Positions 1 to 64,000 of a stretch of DNA of 64,000 nucleotides are shown here, piece by piece. Origin of the DNA: an uncultured Gemmatimonadales bacterium (lineage in GTDB: Bacteria > Gemmatimonadota > Gemmatimonadetes > Longimicrobiales > RSA9). Positions within the stretch are counted from its first letter, which is position 1; every line of letters begins with the position of its first letter. The position numbers and the translations under genes are program-made. Where the stretch lies: the NCBI GenBank assembly GCA_963783305.1, contig CAWAMW010000015.1, forward strand, positions 1-64,000. Direction: 5' to 3'. Under the pieces are notes generated by a model. The model was not told the DNA's origin. It was given only the letters and a program-made list of their open reading frames with translations, and ran no database searches.

Positions 1-227
1 AGACGAATCGCCTTCCTTCTCCGGCGCAGTCAGAACGAACTCGTGCTGCTCATTCGGAGACCCTCCTTCGAACCGCCCGTTTACGACCACGGTGTCGCCG
101 CGGGACACGACTCGTCTGCTTCAGCCGCCGGCAGCTCCAGATCTAACTGCTGTACGTATTCTTGCACCGAACTACAACCTGTGGCACTCACGAACCCTAG
201 CGCCAACACAGCCATCCGACTTTTCAT
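1..227 (-). CDS. Putative lipoprotein, runs off the window edge
   Basis: Read by hand (not in the ORF track). ATG at 227 with AAGGAG upstream; MKSRMAVLALGFVSATGC signal/lipobox; open to base 1. Confidence 0.7.
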
Positions 228-500
228 TTCGTTCTCCTTTCAGTTCTCAACACCCCGTCACTCTTTTGGCAGCTGAGTGCGTCATCGGAACACCTTCGGC
301 TCCGAAACAACAACTCGAGTCGAGCGCCGTCACGAGGAGGGGAACGTTTAACCGCAGCATTCAAAAACGTTATCGGACAGGGTGTGAGGCTGAACGCGAC
401 CTCGCAATAGGATTTGGAGAATGCCAGTACTTTTCCTCCAATCCCCGACAGCCGCAGTGGGGGAATCCCGCACGTCGTCGGTCGTCTCAGGGCCACGGAA

Positions 501-1469
501 TCACGGTTCTGTGGCCGGCCCCCGGTGCCCCACATTGTATGGACGTGTCTTCGGCTCCGGGACGTCCGGCCATCCTAATAATGGGTGCACCGCTGTCTCA
601 CCGGACCCGAAGCAGCATCCAGTCATCTCCTTTTCCCGAGGAAATACGCTAATGTGCCCGTGGAGGATCTCGTCGCGACGCACCAGGGCGGCCACGGCCA
701 CGTCTCCACTCCCGCTGACCTTGAGCCGTCCATTCTCCGCCGCCCACGTCGGCGATCCTGCCATGGCCTCGGCGGCATAAGCGTCAGGGCTGGCCGAGCT
801 GAATTCGTCGGACGCCGTCCCAATCGCCGCTCTCGTCGCCGGAGCTGTTCGACTGCACGTCATAAGCCGGTAGCTCCACGTCATAAGCCGGTAGCTCTTG
901 ATTAGGTTCCTTCGGCGAATCCGTAGGACGTGCGGCTGTCGACTCATCCCGAGAGAACTCTTCCCGCAAGCTCTCGAGAGACCCTTTCATCAGCGTTGCC
1001 ATGCACTCATTCCCAGCGCTCCCACCATGGAAGCACTGGAGCTGCCTGACTGCTTCGTTGCTCTCCCACATCAGACTGCGGCTCTCTCTACCTCTTTCCG
1101 TATAGGTAGAGTCGAAGGCTGGCGATCCCCACTCGTCGACGTACCGGCTGACGATCTGGTCGAGCGGAATCTGGCTCCAATCGGCTCCGAGAGGCTCCAC
1201 AATCCCGAACAAACTCCCGCTTCGAAACAACAACGCTACTTGGCTGCCCTCCCAATGTACCACGCATTCCGAGTCGTCATCGTCGGTGGGCCGGCACTCG
1301 AGGGAATCACCAACTCCTTCCACTGCGGAGCGCACTTCCGGGAGCATCGTGCCAAGCTCGAACCCAGCCAACGGATTCTGGGCTGCACGTCGCCGCCGTT
1401 TGCGGCTCCACATGCAGAAAGGCAAAGCCCGGCGGCGCCGGCGAGTGCAATCGTTATCCAATGTTTCAT
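501..1469 (-). pseudogene. Frameshifted lipoprotein gene (pseudogene or assembly indels)
   Basis: ATG at 1469 with AAAGGAAG upstream gives MKHWITIALAGAAGLCLSAC. Protein-like sequence continues in the 784..1494 frame after ~1380 and probably in the 501..947 frame after ~810. The 3' end is uncertain. Confidence 0.5.
856..897. repeat. 21-bp perfect tandem duplication (encodes ELPAYDV x2 on the minus strand)
   Basis: cacgtcataagccggtagctc at 856-876 and 877-897. Confidence 0.9.
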
Positions 1470-2466
1470 GCTGTCTTCCTTTCCAAGTGGGCATCGGTTT
1501 GTGTAGCGGCCAGCCGTCCCGCGGAGCCGGACGTCCATCGAGCTCTCGGATCCCGGACCAGCGCCAAATTCGGCTGGGCTCAGGGCGGAGTCCCGCACCG
1601 GGGACCCTTCAGCAGATGCGTGCCTGGAGGTCCTCGGCCAGAACCGGCAGCTCGATTTCGACCGCATCTCGGATCCACAGGACCAGTGGGTCGGTTATTT
1701 CATCCTCAGGTTGATTTTGTAGCGCCCCTCCGCTCCCACATGCCGTAATCTCAGCACGTATTCTCCGTGATCGGTTCGCCGGAACGTGGGTGAAACGACC
1801 GGGTCCTTCGCTCCCATTGACCAGGTGACGGTTTCGGCTGGAATAGCATCGCTTCTTCCTCAGCGGATACGGGGGCCAGATACCGGTGCGGAGCCGGTTG
1901 ATTCAGATAAGCAGGTTCGGGTCGGGTGCGGGGCTTCCCCACCGCGGAAATGTTCGATCCGATTCTTTCTTCTGCAAGTCGGAAATCGTCCGCTAGAACG
2001 TAGGGGGAATTCCCGACCATTACTGAATCCGCCCTTCTGGCCGCCTCCGGTGATCGCCTTGGCTCCACGGCGACGCCGTGGCCCGTTCGATCGTGCCGCA
2101 TGAGCGCTTTCCCGCCGGCAGGCATCGGCCTAGACAACAACATGTGAACCGAAACCGGAGGGCCGAATGCGATGGATCGAGCAGGTGGTCAAGAGGTGCA
2201 TGAGCCAGGTTGGAATTGGTTGCTACGAAGGCGGCAACGCCGCGGGATGCGGCGCATGCTGAACGCCCTAGACCGTGCGACGGGAGGTGAGTCATGAGGG
2301 ATCCAACAGTGAGGATTCAGCGACTGCTCAATGAGGCTGATCGTCGCGGACGCAGGAGGACCTGATGACCCAGGTCTACCGAGACACGCTCTGGATCATT
2401 GCCCACGACAACTGCTCCGGGTACACACCCGCAGCCCTGGCTCGGCTGGCGCTCCGCCTTCCGCGC

Positions 2467-2516
2467 TGTCAATGGCGATCGAAAATGTCCCAGAAATGGC
2501 GATCGAAAATGTCCCA
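2467..2516. repeat. IS21 terminal repeat (istB end) with two direct 22-bp transposase-binding repeats
   Basis: aatggcgatcgaaaatgtccca at 2471-2492 and 2495-2516. Confidence 0.9.
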
Positions 2517-2579
2517 TCCCGGTGGGGGACGAGCCCTCAGGTCGTCGATCCTTCCTGACGAGAGCGCCTGTTCTGTTTA

Positions 2580-3368
2580 GGTGAGAGATCTCTTCCTGAG
2601 CGGGGGTGTGAAGAGCCTGCCAGAGTTCGGAGTGTTCCGGATCGAAGCTGTTGCCCCGGATGTTGACGATGTGGCAGTGGTGCAGGAGCCGATCGATCAG
2701 CGCCGCCGCCATGACCTCATCGCCGAAGACCTCACCCCATTCCTCGAAGCTCTTGTTGCTGGTGAGCACGGTGGAGGCATGCTCGTAGCGCCGTGTCATG
2801 AGCTGGAAGAAGTGCATGGCTCCGGTTCGGGTGATGGGGAGGTAGCCGATCTCATCCACGACCAGGAGCGCAGGGTGGGTGAGGATCTTGAGCCGTTGCT
2901 GGAGCCGGCCTGCGGCTTCGGCCTCTTCAAGGGAGGTGATCAGGTCGGCCAGGGTCCCGTAGTAGACTCTCCGGCCGTATTCAGCCGCGGCGATCGCAAG
3001 GCTGATGGCGAGGTGCGTCTTCCCGACGCCCGGCGGGCCCAGCAAGATCACGTTCTCCTTCCGCTCGAGGAAGCCGAGCTCGTGAAGACTTCGATCTGCT
3101 CCCTCTTGACGGAAGGCTGAAAGGAGAAATCGAAATCGCTCAGGGTCTTCACCCCCGGTAGCCGGCTCGACCGCATAGCAGCCTGCAAGCGCCGGTTGTT
3201 GCGGAGTTCGATCTGGGCGCCGAGCGGGTTTCGATTGCTTCGCGGGCGTGACCTGGCCCCCATCCACCTCGCTAAGGATCGGATCGAGGGCCTCCAGCGA
3301 CCCCGGCATCTTCAGGTCCGCGAGCTGAGCCCGGATCCGGTCGCGCCGGGAGACGCGAGGGCCTTCAC
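2580..3368 (-). pseudogene. istB: IS21 helper AAA+ ATPase IstB, frameshifted (3' end approximate)
   Basis: KTLSDFDFSFQPS (3048..3263 frame); Walker A GPPGVGKT, Walker B LLVVDE, TSNKSFEEWG and ALIDRLLHH (2317..3393 frame); GTGA overlap with the istA stop. Confidence 0.9.
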
Positions 3369-4395
3369 CGAGCACCTCCAGCGATGGGGGCATACGTGGA
3401 GAGCGGCCGCCGCTCTACGTCGATCCTCGGCAGGAGCGCTCTCTCGGGTGGTCCAGCCTCCGCTCGATCGGGAGCACCAGCGACCGATAGGAGCGCTGCG
3501 CCAGCGGGAGGAGGTGACTCCGCTCCGTTCCGAATCGCACCACGGGACGCTCCTTCGTCGTGCCGTGGATCCGGACATTTGCGGTGTGGTCCAGCCACTG
3601 CTCGAGCCGCGCCTCCAGATCCGCATCACTCAGAAACTCCCGGCCGTAGAAGAAGTTGCCGCGGAGATAGCTGATCGGCCGCTCCACCTTTCCCTTGGTC
3701 TGGGCCCGGTACGGCCGGCAGGCCCGGGCCTGGAAGTCCCAGTGCGCCGCGAAGCGGAGGAACTCCTCGTTGTTCAGGAGCTCACCGCCGTCCATCCGTA
3801 GGTCCTCGGGATCACGTTCTTGAGTTGATCGAAGAGCAGCTCCCGCGGGACCCCGCCGAAGAAGCGGAAGGCGCCCTCCAGACCTTCGTACAGCGCCGCC
3901 GTGTTCTTGCGGGGGAAATAGCGCACCCAGAGGAGTCGCGAGTAGCCGAGGACCACCAGCAGGGCGTAGCGCTTTCCCCACGGAAACCTGAAGTCCGCGA
4001 AATCCACCTGCGCCTGCTTGGCCGGCGGCGTCTCGAAGCGGACCACCGGCTCTTCCGGTGGCCGCGGCCGGACCGCCGGACGTACACCTTCACCTGCGAA
4101 TAGCCGCCCTCGTAACCCGCGGCTTTCACCTCGTCGAAAAGCCGGACCGCCGAAAGCTCCGGGTACTGCTTGAGCCGCTCCCCGATGATGGCTTTGTACG
4201 GCTCGAGCTTCCCGGGACCGGCGGCCGCGGCGCGTAGCGTACCGGGTCCTCGTCCAGGTCCCGGTCCAGTTGGCCGCTCCGAATCCACCGGTAGATCGTG
4301 GTCCGGTCCACACCCAGCCGCTCCGCGATGGCGCTCTTCGTGAGCCCCTGCTCGAGGTAGTGTCGCAACAGCACACGCTGCTCCCTTCCGTGCAT
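3365..4395 (-). pseudogene. istA: IS21 DDE transposase IstA, four apparent frameshifts
   Basis: HTH (IAERLGVDRTTIYRW), KLEPYK, RFETPPAKQAQVDF, VLGYSR, FDQLK, RPYRAQTKGKVER and RIHGTT lie in successive frames. Confidence 0.9.
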
Positions 4396-4488
4396 GGCGC
4401 CTCCGCGGTGGTCGTGAAGACGCCAAAATGGGATCGGAGCCGCACATCGAGCGAGAGCCTCAGCGCGGCTCAGGGACGGTCAGCGAGT

Positions 4489-4537
4489 GTGGTATTTTCG
4501 GCCGCCACATCTGTGGAATTTTGGGCCGCCGCTAACA
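4489..4537. repeat. IS21 terminal repeat (istA end)
   Basis: Two related gtgg(t/a)attt...ggccgcc units ending in ...taaca. Confidence 0.85.
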
Positions 4538-4910
4538 GAAGCGGGAGAAAATGAAGCAGCGCATGCTCGACCAGCTCGAGCTGGCGTGCCCGGAGGAGGA
4601 GTCATGAGGCCCTCGAACGCGTAACCTGCAATCTTTCGCCGGCTGGAGCGACCGAGCCCCGACAACTCGGGGCACTACCGGCTGCTGACGCGCTTCTGGA
4701 CGCTCTCCAGGAACGCTGCCCGGACGTCGAAGAAGGCGCCATCGAGCGCTTTGCGTCGGCTCGTCCGCGTACGCCGTTCCGGGCCGGCATCCAGTCAACA
4801 CTGGCCGGACTGCTCCGGTTTCGGAAGAATCCTGTACCGGGCCGCTTCCTGGCCGCCGGGAGTGGTGGGCCATCAGCCGGACGGCTGGGACGCAGGTGAC
4901 GGGTTGCTGC

Positions 4911-5297
4911 TCACGGGTGAAAGCGGTGATTGTCTCGAAGCCGGACCCATGCGACGCCCCTGGGGTCCGCTGAGCCGGTGGTTTCGAGGAGCCGGAAGAG
5001 CCGTGCGCCGTGGATCCACCACTGGAAGGCGCCCCTCGCGCCGGGCGGAAAGGACCCCCGACCATGGCGAGCCTCGATCACCCCGTAGCCGCCGTCCAGC
5101 TCGAACCGCTCGAAGGGCATCGAGAACGAGAGCCGGTCCATGGGGAGCAGGACGCGGGCGGAGATCACGTCGGCGGGATCGTTCCGGTCGAAGTTCGACG
5201 GCGGGCCGAACGCCGTGTAGAGGACGTCGCCGGCCTGACCGGGCGTGGGCTGGGCAAGCGCCAGCCGAATCGCTTCGCTCGGGCTGAGAGGGCTCAT
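4911..5297 (-). CDS. Hypothetical protein
   Basis: 128-aa ORF with globular composition; no motif recognised. Confidence 0.45.
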   Translation of the reverse strand: MSPLSPSEAIRLALAQPTPGQAGDVLYTAFGPPSNFDRNDPADVISARVLLPMDRLSFSMPFERFELDGGYGVIEARHGRGSFPPGARGAFQWWIHGARLFRLLETTGSADPRGVAWVRLRDNHRFHP

Positions 5298-5516
5298 GTG
5301 CCCAGTCTAGACCCGGACGCCGGCGACGGGAAGAGCCCGGTCGGGTCTACGCCAAGAGCCTCCTGGCGCTGATCCCTGTAACGTGGCCGAATGTAAGGAT
5401 AAAGCAAGTTACTATTGTCTTACGTCATATTCAGGCCGTTGCCGGACAACGGCTTACCTGGGTTCGGCAGGAATATGAACCGATCTTCGGAGTGCCCTTC
5501 CGCACACCTGCCGCAC

Positions 5517-5562
5517 AAAAAAACCCCCCGAGGGCGCGTATGTCACGCTCCCCCAGGGGGTT
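5517..5562 (-). terminator. Intrinsic terminator downstream of tRNA-Gly
   Basis: Minus strand AACCCCCTGGGGGAGCGTGACATACGCGCCCTCGGGGGG followed by T7. Confidence 0.8.
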
Positions 5563-5570
5563 ACCTGCAG

Positions 5571-5644
5571 AGCGGGAGACGGGACTCGAACCCGCGACCC
5601 TCAGCTTGGAAGGCTGATGCTCTAGCCAACTGAGCTACTCCCGC
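5571..5644 (-). tRNA. tRNA-Gly(TCC), CCA not encoded
   Basis: GCGGGAG/CTCCCGC acceptor stem, TCAGC-CTTCCAA-GCTGA anticodon arm, GGTTCGAGTCC T-arm. Confidence 0.97.
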
Positions 5645-5915
5645 GTGGGTTGCAAGCTCGCACCGCGCCCGGTCCCGGTCAAGCGCGGGCGACGCGTGAT
5701 CCCACGTCCAGGAATCACCGGTCGGCGGACGCGATGGCGACGAGGCCAGGGATCAGGGTGACCCGGACCGGAGGCCGCGCCGTGGGATCGAGCTTCAGCG
5801 GCTTCAGGGCCGATCCGGGAAGCGCGCATTCAACTCGGCCGGCGCGAAGAGGATCTCAGATAGCGCCCCACCGTCGCCCCGTCGCCGGTCCGTGTCTTGC
5901 GCGACCGCTGGCGTC

Positions 5916-6491
5916 ATGGCGAGCGATACGGGCGGTCGAACGGACGGCGAGACGCTTCCGCCGGGGTGGGACTACAACCCGTCGGCGTGGAGCGAGCGGA
6001 TCCCCATCGTGGTGCTGGGGGTCGTGGCGATGCTCATCGCGTTCTACCTCTCGGCCTACCAGTTCGGGTGGGTGAGCTCCGTCTGGGACCCGGTGTTCGG
6101 GGATGGAACGGAGCGGGTGCTGGAATCGGGGCTGTCGCAGCTGTTCCCGGTGCCGGACGCGCTGCTGGGCTCGCTGGGCTACCTGATCGACTGGGTGTTC
6201 GGACTGGTGGGCGGGACGAAGCGGTACAAGACGCTGCCGTGGGCGGTGATCGTGCTGGGAATCGGCATCATCCCGTTCGGGCTCACCAGCATCTTCCTGG
6301 CGCTCTCCATGCCCGGGATCGTGGGGGCCGGCTGTTTCCTGTGCGGGGTGAACGCGGTGATCGCGGTGGTGATGATCCCGTACGCGTGGGACGAGATCTG
6401 GCTGTCGCTGATCGCAGTTCGGAGCATGATGCGGAACGGGGCGAGCTTCTGGGATGCCTTCACCGGTCGCGCGCACGAGCGGGCTTTCTGA
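5916..6491 (+). CDS. Vitamin K epoxide reductase (VKOR) family membrane protein
   Basis: PPGWDYNPS, WDPVFG, PDALLG motifs, multiple TM helices and a CFLC (CXXC) motif. Confidence 0.8.
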   Translation: MASDTGGRTDGETLPPGWDYNPSAWSERIPIVVLGVVAMLIAFYLSAYQFGWVSSVWDPVFGDGTERVLESGLSQLFPVPDALLGSLGYLIDWVFGLVGGTKRYKTLPWAVIVLGIGIIPFGLTSIFLALSMPGIVGAGCFLCGVNAVIAVVMIPYAWDEIWLSLIAVRSMMRNGASFWDAFTGRAHERAF

Positions 6492-6501
6492 GGGAGGGGA
6501 C

Positions 6502-6825
6502 ATGCAGCGGTTCTGGGCCATAGCGCCGCCGATGACGTGGGCGATTCTCGCGGCGGCGTCCATCCTCCTGCTGGTGGGCTTCACGCTCCTGAGCCATACG
6601 CTACTCCGGAGCAAGGCGTACGGCGATCGATATCGCGGCCTTCTGCATCGCGGACCCATGGAGTGGACCGTGCGCCTCGGGCTGGCGGCACTGGTGCTCG
6701 GTGGCGCGCTCACCGCGTACGCACTCTCGGCTCCGGTCTGGCTGACCCTGGGGGCCGCAGCGTTGGCCGTGACGTTGATCATCCTGCAGGGTGTGACCAT
6801 GACCCGGGGCGGCGCGGGGAGCTGA
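6502..6825 (+). CDS. Small membrane protein
   Basis: GGAGG RBS before ATG 6502; three hydrophobic segments. Confidence 0.7.
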   Translation: MQRFWAIAPPMTWAILAAASILLLVGFTLLSHTLLRSKAYGDRYRGLLHRGPMEWTVRLGLAALVLGGALTAYALSAPVWLTLGAAALAVTLIILQGVTMTRGGAGS

Positions 6826-6930
6826 GGCGGGGCCTCCGCTGGAGCCGCTGGGCCTGATCCAGGCGCGGGTCCCCCCCGCCCACTGTCTTGTTCCGTCCCA
6901 CCGCAACGTTATCTTACGGCCGCGCGTCTC

Positions 6931-7003
6931 GCTGACGTAGCTCAATTGGCAGAGCACCTGATTTGTAATCAGGCGGTTGGGGGTTCGAGTCCCCCCGTCA
7001 GCT
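6931..7003 (+). tRNA. tRNA-Thr(TGT), CCA not encoded
   Basis: GCTGACG/CGTCAGC acceptor stem, CCTGA-TTTGTAA-TCAGG anticodon arm, GGTTCGAGTCC T-arm. Confidence 0.97.
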
Positions 7004-7132
7004 TCGTCCCCACAGAACGAAACCTGGCGCGTCCAAGTCCCGCCGCAGGGGTCACCTCCAGACGCGGGTCCGTCGGACGTCGAGCGGTACATCCGCAGCA
7101 GCGCCTGCAGACCCTGAGACGAAAAGAGCAGA

Positions 7133-10100
7133 GTGATCCAGCCATCGTTCGCGCGTGCCCCACGCCTTTCCCCGTTCCTGATGATGGTCCTCCTCACGGC
7201 CCCCGCCGTGGCGACGGCGCAGGGCGTAAGCCGCGCGGGTCTGCGGGGTACGGTCACCGACGAGGAGGGGATGCCAAAGGTGCAGGCGGAGGTGATCGTG
7301 ATGCACGAGCCCACGGGGTTCCGCACATCCACGCTTACGAACACCGACGGCCGCTACCTGCTCACGGGGCTGAACGCCGGGGACGACTACGTGGTGCGGG
7401 TGGAGCTGCTCGGCTACGGCACCGTGGAGCGGACGGAGCTGACGCTGCGGGCCGGCGAGACGAGGGTGATGGACTTCGAGCTGACCACCGAGCCCATCGC
7501 GCTGGATGCGGTGAGGGTGCGGGCGGAAGCGGAAGATCCGCGGTTCTCGAGGTCGCATACGGGCGCGACCACGGTACTCACGGAGGACGTGATCCAGAAC
7601 CACCCCACCGTGGAGCGCAGCATCATCCAGATGGCGGAGATCTCCCCGGTGGTCTCCAAGACCGACAATGGCGGACTCTCCATATCCGGGCAGAACGCGC
7701 GCTACAACGCGGTGCTGATCGACGGCGCGCTGCACCAGGACGTGTTCGGGTCCCATGCGGGAGGGATCCCCGGTGGCGAGGCGCGGGCGCGGGCGCTGCC
7801 GATCGAAGCCGTGCAGGACTTCCAGGTGGAGGTGGCGCCGTTCGACGTGCGGAGCAGCGGCTTCACCGGTGGGGTCCTGAACGCGGTCACGAAGCGCGGC
7901 ACGAACGAATGGCACGGGTCCATCACGGGCGAGTTCCGGGACGAGACGTTCTTCGGCGACCTGGTCCTCGACGGGACGGATGTCACCCCGCTCACGTACC
8001 GCAAGCACGTGCTCGGCGGGACGCTGGGCGGCCCGATCATTCAGGACCGCCTCCATCTCTTTCTCGCCGCGGAGGTGGATGACCGGACGGAGCCGCCGCT
8101 CGGGTACTCGCTGGGCCCCGGGAACCCGCTGCACACGCGGCTCTCTCCCGACTCCGCCGATCGCGCGGTGGCAATCCTGGAAGACGTGTACGGCCTGGAC
8201 GCCGGCGATCCGGGACGGTACTCCCTCGGCAACCTGAGCGGGAACGCGTTCGCGCGCGTGGACTGGCAGATCAACAACGAGCACTCGTTCAGCTCCCACG
8301 TCAACCTGGTGCGGGCGTCGCGTGACATCTCGGCCAACCGCACGCCGCTGGGGGCGTACGAGCTGTCGTCGAGCGGGTACGAGGTGGCGAGCACGACCGT
8401 CGGGCTGAAAGCGCAGCTCAACTCCAAGGTGAGCCAGACGGTCCACAACGAGTTGATGGTCAACGCGCAGCGGACGCGGGACGAGCGGAACCCGAGGGGG
8501 CTGTTCCCGCAGGTGGACGTGGAGGTGCGGAGCGAGTTCGACGAGTACCTGCTCCAGCGGACGATCCGGTCGGGCGCCAACTACCTGTCGCAGCAGAGCG
8601 ACCTGGACCAGGACGTCCTTCAGATCACGGACGCGCTCTCCTGGGCTCGCGGGGACCTCACGACGACGTTCGGTGCGGGACTCGACCTGTTCCGATTCCG
8701 CCACGACTACCTGCCCGGGGCCCGCGGGTACTACCGCTTCAATTCGCTGGAGGACCTGGCGGCCAACCGGCCATCCCACTTCGAGATCCACCGGCTGAAT
8801 GATGGCGTGGGGAGCAGCGCGATCAATTTCTCCGTGGCACAGCCGAGTCTGCTGGTCCAGAACGAACACCAGTTCCCGGACGGGCTGATCCTCTATTACG
8901 GGATCCGCGCGGAGGTCCCGTACTTCCTGGACAAGCCGGCGTACAACGAGAAGATCGACCTGGCGTTCCAACGCCGAACCGACGAGCTGCCCTCGGGCGC
9001 GCTGCTGATCTCCCCGCGGCTGGGTGTCAACTGGCAGAGCGACCTGAAGTACATGACCCAGGTGCGAGGTGGCGGCGGCGTGTTCACGGGGCGCCTGCCG
9101 TACGTGTGGCTGTCGAACGCCTACGCGAACACCGGGCTCAGGAGCACCGTGTTCGCCTGCCGCGATTACTTCATCCCGAGCATGGACCCGTCCAACCCAC
9201 CGCTCGAGTGCCTGGACGGCAGCACCCTCGAGGAGGATGGGTTCGCGAACGCGCTGGTGTTCAGCCCCGACTTCCGGTACCCGCGGGAGCTGAAGGTATC
9301 GCTGGCCATCGACCAGCAGCTTCCCCTGGGGCTCACGGCCTCGGCCGAGGTACTCCTCGTCCAGACCATGGCTCAGGTGATCGTGCAGGACCTGAACCTC
9401 ACGTCCGAGGCGCCCAAGGATGATGACTACGCCAAGATCTTCGGACGAAGGCGTCAGTTCGGCGACCCGGTGGCCCCCACGGGCTACTACCAGCGGTCCC
9501 TGCTCGAGGGCTACGGCCACGTCCTGGAGATGGACAACGAGAACAGCAGCGGCTTCGCTCACGCCATCACCCTCGGCCTCGAGCGGCGCTTCGGCGAGCA
9601 CGTCTGGATGAGCGGCTCCTATTCGTTCAACCACTCCGACGACGTGCAGAGCCTGCAGTCCGGGGACGCGCTGGTGAACTTCGCCTCCAACCCCACGGGC
9701 CGCGACCCGAACGAGCTCAGCCGGGCCCTGTCCGCGTTCAACCGACCGTGGAAGGCCGTGGGCACGCTGCGGGCGCAGCTGCCCGAGCGGTGGACCGGTG
9801 GGACCGAGCTGTCGCTGCTCTACATCGCAGAGGCCGGGAGCGCGTACTCCTATGTCTACGCCGATGACATCAACGGCGACGGCTATCCTGGTCCGGGCAT
9901 CCAGCAGGACGCCAGCAACGACCTGCTGTTCGTGCCCGAGTCCACGCTGGAGTACCCCGCCCAGTTCGGCACGCTCATCCTCTTCGAGCAGCTCATCAAC
10001 ATGGAGCCGTGCCTGAGCGACGCGCGCGGGCAGATCGTGCGGCGGAACGCGTGCCGCGCCCCGAGCTCACACCGCCTGGACATGAAGGTAACGCAGCCGG

Positions 10101-10399
10101 TGACGCTCGGGAGCTACCGCCTGGAGCTCACGGGGAGCATGCTGAACGTGCTCAACCTGCTGAATGACGAGTGGGGTCGCGTGGTCCACGTGCCGCCCCT
10201 CGTACCCGTGCTCGAGCTGGCCCAGCGGCAGACGCGTCCCGTCGACATCATCATCCCGGACTCCCGTCCGGGGCTCCGCTATGTGGGTCCCGTGGTCCGC
10301 GACGAAGAGGGGGGCCGGGCCCGCGCGGGGCTGCCGCACACGTACCTGGTGCCCGAGTCGCAGTGGCAGGCGCAGGTGGGGATCAGGCTCTCGTTCTGA
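7133..10399 (+). CDS. TonB-dependent receptor, Oar-like, with N-terminal carboxypeptidase-regulatory-like domain
   Basis: Signal peptide; LRGTVTD...TNTDGRY domain; plug APFDVRSSGFTGGVLNAVTKRGTN; ends QVGIRLSF (terminal Phe). Confidence 0.92.
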   Translation: MIQPSFARAPRLSPFLMMVLLTAPAVATAQGVSRAGLRGTVTDEEGMPKVQAEVIVMHEPTGFRTSTLTNTDGRYLLTGLNAGDDYVVRVELLGYGTVERTELTLRAGETRVMDFELTTEPIALDAVRVRAEAEDPRFSRSHTGATTVLTEDVIQNHPTVERSIIQMAEISPVVSKTDNGGLSISGQNARYNAVLIDGALHQDVFGSHAGGIPGGEARARALPIEAVQDFQVEVAPFDVRSSGFTGGVLNAVTKRGTNEWHGSITGEFRDETFFGDLVLDGTDVTPLTYRKHVLGGTLGGPIIQDRLHLFLAAEVDDRTEPPLGYSLGPGNPLHTRLSPDSADRAVAILEDVYGLDAGDPGRYSLGNLSGNAFARVDWQINNEHSFSSHVNLVRASRDISANRTPLGAYELSSSGYEVASTTVGLKAQLNSKVSQTVHNELMVNAQRTRDERNPRGLFPQVDVEVRSEFDEYLLQRTIRSGANYLSQQSDLDQDVLQITDALSWARGDLTTTFGAGLDLFRFRHDYLPGARGYYRFNSLEDLAANRPSHFEIHRLNDGVGSSAINFSVAQPSLLVQNEHQFPDGLILYYGIRAEVPYFLDKPAYNEKIDLAFQRRTDELPSGALLISPRLGVNWQSDLKYMTQVRGGGGVFTGRLPYVWLSNAYANTGLRSTVFACRDYFIPSMDPSNPPLECLDGSTLEEDGFANALVFSPDFRYPRELKVSLAIDQQLPLGLTASAEVLLVQTMAQVIVQDLNLTSEAPKDDDYAKIFGRRRQFGDPVAPTGYYQRSLLEGYGHVLEMDNENSSGFAHAITLGLERRFGEHVWMSGSYSFNHSDDVQSLQSGDALVNFASNPTGRDPNELSRALSAFNRPWKAVGTLRAQLPERWTGGTELSLLYIAEAGSAYSYVYADDINGDGYPGPGIQQDASNDLLFVPESTLEYPAQFGTLILFEQLINMEPCLSDARGQIVRRNACRAPSSHRLDMKVTQPVTLGSYRLELTGSMLNVLNLLNDEWGRVVHVPPLVPVLELAQRQTRPVDIIIPDSRPGLRYVGPVVRDEEGGRARAGLPHTYLVPESQWQAQVGIRLSF

Positions 10400-10414
10400 A
10401 GCGGTGAGCGCTGG

Positions 10415-10855
10415 CTACCGCACGACCAGGTGGGCGATCATGCCCCGATCCTCGTGCACCCCGTGCTCCCCTTCGATCGGACAGTAGACCTCGTACGTGC
10501 CTGGCTGCAGCCGCGCCTCCAGGTCCGCCCAGTCACCCGGTGGGATGGTGTCGGTCATCCACTCCTCCCCCTGCCCCTCCACCTCCAGGATGTGGGGGTA
10601 CTGCCCGTTGTTCCGGGCGCGGAACCGGACGGGTCCGTCCGACGTCTCGAGGGTGTCGCGGGCGAGTCGGACGTTCCACTCGGTGAGGATGACGGTGAGA
10701 GCGCTGGCGGAATCGGCGACCGCGGTGGCCGATTCGGGAAGGGTGTCCTGCATAAGGACGTCCTCCGGTGCCTGCGCCTCCTCGTTCCCCAGATCCTCGT
10801 TGGAGCAGGCCAGAGGCAGGACGGCCAGCGCGAGTGCAATGGTGAGCTTCTTCAT
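10415..10855 (-). CDS. Cupredoxin-domain lipoprotein
   Basis: Lipobox PLAC; His in YPHIL; PGTYEVYCPIEGEHGVHEDRGM supplies Cys/His/Met copper ligands. Confidence 0.75.
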   Translation of the reverse strand: MKKLTIALALAVLPLACSNEDLGNEEAQAPEDVLMQDTLPESATAVADSASALTVILTEWNVRLARDTLETSDGPVRFRARNNGQYPHILEVEGQGEEWMTDTIPPGDWADLEARLQPGTYEVYCPIEGEHGVHEDRGMIAHLVVR

Positions 10856-10922
10856 TCTCGACTCCTGATCGTGGGACGGTCAGCGGGAGACGCGCGCAAA
10901 GCCCGTTCCCGGCGCCGCTGGA

Positions 10923-12374
10923 TCAGACGTCGGCGAGCTTCCAGCGCGGCCCCTGCGGCGTGTCCTCGACGACGATGCCCGCGGCCACCAGCTCGTCTCG
11001 GATCGCATCGGCGCGGGCGAAATCACGATCCGAGCGGGCCTGCCTGCGTTCCTCCATCTTCCCCTCGACCCAGCTCGCCAGCTCATCGTCCGGTCCGGCG
11101 GACCGGTCCGCGAGCTCTATGAGGCCGAGGACGCGATCCATGGAGGCGAGGGCATCACGGGCCTCGCCGATGGCCGCGGCGCGACCGAAGCCGCCGGCGG
11201 CATCGAGCGCCGCGTTGGTCTCCCGGATGAAGGTGAAGAGGGCAGCGAGAGCGGCCGGCACATTGAGGTCGTCGTCGAGCCCGGCCTCGAAGGCCGCGAG
11301 GGCGCGGTCCGCGATGGGGGCGAGATCCGCGCCGGCGGCGCCATCCTGGTCGCCCTGGGCCAGGCGGCTGGATTCCAGGCGGTCGCGGAAATCGAGGATC
11401 CTGCGGAGCGCGGCGCGGGCGTCGTCGAGGCCGTCCCAGGAGAACCGGAGCTCCTTCCGATAGTGGGCGCTCATGAGGAGGTAGCGAACGGCGGCGGGGG
11501 TGTAGCCGGCGTGGTACACGTCGCCGACGCGCACGACGTTCCCGAGCGACTTCGACATCTTCTCGGTTTCCATCAGGAGGTGCCGCGCGTGGAGCCAGTA
11601 GCGGACGAACGGCCGGCCCGTGGCGCCCTCGGACTGGGCGATCTCGTCCTCGTGGTGAGGGAACGTCAGGTCCTCGCCACCGGTGTGGATGTCGAATGTC
11701 TCGCCCAGGTGCGCCATGCTCATGGCGGAGCACTCCAGGTGCCAGCCCGGGCGCCCGGCCCCCCATGGCGACGACCAGACCGCCTCGACCTCGCGGTCTA
11801 CGGGCTTCGCGGCTTTCCAGAGCGCGAAGTCCCGCGCGTCTCCCTTTTCGTACTCGTCGGCGGCCACACGTTCCCCCTGCCGGACCTCATCGAGGGGGAT
11901 GCGTGAAAGCTTGCCATATTCAGGGAACGACGTGATGTCGTAGAAGACGCTGCCATCGTCGGTGCGGTAGGCGTGCCCGTTCTCGACGAGGCGCTCCACC
12001 AGCCCGGTCATGGCGTCGATGTGGTCGGTGGCACGTGGGTACACGTCGGCATCGAGGGCGCCGAGGCCTCGCATCTCCTCCAGGAACCCGTCGATGTGGG
12101 CGGTCACATACTCGCCGATGGCGAGCCCCTCCTGGTGGGCGCGGTCGATGATCTTGTCATCGACATCGGTCAGGTTCATGACGAACGTGACCTCATAGCC
12201 CTTCCACTCCAGGTAGCGATGGAGGACGTCGTTGAAGAGGAACGTGCGGTAGTTCCCGATGTGCGGGAGCTGGTAGACGGTGGGGCCGCAGGCGTACAGG
12301 CCCACGCGGCCTTCTTCCAGCGGCTGGAACGGCTCCAGCGAGCGTGTCAGGGTATTGTAGAACCGGAGCGCCAT
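10923..12374 (-). CDS. cysS: Cysteine--tRNA ligase
   Basis: CGPTVY, HIGN, GRPGWHLECSAM, FPHHEDE and KMSKS motifs. Confidence 0.98.
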   Translation of the reverse strand: MALRFYNTLTRSLEPFQPLEEGRVGLYACGPTVYQLPHIGNYRTFLFNDVLHRYLEWKGYEVTFVMNLTDVDDKIIDRAHQEGLAIGEYVTAHIDGFLEEMRGLGALDADVYPRATDHIDAMTGLVERLVENGHAYRTDDGSVFYDITSFPEYGKLSRIPLDEVRQGERVAADEYEKGDARDFALWKAAKPVDREVEAVWSSPWGAGRPGWHLECSAMSMAHLGETFDIHTGGEDLTFPHHEDEIAQSEGATGRPFVRYWLHARHLLMETEKMSKSLGNVVRVGDVYHAGYTPAAVRYLLMSAHYRKELRFSWDGLDDARAALRRILDFRDRLESSRLAQGDQDGAAGADLAPIADRALAAFEAGLDDDLNVPAALAALFTFIRETNAALDAAGGFGRAAAIGEARDALASMDRVLGLIELADRSAGPDDELASWVEGKMEERRQARSDRDFARADAIRDELVAAGIVVEDTPQGPRWKLADV

Positions 12375-12376
12375 GG

Positions 12377-13381
12377 CTACTCGATCTCCGGGCTCGACGC
12401 CCGGTCGCGCCCCGCCGCGAGACCGGCCAGGGCGGGGTTCTGTTCCTCACCCCAGTAGAGGGTGCGGTGCGGGAACGGGATCTCGATCCCCTCGGCATCG
12501 AACCGGTTCTTGATCCGCCGACGATACTGACGCGCCACATCCCACTGCTTGAGCGGAAGCGTCTTGAAGGAGACGCGGATGGTGACCGCGGAGTCGTCGA
12601 ATCGCTCCACGCCGGGGACGGTGGGCTCTTCTACAATGAGGGGCTTCCAGTCCGGATCCTTCGACAGCTGGATCGCCTCGTCGAGCATGACCTCCATGAC
12701 GCGGTCCACATCCTCCTTGTAGGCGACGCCGATCTCCAGGACGGCCCGGGACCAGCTCTTGGTGAGGTTGCTGAGGGTCTCCACAACACCGTTCGGGATG
12801 ATGTGCACCACGCCGTGGACGTCCCGGAGGACGATGGTGCGGAGCGTCATCTTCTCGACCATCCCGGCGGTGTCCTTGACGCGCACCACGTCTCCGACCG
12901 CGAACTGCCCCTCCACGAGCATGAAGCCGCCGGAGATGAGGTCCTTGACCAGCGACTGTGCGCCGAACGAGACGGCGAGGCCGAGGACACCGACACCGGC
13001 GAGGAGCGGTCCGATCTCAATGAACGTACCGAGGATCATGAGGGTGGCCAGGCCGGTGACGACCATGAGCCCGACGTTGTTCAGCAGGCTGGCCATGGTC
13101 TGGGCCCGCTGCTCGCGCAGGCGCTTGCGCACCAGGTCGATCTCGTCCACTTCCCGCTGGAGCCGGCGGGTGAACAGCTTGAGGAGCCGATAGGCGAGGA
13201 ACGCCAGGAGGACTATGAAGGCGACCCGCAGGAGGTCGCTGGTCAGCGCCGGCCAGTCGATGAACGTGCTCCAGTCGGTCGATCGGACCTGGTCCACCTG
13301 AGCCCTGACGCTGTCCGCGGCCTCGCGGATGCCCTCCCGAAATCCACTCGTGTCTTCGGTCTGCGGCTGCCCTGCGGTCAT
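12377..13381 (-). CDS. Small-conductance mechanosensitive channel (MscS family, YbiO-like)
   Basis: GLAVSFGAQSLVKDLISG, QFAVGDVV and GIEIPFPHR motifs. Confidence 0.93.
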   Translation of the reverse strand: MTAGQPQTEDTSGFREGIREAADSVRAQVDQVRSTDWSTFIDWPALTSDLLRVAFIVLLAFLAYRLLKLFTRRLQREVDEIDLVRKRLREQRAQTMASLLNNVGLMVVTGLATLMILGTFIEIGPLLAGVGVLGLAVSFGAQSLVKDLISGGFMLVEGQFAVGDVVRVKDTAGMVEKMTLRTIVLRDVHGVVHIIPNGVVETLSNLTKSWSRAVLEIGVAYKEDVDRVMEVMLDEAIQLSKDPDWKPLIVEEPTVPGVERFDDSAVTIRVSFKTLPLKQWDVARQYRRRIKNRFDAEGIEIPFPHRTLYWGEEQNPALAGLAAGRDRASSPEIE

Positions 13382-13815
13382 CGGAGAATTCGGATCTGTG
13401 AGACTTTCCAGGTGGGTCCCTCCCGCACAAAGCCTATGAAGACGGTGGCACGTTCCACCATCTGGGCACCCCCGGGACGAACGATCCAGGTGAGCTCCAC
13501 GAATGCGCGGTTGTCGGCGCCAGCGACGCGGGATGGTTGCCCGCCGCTCACGGTGACGGTCTCCTGGGCGCCGAAGAGGTGTCGGAGCGCCGCCACGGCG
13601 CGGCGGCCCGTGAGCTGGCCCACCGCCTGACCGTGGACCTCCAGCTCCAGACCGCTCCCGGCGCCCAGATTCGCGACCCCGCCCGCGTCACCGGACGCCC
13701 AGCGATCCACGAGGGCGACCACGACGGCGCCGAGATCGTCCTCCGCCCGCTGCGCGGCGGCGGGCGCGGCCATCATCGAGAGACCGAGCACGAGGGGGAG
13801 AAGACGACGGATCAT
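13378..13815 (-). CDS. Exported hypothetical protein (possibly NTF2-like fold)
   Basis: ATGA overlaps at both ends; signal peptide MIRRLLPLVLGLSMMAAPAAA; ends WKVSQIRILR. Confidence 0.75.
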   Translation of the reverse strand: MIRRLLPLVLGLSMMAAPAAAQRAEDDLGAVVVALVDRWASGDAGGVANLGAGSGLELEVHGQAVGQLTGRRAVAALRHLFGAQETVTVSGGQPSRVAGADNRAFVELTWIVRPGGAQMVERATVFIGFVREGPTWKVSQIRILR

Positions 13816-14522
13816 GCGCGTTCCGGCTCTCTCGCCGTGGCCACTTCCTGCAAGATCTGCTCGAACGCCTTCCGCGGGTCGTCCGCGGCGTGGATGGGGC
13901 GACCGATCACGAGGTAGTCGGCGCCGACCCGGACGGCCTCGGCCGGTGTGGCGGTGCGCGCCTGGTCGCCCGCCTGGGCTCCGGCGGGGCGGATCGCTGG
14001 TGTGACGACGAGGAAGTCCGAGCCGTGCCGGCGTTTCACCGCCTCCACCTCGAGGGCGGAGGAGACGACGCCGTCCAGACCGGCTTCCGCCGCCAGCGCG
14101 GCGAGGCGGGCCACGTCGTCCCGGATGGAGCGCAGCTCCTTGTCCCACACCTCCTCGATGTCCGACCCGGAAAACGAGGTGAGGAGCGTTACGCCCACCA
14201 GGGTGGGTCCCTCGAGCCCGATGGCATCCCGGGCGGCCCGCATCATGGCCGAGCCTCCGGACGCGTGCAGGGTGAGCATGTCGATGCCCAGCTCCGCGGC
14301 CGACTCCACCGCGCGCGCCACGGTGTGGGGGATGTCGTGGTACTTCAGGTCCAGGAAGACCCGCTTGTCCCGGTCCTTCAGCTCGCGGACCAGCGACGGT
14401 CCCTCCCGGGTGAAGAGCTGCACTCCCACCTTGAAGTAGTCGGCGGCCTCGCCGAGGTCCTCCACGAGGCGGAGCGCCTCCCGCGCCGACGGGAGGTCGA
14501 GCGCAACGATCAGATTATTCAT
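13812..14522 (-). CDS. pyrF: Orotidine-5'-phosphate decarboxylase
   Basis: LIVALD, FLDLKYHDIPHTV, VTPAIRP and LVIGRPI motifs. Confidence 0.97.
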   Translation of the reverse strand: MNNLIVALDLPSAREALRLVEDLGEAADYFKVGVQLFTREGPSLVRELKDRDKRVFLDLKYHDIPHTVARAVESAAELGIDMLTLHASGGSAMMRAARDAIGLEGPTLVGVTLLTSFSGSDIEEVWDKELRSIRDDVARLAALAAEAGLDGVVSSALEVEAVKRRHGSDFLVVTPAIRPAGAQAGDQARTATPAEAVRVGADYLVIGRPIHAADDPRKAFEQILQEVATAREPERA

Positions 14523-14535
14523 TCCACTCACCCTG

Positions 14536-15453
14536 TCAGTCCATGAGTCCGGCGCCCACCAGCTCGCGCACATCTCCCGCGGCGTGCCGCTTTCCATAGC
14601 GACGCAACTCTTCGACTACCCGCTCGGGCGCCCGCGGGTCCGCAAACGTAGCGGTCCCGATCTCCACCAGCGAGGCGCCGGCCAGAAGATATTGTACCGC
14701 GTCGGATCCCGATCGGATCCCACCCACGCCGATGATCGGTACCTGGATGCGGCGGGCGGCCTGCCAGACGGCGTGCACACCCATGGGCAGAACCGCGGGA
14801 CCACTCACGCCGCCGGTCCCCGCGCCCAGCACCGGCCGGCGACTGTCCACGTCGAACAGCAGCCCGGGGAAGGTGTTGATCAGGGTGATACCGTCCGCGC
14901 CCGCGTCCACGGCCGCGGCGGCGGTGGCGCCGATGTCCGGCAGGTTGGGCGCCAACTTCACCACCAGGGGCCGATCCGTGCGGGCGCGGGCGGCGGAGAC
15001 CACCTCGTCGAGGAGGTCGCGCCGGGCGCAGAAAACGGCCCCCCCTTCCTTCACGTTCGGGCACGAGACGTTCAGCTCGTATCCGAGAAAACCCTCCTCG
15101 CCGTCGAGACCGTCGATCACCGCCACATAATCCTCCACCACCTTCCCGGCGACGTTGACGAGGAGCTGGGCGGAGCGGAGCCGGTCTCGGAGCCAGGGGA
15201 GCTTTCCGGTACGGAACCCCTCGAGCCCGACGTTCGCCAGTCCGACGGAGTTCATCATGCCGACGCCGAACTCCGTGGCGCGCAGAGGCGGGTTCCCCCG
15301 GCGCGGCTCGGGGGTGACCGCCTTGGTCACCATTCCGCCCAGCGCGTCGAGGTCGAGGATCCCGTCCAGCTCACGGCCATACCCGGCGGTCCCGCCCGCC
15401 AGGAGGACGGGGTTCTGGAAGTGTGCGCCGAAGATCGTCTGCGACAGGTTCAC
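14536..15453 (-). CDS. pyrD: Dihydroorotate dehydrogenase (family 1 catalytic subunit)
   Basis: GNPP, NSVGLAN, ELNVSCPNV, INT and GGVSGPAV motifs; GTGA overlap with the amidase stop. Confidence 0.95.
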   Translation of the reverse strand: MNLSQTIFGAHFQNPVLLAGGTAGYGRELDGILDLDALGGMVTKAVTPEPRRGNPPLRATEFGVGMMNSVGLANVGLEGFRTGKLPWLRDRLRSAQLLVNVAGKVVEDYVAVIDGLDGEEGFLGYELNVSCPNVKEGGAVFCARRDLLDEVVSAARARTDRPLVVKLAPNLPDIGATAAAAVDAGADGITLINTFPGLLFDVDSRRPVLGAGTGGVSGPAVLPMGVHAVWQAARRIQVPIIGVGGIRSGSDAVQYLLAGASLVEIGTATFADPRAPERVVEELRRYGKRHAAGDVRELVGAGLMD

Positions 15454-16688
15454 GGGGTGGCCCCGAGCCACCGCTCACCCTGGTCCTCGAAGAACCGGTC
15501 CACGGCGTTGGCGATCCCCTCGGCCAGCTCGACCTGGAAGGAGCCGGAGCCCAGCAGGCGCTCCTCCGCAGGGTTCGAGACGAATGCGAGCTCCACGAGC
15601 ACCGCCGGCATGAAGGCGCCGATCAGGACAATGAACCCGGCCTGCTTCACTCCTCGATTGCGACCGTCGTGGAAGGCGCCGAACTCCTCCTGCACCAGTC
15701 CCGCCAGGTCGTACGATGCGCGGATGTAGAAGTCGTTCCGCAAGCTGTTGCGAATGAAGCCCAGGTCGTCGGAAGCCACCACGCGCTCCTGGGTCTCGTA
15801 CGCGACCGCCGCGTTCTCCATTTCCGCCACCCGCTGCTCGTCCTCCGTCCGGGCGTCGGAGAGGAAGAACGTCTCGAACCCGCGGACCCGCCGGTCCCCC
15901 ACGTTGTTGGCGTGGATGGACAGGAAGAGGCCGGGCCGATTCCCACGCCACTCGTTGGCGAGGTGCGGTCGGTCCTCGAGCGCGATGAGGGTGTCGGTGG
16001 TCCGCGTCATCCGGATGTCGTAGCCGCGTCCCGACAGCACCTTGGCCAGGCGGCGCGAGACCTGGAGCACGATGTCCTTCTCCTTCACCCCGCTGGGCCC
16101 GATGGCCCCCGGATCCGGACCGCCATGGCCCGCATCGATGATGACCAGGGGCGCCGCGCGCGCCGGCTTCCCCGCCGGGGCTGCCGGAGTCTCCTGCTCC
16201 CGCGCAATCGGCTTCCGCGCGGGCTGGCTGCGCGTGTCACGGTCGGCGGCCCCCGCCGACGACGACGGTGCCGACGCGGCAGACGCGAGGCTGAGGCGAC
16301 CGTCCGTGTAGACCAGACGGTCCGGGAACCGCCGCGGGAGCCACTCGGCGAACAGCTGATGGGGCAGATAGAAGACGCCGCCCTCCTGGTACGCGGGGTC
16401 GACCAGCTGCCAGGCCTTCCCGGCCGCGTGGAAGAAGGGGGAGCCGGCGTGGAACTCCAGGGTGTCGGTGCCGAAGGCGACGCGAGTCCCGCGGGCAGTG
16501 GGGTCCACCACCGCGCCGAGGGTGCGAAGCGTCCAAGCCGGGTATGCGGGGTAACCGCGGTGCGTGGCGGGCTCGACGGAAACGGGCTCCCCCACGCCCT
16601 CGACGTGCAGCGCGGAAGGCAGCGCCTGCGCGCGGAGCGCGCCGACAGAAAGCAGGATCACCGGCATCGCCAGGAAGAGGGCGCGCAT
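15450..16688 (-). CDS. N-acetylmuramoyl-L-alanine amidase (Amidase_3)
   Basis: Signal peptide from ATG 16688 (TGATG overlap with smpB); IIDAGHGG, EKD, SIHAN and AVLVELAF motifs. Confidence 0.93.
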   Translation of the reverse strand: MRALFLAMPVILLSVGALRAQALPSALHVEGVGEPVSVEPATHRGYPAYPAWTLRTLGAVVDPTARGTRVAFGTDTLEFHAGSPFFHAAGKAWQLVDPAYQEGGVFYLPHQLFAEWLPRRFPDRLVYTDGRLSLASAASAPSSSAGAADRDTRSQPARKPIAREQETPAAPAGKPARAAPLVIIDAGHGGPDPGAIGPSGVKEKDIVLQVSRRLAKVLSGRGYDIRMTRTTDTLIALEDRPHLANEWRGNRPGLFLSIHANNVGDRRVRGFETFFLSDARTEDEQRVAEMENAAVAYETQERVVASDDLGFIRNSLRNDFYIRASYDLAGLVQEEFGAFHDGRNRGVKQAGFIVLIGAFMPAVLVELAFVSNPAEERLLGSGSFQVELAEGIANAVDRFFEDQGERWLGATP

Positions 16689-17155
16689 CAGTGGCTCTTG
16701 AGCTCTCGTTCCATTTCGCGCTGGTGGGTCTTCCGCTTGAGCGTCTCGCGCTTGTCGTGGAGTTTCTTTCCGCGGCCGAGGGCGAGTTCGATCTTGGCGT
16801 TCCCGCGCCGGAAATGGAGGTCCAGGGGAACGAGGGCGAGCCCCTTCTCCTGGGTGGCGCCGATCAGCCGACGGATCTCCGTGGCATGGAGGAGCAGCTT
16901 GCGGGGCCGGAGCGGGTCCGCGTTCCAGCGGGCGGCGGGATCGTAGGGGGTTACGTGCATGTCGTAGAGCCACGCCTCGCCGTTGTCCAGGCGAGCGAAA
17001 GCGCCCGCGAGACTCACCTTCCCCTCGCGGATGGACTTGACCTCCGGGCCCCTGAGGACGAGTCCGGCCTCGTACGTGTCCAGGATCTCGTACTCGTGCC
17101 GCGCTTTCTTGTTGCGCGCCACGACTTTCCGACCGTCCGACCGTCCTTCTGCCAT
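16688..17155 (-). CDS. smpB: SsrA-binding protein
   Basis: NKKARHEY, EAGLVLRGPEVKSIR, RKLLLH and GKKLHDKR motifs. Confidence 0.98.
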   Translation of the reverse strand: MAEGRSDGRKVVARNKKARHEYEILDTYEAGLVLRGPEVKSIREGKVSLAGAFARLDNGEAWLYDMHVTPYDPAARWNADPLRPRKLLLHATEIRRLIGATQEKGLALVPLDLHFRRGNAKIELALGRGKKLHDKRETLKRKTHQREMERELKSH

Positions 17156-17229
17156 GCTCCGAATCCATCCCCTTCAGTTTGCCGTTGGACCCTCATACCC
17201 GAAACGCCCGACATTGCTCCTGCTCCGCG

Positions 17230-18228
17230 TCATGACAGCCGCTGCTTCTGCCGCCTCCGCGTCCGATGCATGGAGATCACCTGCGCAACCTCGCCGCCGA
17301 GGACGAACACCACGGCCGTGTAGTACACCCAGATCACCAGGATGATGAAGGTGGCGATGTTGCCCCACGTCGAGCCGAAATCCGCCACCACGGTGACGTA
17401 CCAGCTGAAGGAGAACTTCAGCGCCTCGCCCAGGATCGTGGTGAAGGTGGCGGCGGTGATCGCGGTGATCCACTTGATCCGCCGGGGGGGCAGATACCGG
17501 TAGATCAGGAGGAACATGAACCAGATGGTGATGGCCGCGACCAGCTGCGGCCAGAGCTGGTTCGCCTGCCCCATGAACGGGATGTCCGCGGGATCGATAT
17601 ACAGGACATCCGTGATGAAGCGCGCCGAGAATCGCAGCCCGATGGTGAGGGCGACGTTCAGGGCGAAGAGCGTGCCGGCGGCGAGCAGCATCTTGATGTC
17701 GAAGATCTTCCCGGCGATGATCCCGCGCCCCTCCGGGAGGTCGAAGATGTCGCGGAGCACCACGCGGAGGGTGCCGACGAGGCGGGTGGCCACCCACAGG
17801 AAGAAGAGCGTACCGACGCTCAGGAGTCCGGTGCCCTGTTCGGCCAGGTTGTTGAGGATGGCCTCGACGTCGAGGTTCACCGCCTGCGGGACCGTCGCGG
17901 AGAGGTAGTTGAGGAGCGTCTGCTGGGCATCGGCCTCGAGGAAGGCGACGACCGTTCCCGCTACGCCCACCACCGTGATCACCAGCGGGATGAACGCCAC
18001 CAGCACGTTGAAGGAGATGGCGCCCGCGAGGAAGAAGATCTCGTCCTGGGCGCCTTTCCTCCACACACCGCCGGCGATCTGGGCGAGGTAGCGACCGGAT
18101 CGCTTCAGCCAGGAGCGGTGCGGCTCCACTCGCCGCGGAGGCGGGGGCGGGGGCGCGTCGATCGGCCGCTCCCCTGCCTCGCTCTCAAGCGGGTCCAGCG
18201 CAGACTGGCGCTCGGTGGAATGCGGCAT
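17230..18228 (-). CDS. YihY/BrkB family membrane protein
   Basis: AGAISFNVLVAFIP and YRYLP motifs, multi-TM, LGGEVA near the C-terminus. Confidence 0.88.
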   Translation of the reverse strand: MPHSTERQSALDPLESEAGERPIDAPPPPPPRRVEPHRSWLKRSGRYLAQIAGGVWRKGAQDEIFFLAGAISFNVLVAFIPLVITVVGVAGTVVAFLEADAQQTLLNYLSATVPQAVNLDVEAILNNLAEQGTGLLSVGTLFFLWVATRLVGTLRVVLRDIFDLPEGRGIIAGKIFDIKMLLAAGTLFALNVALTIGLRFSARFITDVLYIDPADIPFMGQANQLWPQLVAAITIWFMFLLIYRYLPPRRIKWITAITAATFTTILGEALKFSFSWYVTVVADFGSTWGNIATFIILVIWVYYTAVVFVLGGEVAQVISMHRTRRRQKQRLS

Positions 18229-18240
18229 CCGGCACCGGGC

Positions 18241-18684
18241 TTACGCCTCGGTGGTCTCGCTGTCGCTGCCGGAGTGGGTCGCCTCGTCGGCGGGCGCGGC
18301 GCCCGAGGAGGCGCGTGCCGCGTCGAAGCCGGAGCGGAACGCGTCCCCCGACTCGCGCATCCGCCGCTCCATCTGCTCCCTCGAAGACCGCGCGGCCTCG
18401 CGGCCGGACTCCACCGCCCTGCGCGCGCTCTCGACGCCCTCATCGAACTGGCGCCGCACGTCGTCCACCGTGGAGTTCACGCTGTCCTGGACGTCGCGAA
18501 TACGGTCCTCCGCATCCTCCCGCATGCGATGGAAGCTCTCGGTCAGCTCTTCGCGCGTCTCCCGACCGGACTTCGGCGCGAAGAGCAGCGCGGCCGCAGC
18601 CCCCAACAGCAGGCCCCACACGAACGTGCCGAAATTGCCCGTGCGGTGCTCAATGATCACATATCCCTCGTCGTGCTCCGCCAT
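18241..18684 (-). CDS. YtxH domain protein
   Basis: GLLLGAAAALLFAPKSGRETRE motif. Confidence 0.9.
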   Translation of the reverse strand: MAEHDEGYVIIEHRTGNFGTFVWGLLLGAAAALLFAPKSGRETREELTESFHRMREDAEDRIRDVQDSVNSTVDDVRRQFDEGVESARRAVESGREAARSSREQMERRMRESGDAFRSGFDAARASSGAAPADEATHSGSDSETTEA

Positions 18685-18710
18685 GGTTCTACCTCCGATG
18701 ATGGCCGCCG

Positions 18711-20054
18711 CTACTTCACGGTCGCGGCAACAGTCTCCTTGAGCTTCTTCTGCGTGCAGCCGAGGATGCTGGCGGCCTTCTTCACATCGCCGTTCGTGAA
18801 CGCCAGCGTCTTCAGCATAATGATGGCCCCGGCCTCTTCCAGCGACGATCCGACGGGCACCCGTGCCTCCCGGTCCTCCAGCGCAGCCTGCCGCGGGCGG
18901 AGGTCCGACGCCTCGATCTTCCCGCCCTTCGCCAGGATCACCGCGCGCTCGATCGCGTTCTTGAGCTCGCGGACGTTGCCCGGCCAGCCGTACGTCTGGA
19001 TATACTCGATCGCCCCCTCACCGAAGCCCTCGATCTTCTTTTCATGCTCCTCGCCGAACCGCTCGAGGAACTCCTGCGCCAGCAGCTTGAGGTCCGGCCC
19101 ACGGTCCTTCAACGGTGGCAGCGTGATGGGGATCACCGCGAGCCGGTGGTACAGATCCTCGCGCAAGTCCCCGTCCTCCAGCGCCTTCTTTACGTCCTTG
19201 TTGGTCGCGGCGATCACCCGGATGTCGACCTCGATCTCCTTCTTCCCGCCCAGACGACGGAACGCACGCTGCTCCAGCGCCCGCAGGAACTTCACCTGCA
19301 CATCCGGCTCCATCTCGGCGACCTCGTCCAGGAACAGCGTGCCGCCATCCGCCAGTTCGAACGCGCCCGCCTTCTCATTGGTCGCGCCCGTGAACGCACC
19401 CTTCTCGTGGCCGAAGAGCTCGTTCTCCAGGATCTCCCGCGGGAACGCGCCGCAGTTCAGGGCGATGAACGGCCCCTTCTTTCGGCTCGACTTCTGGTGC
19501 ATGGCTCGGGCGACGAGCTCCTTGCCCGTACCGCTCTCCCCGATGATGAGCACGCTCGCGTTCGACGGCGCCACGGCCTCGATGATCGTGAACAGCTCCC
19601 GCATCTCGTCGGACTGCCCGATCATGTCCTCGTACTTCGTCAGGCTCTCCAGCTTCTTCTGGAGCTGCTGGTTCGACGTACGAACGTCGTACTTCTCCAG
19701 CGCCTTCGGGATCAGTGCCTTCAGACGCTCCACGTCCAGCGGCTTCGTCAGGTAGTCGTACGCGCCGTGGCGCATCGCCTCCACCGCCGAATCCACGGAC
19801 GCTTCTCCCGTGATCATGATGAACTCGCTGCCGATGCCGTTCTCCCGCATCTTCGCGAACAGCTCGAGGCCGTCCATCTCCGGCATCTTCAGGTCCGCGA
19901 GCACCAGACCGAACTCGTCGCTCTGGATCTTTTCCCACGCCTCCGCACCGTCCGTGGCCATCTCGGCGTCGTAGCCGTCCTCGGACAGGATCATCTGGAG
20001 ACCTTCCGCGACGTTTTTCTCGTCGTCGGCGATCAGGACTTTGCCGCCTGCCAT
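18711..20054 (-). CDS. Sigma54-dependent response regulator (NtrC family)
   Basis: Receiver (ADDE, DLKMP, KP), GESGTGKE, GAFTGA, LFLDE and WPGNVREL motifs. Confidence 0.96.
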   Translation of the reverse strand: MAGGKVLIADDEKNVAEGLQMILSEDGYDAEMATDGAEAWEKIQSDEFGLVLADLKMPEMDGLELFAKMRENGIGSEFIMITGEASVDSAVEAMRHGAYDYLTKPLDVERLKALIPKALEKYDVRTSNQQLQKKLESLTKYEDMIGQSDEMRELFTIIEAVAPSNASVLIIGESGTGKELVARAMHQKSSRKKGPFIALNCGAFPREILENELFGHEKGAFTGATNEKAGAFELADGGTLFLDEVAEMEPDVQVKFLRALEQRAFRRLGGKKEIEVDIRVIAATNKDVKKALEDGDLREDLYHRLAVIPITLPPLKDRGPDLKLLAQEFLERFGEEHEKKIEGFGEGAIEYIQTYGWPGNVRELKNAIERAVILAKGGKIEASDLRPRQAALEDREARVPVGSSLEEAGAIIMLKTLAFTNGDVKKAASILGCTQKKLKETVAATVK

Positions 20055-20138
20055 AATCGTTGGTATTCCTTGCGTTTCGTGAGATGAGACCGCGAAGTCC
20101 GAAGGTACCCGCGGGTGCGACTACGGGTCAAGCTGGCC

Positions 20139-20822
20139 TCAGACCGAGCCCGTAACCGGAATCGAGACCGTTGCCCCGGTGCCGCCGTCCGCCAGCGGCG
20201 CCAGCGCGAGCGAGCCGCCGGCGCGCTTGAGCAGGCGGCGGGACACGGCAAGACCCAGACCCGGTCGGACACCCGGAGGGTCGCCGGTGGCGTCCGCGCC
20301 CCAGGAGACGCCGGGGCCGCCATCCGTCACGGTGATGGTGGCGCTGGCGTCGTTCCCCTTGCGGATGGCCGTGGTGATGCGACCGCCCTCTGGGGTGGCA
20401 TCAATGGCGTTGTCGACGAGGTTCACGAGGACCTGGGCGAGGGCGCCGGGTGCCATGGCGACGATCGCGGAGCCCGCCTGGTGCTCGTACTCCAGCTTCC
20501 GGATGCGGGCGCGGGCCTGGAAGACGGGGAAGAGGGCTTCGAACACCTGCTGTACCGTGGCGGTGTAGGTGTCGGGCCACGGCCGCACGAGCTTCAGGAG
20601 CGAGTCGACGAGCGCGTGCACGCGGTGGAGCTCGGACTCGACGACCTGTGCGCGCTCGATGAGCGGACCGGGTTCGGCGTCGCCGGCCCTGCGCTTGACC
20701 AGCTCGAGGTTGATGACCATGGCGTGGAGCGGGTTCTTGATCTCGTGCGCCAGGTCATCGGCCCAGCGGGACACGAGGTCGAGCCGGTTGGCCTGCTCCT
20801 CGAGCTCGTCTCGTTCAGCCAC
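20139..20822 (-). CDS. Histidine kinase, HisKA + HATPase only
   Basis: LAHEIKNPL, NLVDNA, DGGPG and GLGL motifs; likely GTG start at 20822 after GAGGA. Confidence 0.85.
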   Translation of the reverse strand: MAERDELEEQANRLDLVSRWADDLAHEIKNPLHAMVINLELVKRRAGDAEPGPLIERAQVVESELHRVHALVDSLLKLVRPWPDTYTATVQQVFEALFPVFQARARIRKLEYEHQAGSAIVAMAPGALAQVLVNLVDNAIDATPEGGRITTAIRKGNDASATITVTDGGPGVSWGADATGDPPGVRPGLGLAVSRRLLKRAGGSLALAPLADGGTGATVSIPVTGSV

Positions 20823-21687
20823 GTTGTTCCTCACTCGCATGGTGCCAGAAGAGGGGCGTCAGCGCATCCGACGCGACCCGGGGCTCGGGAAGCGTCCGAC
20901 CGTCCAGCTCGAGCACGGGGACGATCCCGAGGGAAGTCATGGTGCCGAAAATCTCATCGGCGTCCTCGAGCTCGCCGCGGCCCCACACGCCGGTCTCCAG
21001 GATGTAGCCCGCCTCCTTCACCCGGCCCATTACGAGGGAGCGGGTGACCCCCGCCAGGATCCCGGTGGAGTCGGCGGGCGTCCGGATGATATCACCGTGG
21101 CGCCAGAAGACGTTCCACGTCGCGCCCTCGGTGATGTGGCCGTCGAGGGATAGGAGGAGGGCCTGGTCGCAGCCCGCCCTCTCCGCCTCGCGACTGGCGA
21201 GGAGGGAGAACACCCTGCCCTGCCCCTTGAGCTGGGGCGGCATCACGGCGGCGGGCGGGTGGCGGACGGTGGCGGTGATGCAGTGCCAGCCCCGGCGGGC
21301 GCGCTCGCGCCAGTCGGCGGCGAGGGGCTGGAGCGACATCACCAGGCGCGCGCCCTCCCCTGAGCCGGCCGTGCGTGCTGGGGCGCTGCCGCGGGTGAGG
21401 GTCATACGCAGCACGGCGTGGTCGAGCTCCGGAGCCGCCGATCCGCCGCGGTTCCGTTCGAGGAGCTCATCCGCCAGGGCGCGCAGGGCGTCCAGCGGTG
21501 GCGCCTGAAGGTCGAGGATCCCGGCGCTGGTGTGGAGCCGGCGCGCGTGGTCGTCGAAGTGGAGCCAGCGTCCCTCGTAGAGTCGGCAGGTGTCGAAGAC
21601 GCCGTCGCCATAGAGGAAGCCCCGATCGTCGATGGGGATGCGGGCCTCGTCGCCCTCCAGCCATTCGCCGTCCACATGCGCGATCAA
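20815..21687 (-). CDS. PLP-dependent class IV aminotransferase (PabC/IlvE-like)
   Basis: DRGFLYGDGVF, EGATWNVF and ILAGVTR motifs. Confidence 0.9.
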   Translation of the reverse strand: MIAHVDGEWLEGDEARIPIDDRGFLYGDGVFDTCRLYEGRWLHFDDHARRLHTSAGILDLQAPPLDALRALADELLERNRGGSAAPELDHAVLRMTLTRGSAPARTAGSGEGARLVMSLQPLAADWRERARRGWHCITATVRHPPAAVMPPQLKGQGRVFSLLASREAERAGCDQALLLSLDGHITEGATWNVFWRHGDIIRTPADSTGILAGVTRSLVMGRVKEAGYILETGVWGRGELEDADEIFGTMTSLGIVPVLELDGRTLPEPRVASDALTPLFWHHASEEQRG

Positions 21688-21690
21688 GGC

Positions 21691-23094
21691 TCAGCCCACC
21701 ACCCAGCGGGGATCGGGCTCGGGCAGGTCGGCGGCCTCCACACCGGGTCTCCCCATGAGGCCGTAAGTGAGCCGCTTGCCGAGCTCCACGCCGGGCTGGT
21801 CGAGGGGGTTCACGTCGTAGAGCGCGCCGGCGTAGACGGTGGCGATCTCCAGAAGCATGAGGAGCTGCCCGAGGGCGTACTCATCGAGGCGCGGGAGGGT
21901 GAGGGTCATGTTCATGCGACCCCGTTCGGCGAGGGCCGCGGCGGTGGCCCGGCGTTCGGCGTCCAGCAGGCTCCCCAGCGTCTGTCCGCCCAGGTACCCC
22001 AGCGCCTCGATCTCGCCGTAGGCGGGGGGGATGGTCAGGTCGCGATCGCGCTCGGCCACGGCCAGGAAGGTGATGGTCTTGTCGAACGGGCCCTCCATGT
22101 AGAGCTGGACCTGCGAGTGCTGGTCGGTGGCGCCCAGGGCCTTCACGGGCGTCGGTCCCACGAACACCTCCTCCCCCGACCGGCTCACGCGCTTGCCCAG
22201 GCTCTCGGCCCAGAGCTGCCGGAACCAGTCGGCCATGGAGTAGAGCCGGTCGCTGTAGGGCATCATGACGTGGATGGGCGCGCCGGCCTCGGAATCGGCC
22301 AGCCACTGGAGCGCCGCGTAGAGCCCCGCCGGGTTGTCGCTGAGATCACCCGTCTCACAGCGGTCCCTCATGGCGCGGGCGCCGGCCAGGAGCCGTTCGA
22401 TTTCGATACCCACCATGGCGGCCGGGAGCAGCCCGACGGCGGAGAGCACGCTGAAGCGGCCGCCCACGTTCCGCGGGATGGGGAGCGTGACGACCCCCTC
22501 GTCGTCGGCAATCTTCCGGAGCACACCGGACTCGGGGTCGGTGGTGAAGAGCAGGTGCCGATGGATGGCGCTCTCGTCCTCCAGCGCCGCGCGAAGGCGG
22601 TCCCGCACCACCAGGAACTGGGACATGGTCTCGGCGGTCGTGCCGGACTTGCTGATGACGTTGAAGAGGGTGCGTCGCACATCGATGCGGTCGAGCAGCG
22701 ACTTGACGGTGTCCGGGTCGACGTTGTCGAGGACGAACAGGCGCGGGAAGTGGTCGCGCGCCTCGTCGCTGCGTTCGTTCCAGTCGGCGCCGCGGAGCGC
22801 GTGGAGGAGCGAGGTGGCGCCGAGGGCGGAGCCGCCGATGCCCAGGACGACGACGTTCTCGAAGGCCTGGCCGGGCCCATCGGCGAAGGCCTCGATCTCG
22901 CCCGTGAGCTCCGCCGGCTCCAGGAGCTCGAAGAAGCCCAGCTCGCCGGCCTCGCGGCGGGCGCGGACGTTGTCGTGGATGGCGGGGAACCGGTCGGCGA
23001 GGGCGCTGAGCGCGTCGGGGTCGAGTCCGCGCCCGCCGAGGCGCGGCGCCATCATGTTCCCGTAGTCGAGTCGGATCGGTCGGTTGTCGGTCAT
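21691..23094 (-). CDS. pgi: Glucose-6-phosphate isomerase
   Basis: GIGGSALG, SKSGTTAET, VGGRFSV, QLWAESLGK and DQPGVELGK motifs. Confidence 0.97.
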   Translation of the reverse strand: MTDNRPIRLDYGNMMAPRLGGRGLDPDALSALADRFPAIHDNVRARREAGELGFFELLEPAELTGEIEAFADGPGQAFENVVVLGIGGSALGATSLLHALRGADWNERSDEARDHFPRLFVLDNVDPDTVKSLLDRIDVRRTLFNVISKSGTTAETMSQFLVVRDRLRAALEDESAIHRHLLFTTDPESGVLRKIADDEGVVTLPIPRNVGGRFSVLSAVGLLPAAMVGIEIERLLAGARAMRDRCETGDLSDNPAGLYAALQWLADSEAGAPIHVMMPYSDRLYSMADWFRQLWAESLGKRVSRSGEEVFVGPTPVKALGATDQHSQVQLYMEGPFDKTITFLAVAERDRDLTIPPAYGEIEALGYLGGQTLGSLLDAERRATAAALAERGRMNMTLTLPRLDEYALGQLLMLLEIATVYAGALYDVNPLDQPGVELGKRLTYGLMGRPGVEAADLPEPDPRWVVG

Positions 23095-23145
23095 GGTGCG
23101 AAGTCTAGGGTGCGTGCGTGCGCTTTTCCAGCGGTGTGGAGCGGA

Positions 23146-24417
23146 TCACAGCCCCGCCCTCAGCCGGGTGAACCAGCGGAGGTACTGCCCGAGGAGCCGG
23201 GTGAAGAGGAACCGCTCGGTCACGGTCTCGCGGCCGCGGCGGCCGAACCGGGCCCGGGTGGCGGGGTCATCGAGCAGCTCCAGGACGCGCCCGGTGGCCT
23301 GGTCGACGGAGTCCACCAGGTAGCCGTTCCAGGCGTCGCGGATCTGGCGCGGGATGCCACCCACCCGTCCACCGACCACGGCCTTCTCCTTCCACAGCGC
23401 CTCGGTCACCACGAGGCCGAAGCCCTCCCGGAGCGACTTCTGGAGCACGACCTCCGCGCCGCGCTGCATGGCGTTCACCTCGAGGGCGTTCCGGTTGATC
23501 TCGGACTGCGGAACCTCCAGGGCCAGCAGGTGGACATCGGGGTCGGGACCGGCGGCGGCCCGCGTCTCCTCGTAGAGCGCCCGCCCCTCCGGGTCGTCAT
23601 CGGCCATCGCGGCCATGTACACGAGCTGCATCTGCGGCCGCTCCTCGCGCACCTGCCGGTACACCTCCAGCACGCCGAGCGGGTCCTTCCACGGATCGAA
23701 GCGGGAGACCTGGAGGAGGTAGGGGCGGTCGGGGTCGATGCCGTAGCGCTCCAGCACCTGGTCGCACTCCCACGGCCGGACAGGCCGGTTCTTGGCGCGG
23801 AAGGGGTCGATGCACGGGAGCGCGATGTCGACGTCATCGGCCACCAGCCCGTCGGGCACGTACTCGTCGCTGGAGAACACCAGCAGGTCGTACTGCGCCA
23901 GGTGGGGCGAGAGGACGTCCCACGTGTCGCGGGACGGGCTCGTGAGGTCGATGTGGCAGCGCCAGACGAACTTCGTGCCATCGCGGCGCTTGAGGAGGGA
24001 GCCGAGGACGAGGGGCTGCGGGTCGTGGACGACGACGAAGTCGTACGCCTCGAACTCGCGCTCGAGGATCCGGGCGTTCCGCTCCACGGCTCTCCAGTAC
24101 AGGTCGAAGTCCTGGCTGGACCACTCGCCGGGCTGCCCCTGGAGTGCGTTGTGGTAGCCTTTCGTGACCTCGAAGAAGCGGTCGTCGGCGTCGAGCACGT
24201 ACCACTCGGCGTCGAGCCCCACGTCGCCCATCAGGGGGACCAGGCTGAGCAGCATCTCGGCCACGCCGCCGCCCACGGCGGTGGCGTTGACGTGCAGGAC
24301 GCGGGCGCCGCGTAGCGGCTCGGCCAGGGAGCGCAGCTCGTCGAGGGTCGGCTCGCCCACGAAGGGAGCGTAGTCGGCGAGCGAGGCGCGGGAATAGGGT
24401 GCGTCGGTAACGAGCAT
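23146..24417 (-). CDS. GT4 glycosyltransferase, trehalose synthase TreT-like
   Basis: HVNATAVGGGVAEML, VHDPQP, WRCHID, SRFDPWKDP and EGFGLVVTEALWK motifs. Confidence 0.88.
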   Translation of the reverse strand: MLVTDAPYSRASLADYAPFVGEPTLDELRSLAEPLRGARVLHVNATAVGGGVAEMLLSLVPLMGDVGLDAEWYVLDADDRFFEVTKGYHNALQGQPGEWSSQDFDLYWRAVERNARILEREFEAYDFVVVHDPQPLVLGSLLKRRDGTKFVWRCHIDLTSPSRDTWDVLSPHLAQYDLLVFSSDEYVPDGLVADDVDIALPCIDPFRAKNRPVRPWECDQVLERYGIDPDRPYLLQVSRFDPWKDPLGVLEVYRQVREERPQMQLVYMAAMADDDPEGRALYEETRAAAGPDPDVHLLALEVPQSEINRNALEVNAMQRGAEVVLQKSLREGFGLVVTEALWKEKAVVGGRVGGIPRQIRDAWNGYLVDSVDQATGRVLELLDDPATRARFGRRGRETVTERFLFTRLLGQYLRWFTRLRAGL

Positions 24418-24637
24418 CCGGCTCCTGGGCAGTGGTTCCGAGTCCGGTCCCCGACCGCTGCAAGGGAGCGGCCAGTGAGCATCGAACATCGTGCACGAGG
24501 GTGAGGACGACCTCACCAGTCAGCTCACTGGCGACGCCGGCAGCCGGCTGGCGTGCGGCGTGATCGAGATGGGCGGGGGGATGGACGGCGGCCGGATGCG
24601 AGAGCCGTCCGTCCCGGCCCCCTCGAACTGCACGAAT

Positions 24638-24706
24638 CGAAGGAACGAAGGAACGAAGGAACGGAGAAGCGAAGGAGCGAAGCCGTACTTTCCGGCTTCG
24701 CTCCTT
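24638..24706. repeat. Degenerate octamer array (cgaaggaa x3 plus variants) ending in a 14-bp perfect hairpin
   Basis: cgaaggaa at 24638, 24646 and 24654; stem aaggagcgaagccg (24672-24685) pairs with cggcttcgctcctt (24693-24706). Confidence 0.85.
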
Positions 24707-24712
24707 TCGTCG

Positions 24713-25138
24713 CTACTCGTCCTCCTCCCCCGCCAGCACCGCCAGCAGCTCCGCCGGGGTGACGGCCGGAATCGTGACCGCCTTGAAGTCGGTCGGATTC
24801 CGGGTGACGATGTAGTCGGCGCCGGCCGCCACCGCGCACACGGCCTGGACGGCATCCTCGAAATCGGGCCACCCGAGCGACAGCGCCTCGAGCAGTCGCT
24901 CGTGGTCCACGCTCACCGCCCGGACGACCTCGAGCAGGTCGACGAGCACGGCGGACGCACGCGCGGCGGAGAGGTGCCGCTTGAGAAGGTACTCCAGCGT
25001 GGTCACCGTGTGGGCGGCGACCCGCCCCTCGGCCTCCCCTGCCTCCACCAGGCCGAGCACCGCCGCCGACTCTTCCAGCCATTCCTGCCGAGCCGCCAGC
25101 ACATCGAGCACCACGTTCGTGTCCAGCAGAAGCCTCAC
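24713..25138 (-). CDS. PIN-domain toxin (VapC-like)
   Basis: LLDTNVVLD, DFEDAVQ and IVTRNPTDF motifs. Confidence 0.92.
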   Translation of the reverse strand: MRLLLDTNVVLDVLAARQEWLEESAAVLGLVEAGEAEGRVAAHTVTTLEYLLKRHLSAARASAVLVDLLEVVRAVSVDHERLLEALSLGWPDFEDAVQAVCAVAAGADYIVTRNPTDFKAVTIPAVTPAELLAVLAGEEDE

Positions 25139-25368
25139 GACGCGTGCTTCTCCTCCAGATGACGGCGGTACTCCGAAGGATCGACGTCGCCTGGAAGGAC
25201 GCCGATCAGCCGGCGCACCGTCGGCGGCAACGCCGCGTCCTCCTCGGGAAGGCTCGCGAGGAACCGACTGACGAGTCTCGAGATGCTCGTGTTGTGGCGA
25301 CGCGTGTAGCGCCTCGCCCGCTCCACGGCGGCCTCATCGACGCTAAGCGTCAGCTTTTGGGTGGCCAT
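25135..25368 (-). CDS. RHH-type antitoxin (DUF6364-like)
   Basis: MATQKLTLSVD...SISRLV...YRRHLEEKH; GGAGG RBS; ATGA overlap with the toxin. Confidence 0.88.
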   Translation of the reverse strand: MATQKLTLSVDEAAVERARRYTRRHNTSISRLVSRFLASLPEEDAALPPTVRRLIGVLPGDVDPSEYRRHLEEKHAS

Positions 25369-25424
25369 GCTCCCTCCACGTATCAGTTGCCGAAATATGC
25401 ACGTACGCGAGAGGCGAGGCAACG

Positions 25425-26310
25425 TTACCGGCCCCCGCCCCCCAGCGCCACCCCCACCGCCAGGCCCCACCCCGACCGGTCGACGTCGCGGGGCGCATAC
25501 GGCACCCGAATGTCCTCGGCCGGGGTGGCGGTGCCGTAGCGGGCGTGGAGCCAGGCGCCGGCGCGGGGGGAGGGGTCCCAGCGGAGGGTGAGGGCGGCGG
25601 CGGTGGCGGCGGCGTCGGCGGCTCGGAAGCCGACTTCGGGGGCGACGTAGGCGCGGTAGGCGTCGCCGAGGCTCTCGGGATCGATGACGGCGCCGGCGCC
25701 GCGGTGTGTGGCGGCGGCGAGGGCGGCGGCAGCGGTGAGGCCGGCGCCGAGGGGGCGGGCGACCTCGAGTGCGGCGCCGGTCGTCCAGCTCCGGACCTCG
25801 GAGGCGCCGCCCACGGTGGAGTCCACGACCGCGCGGGCGTCGTAGGCGCCGGTGAGGCGGGCGCCGAAGCGCCAGCGGGCGAGGTCGAGGCGTGCGTCGA
25901 GGGCGAGGTCCCAGGCGTCCTCGTCGGCGGTGAGGACGACGTCGTCGTCGAGCTCGTGGAGGGTGGTCTGCCCGGAGAGCCCCGTGCGGACCACGGAACC
26001 GATCAGGCGGAGCCGGTCGTCGAGGAAGGCGCGTCGGCGGCGGCGCCCCACCGGAACTGGTCGGCGTTCCAGGTGTCGACGGGCGGATCGTTGACGTCAG
26101 AGCTGGTCTGCTCCTCCTTCGCCTCGCCCAGGTCGCCGAAGAGGAGGAGGCGGGTGTCGAGCAGCTCGAGAGCGACGCCGGTGCCCACCTCCCGGCCAGT
26201 GCGCTCGATGTCGCGGTTGTAGAAGGTGGCGACGACGTCGATGGGCGACGGCTCGCCGTAGCCGGCCAACTGGAAGACGCGGGTTGGCGCGGCGAGGGAG
26301 TAGAGACGAC
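25425..26310 (-). pseudogene. 5'-truncated, frameshifted fragment of an outer-membrane beta-barrel gene
   Basis: Amphipathic beta-strand-like sequence split between ORFs 26003..26269 and 25425..26051 (shift ~26035); no signal peptide or proper start. Confidence 0.55.
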
Positions 26311-26324
26311 CTCACCCGCCCCGG

Positions 26325-27098
26325 TCAGACGTCTACGGTCAGCCCGTCGTAGGCGGGGCGGACCTCGGGGGGCAGGAGCCGCTCGAGGTCGGCGTGGCGG
26401 ACGCGGTGGGTGATGTGGGTGATCCAGGTCCGCTCGGCGCCGAGCTCACGCGCGAGCTCGACGGCCTCCTCCATATTGAGGTGGGTGGGGTGCGGGTTCC
26501 CGAACCAGAGCGCATTCAGCACGAGCGAACGCACGCCCTCCAGGGCTTTCCGGGTCCCGGGCCCGAGGGTCTTGGCGTCGGTGATGTAGCCGAGACTCCC
26601 CACGCGGAACCCGAAGACGGTCATGGGCCCGTGCTGCACGGGCAGGGCGTGGAAGGTGAACGGCCCGACGGGCACACGCTCGAGGGCGTCATAGGTGAGG
26701 AGCCGGAGCTCGGGCTTGGACGTACCGGCCGGCGGCCGGAATTCGCTGAAGATGTAGCCGAATCGGTGTCGGAGGGCACGCTCCGTCGCGACGCTGGCGT
26801 ACACGTCGAGATGCCGCTTGCGGTGTGCGGAAATGGCGCGGAGATCATCTATGCCGTGGATGTGGTCGGCGTGCTCATGGGTGATCCAGACCGCGTCGAG
26901 CTCTCCGACGCCGGCACCGGTCAGCTGGAGCCGGAGCTCCGGCGGTGTATCGACGAGCACACGACCGCGCTCGTCCTCGATGAGCACCGCGTGGCGGGTG
27001 CGGCGGTCGCGAGGATCGTCGGACGTGCAGGCGGCGCAGTCGCAGCCGATGACGGGCACGCCGAAGGAGGTTCCAGTCCCGAGAAAGGTAAGCTTCAC
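26325..27098 (-). CDS. MBL-fold metallo-hydrolase (PhnP-like)
   Basis: FLGTGTSFGVPVIGCDC, THEHADHIHGIDDLR and HPTH motifs. Confidence 0.93.
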   Translation of the reverse strand: MKLTFLGTGTSFGVPVIGCDCAACTSDDPRDRRTRHAVLIEDERGRVLVDTPPELRLQLTGAGVGELDAVWITHEHADHIHGIDDLRAISAHRKRHLDVYASVATERALRHRFGYIFSEFRPPAGTSKPELRLLTYDALERVPVGPFTFHALPVQHGPMTVFGFRVGSLGYITDAKTLGPGTRKALEGVRSLVLNALWFGNPHPTHLNMEEAVELARELGAERTWITHITHRVRHADLERLLPPEVRPAYDGLTVDV

Positions 27099-28546
27099 AG
27101 CACCTCGACGCGGAGCATGTTGGTGGTGCCGGCCACGTTGAAGAACGGGACACCGGCGGTGACGGCCACGCGGTGGCCGGCCTCGGCCAGGCCGTGCTCC
27201 AGGAGATACCGGCGGGCGCAGCCGAGGATCGACTCGTAGCTGGGGTCCCCTTCGCCGCGGCAGAGGACGGGGATGACGCCCCAGACCAGGGCGAGCTGTC
27301 GGTACACACGCGGATCGCGACAGACCCCCAGAATGGGCACGGGTGGGCGGTAGCTGGACACGAGGCGGGACGTGAACCCGCTCCGGGTCAGCGTGATGAT
27401 GGCGGGAGCTCCCAGCAGTCGCACGGCTTCCACCGTGGCCGCGGCGATGGAGTGCTCCGTGGCCGTGGCGCCGGCACGGAGTCGATTCTCGAGCGGAATG
27501 TCGTACTTGGGACCCTCCGCGAACGACGACGTCTGCTCGATCTCGCGGCCCACGGAGGTCATGGCGCGGACCGCCTCGACGGGGTACTGGCCGATGGCGG
27601 TCTCGCCCGAGAGCATGACGGCGTCGGTGCCGTCGAAGATGGCGTTGGCGACGTCGCTCACCTCCGCACGCGTGGGCCGGGGGCTGGAGACCATGGACTC
27701 GAGCATCTGCGTGGCCGTGATCACGGGGCGGCCGAACTGGTTGGCGTGCTGGATGATCCGCTTCTGCGCCACGGGCACCTGCTCGAAGGGCAGCTCCACG
27801 CCCAGGTCGCCGCGGGCCACCATGACGGCGTCGGTCCGATCGAGGATCTCCTGGAGCCGGTCGAGGGCGACGTCCTTCTCGATCTTCGCGACGATCAGCA
27901 CGCCGTCCGGGAGCAGCGCGCGGAGCATGTCGATGTCATCGGGGCTCTGCACGAAGGAGAGCCCCACGTAGTCGACGTCCAGCTCGGCGGCGAGCTCGAG
28001 GTCGTGGCGGTCCTTGTCGGTGAGGGCGGGAGCGCTCACGTGCACGCCCGGCAGGTTGAGCCCCTTGTTGGCCCGGAGCAGGCCGCCGCGTACCACCTCG
28101 GCCTGCACGCGGGAGCCGGTGGTTCCGGTGACGCGCAGCTCCAGGTTGCCATCATCGAGCAGAAGGCGAGCTCCCCGAGTGACGTCGCCGGCGAGCTCCG
28201 GATACGTGGAGGGGAGGGCGTCGTCCCCGGGGGTCAGCTCGTCCTCCGGCGCGAGCACCACCCGCTGCCCCTCGACCAGCTCTATGGGCTCCGGCAGTTG
28301 GCCGATTCGGATCTTTGGCCCCGCCAGGTCGGCCAGAATGGCCACGGGGACCGAGAGATCCTCGGCTGTCTCGCGAACGTGTCGGACCACGGCACGGTGT
28401 TCGTCCTCCGCGCCGTGGGCGAAATTGACCCGGATGACGTTCGCGCCCGCCCGGATGAGCGCCTCGATGCGCTCACGGGAGGACGTGGCCGGCCCCACCG
28501 TGGCCACGATCTTGGTCCGCAATGCTCCGTTCAAACGCTCCACCAC
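27095..28546 (-). CDS. pyk: Pyruvate kinase
   Basis: TKIVATVGPA, AKIE, MVARGDLGVE, TATQMLESM and DAVMLSGETA motifs. Confidence 0.98.
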   Translation of the reverse strand: MVERLNGALRTKIVATVGPATSSRERIEALIRAGANVIRVNFAHGAEDEHRAVVRHVRETAEDLSVPVAILADLAGPKIRIGQLPEPIELVEGQRVVLAPEDELTPGDDALPSTYPELAGDVTRGARLLLDDGNLELRVTGTTGSRVQAEVVRGGLLRANKGLNLPGVHVSAPALTDKDRHDLELAAELDVDYVGLSFVQSPDDIDMLRALLPDGVLIVAKIEKDVALDRLQEILDRTDAVMVARGDLGVELPFEQVPVAQKRIIQHANQFGRPVITATQMLESMVSSPRPTRAEVSDVANAIFDGTDAVMLSGETAIGQYPVEAVRAMTSVGREIEQTSSFAEGPKYDIPLENRLRAGATATEHSIAAATVEAVRLLGAPAIITLTRSGFTSRLVSSYRPPVPILGVCRDPRVYRQLALVWGVIPVLCRGEGDPSYESILGCARRYLLEHGLAEAGHRVAVTAGVPFFNVAGTTNMLRVEVL

Positions 28547-28775
28547 ACTCTCTCGCCCGTCTGATCCGTTCCCGTCACCCGCCTCCCGGCGCGCGCCTCA
28601 TCGCCGTCCCGGGGACCCCCATCCGGATGCGCCCGGACGCCTGCGGTTGGAAAAAGACGGCAAAAGCCATACTTTGTGGGCGCCCTGATGGCCGGCCGCG
28701 GGCATGCGAGATCGTACGCAGCGGCCCCGCAGGGCGCAAACCCCGGCAGACTCCTTGCACGCCGCTGGAAACCGG

Positions 28776-29897
28776 ATGCGGCTCATCACAGCCATACCAG
28801 AACTGGAACAGCTCGCGGATCAGCTGGCAGGAGAGCCACTGATCGCGGCGGACACCGAGGCGGCCGGCTATCACCGGTACGACGACTCGCTGTGTCTCGT
28901 GCAGCTGTCTACACGGAACGACACGTGGCTCCTGGACACGCTGGCGCTCGGGTCGCTGAACCCGATCGCCGAGCTGTTCGCGGACCCCGGGATCGAGATC
29001 CTCTTCCACGACGCCGATTTCGACCTGCGCCTGCTGGACCGCGACTTCGGGATCTACGTGCGCGGCCTGTTCGACACCAAGATCGCCGCTCGCTTCACGG
29101 GCGCGAGGGCGTTCGGGCTGGCGAGCTTGCTCGAGGAAGAGCTCGGCCTCAAGCTGGCGAAGAAATACCAGCGAGCCGACTGGGCGAAGCGGCCACTCCC
29201 GGACGAGATGCTGGAGTACGCGGCCATGGACACGCGCTACCTCCCGGAGCTGCGCGACATCCTGAAGACACGGCTGGAGGAGCAGGGTCGGCTGGCGTGG
29301 GCGGAGGAGGAGTTCCTGGTCACCGAGCAGACCGGATGGGAGCCGCCGGCCAACGAGGACGAGGCCTACCTGCGTCTGAAGAATACGCGCGACCTGGACC
29401 CCCGCAGCCGAGCGGCGCTGCGGGAGATCTACCAGTGGCGGGAGGACGTGGCGCGGGAGCGGGATGTGGCCTCGTTCCGGGTGCTGAACAACGACACGCT
29501 GGTGGCGGTGGCGCGAGAGATGCCTCGTCAGGTCGGCGAGCTGGAGCAGGTGGACCGCCTGTCGAAGGGAAACGCGAAGCAATGGGGCGAAGCGCTGCTG
29601 GCGGGAGTGGACCGGGCCCGGGCGTTGCCCGAGTCCGAGCTCCCGGAGCGACCGAAGGCGCCGCCGCGGCAGCCGCGCGACCCGGAGTTCGAGAAGCGGG
29701 TGGACCGGCTGAAGTCGGTGCGCGACGCGGCCTCGGAGCGGTTGAAGCTGGAGCGGGGCTTCCTCATGGCGCGGTGGCAGCTGGAGGAGATCGCACGGAC
29801 GCGGCCGCGGTCCGCGGAGGAGCTGGCCGCCATCGCGAGCGTACGGACATGGCAGATCGAAGCGTTGGGCAGCGGACTGCTCGACGCGTTGAATTGA
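28776..29897 (+). CDS. rnd: Ribonuclease D (DEDDy exonuclease + HRDC)
   Basis: AADTE, LCLVQL, FDTKIAA, DWAKRPL and YAAMD motifs; WREDVARERD HRDC. Confidence 0.93.
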   Translation: MRLITAIPELEQLADQLAGEPLIAADTEAAGYHRYDDSLCLVQLSTRNDTWLLDTLALGSLNPIAELFADPGIEILFHDADFDLRLLDRDFGIYVRGLFDTKIAARFTGARAFGLASLLEEELGLKLAKKYQRADWAKRPLPDEMLEYAAMDTRYLPELRDILKTRLEEQGRLAWAEEEFLVTEQTGWEPPANEDEAYLRLKNTRDLDPRSRAALREIYQWREDVARERDVASFRVLNNDTLVAVAREMPRQVGELEQVDRLSKGNAKQWGEALLAGVDRARALPESELPERPKAPPRQPRDPEFEKRVDRLKSVRDAASERLKLERGFLMARWQLEEIARTRPRSAEELAAIASVRTWQIEALGSGLLDALN

Positions 29898-29927
29898 ATC
29901 GAATCACGACAAGGACCCGGAGGTCAC

Positions 29928-30395
29928 ATGGGCGTTGATATCGTCGAGCGCGATGACATCTCGGTTTACCTCGTTGCCGGGGTGCCGAAGAGCTTCAAGC
30001 GGAAGCTGCAGAAGTTCGTGGAGAAGGAGGCCAAGGAGGACGGCGACGTCTACATGCTCGACGACGAGCTGTCCGAGTGGGTGATCTCCCGGATCCGGAA
30101 CGAGAAGCGCGGCGGTCGGGACCGCACGCCGGCGTCGGCGGCACTCTGGCGGGCGTACGCGGCTCTGAGCGCAGCGCGCTACCACCTGCAGCACTCGCCG
30201 GAGGAGGAGGGCCGGGTGCGGACGCTCCGCAACGACGTCGAGGAGATCTGGCGTGAGCTGAGCCCCATGTTCGAGGAAGAGGGCGAGGACACCGAGGCCG
30301 AGGCATCGGCGGAGACGGACGCCGCCGACGAGAGCCCGGCCGAGGAGACGGAGGAAGACGACACGAAGGGCGGCAGGAAGGGCTCGAAGAAGTAG
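29928..30395 (+). CDS. Hypothetical protein with acidic tail
   Basis: GGAGG RBS; codon usage like neighbouring genes. Confidence 0.8.
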   Translation: MGVDIVERDDISVYLVAGVPKSFKRKLQKFVEKEAKEDGDVYMLDDELSEWVISRIRNEKRGGRDRTPASAALWRAYAALSAARYHLQHSPEEEGRVRTLRNDVEEIWRELSPMFEEEGEDTEAEASAETDAADESPAEETEEDDTKGGRKGSKK

Positions 30396-30419
30396 AGTCC
30401 CTGCCGCCGGCGTGGCCGG

Positions 30420-31334
30420 TCAGAAGCGGTAGGTGAGTCCTGCCTGGCGGGTGGCCCCAAGGGGTCCGAGGGAGCGCCAGGCGAGGTGCACGCCAAGCGG
30501 GCCGAGGCGCACGCCGCCGCCCAGCACCAGCGGAGAAAAGGCGTCGCCGGGATCCGGCCGCGTCTCATAGCCGATCCGCAGTGCCGCCTCCGCATCGCCC
30601 CACGTACGGGTAACCTCCACGCCCATACCGGCCCCGCGTCGCTCCTCGCGCTCCCGCGCCTCACCGGTGACCAGCAGGTCCACGCCGGCCACTCTACCCC
30701 GCACCGCCGCGCCGAGACGGAAGGTGCGCGGGAGCGGCGCGGCACGCCCGGCCTCCAGGCGGGGCCCGATATGCTGCACAGACGCGCCAATGTCCACGGC
30801 CGAAGTCAGCGCCAGCAGGAGGCCGGCATCCAGCGCCACTGCCTGGTCGGACAGTCCGGCCACGTCCTGCCGGAGCCAGCGCCCGGCCGCGCCGGCGCGA
30901 AGGGGTCCAAACGCCATGGACGCGCCGACCAGCGCGGACAATTCACCCCCCGTGGCGGTTTCGCCGGTCGGAGTACCCACCGGCAGGGATGGGCTCCGCT
31001 CCACCACGGCCACGCCGCCATAATCCAGGAACCGGAGGGAGGCGCCCATTGAGAGCCGGCCGAACGGGCGCGTCAGGTGGGCCGCGCCCGCCGACGCGTC
31101 GCCGGGCAGCGCCTGGTAGGAGGCTCCAAAGCCGTGGGGCCCATCCAGGGCCGCGGGGTTGTACTCGAGAGCCAGGGGCGCGCGCACGGCCGAGTAAGCG
31201 TTGCCGAGGGAAAGCGGAACGGGCCCGGGGGCCACACGGAGGATCGTGGTCGCGCCGGACCCCGCTCCCTGGGCGGCCGCTGTCGAGCCGGGAGCCGCGG
31301 CCAGGAGGGCCAGGAGCACGAAGGCGCGCCTCAT
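30420..31334 (-). CDS. PorV/PorQ-like outer-membrane beta-barrel protein
   Basis: Signal peptide; LSLGNAYSAV...EYNPAAL, ALDAG and LPRTFRLG motifs; terminal YRF. Confidence 0.75.
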   Translation of the reverse strand: MRRAFVLLALLAAAPGSTAAAQGAGSGATTILRVAPGPVPLSLGNAYSAVRAPLALEYNPAALDGPHGFGASYQALPGDASAGAAHLTRPFGRLSMGASLRFLDYGGVAVVERSPSLPVGTPTGETATGGELSALVGASMAFGPLRAGAAGRWLRQDVAGLSDQAVALDAGLLLALTSAVDIGASVQHIGPRLEAGRAAPLPRTFRLGAAVRGRVAGVDLLVTGEAREREERRGAGMGVEVTRTWGDAEAALRIGYETRPDPGDAFSPLVLGGGVRLGPLGVHLAWRSLGPLGATRQAGLTYRF

Positions 31335-33661
31335 GGACGAGCCACCAGGATCTTGCGGACCGTACGCCGCCCGTCCACGTCCACGACCAGCAGGTAAGCG
31401 CCGTTGGCCACGTCCCCGCCCTCGTCGGTGTCGAGCCCCCAGACGGTCGTGAGCGGCCCGATTTCGCTCACTCGGAACGACCGCACCCGCTCACCAATCA
31501 GGGTATAAACGGCGAGGGAGCGTGGCGGTCGAGGATAGCTGATCACCAGCGCCTCGGAACGGACGGGGTTCTCCGATAGTCCGAGTGCTTCGCCCGGCTC
31601 CACGAGCCCTCCCGGGCGGAGCCGTTCGGCGGCAGCGGCCACGTCGAGCTTGCCGGCGCCCCAGGTGGGGTCAGGGAGGGTCGCGGGCATGTGCGCGTCG
31701 GTGGCCGCGCTGAGGCGGAGCGCCTCTCGGGCCTGCTCGGGGGTGAGGGTGGGCTCGAGCTGAAGGAGGATCGCGACAGCGGCCGCGAGCTGCGGCGAGG
31801 CCATGCTGGTCCCGAGCAGCCCGACGTGGACGGAGTCGGACTCGATCAGCCACGGGAAGGCGTCCCAGAGGCTGGCATCCCGTGAGAGCGACGAGATCAG
31901 GACCTTGCCCGGCGCAGTGACATCCGGCTTCGAGACCTCGTCGCGACGCGGCCCCGGACTGCTGAAATACGCGATGTCGCCGAGCGATTCCTGGACCGGG
32001 AACGACTGGGGCTCCCCGCCCACGCCGAGCCACTGGTGCCGAGTAACGTGCGCACCCGCGGCCAGCACGCGTGTGGCGCTCGCGGGGACGCCCACCAGGT
32101 AGCGGTTCGAGGTCTGGCCATCCAGGACCGTGAGGGCGTCGGCGTCGAAGGTGGCGCCCGTGAGCCAGAGGTGGTAGTCGCCTCGCTCGTGGATGGCCAG
32201 GGGCGTGATCCGGACCTTCCAGAGGCCCGGCTGGGGCGGCGTGTCCGCTTCGGCATCGAGGATCCCGATCAGCGCCGCGTGGTCTCCGTTGGACGGCGCC
32301 GGTCCGTCCACCGCGTTCAGAACGACGATGGCGCCCGCGGCGGTCCGGAGCGTGGCGGAATCCCCCGTCGCCACGGTCACCGCCTCGCCGGCGGGGGTGG
32401 TGACGGTCACGGCCAGGGAGTCGGAGCCGCCGTACCAGAGCTCCAGGAGCACACCGTCATTCACCGCCCCGGGTGCAGGAGAATAGGGCGGGATCCGAAC
32501 CCCCGAGGAGCCGCTCCCCGCCCGTCCCTCCGCGTGATTGGGCCCGTTCGGGGCGGGCGGGAGCGTGTTCCGATGATCGCCCGCATTGCCCGATCCGGAC
32601 ACGACGATTCGGCCGGGGCCGCTCAAGGCGTCGAGGGCCTCCTCGAGGAGGGTGGTGCCGTCGTGGGGGCCGGCCTGGGAGGAGAGGGACACGTTGACGA
32701 CGGCGGGGCGCCCGAGCGCCTCGGCCCGGGCGAAGATGTAGGCGACGCCGTCGACCAGCTGGTCGGCATGGAACTCGGTCTCGCCACCCTTCACCACGAT
32801 GAGGTCGGCCCCGGGCGCGCCGCCGGGGAACCGCCACGGATCCTGGCCGAGACCGGTCGCCGATCCATCCCCGGCGGCGGTGCCGCTGACGTGGGTGCCG
32901 TGGCCGCCGCGATCCCGCATCGGGCAGTCGCCGCCGTCGATGGCGGGGGCGGTGCACTCGACACCGTAGGTGAAGGAGTGCTCGCCCAGCATGCCGGGGC
33001 CGGAGCCGGTCTCCGACTGGTCCCAGGCGAAGAGCACGCGGGTGCCCCCATCGGGTTGGCGGAAATCGTCGTGCTCCAGGTCGAGGCCGCTATCGTAGAT
33101 CCCGACAATCACGCCCGCCCCCGTGAGCCCGTCCCAGCGCTCGCCTACCCGGCTGCGCAACCGGTCGAACCCGGCGTCGGCGTTGGCCGAGTCGTTCATG
33201 GCGACCGGGGGTGGGGGGAGGGTCGGGTGCGCCGCCGGCGCCCAGTAGAGCGGCCGGAGGGGCGTAGCGGCCTCCATGGCCTGGATCCCGGGGTCCGCGA
33301 GGAGCGCGGGGACGGCGTCCAGGGGAATCCGGGCGGTGACGATCTCTCCGGCTCGGCTGCCGATGATCGCGCCGGCGCGGAGGAGGGCGGACTCTCCGCC
33401 CGGACCCAGGCGCACGAGGGTGCGGACGCGGAGCGGACCGGCGGATGCGTCCAGCGCCAGGTCGAAGAGGCCCGGGAGGGAGGGTGAGACGGCGTCAGGC
33501 CGGGGAAGCGGGGCGCGCCGGTCGGCGGCTGGGGCCTCCGCGGCAGGACGGTTCATGAGGAGGAACCGGAGGGCGGGATCAGCCCTGGACAGGTCCTGTG
33601 CGGAAGCCGCGGTCGGCGCGACGAGGGCGGTGGCGAGGATCGCCATGGCCAGGCGAGTCAA
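31331..33661 (-). CDS. S8 (subtilisin-like) serine peptidase with C-terminal T9SS-A/FlgD-like Ig domain
   Basis: Catalytic triad in IYDSG, HGTH and GTSMAS; C-terminus ENPVR...VYTLIGERVR...W...VANGAYLLVV...RKILV. Confidence 0.9.
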   Translation of the reverse strand: MTRLAMAILATALVAPTAASAQDLSRADPALRFLLMNRPAAEAPAADRRAPLPRPDAVSPSLPGLFDLALDASAGPLRVRTLVRLGPGGESALLRAGAIIGSRAGEIVTARIPLDAVPALLADPGIQAMEAATPLRPLYWAPAAHPTLPPPPVAMNDSANADAGFDRLRSRVGERWDGLTGAGVIVGIYDSGLDLEHDDFRQPDGGTRVLFAWDQSETGSGPGMLGEHSFTYGVECTAPAIDGGDCPMRDRGGHGTHVSGTAAGDGSATGLGQDPWRFPGGAPGADLIVVKGGETEFHADQLVDGVAYIFARAEALGRPAVVNVSLSSQAGPHDGTTLLEEALDALSGPGRIVVSGSGNAGDHRNTLPPAPNGPNHAEGRAGSGSSGVRIPPYSPAPGAVNDGVLLELWYGGSDSLAVTVTTPAGEAVTVATGDSATLRTAAGAIVVLNAVDGPAPSNGDHAALIGILDAEADTPPQPGLWKVRITPLAIHERGDYHLWLTGATFDADALTVLDGQTSNRYLVGVPASATRVLAAGAHVTRHQWLGVGGEPQSFPVQESLGDIAYFSSPGPRRDEVSKPDVTAPGKVLISSLSRDASLWDAFPWLIESDSVHVGLLGTSMASPQLAAAVAILLQLEPTLTPEQAREALRLSAATDAHMPATLPDPTWGAGKLDVAAAAERLRPGGLVEPGEALGLSENPVRSEALVISYPRPPRSLAVYTLIGERVRSFRVSEIGPLTTVWGLDTDEGGDVANGAYLLVVDVDGRRTVRKILVARP

Positions 33662-33663
33662 TC

Positions 33664-34143
33664 CTACGGCTCCGATGGGTCGAATCCGAACGTGTAGTAA
33701 TCGGTCGGGCGGCCGGCGATGTCTCCAATGGCACCGTCCAGGCGCTCCAGGGTCGCCGGCTCCTCGCCCGCTCCTTCGGCGGCGGCCCGGATTGATTCCA
33801 GTATGGCGCGCACATCGTCTGGCTGGAGCAGGACGTAGGATCGCGGATCCTCCGCCTCACCGCGCCGGTGGACGACCAGCTCCACCCGGTCGGCATCGCC
33901 CGAGAGCTTCCAGACGTCCCCCGTCTTCTTCAGCAGCTTGTCCGACGTCTTCACCTCCGCGTGGACCGCCTTCACCAGCCGCTGAACCTCCCGATCCGTG
34001 CTCTCGCCCCTGCGGCGGCCGAACCTGCGACCCAGTTCCAGCGGGTCCCCCTCCTCCGCCCTCTCCACCGCACGGTTCATCAGTCCACCGACCTGGGCGT
34101 AGATTCCCAGGACGAGCGGGACGGGGTCGATCGCTATGCGCAT
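33664..34143 (-). CDS. Hypothetical protein
   Basis: GGAGG RBS before ATG 34143; directly upstream of the S8 gene. Confidence 0.75.
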   Translation of the reverse strand: MRIAIDPVPLVLGIYAQVGGLMNRAVERAEEGDPLELGRRFGRRRGESTDREVQRLVKAVHAEVKTSDKLLKKTGDVWKLSGDADRVELVVHRRGEAEDPRSYVLLQPDDVRAILESIRAAAEGAGEEPATLERLDGAIGDIAGRPTDYYTFGFDPSEP

Positions 34144-34368
34144 CGGGACTGCCTCCGTTATCACCATTGCCACGGACGGCCGACGCCTTCTACGCCGGAC
34201 GCCCCCAAGTTTGTGGGCCCGAGCGGCGCACGTCCAGTCGAGACGGCAGGGAGGCGTCGGCATGAGGTGGCGTTCGGCCCCGACAGGGCCCATCTTTTGG
34301 TCCTTCGCGACGTCGTCCCGGCTGCGTCGCCCCAGGAACACATGGAACGAACCCGACGGAGATGCGGC

Positions 34369-34827
34369 ATGAAGGGGATATCGAAGATCGCGCTGTTCGG
34401 CGCAGTCGCGCTGGTGGGATGCGAGAACATGGGGCTGGATTACGCCGGCGCGGCCGAGGAAGCGCGCGTCGAGGCGCCCACGGCGCTGGTGGCGGCGGTC
34501 CATCCGCAGGGGTCGAAGCCCGAGTGGCCCCCGCTGATCGTTGACGGGAAGCGCTGGGTCGCCGCCGGCGAGGCGGTGGCGGTCGACGAAGTGGACGTCC
34601 ATCCCGTCGGCTCCGCCAGCGGCACCACTGTGTACGCGCGCAGCTGGGACACACCCCCCTACGACCAGCTCTTCACACGCGGTCCTTCGGACGCCGCGAT
34701 GGATGGCGAATGGCGGTCCTACCTGCCGGTGATCGGCGAGAGCGGTATGCGCGGTGGGGCCGGAGAGCACGAGGCGCCACGCGGCGCGGCTGACGACACG
34801 GCTACGGACGAGAGCGCCGGACGCTGA
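34369..34827 (+). CDS. Lipoprotein
   Basis: MKGISKIALFGAVALVGC lipobox. Confidence 0.8.
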   Translation: MKGISKIALFGAVALVGCENMGLDYAGAAEEARVEAPTALVAAVHPQGSKPEWPPLIVDGKRWVAAGEAVAVDEVDVHPVGSASGTTVYARSWDTPPYDQLFTRGPSDAAMDGEWRSYLPVIGESGMRGGAGEHEAPRGAADDTATDESAGR

Positions 34828-34828
34828 C

Positions 34829-35206
34829 CTAGGCGCCGGCGGCTGTTTCCCGCTCGAGCGCGTCGGCCGTGACCGCGCGGTGGGAGCCGTGCCAGGCGAC
34901 GGTGCCCCTGCGCAGCACGAACGCCTGGGGCGATTCGTGGCGGACGGAGAGCCGGTGTTCCACCTCCCGCGACATCGATCGGGCGCGAATTACGTCCACG
35001 AGGTAGACCGGGACGTCCGGGTTGTCCTCCATGAAGGACCGCACCTCACGGAACACCATGTCCGACAGGCCGCACAGCGGGCTGTGCTTGTAGAGGACGG
35101 CCAGCGGCTCTCCCAGCGCGCTCTCGAGCGCCTGCGGGTCTCGGATAGGGATGGGCTCGACGGCCTCCTTCGGACCGGCGGCGCGCCCCTTCTCCTGGCT
35201 ACTCAC
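34829..35206 (-). CDS. ytxJ: Monothiol bacilliredoxin BrxC/YtxJ family
   Basis: YKHSPLCGLS and VRHESPQ motifs. Confidence 0.85.
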   Translation of the reverse strand: MSSQEKGRAAGPKEAVEPIPIRDPQALESALGEPLAVLYKHSPLCGLSDMVFREVRSFMEDNPDVPVYLVDVIRARSMSREVEHRLSVRHESPQAFVLRRGTVAWHGSHRAVTADALERETAAGA

Positions 35207-36018
35207 AGGAACAGGTCCTGTTGCGGTGACAGCTCGGCAGGCTCGACCGGCTCCTGACCGAGGTGACGTTGGAGCCTGCGTGCGCTGGCCGGGCTGTGAC
35301 CCTGATACTCGTTGTTGAAAAACGCGAACACTTCACCTGCCTCCAATCCACGAATCAGCTTTCCCCATCTTCGGATCTCATGGTTCCGCTCCTCCACGAC
35401 CTCCGCCGGGCTCCGTCCCCGGGCGGGCGCTCCGAGCCAGCGGAGGTACACGAGCCCGCTCCCTCCCTCCTCCACCAGCTCCACCAGCGCGGCCCGTGCC
35501 GCCGCCTCGTCCAGCCATGGCCCCACGCTCAGCGCCAGGGCCACGCCCAGCTCGCGGAGCATGGCGCGCGTCTCCGGCACGAGCCAGGCGCGGTCGCGGA
35601 ACTCGATGGCGAAGCCGAGGTCCGTGGGCAGGACTCGCAGGAACGCTGCCGTCACGTCGAACGCGGCGGGGCCGTGGCTGGCCGGGAGTTGGATGAGGAT
35701 GGGGCCGAGCTTGCGGCCCAGCTCGCGCGCGTCGTCGCAGAAGCGGAGTGCGAGGCGGGCGTCCTGAAGGCTCAACTCGTGAGTGGTCTCCCCGGGAAGC
35801 TTGAGGGTGAACACGAACCCGTCGGGCGTCCGCTCCCTCCATGAGACAAAGCGCTCGCGCGGTGGGGGGCCGTAGAAGGTGGAATCCACCTCCACGACGT
35901 CGAAGGCGCGCGCGTACAGCGCGAGCCGGTCGGCGGAACGGACGCCGGCGGGATAGAAGCGGCCCACCCAATCGTCGTAGCTCCAGCCCTGCGTCCCGAC
36001 GCGTACCCGTGGGCTCAG
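35203..36018 (-). CDS. DUF72 (YecE-like) protein, probable CTG start
   Basis: VGTQGWSY...WVGRFYP, VEVDSTFY, EFR and FFNN motifs; the N-terminal motif lies upstream of the first ATG/GTG/TTG. Confidence 0.88.
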   Translation of the reverse strand: MSPRVRVGTQGWSYDDWVGRFYPAGVRSADRLALYARAFDVVEVDSTFYGPPPRERFVSWRERTPDGFVFTLKLPGETTHELSLQDARLALRFCDDARELGRKLGPILIQLPASHGPAAFDVTAAFLRVLPTDLGFAIEFRDRAWLVPETRAMLRELGVALALSVGPWLDEAAARAALVELVEEGGSGLVYLRWLGAPARGRSPAEVVEERNHEIRRWGKLIRGLEAGEVFAFFNNEYQGHSPASARRLQRHLGQEPVEPAELSPQQDLFL

Positions 36019-36344
36019 CGGGGGCCCTCCCCTTCCCTGTCTTCCTCAGCCAGTTCGGGATCGAACAGGATGCCGTGATCGTTTTCGGCGGACGGCTCTC
36101 GAGGGGTGCGGGGGAGTGAGCGGGCTTGCGGACGCTCCGCCAGCAGGCGCTCGAGGAAACGCTGCTGCTCCTGCAGGTCGTCCAGCCGGTTTTCCAGGAG
36201 ACCGATGGCGCTCTCGAGGCGATCGAAGCGCGGCTCCGACGACGGATCCAGGGGACGGCGCTCGCCCTTGATCCGCTGGAGCCCACCCGCGAGAAGCAGC
36301 GCACCCATGACGATGGTGAAGACGAAGATCATGAAGCCCAACAT
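36015..36344 (-). CDS. Small single-pass membrane protein with coiled coil
   Basis: Hydrophobic N-terminus followed by LENRLDDLQEQQRFLERLL. Confidence 0.75.
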   Translation of the reverse strand: MLGFMIFVFTIVMGALLLAGGLQRIKGERRPLDPSSEPRFDRLESAIGLLENRLDDLQEQQRFLERLLAERPQARSLPRTPREPSAENDHGILFDPELAEEDREGEGPR

Positions 36345-36372
36345 TCTGCCTCCTTCGACCACGCCAGCCGGT

Positions 36373-36924
36373 CTACAGGTCCACCCGGAGACCGATCCCG
36401 GCCAGCGTGAGGTTCAGCCTCGCGATCCGCTCCCAGCGGAACTCCGCGTAGGGCGAGACTCGCTGGAGGACCCGCCAGTACAGCTCGATCCCCATGAGGT
36501 ACGACAGGACGGTTTCGTCGGCGAAGCTCGCGCCCGCGCCGGCCCGGAGGGCGGCATGCACACCGGGCTCCGTCGGATCGCGCGTAAGCAGGGTCTCGGC
36601 GCCCGCCCGTACCACCCAACCCTCTTCCGCGCACGCGATCCCCGGGACGCACTCGAAGTCGGGCCGGCTGAAGCGGGCGCCGTCGGCCCACGGCTGGAAC
36701 CCGGAGGACCGGGGGACCGTCACCCGGAGCCCCACCGACACCATGTCTCGCGCCACGTCGAAGGTGCCGAATCCTCCCACGCTGGCTGCGCCTTCGAGGG
36801 CGAGCTGGAGGCGCGGCGCGGTGGACGCATCGGCGCTCTGCGCGCCCACCGCACTCGGTCCCAGCGCGCTGAGCAGCCCGCTGAGCAGCGCAACGACGAG
36901 CGTCCGCGCGAGCGCGATCCTCAG
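36373..36924 (-). CDS. Small exported beta-barrel-like protein, probable CTG start
   Basis: In-frame signal peptide LRIALARTLVVALLSGLLSALGPSAVGA upstream of the ORF-track start; ends AGIGLRVDL. Confidence 0.65.
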   Translation of the reverse strand: MRIALARTLVVALLSGLLSALGPSAVGAQSADASTAPRLQLALEGAASVGGFGTFDVARDMVSVGLRVTVPRSSGFQPWADGARFSRPDFECVPGIACAEEGWVVRAGAETLLTRDPTEPGVHAALRAGAGASFADETVLSYLMGIELYWRVLQRVSPYAEFRWERIARLNLTLAGIGLRVDL

Positions 36925-37199
36925 AAGAGCTTCCCCGCCAGCGACGGCTCCTTGTCTGTGCGGGTGCCGATCTTGACGAAGCTCGCGATGCGGATGGTGC
37001 CTTCGGCGTGGAGCGTCTCGTGGACCCGCCGGATCGCGTCGAGGACATCGGCCAGCTCGCCCTCCATGTTGGTCCCGTTGCCATGCAGCTCCACCTTCAC
37101 CCCGGACTCCTCGAGGATCTGGTGCGCTCGCTTCACTTCCCGGCGAACCGACACCCCAGAACCGATGGGGATCACCTGGACTTCTGCCGTAGCTTTCAT
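36921..37199 (-). CDS. MTH1187/YkoF thiamine-binding family protein
   Basis: AEVQVIPIG, GTNMEGE and KIGTRTDK motifs. Confidence 0.88.
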   Translation of the reverse strand: MKATAEVQVIPIGSGVSVRREVKRAHQILEESGVKVELHGNGTNMEGELADVLDAIRRVHETLHAEGTIRIASFVKIGTRTDKEPSLAGKLF

Positions 37200-37263
37200 C
37201 TGATCTCTCTCTCGGATGTTCTGCCGTAACGGAACGGTGGGGCGGCCCTCTCCGAAAAGCAAT

Positions 37264-38025
37264 TCAGGGGGAGACCAGAATGCTGCAGCAGGTGACGCCG
37301 GCCTCCGCCTTGGCCAGCTCGGAGAGGTCGACCTCCACCACGCGCACTCCCCGGGCCCGGAGCCGTTCCCGGGTACGGGGCTGCCCCGCCGGCATGATCA
37401 CGCTGCCACGGACGGCGAGGATGTTCGCGGCGAACGGCTCGTCCGGATGAACCTCGACCAGCTCGAACCTGGCGAACGGCGTCGTGTCCACCCATTCGGG
37501 GTTCACGAGGAGGGAGCCATCGACGGCGGCGGAGATGGCGGTCTTCAGGTGCAGACACCCCCGCACCGGCACCTGCTGGACCTCATAGCCGAGTGGCTCC
37601 GCGATGGCGCTGAGCTGCCCGAAGCCCGCCGCATTCGTTCGCTCCGACTGGCCGACCCAGAGGGTGCGGTGGACTCGGAGCACATCACCGCCATCCAGGG
37701 TGCCAGGGGCCTCGATGCGGCGAAGGGGCCGCAACTCCATGAGCGCTTCGGCCACTGCCTGGGTCTCCGGCCGCCGGCTCTGAGCGCCCGGTCGCGCCAC
37801 GATCGCCACCTCGTCCAGCACCACGGCTGTGTCCTCGACGAAGACGGAGTCCGGCAGGTCATCGGCGGCCGGTATTTCCACGATCGTGCAGCCGAGGTCC
37901 TGCAGGGCGGCGCGGTAGAGGTCGTGCTGTCGCGCGGCGGCGGCGGGATCGATGGACGTGCGCTGGAGGTGCGACAGCTCACACCGGCCGATGGCGGGGC
38001 TCACGGCCCGGGTAAGGGCGAGCAT
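37264..38025 (-). CDS. Dimethylarginine dimethylaminohydrolase (amidinotransferase family)
   Basis: PDSVFVEDTAVV, SRRPE, LDGGDV, LHLKT and GVTCCS motifs. Confidence 0.92.
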   Translation of the reverse strand: MLALTRAVSPAIGRCELSHLQRTSIDPAAAARQHDLYRAALQDLGCTIVEIPAADDLPDSVFVEDTAVVLDEVAIVARPGAQSRRPETQAVAEALMELRPLRRIEAPGTLDGGDVLRVHRTLWVGQSERTNAAGFGQLSAIAEPLGYEVQQVPVRGCLHLKTAISAAVDGSLLVNPEWVDTTPFARFELVEVHPDEPFAANILAVRGSVIMPAGQPRTRERLRARGVRVVEVDLSELAKAEAGVTCCSILVSP

Positions 38026-38255
38026 CAGTTCGGCGAAAGGAGCCGAGTGATGTGTCGGAGTGGCTCGATGAACCAGAGGCGCGCGGGCATCCGGCTCTCC
38101 CGGGGTACGCGATCCTGGTATCGGACGACCGGTTGCGGATCCCCGAGGAGTCTCTGCTCGCGCTCGGACCCTGCCGCCTCGACAAAGCCGATCACCGCGC
38201 CGGCAAGGATACTGCGCCACGGGCTCCAGCGCGTCACGCCTCCCACGTTCTTCAT
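38025..38255 (-). CDS. Small hypothetical protein
   Basis: Fills the prfC-DDAH gap; TGATG overlap with the DDAH start. Confidence 0.45.
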   Translation of the reverse strand: MKNVGGVTRWSPWRSILAGAVIGFVEAAGSEREQRLLGDPQPVVRYQDRVPRESRMPARLWFIEPLRHITRLLSPN

Positions 38256-38265
38256 CGCCGGCCAG

Positions 38266-39858
38266 CTACGGCGCGATGGCGTGAAAGGCGAGGCTCTCCT
38301 CGCGCTCCTCGGCGTGCTGAAGGCCCCAGCGGCTGCTGAACAGGATGAGCGGACGCTCTCTGGCGTCGAACACCAGCAGGCGCCCCTCCCCGCGCGCGAC
38401 TCGCCGAATATCGGGCTCCGGCCCCACCACCCAGCGGGCGTGGGTGTACGGCAGGCGCTCGAGCCGGGCCTTGGCGCCGTACTCGCCCTCGAGCCGGTGG
38501 AGAAGCACGTCGAACTGGAGCATCCCCACCGCACCCACAATGGGCGTATGCCCGGCCTGGATGTCCTCGTAGAAGACCTGCGCCGCCCCTTCCTCCGAGA
38601 GCTGCCGGAGCCCTGTATCCAGCTGTTTCCGCCGGAGCGGGTCCTCCGTCCGGATGCGAGCGAAATGCTCCGGGCTGAAGCGAGGGATCCCGCCAAAATG
38701 GATGTCACCGTTGGCGGAAAGTGTGTCCCCGATCCGGAGCTGGCCCCGGTCGTGGAGCCCGATCACATCCCCCGGCCACGCCTCTTCGACGGCCGTCCGG
38801 TCCTGCGCCATGAACTGCTGAGGCTGCGCCAGCCGGACATTCTCACCCGTCCTCGTGTTCTCAACCTGCATTCCGGGCTCGAACCGACCCGAGCAGATCC
38901 GAAGGAAGGCGATCCGGTCGCGGTGGCGCGGATCCATGTTCGCCTGGATCTTGAAAATGAAACCGGTGAAGGCCCCGTGCTCGGGCAGGATCGCCTCGCC
39001 CTCGTCGGTCTCCCGGGGAGCGGGACGCGGCGAGTACTCGAGGAAGTGCCGGAGGAGCGGCTCCACACCGAAGTTCGTGAGCGCGCTGCCGAAGAATGTG
39101 GGCGATAGTTCGCCCGCCTCTACGGCGGCCGGGTCGAATTCGGCACCCGCCAGCTCCAGCAGCTGCAGCTCTTCCTTCACGCGCTCCAGCACTTCGGCGG
39201 GCACGCGCTCGGCCACGCGAGGATCATCCAGTCCCCCCTCCAGCACCTTCGCTCTCCTGGCGCCATGGTCACCGCCCTTTTCGAACAGGCGAACCACGTC
39301 CTCCATCCGGTCATACACGCCAAGGAACTCGTTGCCGTGATGGATCGGCCAGGTGATAGGGTAGCACCGGATCCCGAGATCGCTCTCCACGTCATCGAGC
39401 AGCTGGAGCGGGTTCTCGCCCGCCCGATCGCTCTTGTTGACGAAGGTGAAGATGGGGATCCGACGGAGCTTGCAGACCTCGAAGAGCTTTCGCGTCTGCT
39501 CTTCCACACCCTTCCGGTTGTCCAGGAGCATGATGGCGCTGTCGGCGGCCACCAGGGTGCGGTACGTGTCCTCGGAGAAATCCTGATGCCCCGGAGTGTC
39601 CAGGAGGTTGATCCGATACCCCGAGTAGTCGAACTGGAGGACGCTGGAGGTGACGCTGATCCCTCGTTCCTTCTCGAGCTCCATCCAGTCCGAGGTCGCG
39701 TGGCGCTTGGCCCGCCGGGCCTTCACCGACCCCGCCAGGTGGATGGCGCCGCCGTACAGCAGCAGCTTCTCCGTCAGCGTCGTCTTGCCCGCGTCCGGAT
39801 GGCTGATGATGGCGAAGGTCCGCCGTCGGTCGATCTCTTTCTGGATTGTGGCCGTCAT
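38266..39858 (-). CDS. prfC: Peptide chain release factor 3
   Basis: RRTFAIISHPDAGKTT, DTPGHQDFSEDTYR and FKIQANMDPRHRDR motifs. Confidence 0.98.
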   Translation of the reverse strand: MTATIQKEIDRRRTFAIISHPDAGKTTLTEKLLLYGGAIHLAGSVKARRAKRHATSDWMELEKERGISVTSSVLQFDYSGYRINLLDTPGHQDFSEDTYRTLVAADSAIMLLDNRKGVEEQTRKLFEVCKLRRIPIFTFVNKSDRAGENPLQLLDDVESDLGIRCYPITWPIHHGNEFLGVYDRMEDVVRLFEKGGDHGARRAKVLEGGLDDPRVAERVPAEVLERVKEELQLLELAGAEFDPAAVEAGELSPTFFGSALTNFGVEPLLRHFLEYSPRPAPRETDEGEAILPEHGAFTGFIFKIQANMDPRHRDRIAFLRICSGRFEPGMQVENTRTGENVRLAQPQQFMAQDRTAVEEAWPGDVIGLHDRGQLRIGDTLSANGDIHFGGIPRFSPEHFARIRTEDPLRRKQLDTGLRQLSEEGAAQVFYEDIQAGHTPIVGAVGMLQFDVLLHRLEGEYGAKARLERLPYTHARWVVGPEPDIRRVARGEGRLLVFDARERPLILFSSRWGLQHAEEREESLAFHAIAP

Positions 39859-39936
39859 AGCCCTGAATGGTCGCGCCAACCGGGCCAGGATTCAAGGGCA
39901 GGGGTCCGACAGTCACGTCCGGGCGCTGCTCCGGGA

Positions 39937-40686
39937 CTACCGCCTCCGGATGGGAATGTAGATCTCTTCCTCCACAACGGCGGAGAGACGAATGCCATCG
40001 TGCAGCTTGGGCTCGAAGTCGGTGCCGAAGACCCAGTCCATGAGGAACTGGTCGACGACGGTGTCGCCGCTCGGGCGCGGCAGTCGCACGCCGGTGATCC
40101 GTCCGTCAGGGTCGAGGAAGATCTGGATCGGGTAGCGGCGACCACGCGCATGCTCGAGCGCGGCCAGGTCCCGTGCGGAGGTGACGAGGGGGATCACCCG
40201 CTGCCGGAGTCCTTTCCTCGGCTCGGGCGGACAGATGACCGACGGCTCCAGCCCCGCGACATCGCCGCCGACCACGTGGACGCGCACTCCCCAATCGATG
40301 GGCCCTGCCTCGTTCAGCGACTCCATGAAGAGACGCTCCAGCGTCGCGACGCGGGTCGGGTCGAGGGAGGATTCTATCGCCTGGACCCAGGCGAGGCGCC
40401 CCTGATCGTCATATCGTACGGAAAGGACGACGCTGTCGGAGGGGGTCAGGTCGAGACCCCAGAGCGCGACATTGCCGCGGGTCCCAAGCCGGGCGAGTCG
40501 CGAGAAGGCGGGGAGCTCGGCGTCCCTCGAGGCGAACTGGCACGTCCGACCCTCCACGCCCGGCAGCTCGACCCGGGCCATACCACCCCGCCGCAGCTCG
40601 CCGGGAGGGGTACGGCCACCGCACGCACCGACTCCCGTTGCGAGAATCAGCGCCAGTCCCACGAGAGCAGCGTTCCTCCGCACCAT
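39937..40686 (-). CDS. Lipoprotein with TonB C-terminal-like domain(s)
   Basis: Lipobox VGAC; IFLDPDGRITGV...SGDTVVDQ...FEPKL near the C-terminus. Confidence 0.7.
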   Translation of the reverse strand: MVRRNAALVGLALILATGVGACGGRTPPGELRRGGMARVELPGVEGRTCQFASRDAELPAFSRLARLGTRGNVALWGLDLTPSDSVVLSVRYDDQGRLAWVQAIESSLDPTRVATLERLFMESLNEAGPIDWGVRVHVVGGDVAGLEPSVICPPEPRKGLRQRVIPLVTSARDLAALEHARGRRYPIQIFLDPDGRITGVRLPRPSGDTVVDQFLMDWVFGTDFEPKLHDGIRLSAVVEEEIYIPIRRR

Positions 40687-40787
40687 GGCCCTTCTCCACG
40701 TTCAGATTCTTCTACGGCACCCGAGCTGTGCCGGCTGCACATAGAACGACTCAGGGCCGGCCGATGGGACACCCCATTATGATCGCT

Positions 40788-41531
40788 TCATGGGTTCGGA
40801 GGCACCAGCGCGTCGTCCACGACGCGGCGAGTCTCCACACCCGTCAACCACGAAAGGAGCGGGAGGAAGACCGCGTAGCTGACGCCCTCCACGAGGGCAG
40901 GAAACGCGTTTTCGCCCCGGTAGAGGTCGGCGGCCAGAAGGAGCATTAGCCACAGGTATGACATGCCGACGATCGCCGTCGTCCCTCCAACGGATCCGAA
41001 GTCCCTCGAGAGCCGTCGTGCCGAAGTGTAACCTGGGCCTCGCCAGATCCACGGGAAGGTCGTACTCGACTGGCCCAGCTCGTCGGGCACGACCACCCCC
41101 AGGGCGGCCAAAGGCCAGAGTCGCGCCAGAACCGGCAGAAGAGCCACGGCGGCACCCGCCACCTCCGCAGCCGTCCCGGGCAGCCCCAGGAAGTCGCCCA
41201 GCATCCCGCCGAGGGTTCCGCCCACCGCGCCCGCCAGTGCCAGGAGCAGAAGAAGTACGAGCAGGTTCATCGCATGACTCGGCAGCCTCCGAAACGCGAG
41301 CTGGGCCACGTTGCGACCAGCGTGAAGGCCTTCGGAACGGGCGGCGGCGGCGACCACCAGAACGCTGCCCAGCACGGCCAGCGCAACCTCCTGAACAGCC
41401 GGCGCCGAGGGCGCACCAGCAAGCAACCAGACCAGCGCCGCCGCGGGCGCCATTCGCAAGTACGCCACGACGAACCGGCCGAGGCTCAGGTCGGGTGCCG
41501 AACCAGTCCGGGCGCTGGGCACCGTAGGCAC
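40788..41531 (-). CDS. Multi-pass membrane protein
   Basis: About six hydrophobic segments; start uncertain. Confidence 0.7.
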   Translation of the reverse strand: MPTVPSARTGSAPDLSLGRFVVAYLRMAPAAALVWLLAGAPSAPAVQEVALAVLGSVLVVAAAARSEGLHAGRNVAQLAFRRLPSHAMNLLVLLLLLALAGAVGGTLGGMLGDFLGLPGTAAEVAGAAVALLPVLARLWPLAALGVVVPDELGQSSTTFPWIWRGPGYTSARRLSRDFGSVGGTTAIVGMSYLWLMLLLAADLYRGENAFPALVEGVSYAVFLPLLSWLTGVETRRVVDDALVPPNP

Positions 41532-41539
41532 TCTCGGGA

Positions 41540-41815
41540 TCAGGTCCGGGGAACCATCCCCCGCCGCTCACGCAGCATCTCGAGCGTGGCCTGGACCTTC
41601 TCCTCCAGCGCCGTAGAAACGTCGTCGAGCGAAACTTCGCTCCCTTCGATCTCGACCACGAGAGGGTCCGGCTCGGTCTCATTCAGGTCCGCGATCTTCT
41701 CCCGCAGGTCCTCCACCTTGCCGAAGGCGAACACAGCCTTCTGCAGCCATGTGGCCTCCTGCTGGATCAGACGCATCTCTCGTCGTTGTTTCCGCTTTTC
41801 CTTGCTCTGGTTCAC
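41540..41815 (-). CDS. Hypothetical protein
   Basis: GGAGG RBS before GTG; helical, charged sequence. Confidence 0.8.
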   Translation of the reverse strand: MNQSKEKRKQRREMRLIQQEATWLQKAVFAFGKVEDLREKIADLNETEPDPLVVEIEGSEVSLDDVSTALEEKVQATLEMLRERRGMVPRT

Positions 41816-42011
41816 TCCGCCTCCATTGAGTTGATCCGATGGGTCGACTCTGCTCCTACCAACGAGAGCCCCTGAAGGTCCGAGCGCCGATCCACTCGAC
41901 CCGGGGTTCGGGCGAGACGCCCGGTCGCCATGCCTTCACTAACGGCAATCCTGATGCCGCCCATGCCCTTTCAGCCATTCCCGTGCCCCGCCGGGGAGCA
42001 CACACTCGCGC

Positions 42012-42857
42012 ATGGCCAACGACCTCCTTTCCACAGCAGCCGCGATTTCGTCGCGGAGCTGCCCACGATGCGCCTGTCCGCGCAGCCACCGCTGGGGACG
42101 ATTCTCGAACCGGCAGCGGTATCGGTGCCTCGGCTGCCAACGGACGTTCAGCACGTTTACCGGCACGGCGCTCCATTATCTGAAGAGGATCGATCGGTGG
42201 CCAGAGTTCTGCCTCGCGATGCAGGGAACGGAGACCATCCGAAGGACCGCGGTCCGGCTGGATATCCATCGTGACACCGCCTTCCGCTGGCGGCACCGAT
42301 TTCTCGCGACTCTGGGTCGCGGCGAGTCGGTGCTTTTGTCGGGAAACGTCGCGGCAGGAATGATCCGGTTCAGGTACACCCGAAAGGGCGCCAGAGAGCC
42401 CGGCCCCGAAGCCATGGGTGGAGTGACCCGAGGAGATGTCCAGGCATGGGTCGCACTGGCACGGGACCACCGGGGTGCCGCCATCAGCGCAGTCACGATC
42501 GCCCCCGGCATCGGCGTGACCCACCTCGTCGAGGCGCTCACGGACCGTGTAGCGCCGGGTGCCGTGCTCCGAAGCCGCGAGGGACCCTACTCCTGGACGG
42601 CCATCTGCGCTCGGCGCATGCGGCTGCGGTTCGAGTCTTTGCCGCGTCACAGACAGTCGCCGCACGACCCGGAGCAGATCGCTCTCTATGCGCTCCGAAT
42701 CCGAAAATGGATGGTCCGGTTCCGGGGCGTCGCGACCCGGTACCTGGCGCACTACCTCGTCTGGTTCCGCGCAGCCGATGCCGGTTGGCGGACGGATCGC
42801 TGGGACTGGTCGGCCGTCGCTCCCGGCGTCGGTGGGGGAATCGAACGGGGAGAGTAG
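42012..42857 (+). CDS. IS1595-family transposase-like protein lacking catalytic residues
   Basis: Zn ribbon CPRC...RYRCLGC, HTH TAFRWRHRFL, LARD and RFRGVATRYL..YL.WF; catalytic motifs substituted. Confidence 0.8.
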   Translation: MANDLLSTAAAISSRSCPRCACPRSHRWGRFSNRQRYRCLGCQRTFSTFTGTALHYLKRIDRWPEFCLAMQGTETIRRTAVRLDIHRDTAFRWRHRFLATLGRGESVLLSGNVAAGMIRFRYTRKGAREPGPEAMGGVTRGDVQAWVALARDHRGAAISAVTIAPGIGVTHLVEALTDRVAPGAVLRSREGPYSWTAICARRMRLRFESLPRHRQSPHDPEQIALYALRIRKWMVRFRGVATRYLAHYLVWFRAADAGWRTDRWDWSAVAPGVGGGIERGE

Positions 42858-43025
42858 AAGCGTCGAGCCGGCCATCGTGGCTTCCGCTCCGCGCGCCCCC
42901 CCGGGTGCGCAGGGTGTCCGTCCACAGGTTCTGCCGGACGGTAGATCCAGGGGGTGGATCGCCACCCTCGTTCGTGCCCGCTATTGTTCGGACCGCGGAC
43001 GGCGTCTTTCGCTGCTAATATCGCT

Positions 43026-43170
43026 GTTTGTCAGCGGGAATTGTGGGCCGGCAGCAATATCGGGGGAGCGGTCGGGACGAAGGCAGAGTTCAGGGGGGCG
43101 GCCCCGGATTCTCAGCGCCTGCCGCACATTCCTCTACGCGCCAACAGTTCCTGCCGACAATCTCAGAGGG
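43026..43170. repeat. Inverted-repeat element, copy 1
   Basis: gtttgtcagcgggaattgtggg (43026-43047) and ccaacagttcctgccgacaatc (43141-43162) match 17/22 as inverted arms. Confidence 0.75.
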
Positions 43171-43222
43171 TCGGGGCCCGAGGACCCGGCTGTAGCATTT
43201 CCCATCGTCTGGGGCGGCGCCC

Positions 43223-43555
43223 TCACCGACCCGCGGGGTCTTCTTCCCTTATCATCACGAGCATCATCTTGAACTCCACCCGCGCCTCCAAGCCGTGAGG
43301 CACACTGGCGGGCAGCGTCATCGTCTCGCCCTTCCGGACGGTGTGCGGAGTCCCTCCCACCCTTATCTCCGCCTCCCCGTCGAGGATCACGACCAGGGCC
43401 TCATACGGAGAAGTATGCTCCGTCAGCCCCTCGCCTTCCCCGAACGCGAAGAGCGTAACGTTGCCACCGCGCCGACCTAGAATCTTACGACTCACCACCG
43501 ACCCGGGCTGATACGATACCAGCTCCTCCAGCACGTTCACATCGATATCACTCAT
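43223..43555 (-). CDS. Cupin domain protein
   Basis: VTLFAFGEGEGLTEHTSP and PASVPHGL motifs. Confidence 0.9.
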   Translation of the reverse strand: MSDIDVNVLEELVSYQPGSVVSRKILGRRGGNVTLFAFGEGEGLTEHTSPYEALVVILDGEAEIRVGGTPHTVRKGETMTLPASVPHGLEARVEFKMMLVMIREEDPAGR

Positions 43556-43770
43556 GACCCACCTTCTGCCCTTTCCGCGCCGGCTGGCGCCATCAAGCGA
43601 AGCCGCTTCAGTCCGCTAATTCTGAGCCGTGGCTCCCGGGAAGGCCAGCGTCGTCCGGGTATATTCCACGGGGCGTGAGGTCGAGCGCTCGACCTCACGT
43701 CTGGGATTGCCGGAGCCCCGCCCTGACTCCATGTTCTCGGCAGGTAACCTCCCGAAAGGAAAATCTCGCC

Positions 43771-46005
43771 ATGCGATCAGCTCTCCGCGGGCTCCCCTTC
43801 CTGATCCTTATCACAGCCTGTGCCGGGAGTCGCGTCGGCTCCGGTGCTGGCGTTCCGATCTCCTCCCGAATCGTGGACCAGTCGGTCGACCGCGTCACTG
43901 CGGCCGACTACTCGCGCGCAGAACGCTTCCTGCCTGCCAACGTCTCGGGTCTGGTCCTGCACGAACCGAGGGAGATCTCCTGGGTCGGCGGTGGGGATCT
44001 CCAGTACCTGACCTTCAGCGAGGCGGGCATCGAGCGAGTCCTGGTCGATCCGGCGACGGGGACAGTGGAGCGAACCCTCGTCGGATCGCCCGCGGACACG
44101 GCGGCCGGAGGGAGTGCGCCGGGGATCCCGGCCCCTGACGGCGATGTGGACCGATCCATGGTGGTCTCCCCTGATGGATCGTTCGGGGCCTTCCGTCGCG
44201 AGCACGACCTCTGGATACGAGAACTGCAGACGGGGGCCGAGCATCGTCTGACCGAGGGGGGAACGGCGGAATTCGGATACGCCACGAACAACGCGGGCTG
44301 GGTGCGAAGCGACCGCCCCGTTCTGCGCTGGTCCCCCGACTCACGCCGGATCGCGACGTTCCGCCACGACGCCCGTGGTGTCGGCGAGATGTACCGCGTG
44401 TCCACGAACGTGGGACACCCCACGCTGGATGCGTGGGCGTACCCGCTCCCGGAGGACACGGTGATTTTCCGGATCGAGCGGCTCGTCATTGACGTGTCCG
44501 ACCCGTCCGCACCGCGGGTGGTGGAGTTCAACATGCCGGCGGATCCGCACCGCTCGTCCGTATGCGATCACGTGTACTGCGACGGAACGTTCACCGACGT
44601 GGAGTGGTGGCAGGACGGATCGCACCTGGCGTTCGTATCCTCCTCTCGCGACCACAAGCGCGCGACACTGCGTGTCGCGGATGCGGAAACGGGAGCGGTG
44701 CGGACGGTGCTTGAAGAGCGGGTCCCGACCTTTTACGAATCCGGTCACAACGCCTACAACTGGCGCGTGCTGCCGGAGAGCGACGACGTGATCTGGTATT
44801 CACGCGAGAGCAACTGGGGGCATCTCTACCTGCACGACCTGCGTACGGGTGATCGCAAGCACGCGGTCACGGCGGGCGATTGGAACGTCCTCGAGGTGGT
44901 CCGGCTGGACTCCCTCTCCCGCACCGCGTGGTTCATCGGCAACGCGCGGGAGCCGGGCGATCCCTATTTCGAGTACCTGTACCGCGTCGGGCTCGATGAC
45001 GGAGAGGTGATGCTCCTGACGCCGGACAGCGCTATGCATGAGGTCTCCCTTTCCCCGGATGGCCGGTATTTCGTGGACACGTACTCCACGCCCGTGAGCC
45101 CTCGGGTCACGGTTCTGCGGGACGCGTGGACAGGGGAGGTCGTGCAGCCGCTCGAGCGCGCCGACGCATCCCGCCTCTACGCAACCGGTTGGCGGCCGCC
45201 GGTCCCATTCTCCGTCACTGCCCGCGACGGCGTCACACCGCTCCACGGGCTCCTCTACCGTCCGACCTCCTTCGATTCGTCCAGGACATACCCGGTGATC
45301 AACTATATCTACCCGGGACCGCAGTCTGGAAGCGTGGGGACCCGGGGCTTCAGCCCTTCACGGCGAGATCACCAGGCGGTAGCGGAGCTCGGGTTCGTCG
45401 TCGTCACATTGGACGCCATGGGTACGCCAATGCGGTCCCGCAGCTTCCACGAAGCGTACTACGGCGACCTCGGTGACAACGGGCTGCCCGACCAGGTGTC
45501 CGCGATACGGCAGCTGGCATCACGGCACGCCTGGCTGGACCTGGACCGGGTGGGGGTTTGGGGCCACAGCGGGGGCGGATTCGCCGCCGCCGGGGCGATC
45601 TTCCGGTATCCTGACTTCTACAAGGTGGCGGTGAGCGAGGCCGGCAACCACGACAACCGCAACTACGAGGACGACTGGGGCGAGAAGTGGCACGGCCTCC
45701 TGCAGGCGCGACACGACGGCGGCACGAGCTATGACACCCAGGCGAATCAGCTCCTGGCCGCCAATCTCAGAGGGAAGTTGCTGCTGGCGCACGGCCTGAT
45801 GGACGACAACGTGCCGGCCTCCAACACGCTCCTCGTGGTACAGGCGCTGATCGAGGCAGACAAGGATTTCGACCTGATCGTATTCCCCGAAGCCCGGCAC
45901 GGCTTCGCCATGCACCCGTACATGATCCGGCGTCGCTGGGACTACTTCGTGGAGCACCTGCTAGGCGCAGAGCCCCCTACGGACTACGCGATCGGCGAGT
46001 ACTAG
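43771..46005 (+). CDS. S9B dipeptidyl-peptidase IV family lipoprotein
   Basis: Lipobox ITAC; IYPGP, GHSGGG, DDNV and RHGF motifs. Confidence 0.93.
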   Translation: MRSALRGLPFLILITACAGSRVGSGAGVPISSRIVDQSVDRVTAADYSRAERFLPANVSGLVLHEPREISWVGGGDLQYLTFSEAGIERVLVDPATGTVERTLVGSPADTAAGGSAPGIPAPDGDVDRSMVVSPDGSFGAFRREHDLWIRELQTGAEHRLTEGGTAEFGYATNNAGWVRSDRPVLRWSPDSRRIATFRHDARGVGEMYRVSTNVGHPTLDAWAYPLPEDTVIFRIERLVIDVSDPSAPRVVEFNMPADPHRSSVCDHVYCDGTFTDVEWWQDGSHLAFVSSSRDHKRATLRVADAETGAVRTVLEERVPTFYESGHNAYNWRVLPESDDVIWYSRESNWGHLYLHDLRTGDRKHAVTAGDWNVLEVVRLDSLSRTAWFIGNAREPGDPYFEYLYRVGLDDGEVMLLTPDSAMHEVSLSPDGRYFVDTYSTPVSPRVTVLRDAWTGEVVQPLERADASRLYATGWRPPVPFSVTARDGVTPLHGLLYRPTSFDSSRTYPVINYIYPGPQSGSVGTRGFSPSRRDHQAVAELGFVVVTLDAMGTPMRSRSFHEAYYGDLGDNGLPDQVSAIRQLASRHAWLDLDRVGVWGHSGGGFAAAGAIFRYPDFYKVAVSEAGNHDNRNYEDDWGEKWHGLLQARHDGGTSYDTQANQLLAANLRGKLLLAHGLMDDNVPASNTLLVVQALIEADKDFDLIVFPEARHGFAMHPYMIRRRWDYFVEHLLGAEPPTDYAIGEY

Positions 46006-46044
46006 CAGGACCCCACGCGCCTGCAGCCCTGGGGTCGGCCGCCA

Positions 46045-48489
46045 TCACTCGGCCGACAAGACCCGAACCGGATCCAGGCTCGCGGCGCGGATCGCCGGGA
46101 CAGCGGCCGCGGCTCCGCCCGCGATCAGGAGCACGGCGGAGACACCGACGAACGTCAGCGGCTCGAGGGCGGGAACCCCGTAGAGGAGACCTTCGATGAG
46201 ACGCGTGAGGAACGCGGCAGCTCCCGCACCGAGGACGACCCCGACCGCGACCAGGACCATACTCTGCCGCAGGACCATGGCGGCGACGTTCCGGCTGGTC
46301 GCGCCCAGCGCCATGCGCAAGCCCATTTCCGGCAGGCGCCGACCTACGGTGAAGGAGACGACACCGTAGAGTCCCACCACCGCCAGGACAAAAGCGAGGA
46401 AGGCGAAGAGCGAGAGTAGAATGGCGACGAAGCGATCCGGGGCGATGGCGGCCAGGACCAGTTCGTCTATCGTCGTGATCTGACCGGCGGCCAGCGTCTC
46501 ATCCAGCTCGGAGATGGCACTGCGGACCGCCGGAACCAGGGTCTTCGGCGGCACACTCGTCCTCAGGACCGTGGCGGCGTACCCGGCGGGGGCCTGGGCG
46601 TACGAAGAGTAGGTCGCCACCCTGCTGTCCTCACGGACGCCGAAGTTCCTGATGTCGGCCGCCACGCCCACGATCTCCCGCCAGGTCGGGTCGATCGAAC
46701 TCCCGAAGTTTATCCTTTGCCCCACCGGATCCTGACCGGGGAAATGGCGGCGGGCGAATGTCTCATTGATAATGAGCACGGGCGGGGCACTGCCGTCATC
46801 GGTGGCCTGGAACGAGCGCCCGGAGACGATCCGGATCCCCATGGTCGAAAAGTACGCCGGCGTTACGCGGCGGAACCACGTCGCCAGCGTCTGACCCCGC
46901 TCGGGGATCGGCTCGCCCTCGATGTTGAAGCTGACATCGCTGTCGAAGCCGGTGAGCGGGAGCGTGCTGGTCAGCCCCACGCTCACCACGCCCGGGAGCG
47001 CGGCCAGCCGCTCTTCGATAACGTCGTAGAAGGCCCTCCGCTGATCATCGGTCTCGTACTGCTCGCCCGGCAGGCTCAGCTGCAGGGCGAGGATGTTGGA
47101 TGGCTGGAACCCGAGGTCGGTGGTGCGCAGGTTCCGGAAGCTCTGCACCAGCAGACCGGCGCCTATGAGGAGGATCAGCGCGAGCGCGACCTGCCCCACC
47201 ACCAGAGCATTCCGGGCACGCGCCGTCCCGCGCCCGACGGAGCGTCCGCGGCCGCCCTCCCTCAGCGCGGTCGCGGCGTCCTCCCGGCCCGCCCGTATTG
47301 CGGGCACGAGTCCGAATATGACGCCCGCCACCATCGTCACGAGCGCGGTCACCGCGAGCACCCGCCCGTCCAGCCTCACCTCCTCGATCCGTGGAGTCCC
47401 TTCCGGAGCCATAGCGACCAGGAGGTCGGTCCCCCAGCTGGCAACGAGCACGCCGAGGGCGCCGCCCGCGACGGCCAGCAAACCGGCCTCCGTCAGCATC
47501 TGCCGTACGATCCGGCCCCGGGGAGCGCCCAGCGCCGACCGCACCGCCAGCTCTTCCCGGCGAGCGGTGGACCGGGCGAGCAGCAGATTGGCCACATTCA
47601 CGCACACCACCAGCAGCACGAAGCCCACGGCGGCCAGGAGTACGAGAAGCCCGGTCCTCGCCTCCGACACTACGTCGTCCCGGAGTTCGATCGCGTCAAA
47701 CGTCATGGCGACGTTCGACTCCGGATATCGTTGCTCGAGTCGCGCCCCGACCGCCCTCAGCTCCGCGTCCAGCGCCTCCATGGTCGTGGCATGGGTGCGG
47801 CGCCCCACGGCTCGCAGGTAGTAGGCGCCGCGGCGGACGGCCTCCTCGGACATGTCCGTTCGCAGCGGCGCCCACAGCTCCGCGTCCGGGACGAACGGCG
47901 GAAGGAACCGCGGGGGCATCACCCCGATCACTTCCCACGACTCACCACTGATCCGCAGCGTGCGCCCGATCACCGTCGGGTCTCCGCCAAATGCCCGCTG
48001 CCAGAACCCGTGCGACAGGATCAACGTCCCCTCTGACCCGGGATGATCGTCGTCCGGCCGGAAATTACGTCCCAGCTCCGGCTCGACCTTGAGCACGTGC
48101 GAAAACATGTCGTGCCCCACCGCCGCCCCGGTCAGCTGCTCGGCCTCACCCTCCCCCGTCAGGGTTCCGCGCCACCCTCCCCACGCCGCGAGGGCTTCCA
48201 AACCCGCCGTTTGTTCACGGAGATCGTGCAGATTGGCGTAGCTCAGCCACTCCTTGGACGGCTCGCCGCGCGCGCTCGCATCCGTCCACACGCTCACCAA
48301 CTCGTGCGATTCCGGGAACGGAAGGGGCCGGAACAGGATGCCGTCCACCACGCTGAAGATCGCCGTGTTCGCGCCGATCCCGAGCGCGAGCGTAACGAGG
48401 GCGACCGTGGTGAAGACCGGGTTCCGCGACAGCTGGCGCAGTCCGAATCTGACGTCCTGTCGCAGTACATCGAGGCGGGTAGGCTCCAT
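46045..48489 (-). CDS. ABC transporter permease, duplicated MacB/FtsX (ADOP-type)
   Basis: QDVRFGLRQL, LALGIGANTAIFSVV, NVANLLLAR and EMGLRMALGA motifs. Confidence 0.93.
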   Translation of the reverse strand: MEPTRLDVLRQDVRFGLRQLSRNPVFTTVALVTLALGIGANTAIFSVVDGILFRPLPFPESHELVSVWTDASARGEPSKEWLSYANLHDLREQTAGLEALAAWGGWRGTLTGEGEAEQLTGAAVGHDMFSHVLKVEPELGRNFRPDDDHPGSEGTLILSHGFWQRAFGGDPTVIGRTLRISGESWEVIGVMPPRFLPPFVPDAELWAPLRTDMSEEAVRRGAYYLRAVGRRTHATTMEALDAELRAVGARLEQRYPESNVAMTFDAIELRDDVVSEARTGLLVLLAAVGFVLLVVCVNVANLLLARSTARREELAVRSALGAPRGRIVRQMLTEAGLLAVAGGALGVLVASWGTDLLVAMAPEGTPRIEEVRLDGRVLAVTALVTMVAGVIFGLVPAIRAGREDAATALREGGRGRSVGRGTARARNALVVGQVALALILLIGAGLLVQSFRNLRTTDLGFQPSNILALQLSLPGEQYETDDQRRAFYDVIEERLAALPGVVSVGLTSTLPLTGFDSDVSFNIEGEPIPERGQTLATWFRRVTPAYFSTMGIRIVSGRSFQATDDGSAPPVLIINETFARRHFPGQDPVGQRINFGSSIDPTWREIVGVAADIRNFGVREDSRVATYSSYAQAPAGYAATVLRTSVPPKTLVPAVRSAISELDETLAAGQITTIDELVLAAIAPDRFVAILLSLFAFLAFVLAVVGLYGVVSFTVGRRLPEMGLRMALGATSRNVAAMVLRQSMVLVAVGVVLGAGAAAFLTRLIEGLLYGVPALEPLTFVGVSAVLLIAGGAAAAVPAIRAASLDPVRVLSAE

Positions 48490-48663
48490 CGGTGCAGCTC
48501 TCCGGGTCGGATGATCGGTCCAGTGTATCGAGGGAGGAATCGTGCCCGCGCACGTCACACGCCGAACACGCTGGGGCCCAGGGGGATAGGGATTATGTCG
48601 GGCGCAGCGACCTGTTCGAATCCGGGACAACCCACCCCGGAACCGCGCTTTGGACGAGGGCCG

Positions 48664-48975
48664 TCAGGGGTCCCGGGCTGGGGGTGCCTCGGTACGGCCA
48701 CCGGCAGAGAGCCCGGCCAGGCGGTCGGGCCTCCGAAGCTCTTCGACGAAGTCGAGACGTTCTTCGATCCGGGCCAGCCGCGTCTCGAGCTCCTCGATCA
48801 CGACGCTGTCGAGCCGTACGCCCGACTCCAGTGCCTGCCGGCTGGCCTTCCGTTCGGCCGACATCTCCTTCAGCAGGTCGCCGAGATGCCGGCCTATGGG
48901 CGCCGCGATCGCCACGCCGGCTTTCCCCAGCGTGGTGATCAGGATGATCAGGAGTACGAAAGTGAATACGTCCAT
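48664..48975 (-). CDS. Small membrane-anchored coiled-coil protein
   Basis: N-terminal TM helix; IEERLDFVEEL. Confidence 0.75.
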   Translation of the reverse strand: MDVFTFVLLIILITTLGKAGVAIAAPIGRHLGDLLKEMSAERKASRQALESGVRLDSVVIEELETRLARIEERLDFVEELRRPDRLAGLSAGGRTEAPPARDP

Positions 48976-49013
48976 AGGCCGCCTGCGCTCGGGTTCGGAG
49001 GGTGCCGGTGGGA

Positions 49014-50105
49014 TCAGCGGTAGATGGCGATGTCGACGCGCCCGTCGGCGTCGATGAATCCGCGGTACATGCCCGGCGTATTGAACATCATCACGATGTT
49101 CCCCTGCGAGTCAAGCCCTACGATCCCGCCGGTCTCCGGCTCCTGGGCCTCCAGCTGCTCCATGATCATGGCCCGCGCGGACTGCTCGAGTGTGATGTCC
49201 AGATACTTCATGCGCGCGCAGATGTCGTAGGCGACCACGTTGCGGATGAAGTACTCGCCCCACCCGGTGGCGCTGATGCCACAGCTCTCGTTCGCGTAGG
49301 TGCCCGCCCCGATGATGGGCGAGTCGCCGATTCGTCCCCATTTCTTGTTGGTCATCCCGCCGGTGGACGTGCCCGCCGCGATGTTTCCACGGGCGTCGAG
49401 GGCAATCACGCCCACGGTGCCGAACTTGGAGTCACGAACCTCGGCAGTCGGTGCGCCGTGTGCCTGCGACCCGCCGGCATCGGCCTGCTTCGCTCTTTGC
49501 AGCGCCTCCCACCGACGCTCCGTGTAGAAATAGGAGGGCTCCACCTGCTCGACCCCCTGCTCGGCCGCGAACGCCTCCGCCCCCGCCCCCGCCAGCATGA
49601 CGTGCGGAGAGTGGTCCATGACGGCCCGGGCCAGCCGGATCGGGTTTCGGATCGTCTCCACACCGGCCACGGCTCCCGCCTGGAGTGTGGACCCGTCCAT
49701 TATGCTGGCGTCGAGCGAGTTCGTACCCTCCGCCGTGAAGACCGCCCCCTTGCCCGCGTTGAACAGTGGCGAGTCCTCGAGTACGACGATGGTCGCGACC
49801 ACCGCGTCCACGCTGCTGCCGCCATCGCTCAACACCCGGTGCCCGGCCCGCAGCGCCTCCTCGATCCTGGAGCGATAGGCGCTCTCCACCTCTGGCGTCA
49901 TGCTCCCGCGCCGGATCGTCCCCGCGCCTCCGTGCATGACCAGGCCCCACTCGATCCGTGGGCCGTCCGTCACCGCCGTGGACGCGGGTCCCTGGGGTAC
50001 CGGAGTGGACTGTGGTCCGGCCGTACAGCCCGTGGCCACGCCCATCAGCAGGGCGAGGACGGTGCGGCGCGCAGGTCGGCCCGCGCGGATCAGGCGGATG
50101 TTCAT
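49014..50105 (-). CDS. iaaA: Isoaspartyl peptidase/L-asparaginase (Ntn hydrolase), exported
   Basis: HGGAG, FNAGKG, GTVG, TSTGG and GRIGDSP motifs. Confidence 0.92.
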   Translation of the reverse strand: MNIRLIRAGRPARRTVLALLMGVATGCTAGPQSTPVPQGPASTAVTDGPRIEWGLVMHGGAGTIRRGSMTPEVESAYRSRIEEALRAGHRVLSDGGSSVDAVVATIVVLEDSPLFNAGKGAVFTAEGTNSLDASIMDGSTLQAGAVAGVETIRNPIRLARAVMDHSPHVMLAGAGAEAFAAEQGVEQVEPSYFYTERRWEALQRAKQADAGGSQAHGAPTAEVRDSKFGTVGVIALDARGNIAAGTSTGGMTNKKWGRIGDSPIIGAGTYANESCGISATGWGEYFIRNVVAYDICARMKYLDITLEQSARAMIMEQLEAQEPETGGIVGLDSQGNIVMMFNTPGMYRGFIDADGRVDIAIYR

Positions 50106-50113
50106 GGACTCTC

Positions 50114-51094
50114 CTATTCCAGGGGGTTCAGTCCGGCGACGATCTCCGTGCGGCGATCCTCCAGGAACGGTGGCAGGGCGACCGTCTCGCCGAGCGCCCC
50201 GGGGTCCTCGTCCACTGCGAAGCCGGGGCCGTCAGTGGCGATCTCGAAGAGGACGCCCGCGGGCTCACGGAAATAGAGGCTCCGGAAGTAGTAGCGGTCC
50301 ACCGGTCCGCTGTTCGGGATCCCGAGGTCGCCCAGCCGCTCGATCCACCGTTGGTACTCCTCGTCGCTCGGGGTGCGGAACGCCACGTGGTGCACCCCAC
50401 CGGCGCCCTGCCGGGACGGGGGCAGGTCGGGCTGGACGGCGACGTGGAGTTCGGCGTGGGGGCCAGCCGCCGATGCGTCGCCCATCTCAAAAACGTGCAC
50501 CCCGCCGGGACCATACAGCGAGCTCCGGTACTCGCGCACGGCACGCATTCCGAGCGCCTCCGTGAGCACCCGATCGGTGGGACTGAGGGTGGGCACGCTC
50601 ATCGTGACAGGACCGAGTCCGCGGAGCTGATGCTCTGCTGGCACCGGCGAGCCGCTCCATGCCACCGGATCGTCGCCCGCGCCCCCGTCGTCCACCAGTG
50701 AGAGCCGCTGACCTTCCGGGTCCTCGAAATCCAGGACCGCCCTTCCGTCGCGCTCTGACACCCCGCCGGGCTGGACGCCGTGCCTTCGCAGCCACTCGCT
50801 CCACCACGTCAGCGCCGACTCGCCCGACACCCGGAACCCGGTCCGGACCACGCTGTGCGCCCCCCGCCGCTCCCGCGGCATGGGCCAGTCGAAGAATGTC
50901 ATGTCCGTGCCAGGGCTGCCGGCGCCATCCGCGAAGAAGAGGTGATAGGCGCTCACGTCATCCTGGTTCACGGTCCGCTTCACGAGCCGCAGCCCGAGAA
51001 CTTCCGTATAGAAACGGAAGTTCGCGCGGACATCCGCCGTGATGGCGGTCAGGTGGTGGAAGCCGTGCAGCTCCACGGGGCGCTCCGGGCTCAA
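50114..51094 (-). CDS. Ring-cleaving dioxygenase (VOC family, MhqO-like)
   Basis: [33 protein letters not shown] and [10 protein letters not shown] motifs. Confidence 0.92.
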
Positions 51095-53205
51095 TGAAGG
51101 CGGTCGAGCAGGTACGCGTAGGTCAGCGCGTACATGCGGGCCCGCTGCTCCGGGGTCACGCCGGATCCGTGCCCGCCCTCCATGTTCTCGTAGTAGAAGA
51201 TCGGGTGCCCCATGGCCGCCATTTTTGCGGCCATCTTCCGCGCGTGCCCGGGATGCACGCGATCATCCCGGGTGGTGGTGTAGAAGAAGGGGGTGGGATA
51301 GTCCACATCCTCGTGCACGTTGTGGTAGGGCGAGTACTCCCGTATGTACGCCCATTCCTCCGGGATGTCCGGGTTGCCGTACTCGGCCATCCAGCTGGCG
51401 CCCGCCAGGAGCTTGTTGTAGCGGCGCATGTCGAGCAGCGGGACCTGGACGACGACGGCATCGAACAGCTCCGGCCGCTGCGTCATGGCCGCGCCCACCA
51501 GCAGACCGCCGTTGCTCCCGCCCATGATGCCGAGGTGGTCCGGCGACGTCACGCCGTGCTCCACCAGGTACTCCGCCACGGAGATGAAGTCGTCGAACGC
51601 CCGCTGGCGGTGCTCCTTCTGTGCGGCGCGGTGCCAGGACGGGCCGAACTCACCGCCGCCCCGGATGTTGGCCACCACGTATACGCCCCCGCGCTCGAGC
51701 CAGGACTTCCCGACGATGGCGCTGTACGAGGGCGTCTCGGAGATCTCGAAACCGCCGTAGCCGTAGACGAGCGTCGGGTTCGTGCCGTCGTGGGGGATCC
51801 CCTCGCGATGGACAATGAAGAACGGGACGCGCGTCCCGTCGGCAGAGGTGGCCGCGTGTTGCTCCACGACGAGCCCCTCGGCATCGTACATGTCCGGAAG
51901 CTGCCGGACCTCCCTCACGGTGCCATCCTCCTCGGCCAGGTAGAGGGTGTTGGGTTGTGTGTAGCTGCTGTAGGTGAAGAAGAAGCGGTTCGTATGCACG
52001 TCCGTCGCCACGACCCCGATCGTTCCCATTTCTGGCGCGTCGATCTCCTCACCGACCCATTCGCCGTCCTCGCGGTGGTAGCGCCACAACTCGCTCCGCA
52101 CGTTGTCCAGCATGCTCACGAGGAGGTAGTCCCGGGTGTCGGAGACGCCGCGCACGGTCTGCCGCTCATCGGGACGGACCACGATGTCGAACTCGCGCTC
52201 GCCCTCGAGGAACCGATCGTACGGCATGGCAACGACCGATCCCTCCGGATACGTCGCGCCGCCGACCTCCCAGGGGGTCCGCAGGTAGACCACGATCTGA
52301 TCCGCCACGAGCATGGGGTCCGCATCCACCGGCACGTCGAGCGCCCTCAGCGCGCCATCGTCGGCCAGCACGTGAACCTTCCCCTCGAAGAAGCTGGGGC
52401 GGTGGAAGACGACCGGGTATCGCGCTTCCGCTGTCTCGATCGAGCCCACCCACACCCCCACATCGCCCGGGTCTCCTTCGAACAGCGTCTCGGCGCTCGC
52501 CAGCGGCTGACCCCGGCGCCAGAGCCGGGCCACCCGCGGGTACCCGGACGTGGTCAGGGAGCCCTCGCCGAAGTCCGTGGATATCAGCAGCTCGTCCGCG
52601 CTCCTCCACGCGACGCTGTTCTTGGCCTCCGGCACGAAGAACCCGTCCTGCACGAAGGTGGCGGACTCCAGGTCGAACTCACGGATCTCCGTCGCATCCG
52701 CACCACCGCGGGAGAGGCTCACCATGCACCGGCGGTACTCGGGGGCGAGGCAGGCGGCGCCACCGAACGCCCACCGCTCACCCTCCCTCTCCGCCAGCGC
52801 GTCGATGTCGAGGATCACCTCCCAGGCGGGCTCGCCCGACAGGTAGGACTCCCAGCTGGTCCGGCGCCAGATCCCGCGTTCGTGCTCTTCATCCGTCCAG
52901 AAGTTGTACAGGTGCTCGCCCATGATGGACGGGTAGGCGATACGCTCGTCGGAGTTCAGGATCTCGAGGGCATCCACGAAGAGCTGCTCGTACTCCGGAT
53001 GTGCGCCCAGGGTCTCCAGCGTCGTGGCGTTCCGGGACGCCACCCACTCCAGCGCCCTCTCTCCCTCCACTTCCTCGAGCCACATGAACGGGTCGTCCGC
53101 TTCCGGCGTCTCCTGGGCGGATGTCGGGCTGGCGGAGACGAGGACGGCAGAGGCCGCGAGCGCGGCCACCGCCAGGATCGGCATAACGTGCATCCTAGCT
53201 GTCAT
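51091..53205 (-). CDS. Prolyl oligopeptidase (S9A)
   Basis: [27 protein letters not shown] and GGHG motifs; start could instead be 53193 or 53184. Confidence 0.95.
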
Positions 53206-53437
53206 TTTGGACGACCGGGGTACGCTGGTTTGCGGGTCACGCCGGGCGACGGCGGGCCGCCGGCAGCCATAAGCGTACGCCGCCAGAGGCCCGCGCGCGA
53301 GGTGGGGCCGGACCGTGGCCCACGCAGACGAGCCGGCACCGCGGTGCCTTGCCCCACGACCTCCGCCGCTCCAGCTTCGACGAACCACACCCGCGGTGGG
53401 GCTCCCACCCGGATGAAGCCCTCGATGGAGCGATCCC

Positions 53438-54457
53438 ATGGCAGAGAATCCCCGCCCGACGGGGGTGGATGTAACCCCCAGCCGCAGGAACTTCCTCATC
53501 ACCGCGGGGGCGGGAGTCGCCGGGGCCACACTCGCCACCCTCGCCCTTCCCACCGCGGCCATGGGTGCCACCATTCCGGCGACCGCCGCTGCCAGGAGTA
53601 CGCGCCGAGCCGGAGAACCCTGGGGGCGCCTGGAGCCCGTGGCGGATGGCTGCTGGGCCCTCGTCTCCACCCCGCTCGCCGGAGGCGCCGAGTCCCGCCG
53701 GACCCTCTGCAACGGTGGCATCATCGCCGGGCGAGAGGGCGTCATGGCGGTAGAGGCGTTCGCGTCCATGGAGGGCGCCGCCTGGCTGTCCGACGAGGCG
53801 CTCCGCCTCACGGGCATGCGACCCACCCACGTGGTCCTCACCCACTACCACGGCGACCACGTGTCCGGCGGCGCCGGCTACCTGCTGGGAGGGGAGGCGC
53901 CCCGACTCATGGCCACCCGCACCACTCGCCGCCTCATGGCCGAGCAGGAGGCGGCGCTCGCCGACGACCGCACGGACGCCCGGCCGCTGTTGATGCCCGA
54001 CACGGTGCTGCCGGATGAGGGAGAGGGCACCGACATCGACCTCGGAGGCCGCGCCGTCCGGATCACACCCCGACGCGGCCACACTCCGAGTGACCTCGTG
54101 ATCCGGACAGATTCCGTGATCTTCACCGGTGACCTGGTCTGGAACGCCATGTTTCCCAACTACATGGATGCGATACCATCGGAGTTGTCACGGCACGTGC
54201 GGGCGCTCCGGAGCCAGAGGGCCGACGTCTACGTCTCGGGTCACGGCGCCCTCTCCGAGGCCGCAGATCTCGACCGCTACATCGACCTGCTGGACGACGT
54301 GGAGGCGGCCGCCCGCCAGGCTCTCACGGCCGGTCGACCCCTCGGCGAGGCCGCGGCCGAGTACGCGGTGCCGCCGTCACTGGGCGACTGGCACTTGTTC
54401 TCGCCCCGCTACCCGGAGGTCGCCTTCCTGGCGTGGTCGCGGGAGCTCACGGAGTAG
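53438..54457 (+). CDS. Tat-exported MBL-fold metallo-hydrolase
   Basis: SRRNFL Tat motif; THYHGDH, GHT, TGDL and SGHG motifs. Confidence 0.88.
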   Translation: MAENPRPTGVDVTPSRRNFLITAGAGVAGATLATLALPTAAMGATIPATAAARSTRRAGEPWGRLEPVADGCWALVSTPLAGGAESRRTLCNGGIIAGREGVMAVEAFASMEGAAWLSDEALRLTGMRPTHVVLTHYHGDHVSGGAGYLLGGEAPRLMATRTTRRLMAEQEAALADDRTDARPLLMPDTVLPDEGEGTDIDLGGRAVRITPRRGHTPSDLVIRTDSVIFTGDLVWNAMFPNYMDAIPSELSRHVRALRSQRADVYVSGHGALSEAADLDRYIDLLDDVEAAARQALTAGRPLGEAAAEYAVPPSLGDWHLFSPRYPEVAFLAWSRELTE

Positions 54458-54467
54458 AGCGTCGCCG

Positions 54468-55733
54468 TCACGCGCGAGGGCGGACGCCGCAGAACCGCAG
54501 GATCGTTAGCACGAGTACGCGGGTCGCGGTCTCCAGGTCGGCGATCTCGATGTACTCGTCGGGGGCGTGCGCACGCCGAACGTCGCCGGGGCCGTAGAGG
54601 ACCGTAGGCACGCCCCCCTCGTTGGCGAGTAGCCGCATGTCCGCGCCATAGGGCATCCCCCTGACCTCCGGCGGTTCCCCGACCACATCCGCGTGAGCGG
54701 CACCCACCGTCGCGACGATCGAGTGCTCCACGTCCGTGGCCGCGGGGGAGAACTGGCCGCCCCACCACTCCACGGTCGGCGCGTTCGCGCGCAGCCACGG
54801 ATCGCGCTCCGCAGCTTCCTCGACCGCTCGCTCCAGCTCGCGTCGGGCCGCGGCGGAGTCCTCGTCCGGGGCAATGCCCATCCGCCCCTCGAACGTGACC
54901 GACTCGGCGACCGTGGAGGCCCAGATCCCGCCCCGGATCGTGCCGACACAGAGCGCGAACGGAAGCTCCATGTCGCGGAACAGCGCGTGGCGTGGCCGCG
55001 CGTTCCGCTCCCGCTCGAGCGCCTGGAGCGCGCGGTACAGCGGGATGAAGCGGTCGATGGGGTCCACGCCCTCCGCCCTGAGGGCACCATGGGCGGCCCG
55101 GCCAGGCACCGTCACTCGGAAGTTGAACGCTCCCGCCTGCGCGGGGGCCAGCACCAGCCGGGTCGGCTCCAGGACGATTGCGGCATCACCCGCAGGACCG
55201 CGACGGACCGCCGCCAGCGTGCCGAGCCCGCCGTCCTCCTCCCCGACCACGCTCTGGACCAGCACCGACCCCGCCAGCTCGACGCCCGCCGCGCGCAGTG
55301 CCCTCAGAGCGAACAGCCCGCACAGCAGCCCCCCCTTCATGTCGGCGGAGCCACGGCCGTAAACCCTGCCGTCCCGAACCGTGGCCTCGAAAGGCGGGAC
55401 CGACCATCGGCTGGGCTCGCCGGCGGGGACCACATCCACGTGTCCGTTCAGCACGAGCGTCGGGCCTCCTTCGCCCATGCGCCCCACCACGCCCAGCGCC
55501 TCCGGCCGGCCCAGCTCTTCCGAGTACGAAGGGTCCTGCCGCAGCGCCGGGAGGTCGATCTCCCAGCGGTCCACGGCCAGTCCAGAGTCTGCCATGAATG
55601 CCGACATCCACTCCTGGGCCGGGCCCTCCCTCCCGCCGGAGCTGTCGATGGCGATCAGCTCCCGCAGCCGCGCCACGAGGCCGTCCACGTCCACGGCGTC
55701 CAGCGCCCTCCGCTCTTCCCGCTGGCGGCTCAC
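54468..55733 (-). CDS. M20 family ArgE/DapE-like deacylase
   Basis: [24 protein letters not shown] and AHAPDE motifs. Confidence 0.92.
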
Positions 55734-56914
55734 GTCAGGCGCGCGAGGCCGGCCTCGAGGTCAGCGACCAGGTCCTCGCCGTTCTCGATCCCGACCGAGT
55801 AGCGGATCAGCGATTCCGGGATCCCCGCCGCGGCCCGCTGCTGCGGCGTCAGCTCCACGTGGCTCGTCGTGGCCGGCGGTCCCACGAGTGTCGCGACCGA
55901 GCCCAGGCTGGCGGCGCGGTGCGCAAGCTCCAGCCCGCCGAGCAGCGTCCGGACGTTGTCGAACCCACCCACGAGGGCGAAGGCCAGAACGCCACCGAAC
56001 CCGCTCATCTGCCCGCGCGCCACATCGTGGCCCGGGTGGTCCGGAAGCCCCGGGTAGTGCACGGCGGCCACCGCAGGGTGCGACGCGAGGAACTCCGCCA
56101 CCCGCTGGGCATTCTCGTTCTGACGCCCGACCCGGAGCTCCAGTGTGCGAATCCCGCGCGCCAGCAGCGACGCGGAATGGGGATCGAGCGAAGCGCCATT
56201 GATCTCGCGGAACCGGAAAATCTCCCGAACCCGGGCCACGTCGCCCACGACCACCCCGCCCATGGCATCCGAATGTCCGCCCAGGTACTTGGTGGCGCTG
56301 TGCAGGACCAGGTCGGCGCCCAGCTCGAGCGGCCGCTGGTTGATGGGCGTGGCGAATGTATTGTCGACGACGACGGTGGCGCCCGCCCGGTGGCCGGCGG
56401 CGCCGAGCCGTCGGATATCCAGAACCTTCAGCGTCGGGTTCGTCGGCGTCTCCAGGTAGAGCAGGTCGCAGCCGCGGCCGATGGCCTCCTCTATGGCCGC
56501 GTGATCGCTCGTGTCGCACAGCTCCACGTCCACGCCCCAGCCCGGCAGGAAGTCGTTGAAGATCCGGTTCGTACCGCCATACGTGTCCCGGATGCTCACC
56601 ACCCTTCGGCCCGGCTCCAGCAGCGCAAAGAGCGTGTTGCTGATCGCGGCCATTCCGGTAGCAAAGGAGGTCGCCGCCTCCGCCCCCTCCAGCAGCCGCA
56701 CCTTCTCCTCGAACACGGCCACTGTGGGGTTGGTGTTCCGCGAGTAAATGTGACCCGCCTTCTCACCGGCGCCCACCGCTCGCCACTCATCCAGATCGTC
56801 GTATGAGAAGGTCACGCCGTGGTAGATGGGCGTGACCGTCACCCCCTCGGGACCTCGCTTCGGCTCCCCGTCCCAGACGCAGCGGGTCGATTTCCCCCGT
56901 TCGTCAGCCGACAT
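55730..56914 (-). CDS. Cystathionine gamma-synthase/lyase family PLP enzyme
   Basis: [21 protein letters not shown] and [12 protein letters not shown] motifs. Confidence 0.93.
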
Positions 56915-57161
56915 CAAACGACCGCGGCGCGCGCGGCTCCGCTGGCATGAGAAGCCACAGGATGAGGTACACGATCAGCCCCGGGAAGGCGGCAGAGAGC
57001 GCCGAGACGGCGACGAACGCGATCCGCACGTTCGTCGCGGACCAGCCGAAGTAGCGGGCGATCCCACGGCAGACGCCGGCCACGAGCCGGCCCCTCCGCG
57101 GACGATAGAGGCCGCCCCGTGGCGCCTCGTCACGGAACTGCACCTGATCACGGTCCGCCAT
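56904..57161 (-). CDS. PspC domain protein
   Basis: LYRPRRGRLVAGVCRGIARYFG...YLILWLLMP. Confidence 0.9.
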   Translation of the reverse strand: MADRDQVQFRDEAPRGGLYRPRRGRLVAGVCRGIARYFGWSATNVRIAFVAVSALSAAFPGLIVYLILWLLMPAEPRAPRSFDVG

Positions 57162-57310
57162 CACGACTGTCGCTCGGGCGTCGGCCCCGGGGGAGTGATG
57201 GCACCCGGCACACGCAGCAGGAGCCAGATCGGGATGGCGGCGGCCACCAGCGCCATGACCGCCGCTCCGGCGGCGAGAACGGTAAGGACGAGCCTCAGGA
57301 TTCGCGTCAT
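57161..57310 (-). CDS. Small membrane protein
   Basis: 49-aa hydrophobic ORF; TGATG overlap with the PspC start. Confidence 0.55.
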   Translation of the reverse strand: MTRILRLVLTVLAAGAAVMALVAAAIPIWLLLRVPGAITPPGPTPERQS

Positions 57311-57470
57311 AGATCGTTTCACTTGGGGACGGAGCATGGACCGCCCGGGGCGATCCCGTGGGGGCGCAGCCGCGGGGTTCCGGTCCTCTACCTTCCAATG
57401 TGGTCCAAGCCGGGTCGTGGGACCAGACGCCCCTGCACTTCGCGCGGAAAACCCGATACATTCCGCGGCC

Positions 57471-59552
57471 ATGATATCCGTATCGAACCTAGCCAAGGAA
57501 TTCGGCGACCGCACGCTGTTCGAGAACGCTTCCTTCCAGCTGAACCCGGGGGAGCGCTACGGACTCGTGGGCGCCAACGGTTCCGGAAAGACGACGCTGC
57601 TCGGCATCCTGACCGGTGACGAGCCCGCCTCCGCCGGCCATATCTCCATCCCGTCCCGGATCGACATGGGCGTGCTCCGGCAGGACCAGTTCCTGTACGA
57701 GGACGAAGAGATTCTCGGCGTCGCCATGCGCGGCAACCCGGAGCTCTGGAAGGCCATGGTCGAAAAGGAGAAGATCCTGGCCAATGCCGCCGAGCACTTC
57801 GACACGAAGCGCTACGGCATCGTCGAGGAGACCATCGAGCGTCACGACGGCTACGCCGCGGAGTCGAGGGCCGCCGAGATCCTCGAGGGCCTCGGCATCC
57901 CCACCGAGGTCCACCGCCGTCCCCTCAGCACGCTCTCCGGCGGCTTCAAGCTGCGCGTCCTCCTGGCCCAGGCCCTGGCCGGCAATCCCGACATCCTCCT
58001 CCTGGACGAGCCCACGAACCACCTGGACATTCTCAGCATCCGATGGCTCGAGAAGTTCCTCAGGGGCTTCGGCGGTCCGGTGGTCGTGATCAGTCACGAC
58101 CACCGCTTCCTGGACAACGTCTCGACCCACATCCTCGACGTGGACTACCAGACCGTGACCCTCTACCACGGGAACTACACCGCCTTCGTGGAGCAGAAGC
58201 GGGAGGAGCGGGAGCGACGGGAGAAGGAGATCGGGGCGCGGGAGAAGGAGATCGCGCATCACCGGGAGTTCGTCGACCGGTTCCGGGCCAAGGCGAGCAA
58301 GGCGCGCCAGGCCCAGAGCAAGCTGCGAATGATCGAGAAGAAGGCGGAGCAGCTTGAGCCGCTGGCGCCGAGCTCCCGCCGCTATCCCAGTTTCCGGTTC
58401 GACCCGTACCGGCCCAGTGGGCGGGATGTCCTGGAACTGGAGGGGGTTCGGAAGGCGTACGCAGAGAACGAGGTCCTCCACGGGGTCGATCTCGAGGTCC
58501 GGCGCGGCGACCGCCTGGCGATCATGGGACCCAACGGCATCGGGAAGTCGACTCTTCTCAAGATCGCCGTCGGAGACCTGGCCGCCGATGACGGAGAGGT
58601 GGAATGGGGCCACGCCGTGCGGGTCGGCTATTTCGCACAGGACCACCACGAACAGCTCGACGATCCGGGGGTCAGCGCCGAGCAGTGGGTCGCCCATCAC
58701 CACCCGGCTCTCTCCACGACCTACCTCCGTGGCGCCATGGGCGCCGTCCTCTTTTCCGGCGATGAGGCCGAGAAGCGGCTGTCCGCCCTCTCCGGTGGTG
58801 AAGCCGCGCGCCTGGTCTTTTGCAAGCTCGCCCTCGAGAAGCCCAATGTGCTCGTCCTCGACGAGCCCACGAACCACCTCGACCTGGAGTCCATCGAGGC
58901 TCTCGTCGAGGGACTTCAGGAGTATGAGGGGACGCTGATCTTCGTCTCCCACGACCGCTGGTTCGTCAGCCGGCTCGCCAACCGGGTCGTGGAGATCTCG
59001 GCCACCGCGATCCGCGATTACCGCGGCACCTACGAGGAATACGTCCACTGGTGTGGCGACGACCACCTCGATGTGGACACGGTGATGGAGAAGGAGCGGT
59101 CGCGGAAGTCGGACGGCGAGGCCCCGACAACCCTCCCGTCGAACCGCGCAGCCGCGAACGCGACCGACCAGTCCAACAGCAAATCTGCTCCCACCGAACC
59201 CGATCGACCCAATGTGCAGGCGGGGCGGGGTGGCAGCGCACCGGTCGGCGGCGGCAGCGAGTCGGTCGGCGGCGACAGCCAGTCGCCCCCGGTCGGGACC
59301 GAGCGGGGGCGCCGCCGCGATCCTTACAAGGTCCGGAAGCTCGAGGAGCGGCGCGACGAGCTCACGCTGCGGATCGACCGGGCGGAAGCACGCCTCGGGG
59401 AGATCGAGCAGGCCTTTGCGGACCCCGGGCTCTACGCCCCCCAGCGCCAGGAGGAGGTCCGCTCTCTCGAAGAGGAGCGGACCCGGCTCGAGGGCAGCAT
59501 CGAGAAGTGGATGGCCGAGTGGGAAAGCGCAGAGCGCCAGCTCGCCGGCTGA
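57471..59552 (+). CDS. ABC-F family ATPase (YbiT-like) with C-terminal extension
   Basis: Two ABC domains (GANGSGKT and GPNGIGKS; LSGG; DEPTNHLD x2); no TM segments. Confidence 0.95.
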   Translation: MISVSNLAKEFGDRTLFENASFQLNPGERYGLVGANGSGKTTLLGILTGDEPASAGHISIPSRIDMGVLRQDQFLYEDEEILGVAMRGNPELWKAMVEKEKILANAAEHFDTKRYGIVEETIERHDGYAAESRAAEILEGLGIPTEVHRRPLSTLSGGFKLRVLLAQALAGNPDILLLDEPTNHLDILSIRWLEKFLRGFGGPVVVISHDHRFLDNVSTHILDVDYQTVTLYHGNYTAFVEQKREERERREKEIGAREKEIAHHREFVDRFRAKASKARQAQSKLRMIEKKAEQLEPLAPSSRRYPSFRFDPYRPSGRDVLELEGVRKAYAENEVLHGVDLEVRRGDRLAIMGPNGIGKSTLLKIAVGDLAADDGEVEWGHAVRVGYFAQDHHEQLDDPGVSAEQWVAHHHPALSTTYLRGAMGAVLFSGDEAEKRLSALSGGEAARLVFCKLALEKPNVLVLDEPTNHLDLESIEALVEGLQEYEGTLIFVSHDRWFVSRLANRVVEISATAIRDYRGTYEEYVHWCGDDHLDVDTVMEKERSRKSDGEAPTTLPSNRAAANATDQSNSKSAPTEPDRPNVQAGRGGSAPVGGGSESVGGDSQSPPVGTERGRRRDPYKVRKLEERRDELTLRIDRAEARLGEIEQAFADPGLYAPQRQEEVRSLEEERTRLEGSIEKWMAEWESAERQLAG

Positions 59553-60116
59553 CTACGCGCCCGGCCAGAGCCAGCCGAACACGCCGCCCGTCAGCAGGGC
59601 GTAAATGAGCCCGTCCAGTGTGTTCTTGCCCGCCGTCGTCCACTTCTGTCCGAACCAGATCGTCTCCTGCCACGTTCCGAGCGCATAGGCCGCAAAGGCC
59701 GTCGCCCCCGCGAACCGGAACGCTTCGCCGTAGTACGCCCCCGGGTTCAGGGCGCGCCCCGAAATGTAGGCGGCGAAGATGGAGACCACGAGGCAGTAGA
59801 TGAACCAGGCGATCAACTCCCGGCTCATGTTGATCTGCCCGCTCGGGAGGATCGTGACCAGACCCACGGGCCCCTTCTCTCGTTTCTCGACATAGGCCGG
59901 CGCCTTCATCGCATCGCGTGACGCCGCGTGCGGCATGACATAGGTGCCGGGCGGGATGTCGTGCGCTCGGAGGGACGCCATGATCGCGTCCTCCGCCGGA
60001 AGCGGTGCGAAATCGGTCGAGTGATACGTCATCACGGTGTGCAGGATCGCGCTCACGACGAAGATGAGGGCCGCGGCCACGAGGATGGGGAGCCACAGGG
60101 AGAGCACCGGCACCAT
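59553..60116 (-). CDS. Conserved-type membrane protein
   Basis: GGAGG RBS; LSLWLPIL...; four TM segments; ends FGWLWP. Confidence 0.8.
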   Translation of the reverse strand: MVPVLSLWLPILVAAALIFVVSAILHTVMTYHSTDFAPLPAEDAIMASLRAHDIPPGTYVMPHAASRDAMKAPAYVEKREKGPVGLVTILPSGQINMSRELIAWFIYCLVVSIFAAYISGRALNPGAYYGEAFRFAGATAFAAYALGTWQETIWFGQKWTTAGKNTLDGLIYALLTGGVFGWLWPGA

Positions 60117-60200
60117 TGCCACCTCCAGGTTGGGATAGGGGATAGGCAAGGATGCAGCGGGGGAGGCGCCACCGAAAGACTTTTGTAGGAGACGCGAGGC

Positions 60201-60287
60201 CCCTCTGGGATTGTCAGCAGGAACTGTGGGCAGGGTGAACGGGCCCCCCGCATGTCCGCATGGGTCCAACATTTCCTGCTGACAATC
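60201..60287. repeat. Inverted-repeat element, copy 2
   Basis: gattgtcagcaggaactgtggg (60209-60230) and ccaacatttcctgctgacaatc (60266-60287) match 20/22 as inverted arms. Confidence 0.85.
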
Positions 60288-60342
60288 TACGAGGATTCGG
60301 TGGGCCGACCGGGGCTGGCTTCTGCCCTCCCCTCTCCACCGA

Positions 60343-60969
60343 CTACAGCTGCGCGATGGCCACGAAGTGACAGGCGCTCCCCGCAAGCACGAACACGTGC
60401 CACGCCACATGAGCGTACCGAACCCGATCCATGTGGTACACGAGCGTGCCCACACTGTAGATCAGCCCTCCGGCGGCGACCCACGCGAGCGTCACGTAGC
60501 TCAGCCTCTCCACTAGCGGCACGAACGCCAGGAGGGCCAGCCAGCCCATGCCGAGATACAGCCCCGTCGACAGCCGGGGGAACCGGTCCAGGAGCGTCAG
60601 CTTGTACACCACACCGCCCACCGCGAGCGCCCACGCAAGGCCGAACATGAACCAGCCCCACGCCCCCCGAAGCGGCAGCAGGAGGAAGGGCGTGTAACTG
60701 CCGGCGATGAAGAGGAAGATCGCCGAATGGTCCATCACTCGGAGGCGCCACTTCAGGTCAAGCCTCGTGACACCGTGGTACAGCGTCGAAATTGTGTAGA
60801 GCGCCACCATTGTGATGCCGTAGATGGCCATGCTCAGAATGCGCCAGCCATCCCCAGCCCGCAGCGCGTCGAGGATCAGGTATCCAGCGCCCACAGCTGC
60901 CAGGGCCGCCCCGATACCGTGCGTGATGCTGTGGAAAAGCTCTTCGTGTCTCGTATAGAAATCGGTCAT
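60343..60969 (-). CDS. Hemolysin III / PAQR family membrane protein
   Basis: SITHGIG, STLYH, DHSAIFLFIAGSYTP and HVAWHVFVLAG motifs. Confidence 0.93.
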   Translation of the reverse strand: MTDFYTRHEELFHSITHGIGAALAAVGAGYLILDALRAGDGWRILSMAIYGITMVALYTISTLYHGVTRLDLKWRLRVMDHSAIFLFIAGSYTPFLLLPLRGAWGWFMFGLAWALAVGGVVYKLTLLDRFPRLSTGLYLGMGWLALLAFVPLVERLSYVTLAWVAAGGLIYSVGTLVYHMDRVRYAHVAWHVFVLAGSACHFVAIAQL

Positions 60970-61101
60970 CTCTATGTTCCCTGGTCCGCCATCCTCCCAT
61001 GCAACCGCGGGGCCAGCCTTCCGTTTCGTCCGCTGAAACCCGCCCCCGCCCACCGCCGTACGGCCAACCGATCACGATACCTGAACTGGAGCACCGCCCG
61101 C

Positions 61102-62310
61102 ATGTCCACCGGCCGTATATACGTCAAGCACGCTCTGACCCGCTCTCTGGCGCGGGTGCTCCTCAGCACGGCTTTCCTCGGACCGACCTTCCTCGGACCG
61201 ACCTTCCTCGGACCGACGCTCCTGGGATCCGCACTGCTCATCACCGCGCCGGCGCGGGCGACCGCGCAGGGCGTAGAGGTGACCGTCGGGGACGTGGGCC
61301 TGGGGATCGGGCCGGTACCCCGGATCGACGGGCTCCGCGTGAACTTTCGCGACGACTATCGCCTGGAGAGAGTCCGTGGCGTCAACGCCACCATCTGGGC
61401 TCCCCATGATGACATCCAGGGGGACGTCTACGGGCTCGCGCTCGGCCTCCCCCTCACCGGCGCGCGTAACCTTGCAGGCCTCGGACTGGGCGCGGGCATC
61501 GCCGTTCACGGCGACTTTCGAGGCATCGCGGTTGCTCCCATCGGCATGGGTAGTGGCGGCGACCTCGGCGGCGTGGTCATAACCGGGATCGGTGTGGGCG
61601 CGGGAAACGACGCGCACGGGATCGTCGTGGGCGGGATCGGCGTCGGCGCGGGAAACCGCCTGTCGGGTATCGCCGTCGGAGGAGTGGGTGTCGGAGCCGG
61701 GAACAGCGCCACGGGAGTACTGGTGGGGGGCGTGGGAGCGGGCGTCGGCAACAGCATGCGCGGGATCGCCCTGGGCGGCCTCGGCGCGGGTGTGGGCAAC
61801 AGCATGACGGGCCTCCTCGTCGGCGGCCTCGGCGTGGGAACGGGCAGCGACCTCACGGGGATCGGAGTGGGCGGCCTCGGGGTCGGCGTCGGCAACCAAA
61901 TCACCGGAATCGCGCTCGCCGGGGGGGGGATCGGCGCGGGCAACGGGATAAAGGGCATCGCTCTGGCCGGCCTTGGCATCGGGTCGGGCGGCCACCTCCG
62001 CGGCCTCTCGGTGGCAGGGCTGGGCATCGGCGCGCCCCGCATCACCGGCCTCGCCGCGGCGCTGGCCGTCGGTGGGCAGGACATTCACGGGCTGGTGCTC
62101 GCCCCCGCCTATTTCCGACTGGAGGAAGACGGGCAGCTTCGGGGAGCCGCAGTGAGCGCGTTCAATGATTTACGGGGGGAGCAGCGCGGACTGGCGATCG
62201 GCCTCGTCAATATCGCCCACGAGCTTCATGGGCTGCAGATCGGCATCATCAACATCGCCCGGAACAAGGATTCGTTCCCCATCATGCCCATATTCAACTA
62301 CCACCCGTAG
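61102..62310 (+). CDS. Exported glycine-rich repeat protein (LA_2272-like surface repeats)
   Basis: About ten 17-aa repeats G[IL]xxGG[IVL]GxGxGNxxx; C-terminus GLQIGIINIA...PIFNYH. Confidence 0.8.
   Translation: MSTGRIYVKHALTRSLARVLLSTAFLGPTFLGPTFLGPTLLGSALLITAPARATAQGVEVTVGDVGLGIGPVPRIDGLRVNFRDDYRLERVRGVNATIWAPHDDIQGDVYGLALGLPLTGARNLAGLGLGAGIAVHGDFRGIAVAPIGMGSGGDLGGVVITGIGVGAGNDAHGIVVGGIGVGAGNRLSGIAVGGVGVGAGNSATGVLVGGVGAGVGNSMRGIALGGLGAGVGNSMTGLLVGGLGVGTGSDLTGIGVGGLGVGVGNQITGIALAGGGIGAGNGIKGIALAGLGIGSGGHLRGLSVAGLGIGAPRITGLAAALAVGGQDIHGLVLAPAYFRLEEDGQLRGAAVSAFNDLRGEQRGLAIGLVNIAHELHGLQIGIINIARNKDSFPIMPIFNYHP
61174..61217 (+). repeat. 15-bp tandem repeat x3 (FLGPT) in the signal region
   Basis: ttcctcggaccgac(c) at 61174, 61189 and 61204. 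Confidence 0.9.
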
Positions 62311-62391
62311 CGTCGGCATGACCTTTCAGGAGGCATGGGTACGCGGCTTGCGAATAGCTCCACCACCATGAACCCTCCCACGGAGAAAAAC

Positions 62392-62685
62392 ATGAGAACG
62401 CTAGCACCCCTGTTCCTGCTACTCGCACTCCCCACCTTTGCGGCGGCCCAGCAGGCGGATGTGACCGATGAGGCGCCGGTGGTCGAACTCCAGCAGAGCA
62501 CCGCTGCGCCGACCGTCAGCCCCGCCTCGATGAACGCCGACGCACCGGCACCGGACGTTGAGATCCAGAGCCGAGACATCCCCGCTGAGAACCCCGCTGC
62601 GATGCAGGACGCCGGATCCCGCCAGTGGTGGTACCTCGTGGGGGCCATCGTGGTCGGCGGACTGATCCTCGCCGTCCTGCTCTAG
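62392..62685 (+). CDS. Small exported protein with C-terminal TM anchor
   Basis: GGAG RBS; signal peptide ...FAAA; low-complexity body; WWYLVGAIVVGGLILAVLL tail. Confidence 0.75.
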   Translation: MRTLAPLFLLLALPTFAAAQQADVTDEAPVVELQQSTAAPTVSPASMNADAPAPDVEIQSRDIPAENPAAMQDAGSRQWWYLVGAIVVGGLILAVLL

Positions 62686-62725
62686 CGGGACTACATCACA
62701 CTCCACGCAAAGCAGGACACATGAA

Positions 62726-62758
62726 GGAAGCGCCCGTAGCTGCCGTGCGGGCGCTTCC
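62726..62758 (+). terminator. GC-rich hairpin, possible terminator
   Basis: ggaagcgcccg pairs with cgggcgcttcc; no strong U tract. Confidence 0.45.
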
Positions 62759-62851
62759 CCATCCTGACCCTCACGTCGGCCAGTGCTTGCCTGTCGACCT
62801 GGTTTCGACAATGAGTTCTGTGGCACCCCCCGGTGCAAGGAGGCTGTGCAC

Positions 62852-63841
62852 ATGAAGCCGATCCGCCACGTCCCGCGCTCATTACGTGCGACCACGCTCC
62901 TCGCTCTGGTCCTCGGTCTGACACCCGGGTGCGCAGCGTTCGGCGCCGGACCGCATGCAAACCGAACCACGGACCCGATCAGCTCGCCCGTTCCGGGCGG
63001 CACTCTTCAAACCGTGAACGGCACTCGTCTCTACGTCCGCACCGAGGGCAGCGGCGCTCCGGTGCTCCTGGTGCACGGCGGACCTCTCCTCGACCATGGC
63101 TACCTGGTGGCGCCCTTCAGTCCGCTCCGCACCAAATACCAGCTGGTATTCTATGATCAGCGGCTCAGTGGGCGGTCTGAGGGCCAGGTGGACAGCGCCT
63201 CTGTCACCCTGGCGCAGTTTGTGGCGGATATCGAGGGGGTTCGGGAGGCACTCGATCTCGAGCGGATTCACCTGGTGGGCCACTCCTGGGGCGGGCTGCT
63301 GGCGATGAAATACGCGCTCGCTCACCCGGAGCGACTGCGGTCGCTCGTGCTCGTGAGCCCCATGGCACCGACGGCCGAGCTTTGGCGTGCGGAGGAGGCG
63401 GCGCTGCAAAGATCCCTCGAGCCCACGGACACGGCCGGGCTCGGTGAGCTCCGCGCGTCCCCCGCCGTCGCGGCCCGGCATCCTGCGGCGATCGAGCGGC
63501 TGCTCCAGCTCTCCTTTCGGGCCCAGCTGCATGACCCTGCCCTTGCGGACCGACTCCGGTTCGAGATCCCCGAAGACTACGCGGCGCGCGGCCGTCAGTT
63601 CGCGCGGGTGACGCCGGAGCTGTCGAACTACGACCTGCTGGGCTCGCTCCGCGCGCTGCGGGTGCCGACGCTGCTCGTTTACGGCGGCTCCGAGGCGGGT
63701 GCGAGCATCGGCGCTGAGGCACTGCGCGCGGCGGTGCCGAACCTGGTCGTCGAAGTCATCCCCAACGCCGGTCATTTTGCGTTCCTGGAACAGCCGGAGA
63801 TCTTCCGCCGGATCCTGGAGCGGTTCCTCGAGGGCACCTGA
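62852..63841 (+). CDS. Alpha/beta hydrolase (proline iminopeptidase-like), probable lipoprotein
   Basis: AAGGAGG RBS; HGGP, YDQR, GHSWGG and AGHF motifs; LTPGC lipobox. Confidence 0.88.
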   Translation: MKPIRHVPRSLRATTLLALVLGLTPGCAAFGAGPHANRTTDPISSPVPGGTLQTVNGTRLYVRTEGSGAPVLLVHGGPLLDHGYLVAPFSPLRTKYQLVFYDQRLSGRSEGQVDSASVTLAQFVADIEGVREALDLERIHLVGHSWGGLLAMKYALAHPERLRSLVLVSPMAPTAELWRAEEAALQRSLEPTDTAGLGELRASPAVAARHPAAIERLLQLSFRAQLHDPALADRLRFEIPEDYAARGRQFARVTPELSNYDLLGSLRALRVPTLLVYGGSEAGASIGAEALRAAVPNLVVEVIPNAGHFAFLEQPEIFRRILERFLEGT

Positions 63842-63919
63842 CTTGCACTCTGCCGTACAGTGGACGGCCGGCACGGGCGATCGCTCCGGCCGTGTCATTT
63901 TGTCGAGCAAAGGAGCGAC

Positions 63920-64000
63920 ATGAGCGATCTGAAGCTGGCCATCGTGTACTACAGTACGTACGGGACGAACCACGAGATGGCGGAGCTTGCGGCGGAGGCC
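63920..64000 (+). CDS. wrbA: NAD(P)H:quinone oxidoreductase WrbA family, 5' end only
   Basis: [36 protein letters not shown] flavodoxin P-loop. Confidence 0.75.

Follow-up and report, generated by a model that had tools for sequence, protein, structure and literature searches.

The locus considered here raises the question of what is encoded by a transposase gene that has lost its catalytic residues and kept its reading frame. The window, by which we refer to the whole stretch of 64,000 nucleotides that was analyzed, contains at 42012-42857 (+) an uninterrupted ORF of 281 amino acids with the motifs CPRC...CLGC, TAFRWRHRFL and RFRGVATRYL, just as the original prediction, made from the sequence alone, had described it. 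The gene is intact, has lost its catalytic triad and is under purifying selection, and we consider it probable that its product (P0001) is a non-cutting binder of sites that derive from the old ends of the element.

Domain architecture and predicted fold

The features of the gene, as assigned by alignment, profiles and an AlphaFold2 model, are the following:
42012-42857 (+), dead ISPna2-type IS1595 transposase derivative, P0001, 281 aa
42060-42137 (+), Zn ribbon, C17-C20/C39-C42
42216-42308 (+), HTH with TAFRWRHRFL (HTH_23, E 4e-4, below the gathering score)
42333-42764 (+), predicted RNase H-like core without the triad, ending in a W-x3-FRGVATRYL-x2-YL-x-W helix

The Zn ribbon and the IS1595 kinship, which had been recognized from the letters, were compared with profiles. 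P0001 passes the cut-off of the IS1/IS1595 Zn domain model NF050000 (29.4 bits, cut-off 28) and falls short of that of the IS1595 transposase model (56.4 bits, cut-off 75). As the latter is exceeded in 19 of the 73 genomes of the window's family, mostly by members of the dead clade described below, the low score of P0001 proves little alone, and P0001 was therefore aligned to intact transposases. In structure prediction (pLDDT 88.9), the best fold matches of the model are DDE transposases and integrases, with the ISCth4 transposase as the best (Z 9.2, rmsd 4.0, 182 aligned) and Hermes matching at Z 8.9 (rmsd 3.7, 152 aligned), so that an RNase H-type fold is predicted to be kept. A domain profile search of P0001 gave no match to Y1_Tnp, the HUH/Y1 tyrosine transposase.

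In the clade alignment, the Zn ribbon, the HTH, an SxKG loop and the C-terminal helix are near-invariant and the catalytic motifs are scrambled. The four Zn-ribbon cysteines are kept in 97-100% of the 154 members compared, as are, in the same range, the HTH residues T89, F91, R92, W93, R94 and H95. Divergent from the dead transposase gene lies a gene of 91 aa of no known family (window 41540-41815, minus strand), which is 71-81% identical in four of six genus members.

Loss of the catalytic triad

The references for the triad alignment were intact transposases from plasmid records, four of which are named (ISOar1, ISAma5, ISClsp5 and ISAchd1) and belong to what we take to be the 'ISPna2-like' group. 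The first Asp of the triad (GIVEADE) aligns with GNVAAGM and is replaced by G116 (42357-42359), the second, of (C/S/V)(S/T)D, aligns with RSREG and is replaced by R189 (42576-42578), and the third residue, the N of HIQxVN, aligns with DPEQIA and is replaced by A224 (42681-42683). All three replaced positions had been named correctly in the original prediction; the alignment refines it in that the third residue is Asn in the subgroup of P0001. Acidic residues do occur close to the lost positions, namely E190 at a distance of one residue and E221 at three, and these are acidic in 23 and 49 of 152 relatives, respectively. Among the same relatives, no acidic substitute for the first Asp was seen, and only three have an acidic residue at or next to each of the three triad sites. 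An alternative acidic active site, which would have spoken against catalytic loss, was thus not found.

The clade set was assembled from the best 120 of 415 matches in a protein search, the named ones being from Gemmatimonadota or Longimicrobiales, together with genome-derived copies; rows more than 95% identical were left out, as were seven loci that are partial, frameshifted or duplicate, resulting in 154 sequences, to be compared with 65 outside references. The full D/D/N is found in none of these 154 non-redundant members (best 120 of 415 matches plus genome copies), with 134 keeping no triad residue, 19 keeping one and a single sequence keeping two, and it is complete in 63 of the 65 references. 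As 29 further clade sequences likewise lack the triad, the collection bears out the idea that catalytic loss is conserved among homologs. In a FastTree phylogeny, the dead proteins are placed on one side of a branch with an SH support of 100, for which compositional bias was flagged, and of 98 when two intact transposases from other families of the phylum, which keep the triad and group with the references, were added. In a sample of 301 genomes of the phylum, the clade is found in the window's family and in two genomes outside it; a metagenome scan with P0001 alone as query gave no match. Two Bacteroidales contigs (L068 and L090) encode ISPna2-type proteins without the triad that group with the active references, apparently a separate, independent loss.

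Selection, synteny and inheritance

Selection was estimated by the Nei-Gojobori method in 31 pairs that are more than 58% identical to each other, or more than 45% to the P0001 gene. The dN/dS is 0.12-0.49 in all 31 pairs, below 1 as had been expected for a gene with a role, with every bootstrap upper bound at 0.67 or less. The closest orthologs present values of 0.12-0.21, and the ortholog in the sister species (G005) gives 0.31 at a dS of about 1.7, near saturation. The core evolves faster than the protein ends, being relaxed yet constrained. It should be considered that active transposases likewise evolve at a dN/dS below 1. A six-frame search of the 73 family genomes yielded 63 near-full-length matches with open frames of at least 267 aa; eight of these list one stop, at a place where the profile overruns the gene end. 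Neutral evolution with frequent stops, which was named at the outset as an outcome that would count against a role, is therefore not what is seen, as the full-length copies that were read have no internal stops. A weak fragment with a stop in the window's genome (G000), on contig C6, was dropped.

These data bear on the reading of the gene as a decaying pseudogene, whose frame would stay open because GC-rich DNA has few stops. The GC content at codon position 2 is 0.57 in this gene, compared with 0.35-0.49 in four neighbors, and a faster core is also what decay would produce. Nonetheless, with dN/dS below 1 throughout, 15 invariant columns among 121 proteins and the 63 open frames, the selection and conservation data already refute a pseudogene, and we give it next to no probability.

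Inheritance was followed through the neighboring genes, two of which are listed for context:
43223-43555 (-), cupin gene, syntenic neighbor
43675-46005 (+), S9/DPP-IV peptidase gene, syntenic neighbor

In G005, the gene, its site pair, the cupin gene and the S9 peptidase gene stand in an order identical to that in G000. The locus of G032, from another genus, has prfC, a TonB-C gene and the S9 peptidase gene in common with G000, so that these three neighbors are shared by G000, G005 and G032, that is, by two genera. Synteny, one of the checks proposed for the locus, is thus kept across species. It is kept at the level of lineages only: across 100 loci, no partner or neighbor gene is conserved clade-wide. 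Since 32 of the 73 family genomes are without the gene, it is dispensable. G000 has one further copy, a dead paralog that is 40-43% identical to P0001 and lies inside its own site pair (C16:184638-185839); the site variant of this paralog differs from that of the window and is common to a pair at C16:326745-326819.

Sites derived from the terminal repeats

The old terminal repeats persist as 28-bp sites in inverted pairs, which are either around genes or gene-free. Their conserved core, CTGTTCGCGGGAANTGTTGG, brackets most clade genes and aligns with the ends of active elements. The window contains two pairs of TIR-derived sites:
43020-43047 (+), left arm of the pair just 3' of the gene, 23.6 bits
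43141-43168 (-), right arm of the gene-adjacent pair, 25.2 bits
60203-60230 (+), left arm of a gene-free pair, 22.9 bits
60266-60293 (-), right arm of the gene-free pair, 25.0 bits

A 22-bp motif mentioned in the original prediction is probably the site at 43028-43047, 43141-43160, 60211-60230 and 60266-60285; the pattern for the site of the 43028-43047 type has three matches in the window, against 0.08 expected. G000 as a whole has nine sites of at least 18 bits (controls, 0), comprising the pairs 43028/43160 and 60211/60285, one pair on C16, one around the paralog and one lone site. The lone match at C16:172033 of G000 lies inside a coding gene and was set aside.

The P0001 gene adjoins its pair and is not enclosed by it, as is the case for the copies in G005, G032, G067 and L220, while most other clade members and the C16 paralog are enclosed by a site pair. 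Upstream of the P0001 gene, no site of 8 bits or more, and hence no left end, was found. A degenerate-looking reverse site near 42918-42940, picked out by eye, scores below 8 bits and was rejected, and general repeat finding in 41000-44000 gave chance-level pairs only. The gene-free pair 60203-60293 folds as a DNA hairpin (z -4.7), and folding of 43018-43167 is no better than in shuffles (z -0.1). Structured RNA at 41500-43800 was discarded as a candidate, with no Rfam match.

Compared with active ends, the terminal GG is relaxed, just 23 of 88 pairs having kept it in both arms, and three bases beyond the former end lies a T that is 93% conserved. The left and right arms of pairs co-vary. Between gene-free pairs, most spacers show no relation to one another. 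In L297, L298, L299, L301 and L371, three to five sites follow one another in tandem at a spacing of 28-63 bp; as the spacers of these arrays are related, they look like local duplications, and a CRISPR-like nature was ruled out.

Sites and protein were counted in the 73 family genomes, where the exact motif occurs in 35 (reversed control, 0) and the protein in 41: 34 genomes have both, 31 neither, seven the protein only and one the motif only, and it should be noted that these genomes are kin and not independent. Of the seven protein-bearing genomes without the exact motif, five were re-searched or read and four of these have variant sites; G089 bears the protein and has no site near its gene. 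The number of sites per genome is 1-58, varying with the genome and the mismatch setting. One unpublished genome (G021) supplied two of the 154 clade sequences and two of the 90 pairs considered below, and another (G085) is the sole motif-only genome; when both are left out, the counts become 0 of 152 for the triad, 0 of 88 for duplications and 33 both, 31 neither, seven protein only and none motif only in 71 genomes. Nothing claimed here draws on a third such genome, G038. In all 16 genomes compared, gene-free sites are closer to the gene-linked sites of their own genome than to those of others, and 64 of 96 sites have their best or tied-best match at home (one G005 site being counted in both sets).

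The pair 60203/60293 is placed between an unknown membrane gene and an HlyIII-family gene and has an orthologous pair in G005 with an unrelated spacer. Each of the three G000 pairs without a gene inside is matched by a site at the orthologous position of G005, where the spacers are unrelated and the variants are of the G005 type. Beyond G005, no carB-side or HlyIII-side sites were seen in the corresponding stretches of other members of the genus, and the places occupied by pairs vary from genus to genus and also among members of this genus. P0001 might be read as an ordinary transcription factor, which represses or insulates neighboring host genes by means of intergenic operator pairs. We hold this to be quite unlikely: the DNA-binding domains are intact and the strong pairs of G000 lie in intergenic DNA and are kept in G005, but synteny is lineage-level with no clade-wide neighbor gene, the positions of pairs vary as just described, and the genes that pairs follow or separate are unrelated.

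Taken with the clade-wide loss of the triad, the dN/dS values and the synteny, the conserved end-like sites support the suggestion of the original prediction that the protein is under selection for a role other than transposition, such as the binding of end-like repeats.

Copying after the catalytic loss

Of 38 active elements used as controls, 27 carry an 8-bp target duplication. Not one of the 90 dead pairs has such a duplication where the ancestral end lay, and no offset yields more than two cases. One should take into account that old insertions lose their target duplications by decay. Near-identical multi-copy elements with target-site duplications had been named as a finding that would contradict domestication. 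The duplications are absent; near identity is present in part, as in G080 and G095 the 3' ends of paralogs are 97-100% identical over 121-148 bp at contig breaks and continue in unrelated tails, so that the family is not frozen (the G080 assembly is 6% contaminated). These identical ends fit gene conversion better than jumps of whole elements. G034 has seven paralogs, each in its own pair, of which the four compared are 51-61% identical, and in G063 sites lie within repeats of about 600 bp that are 68-95% alike. Some of the paralog copying came after the catalytic loss. The repeat family of about 600 bp, with a GTCCC...GGGAC hairpin upstream of the site and often at contig ends, was seen at L257-L274, L280 and L287 (G062, G063 and G065).

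MITEs and passenger-carrying IS derivatives (tIS/MIC) have short paired ends without an active transposase, and the same layout is present here. The pairs could be non-autonomous elements of the MITE or tIS kind, which an intact IS1595 in passing still moves occasionally or which host recombination copies; the dead protein would then selfishly assist or repress its own ends and have no role in competence. Such elements would account for the lineage-specific paralogs, each with a repeat pair of its own, for the near identity of paralog ends where contigs break off, for the site-bearing repeats in G063 that are up to 95% alike and for the co-variation of left with right arms. However, the full-length matches that were read from the 73 family genomes include no intact ISPna2-type partner, and the family's two full-scoring IS1595 belong to another group, without these ends. 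Moreover, and different from MITEs and tIS/MIC, interiors are mostly unconserved between copies and duplications are absent, and orthologous site placement is kept across saturated dS. We thus regard this account as unlikely. In three DNA sequencing runs of one study, no joints were seen.

A promoter-like motif upstream of the gene

We return to the reading of P0001 as a non-cutting binder of its former ends, for which the region upstream of the gene may indicate when the protein is made:
41974-42011 (+), leaderless promoter-like motif, GC(C/T)AT(T/G)-N4/5-(T/C)GCCCC(G/A)-N10/12-AnnnT-N5-ATG

The motif precedes 36 of 46 clade loci, the ATG following 21-23 bases past GCCCCG, and reads as a putative leaderless promoter. 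In G000, the strict pattern has nine matches and the loose pattern 34, against none and four, respectively, when reversed. The genes behind it in G000 include comM/YifB, YraN, ComF, a PilB/GspE ATPase, RecQ and RecN (the last presumably so, as its name rests on recall from its sequence), as well as an integron-type integrase, two RAYT-like genes and three AbiEi/DUF559 genes. In G079, which is without the dead gene, 22 of 26 motif matches were read and include comM, comF, recQ and pilB, and in G032, 17 of 18 were read and include comM, recQ, pilB, ssb, a GspH/FimT-type pilin and an integrase. G037, from a sister family, has no match. The motif is also absent from 75 of 75 active elements, which says little as those elements come from other phyla. 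As the motif is also present where a genome lacks the gene, and keeps a fixed distance to the ATG, a host promoter is preferred, and an autoregulatory operator or a reverse sigma-54 reading was rejected. Family-wide, loci of the motif are window 41974-42011, G000 C16:644113, C16:~607571, C6:~170334, C6:125932, C2:738914 and C7:199498, and L383-L421; the many mobile or nuclease-like genes behind it include RAYT-like, IS91-like, integron-type integrase, AbiEi/DUF559, Uma2, GxxExxY and IVP genes.

In the available text of two papers, ComM, YraN, ComFC, pili and SSB are transformation genes (PMC13663708, PMC1635313). The gene set behind the motif therefore probably outlines a competence regulon in Gemmatimonadota, and the protein of the dead transposase gene is likely made together with the products of host genes for DNA uptake and recombination. 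The motif is not found directly upstream of dprA, comEC, radC, recA or either lexA, for which reason 'competence' is likely and not certain, and the regulon may be a broader DNA-repair one. A LexA link was discarded, the motif being absent upstream of recA and of both lexA-family genes over cut-off in G000 (C12:78761-79363 and C7:127358-127954).

The regulon also bears on whether the protein still mobilizes the pairs, either with an active site that has been rewired or with the help of a recruited nuclease of the same regulon (RAYT-like, IS91-like, integrase or YraN). Two RAYT-like genes and an integron-type integrase are behind the same motif and sites were copied or homogenized after the catalytic loss, but no partner gene is linked to the locus and the two RAYT-like genes of G000 have no site nearby. 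As for a rewired site, Y244 and Y248 are invariant in the clade; both tyrosines are, however, also conserved in active relatives, and the triad has no conserved acidic replacements. Continued mobilization is, in our view, very improbable.

Relation to known systems

P0001 shares with the ISPna2-like group of IS1595 the Zn ribbon, the HTH, the SxKG loop, the FxGVATxYL helix and the predicted RNase H fold, and the site core aligns with the GGCT(C/A)TGT...TGTTG ends of that group. It differs in having no triad and missing about 45 N-terminal residues; its sites differ in the relaxed terminal GG and the new conserved T, and the system as a whole in the lack of an 8-bp duplication, in its syntenic inheritance and in the host promoter-like motif. 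Of what defines an active IS1595, P0001 thus lacks the triad, enclosing TIRs, the 8-bp duplication and near-identical copies.

Domesticated transposases are common in eukaryotes. In a search of the openly accessible literature, the publications listed for inactive domesticated bacterial transposases were unrelated, and none on IS1595 in Gemmatimonad was found. As far as the available part of the source describes them, RAYT/REPIN systems, the main bacterial case, have no known benefit and likewise combine a low-copy, vertically kept, transposase-derived gene with dispersed intergenic inverted doublets, whose genome-specific variants match the flanks of the gene and co-occur with it (PMC5581495). 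RAYT is, according to the same text, an HUH/Y1 enzyme thought to move REPINs (PMC5581495), whereas P0001 is DDE-derived without catalytic residues and its sites are former terminal repeats. By membership, the system is outside both active IS1595 and RAYT/REPIN, and its layout resembles RAYT/REPIN. It looks like an independent, DDE-derived counterpart of RAYT/REPIN whose enzyme cannot cut. The Merlin-like domesticated proteins of Stentor, in the portion of the report available, are also encoded by intact IS1595/Merlin-domain ORFs without a conserved DDE motif, but are eukaryotic and reported without TIRs, while here the repeats persist genome-wide (PMC8101967).

Possible mode of action

DDE transposases bind their ends and bridge the inverted pair, which is the general basis for the bridging considered here. 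The Zn ribbon and HTH of P0001 would read the site core, and two bound sites would be bridged in a transpososome-like manner, without cutting, so that the intervening 10-500 bp or gene would form a loop. Most speculatively, the bound pair might act during competence as a clamp or roadblock, for example against D-loop extension by ComM/YraN, and would then shield the gene and the gene-free pairs from purging by transformation, with gene conversion keeping the sites of one genome alike. This full proposal, of a dead DDE transposase that is induced in competence, staples its own former ends, blocks or steers ComM/YraN recombination and so resists curing, is put forward tentatively and is, taken as a whole, doubtful. 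In modeling work, as far as its available text states, transformation removes inserted DNA and mobile elements resist the removal (PMC4774983). On that view, the persistence of the gene and the gene-free pairs could be explained even if the host gained nothing from them; it is the promoter-like motif that links this element to the notion of mobile DNA being purged by transformation. If true, a REPIN-like system would persist without any cutting enzyme.

As a non-cutting enzyme separates the binding of repeats from their movement, the binding role can be tested directly. Since protein and site variants differ by genome, they form a putative natural library of matched pairs of binders and 28-bp sites. 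G000 also contains an abundant 16-mer, CTCGCAGGGTGGCTCG, in 78 copies and a TCCTACTCCTGCCTCC repeat in 32 copies, which are candidate REP families for its two RAYT-like genes.
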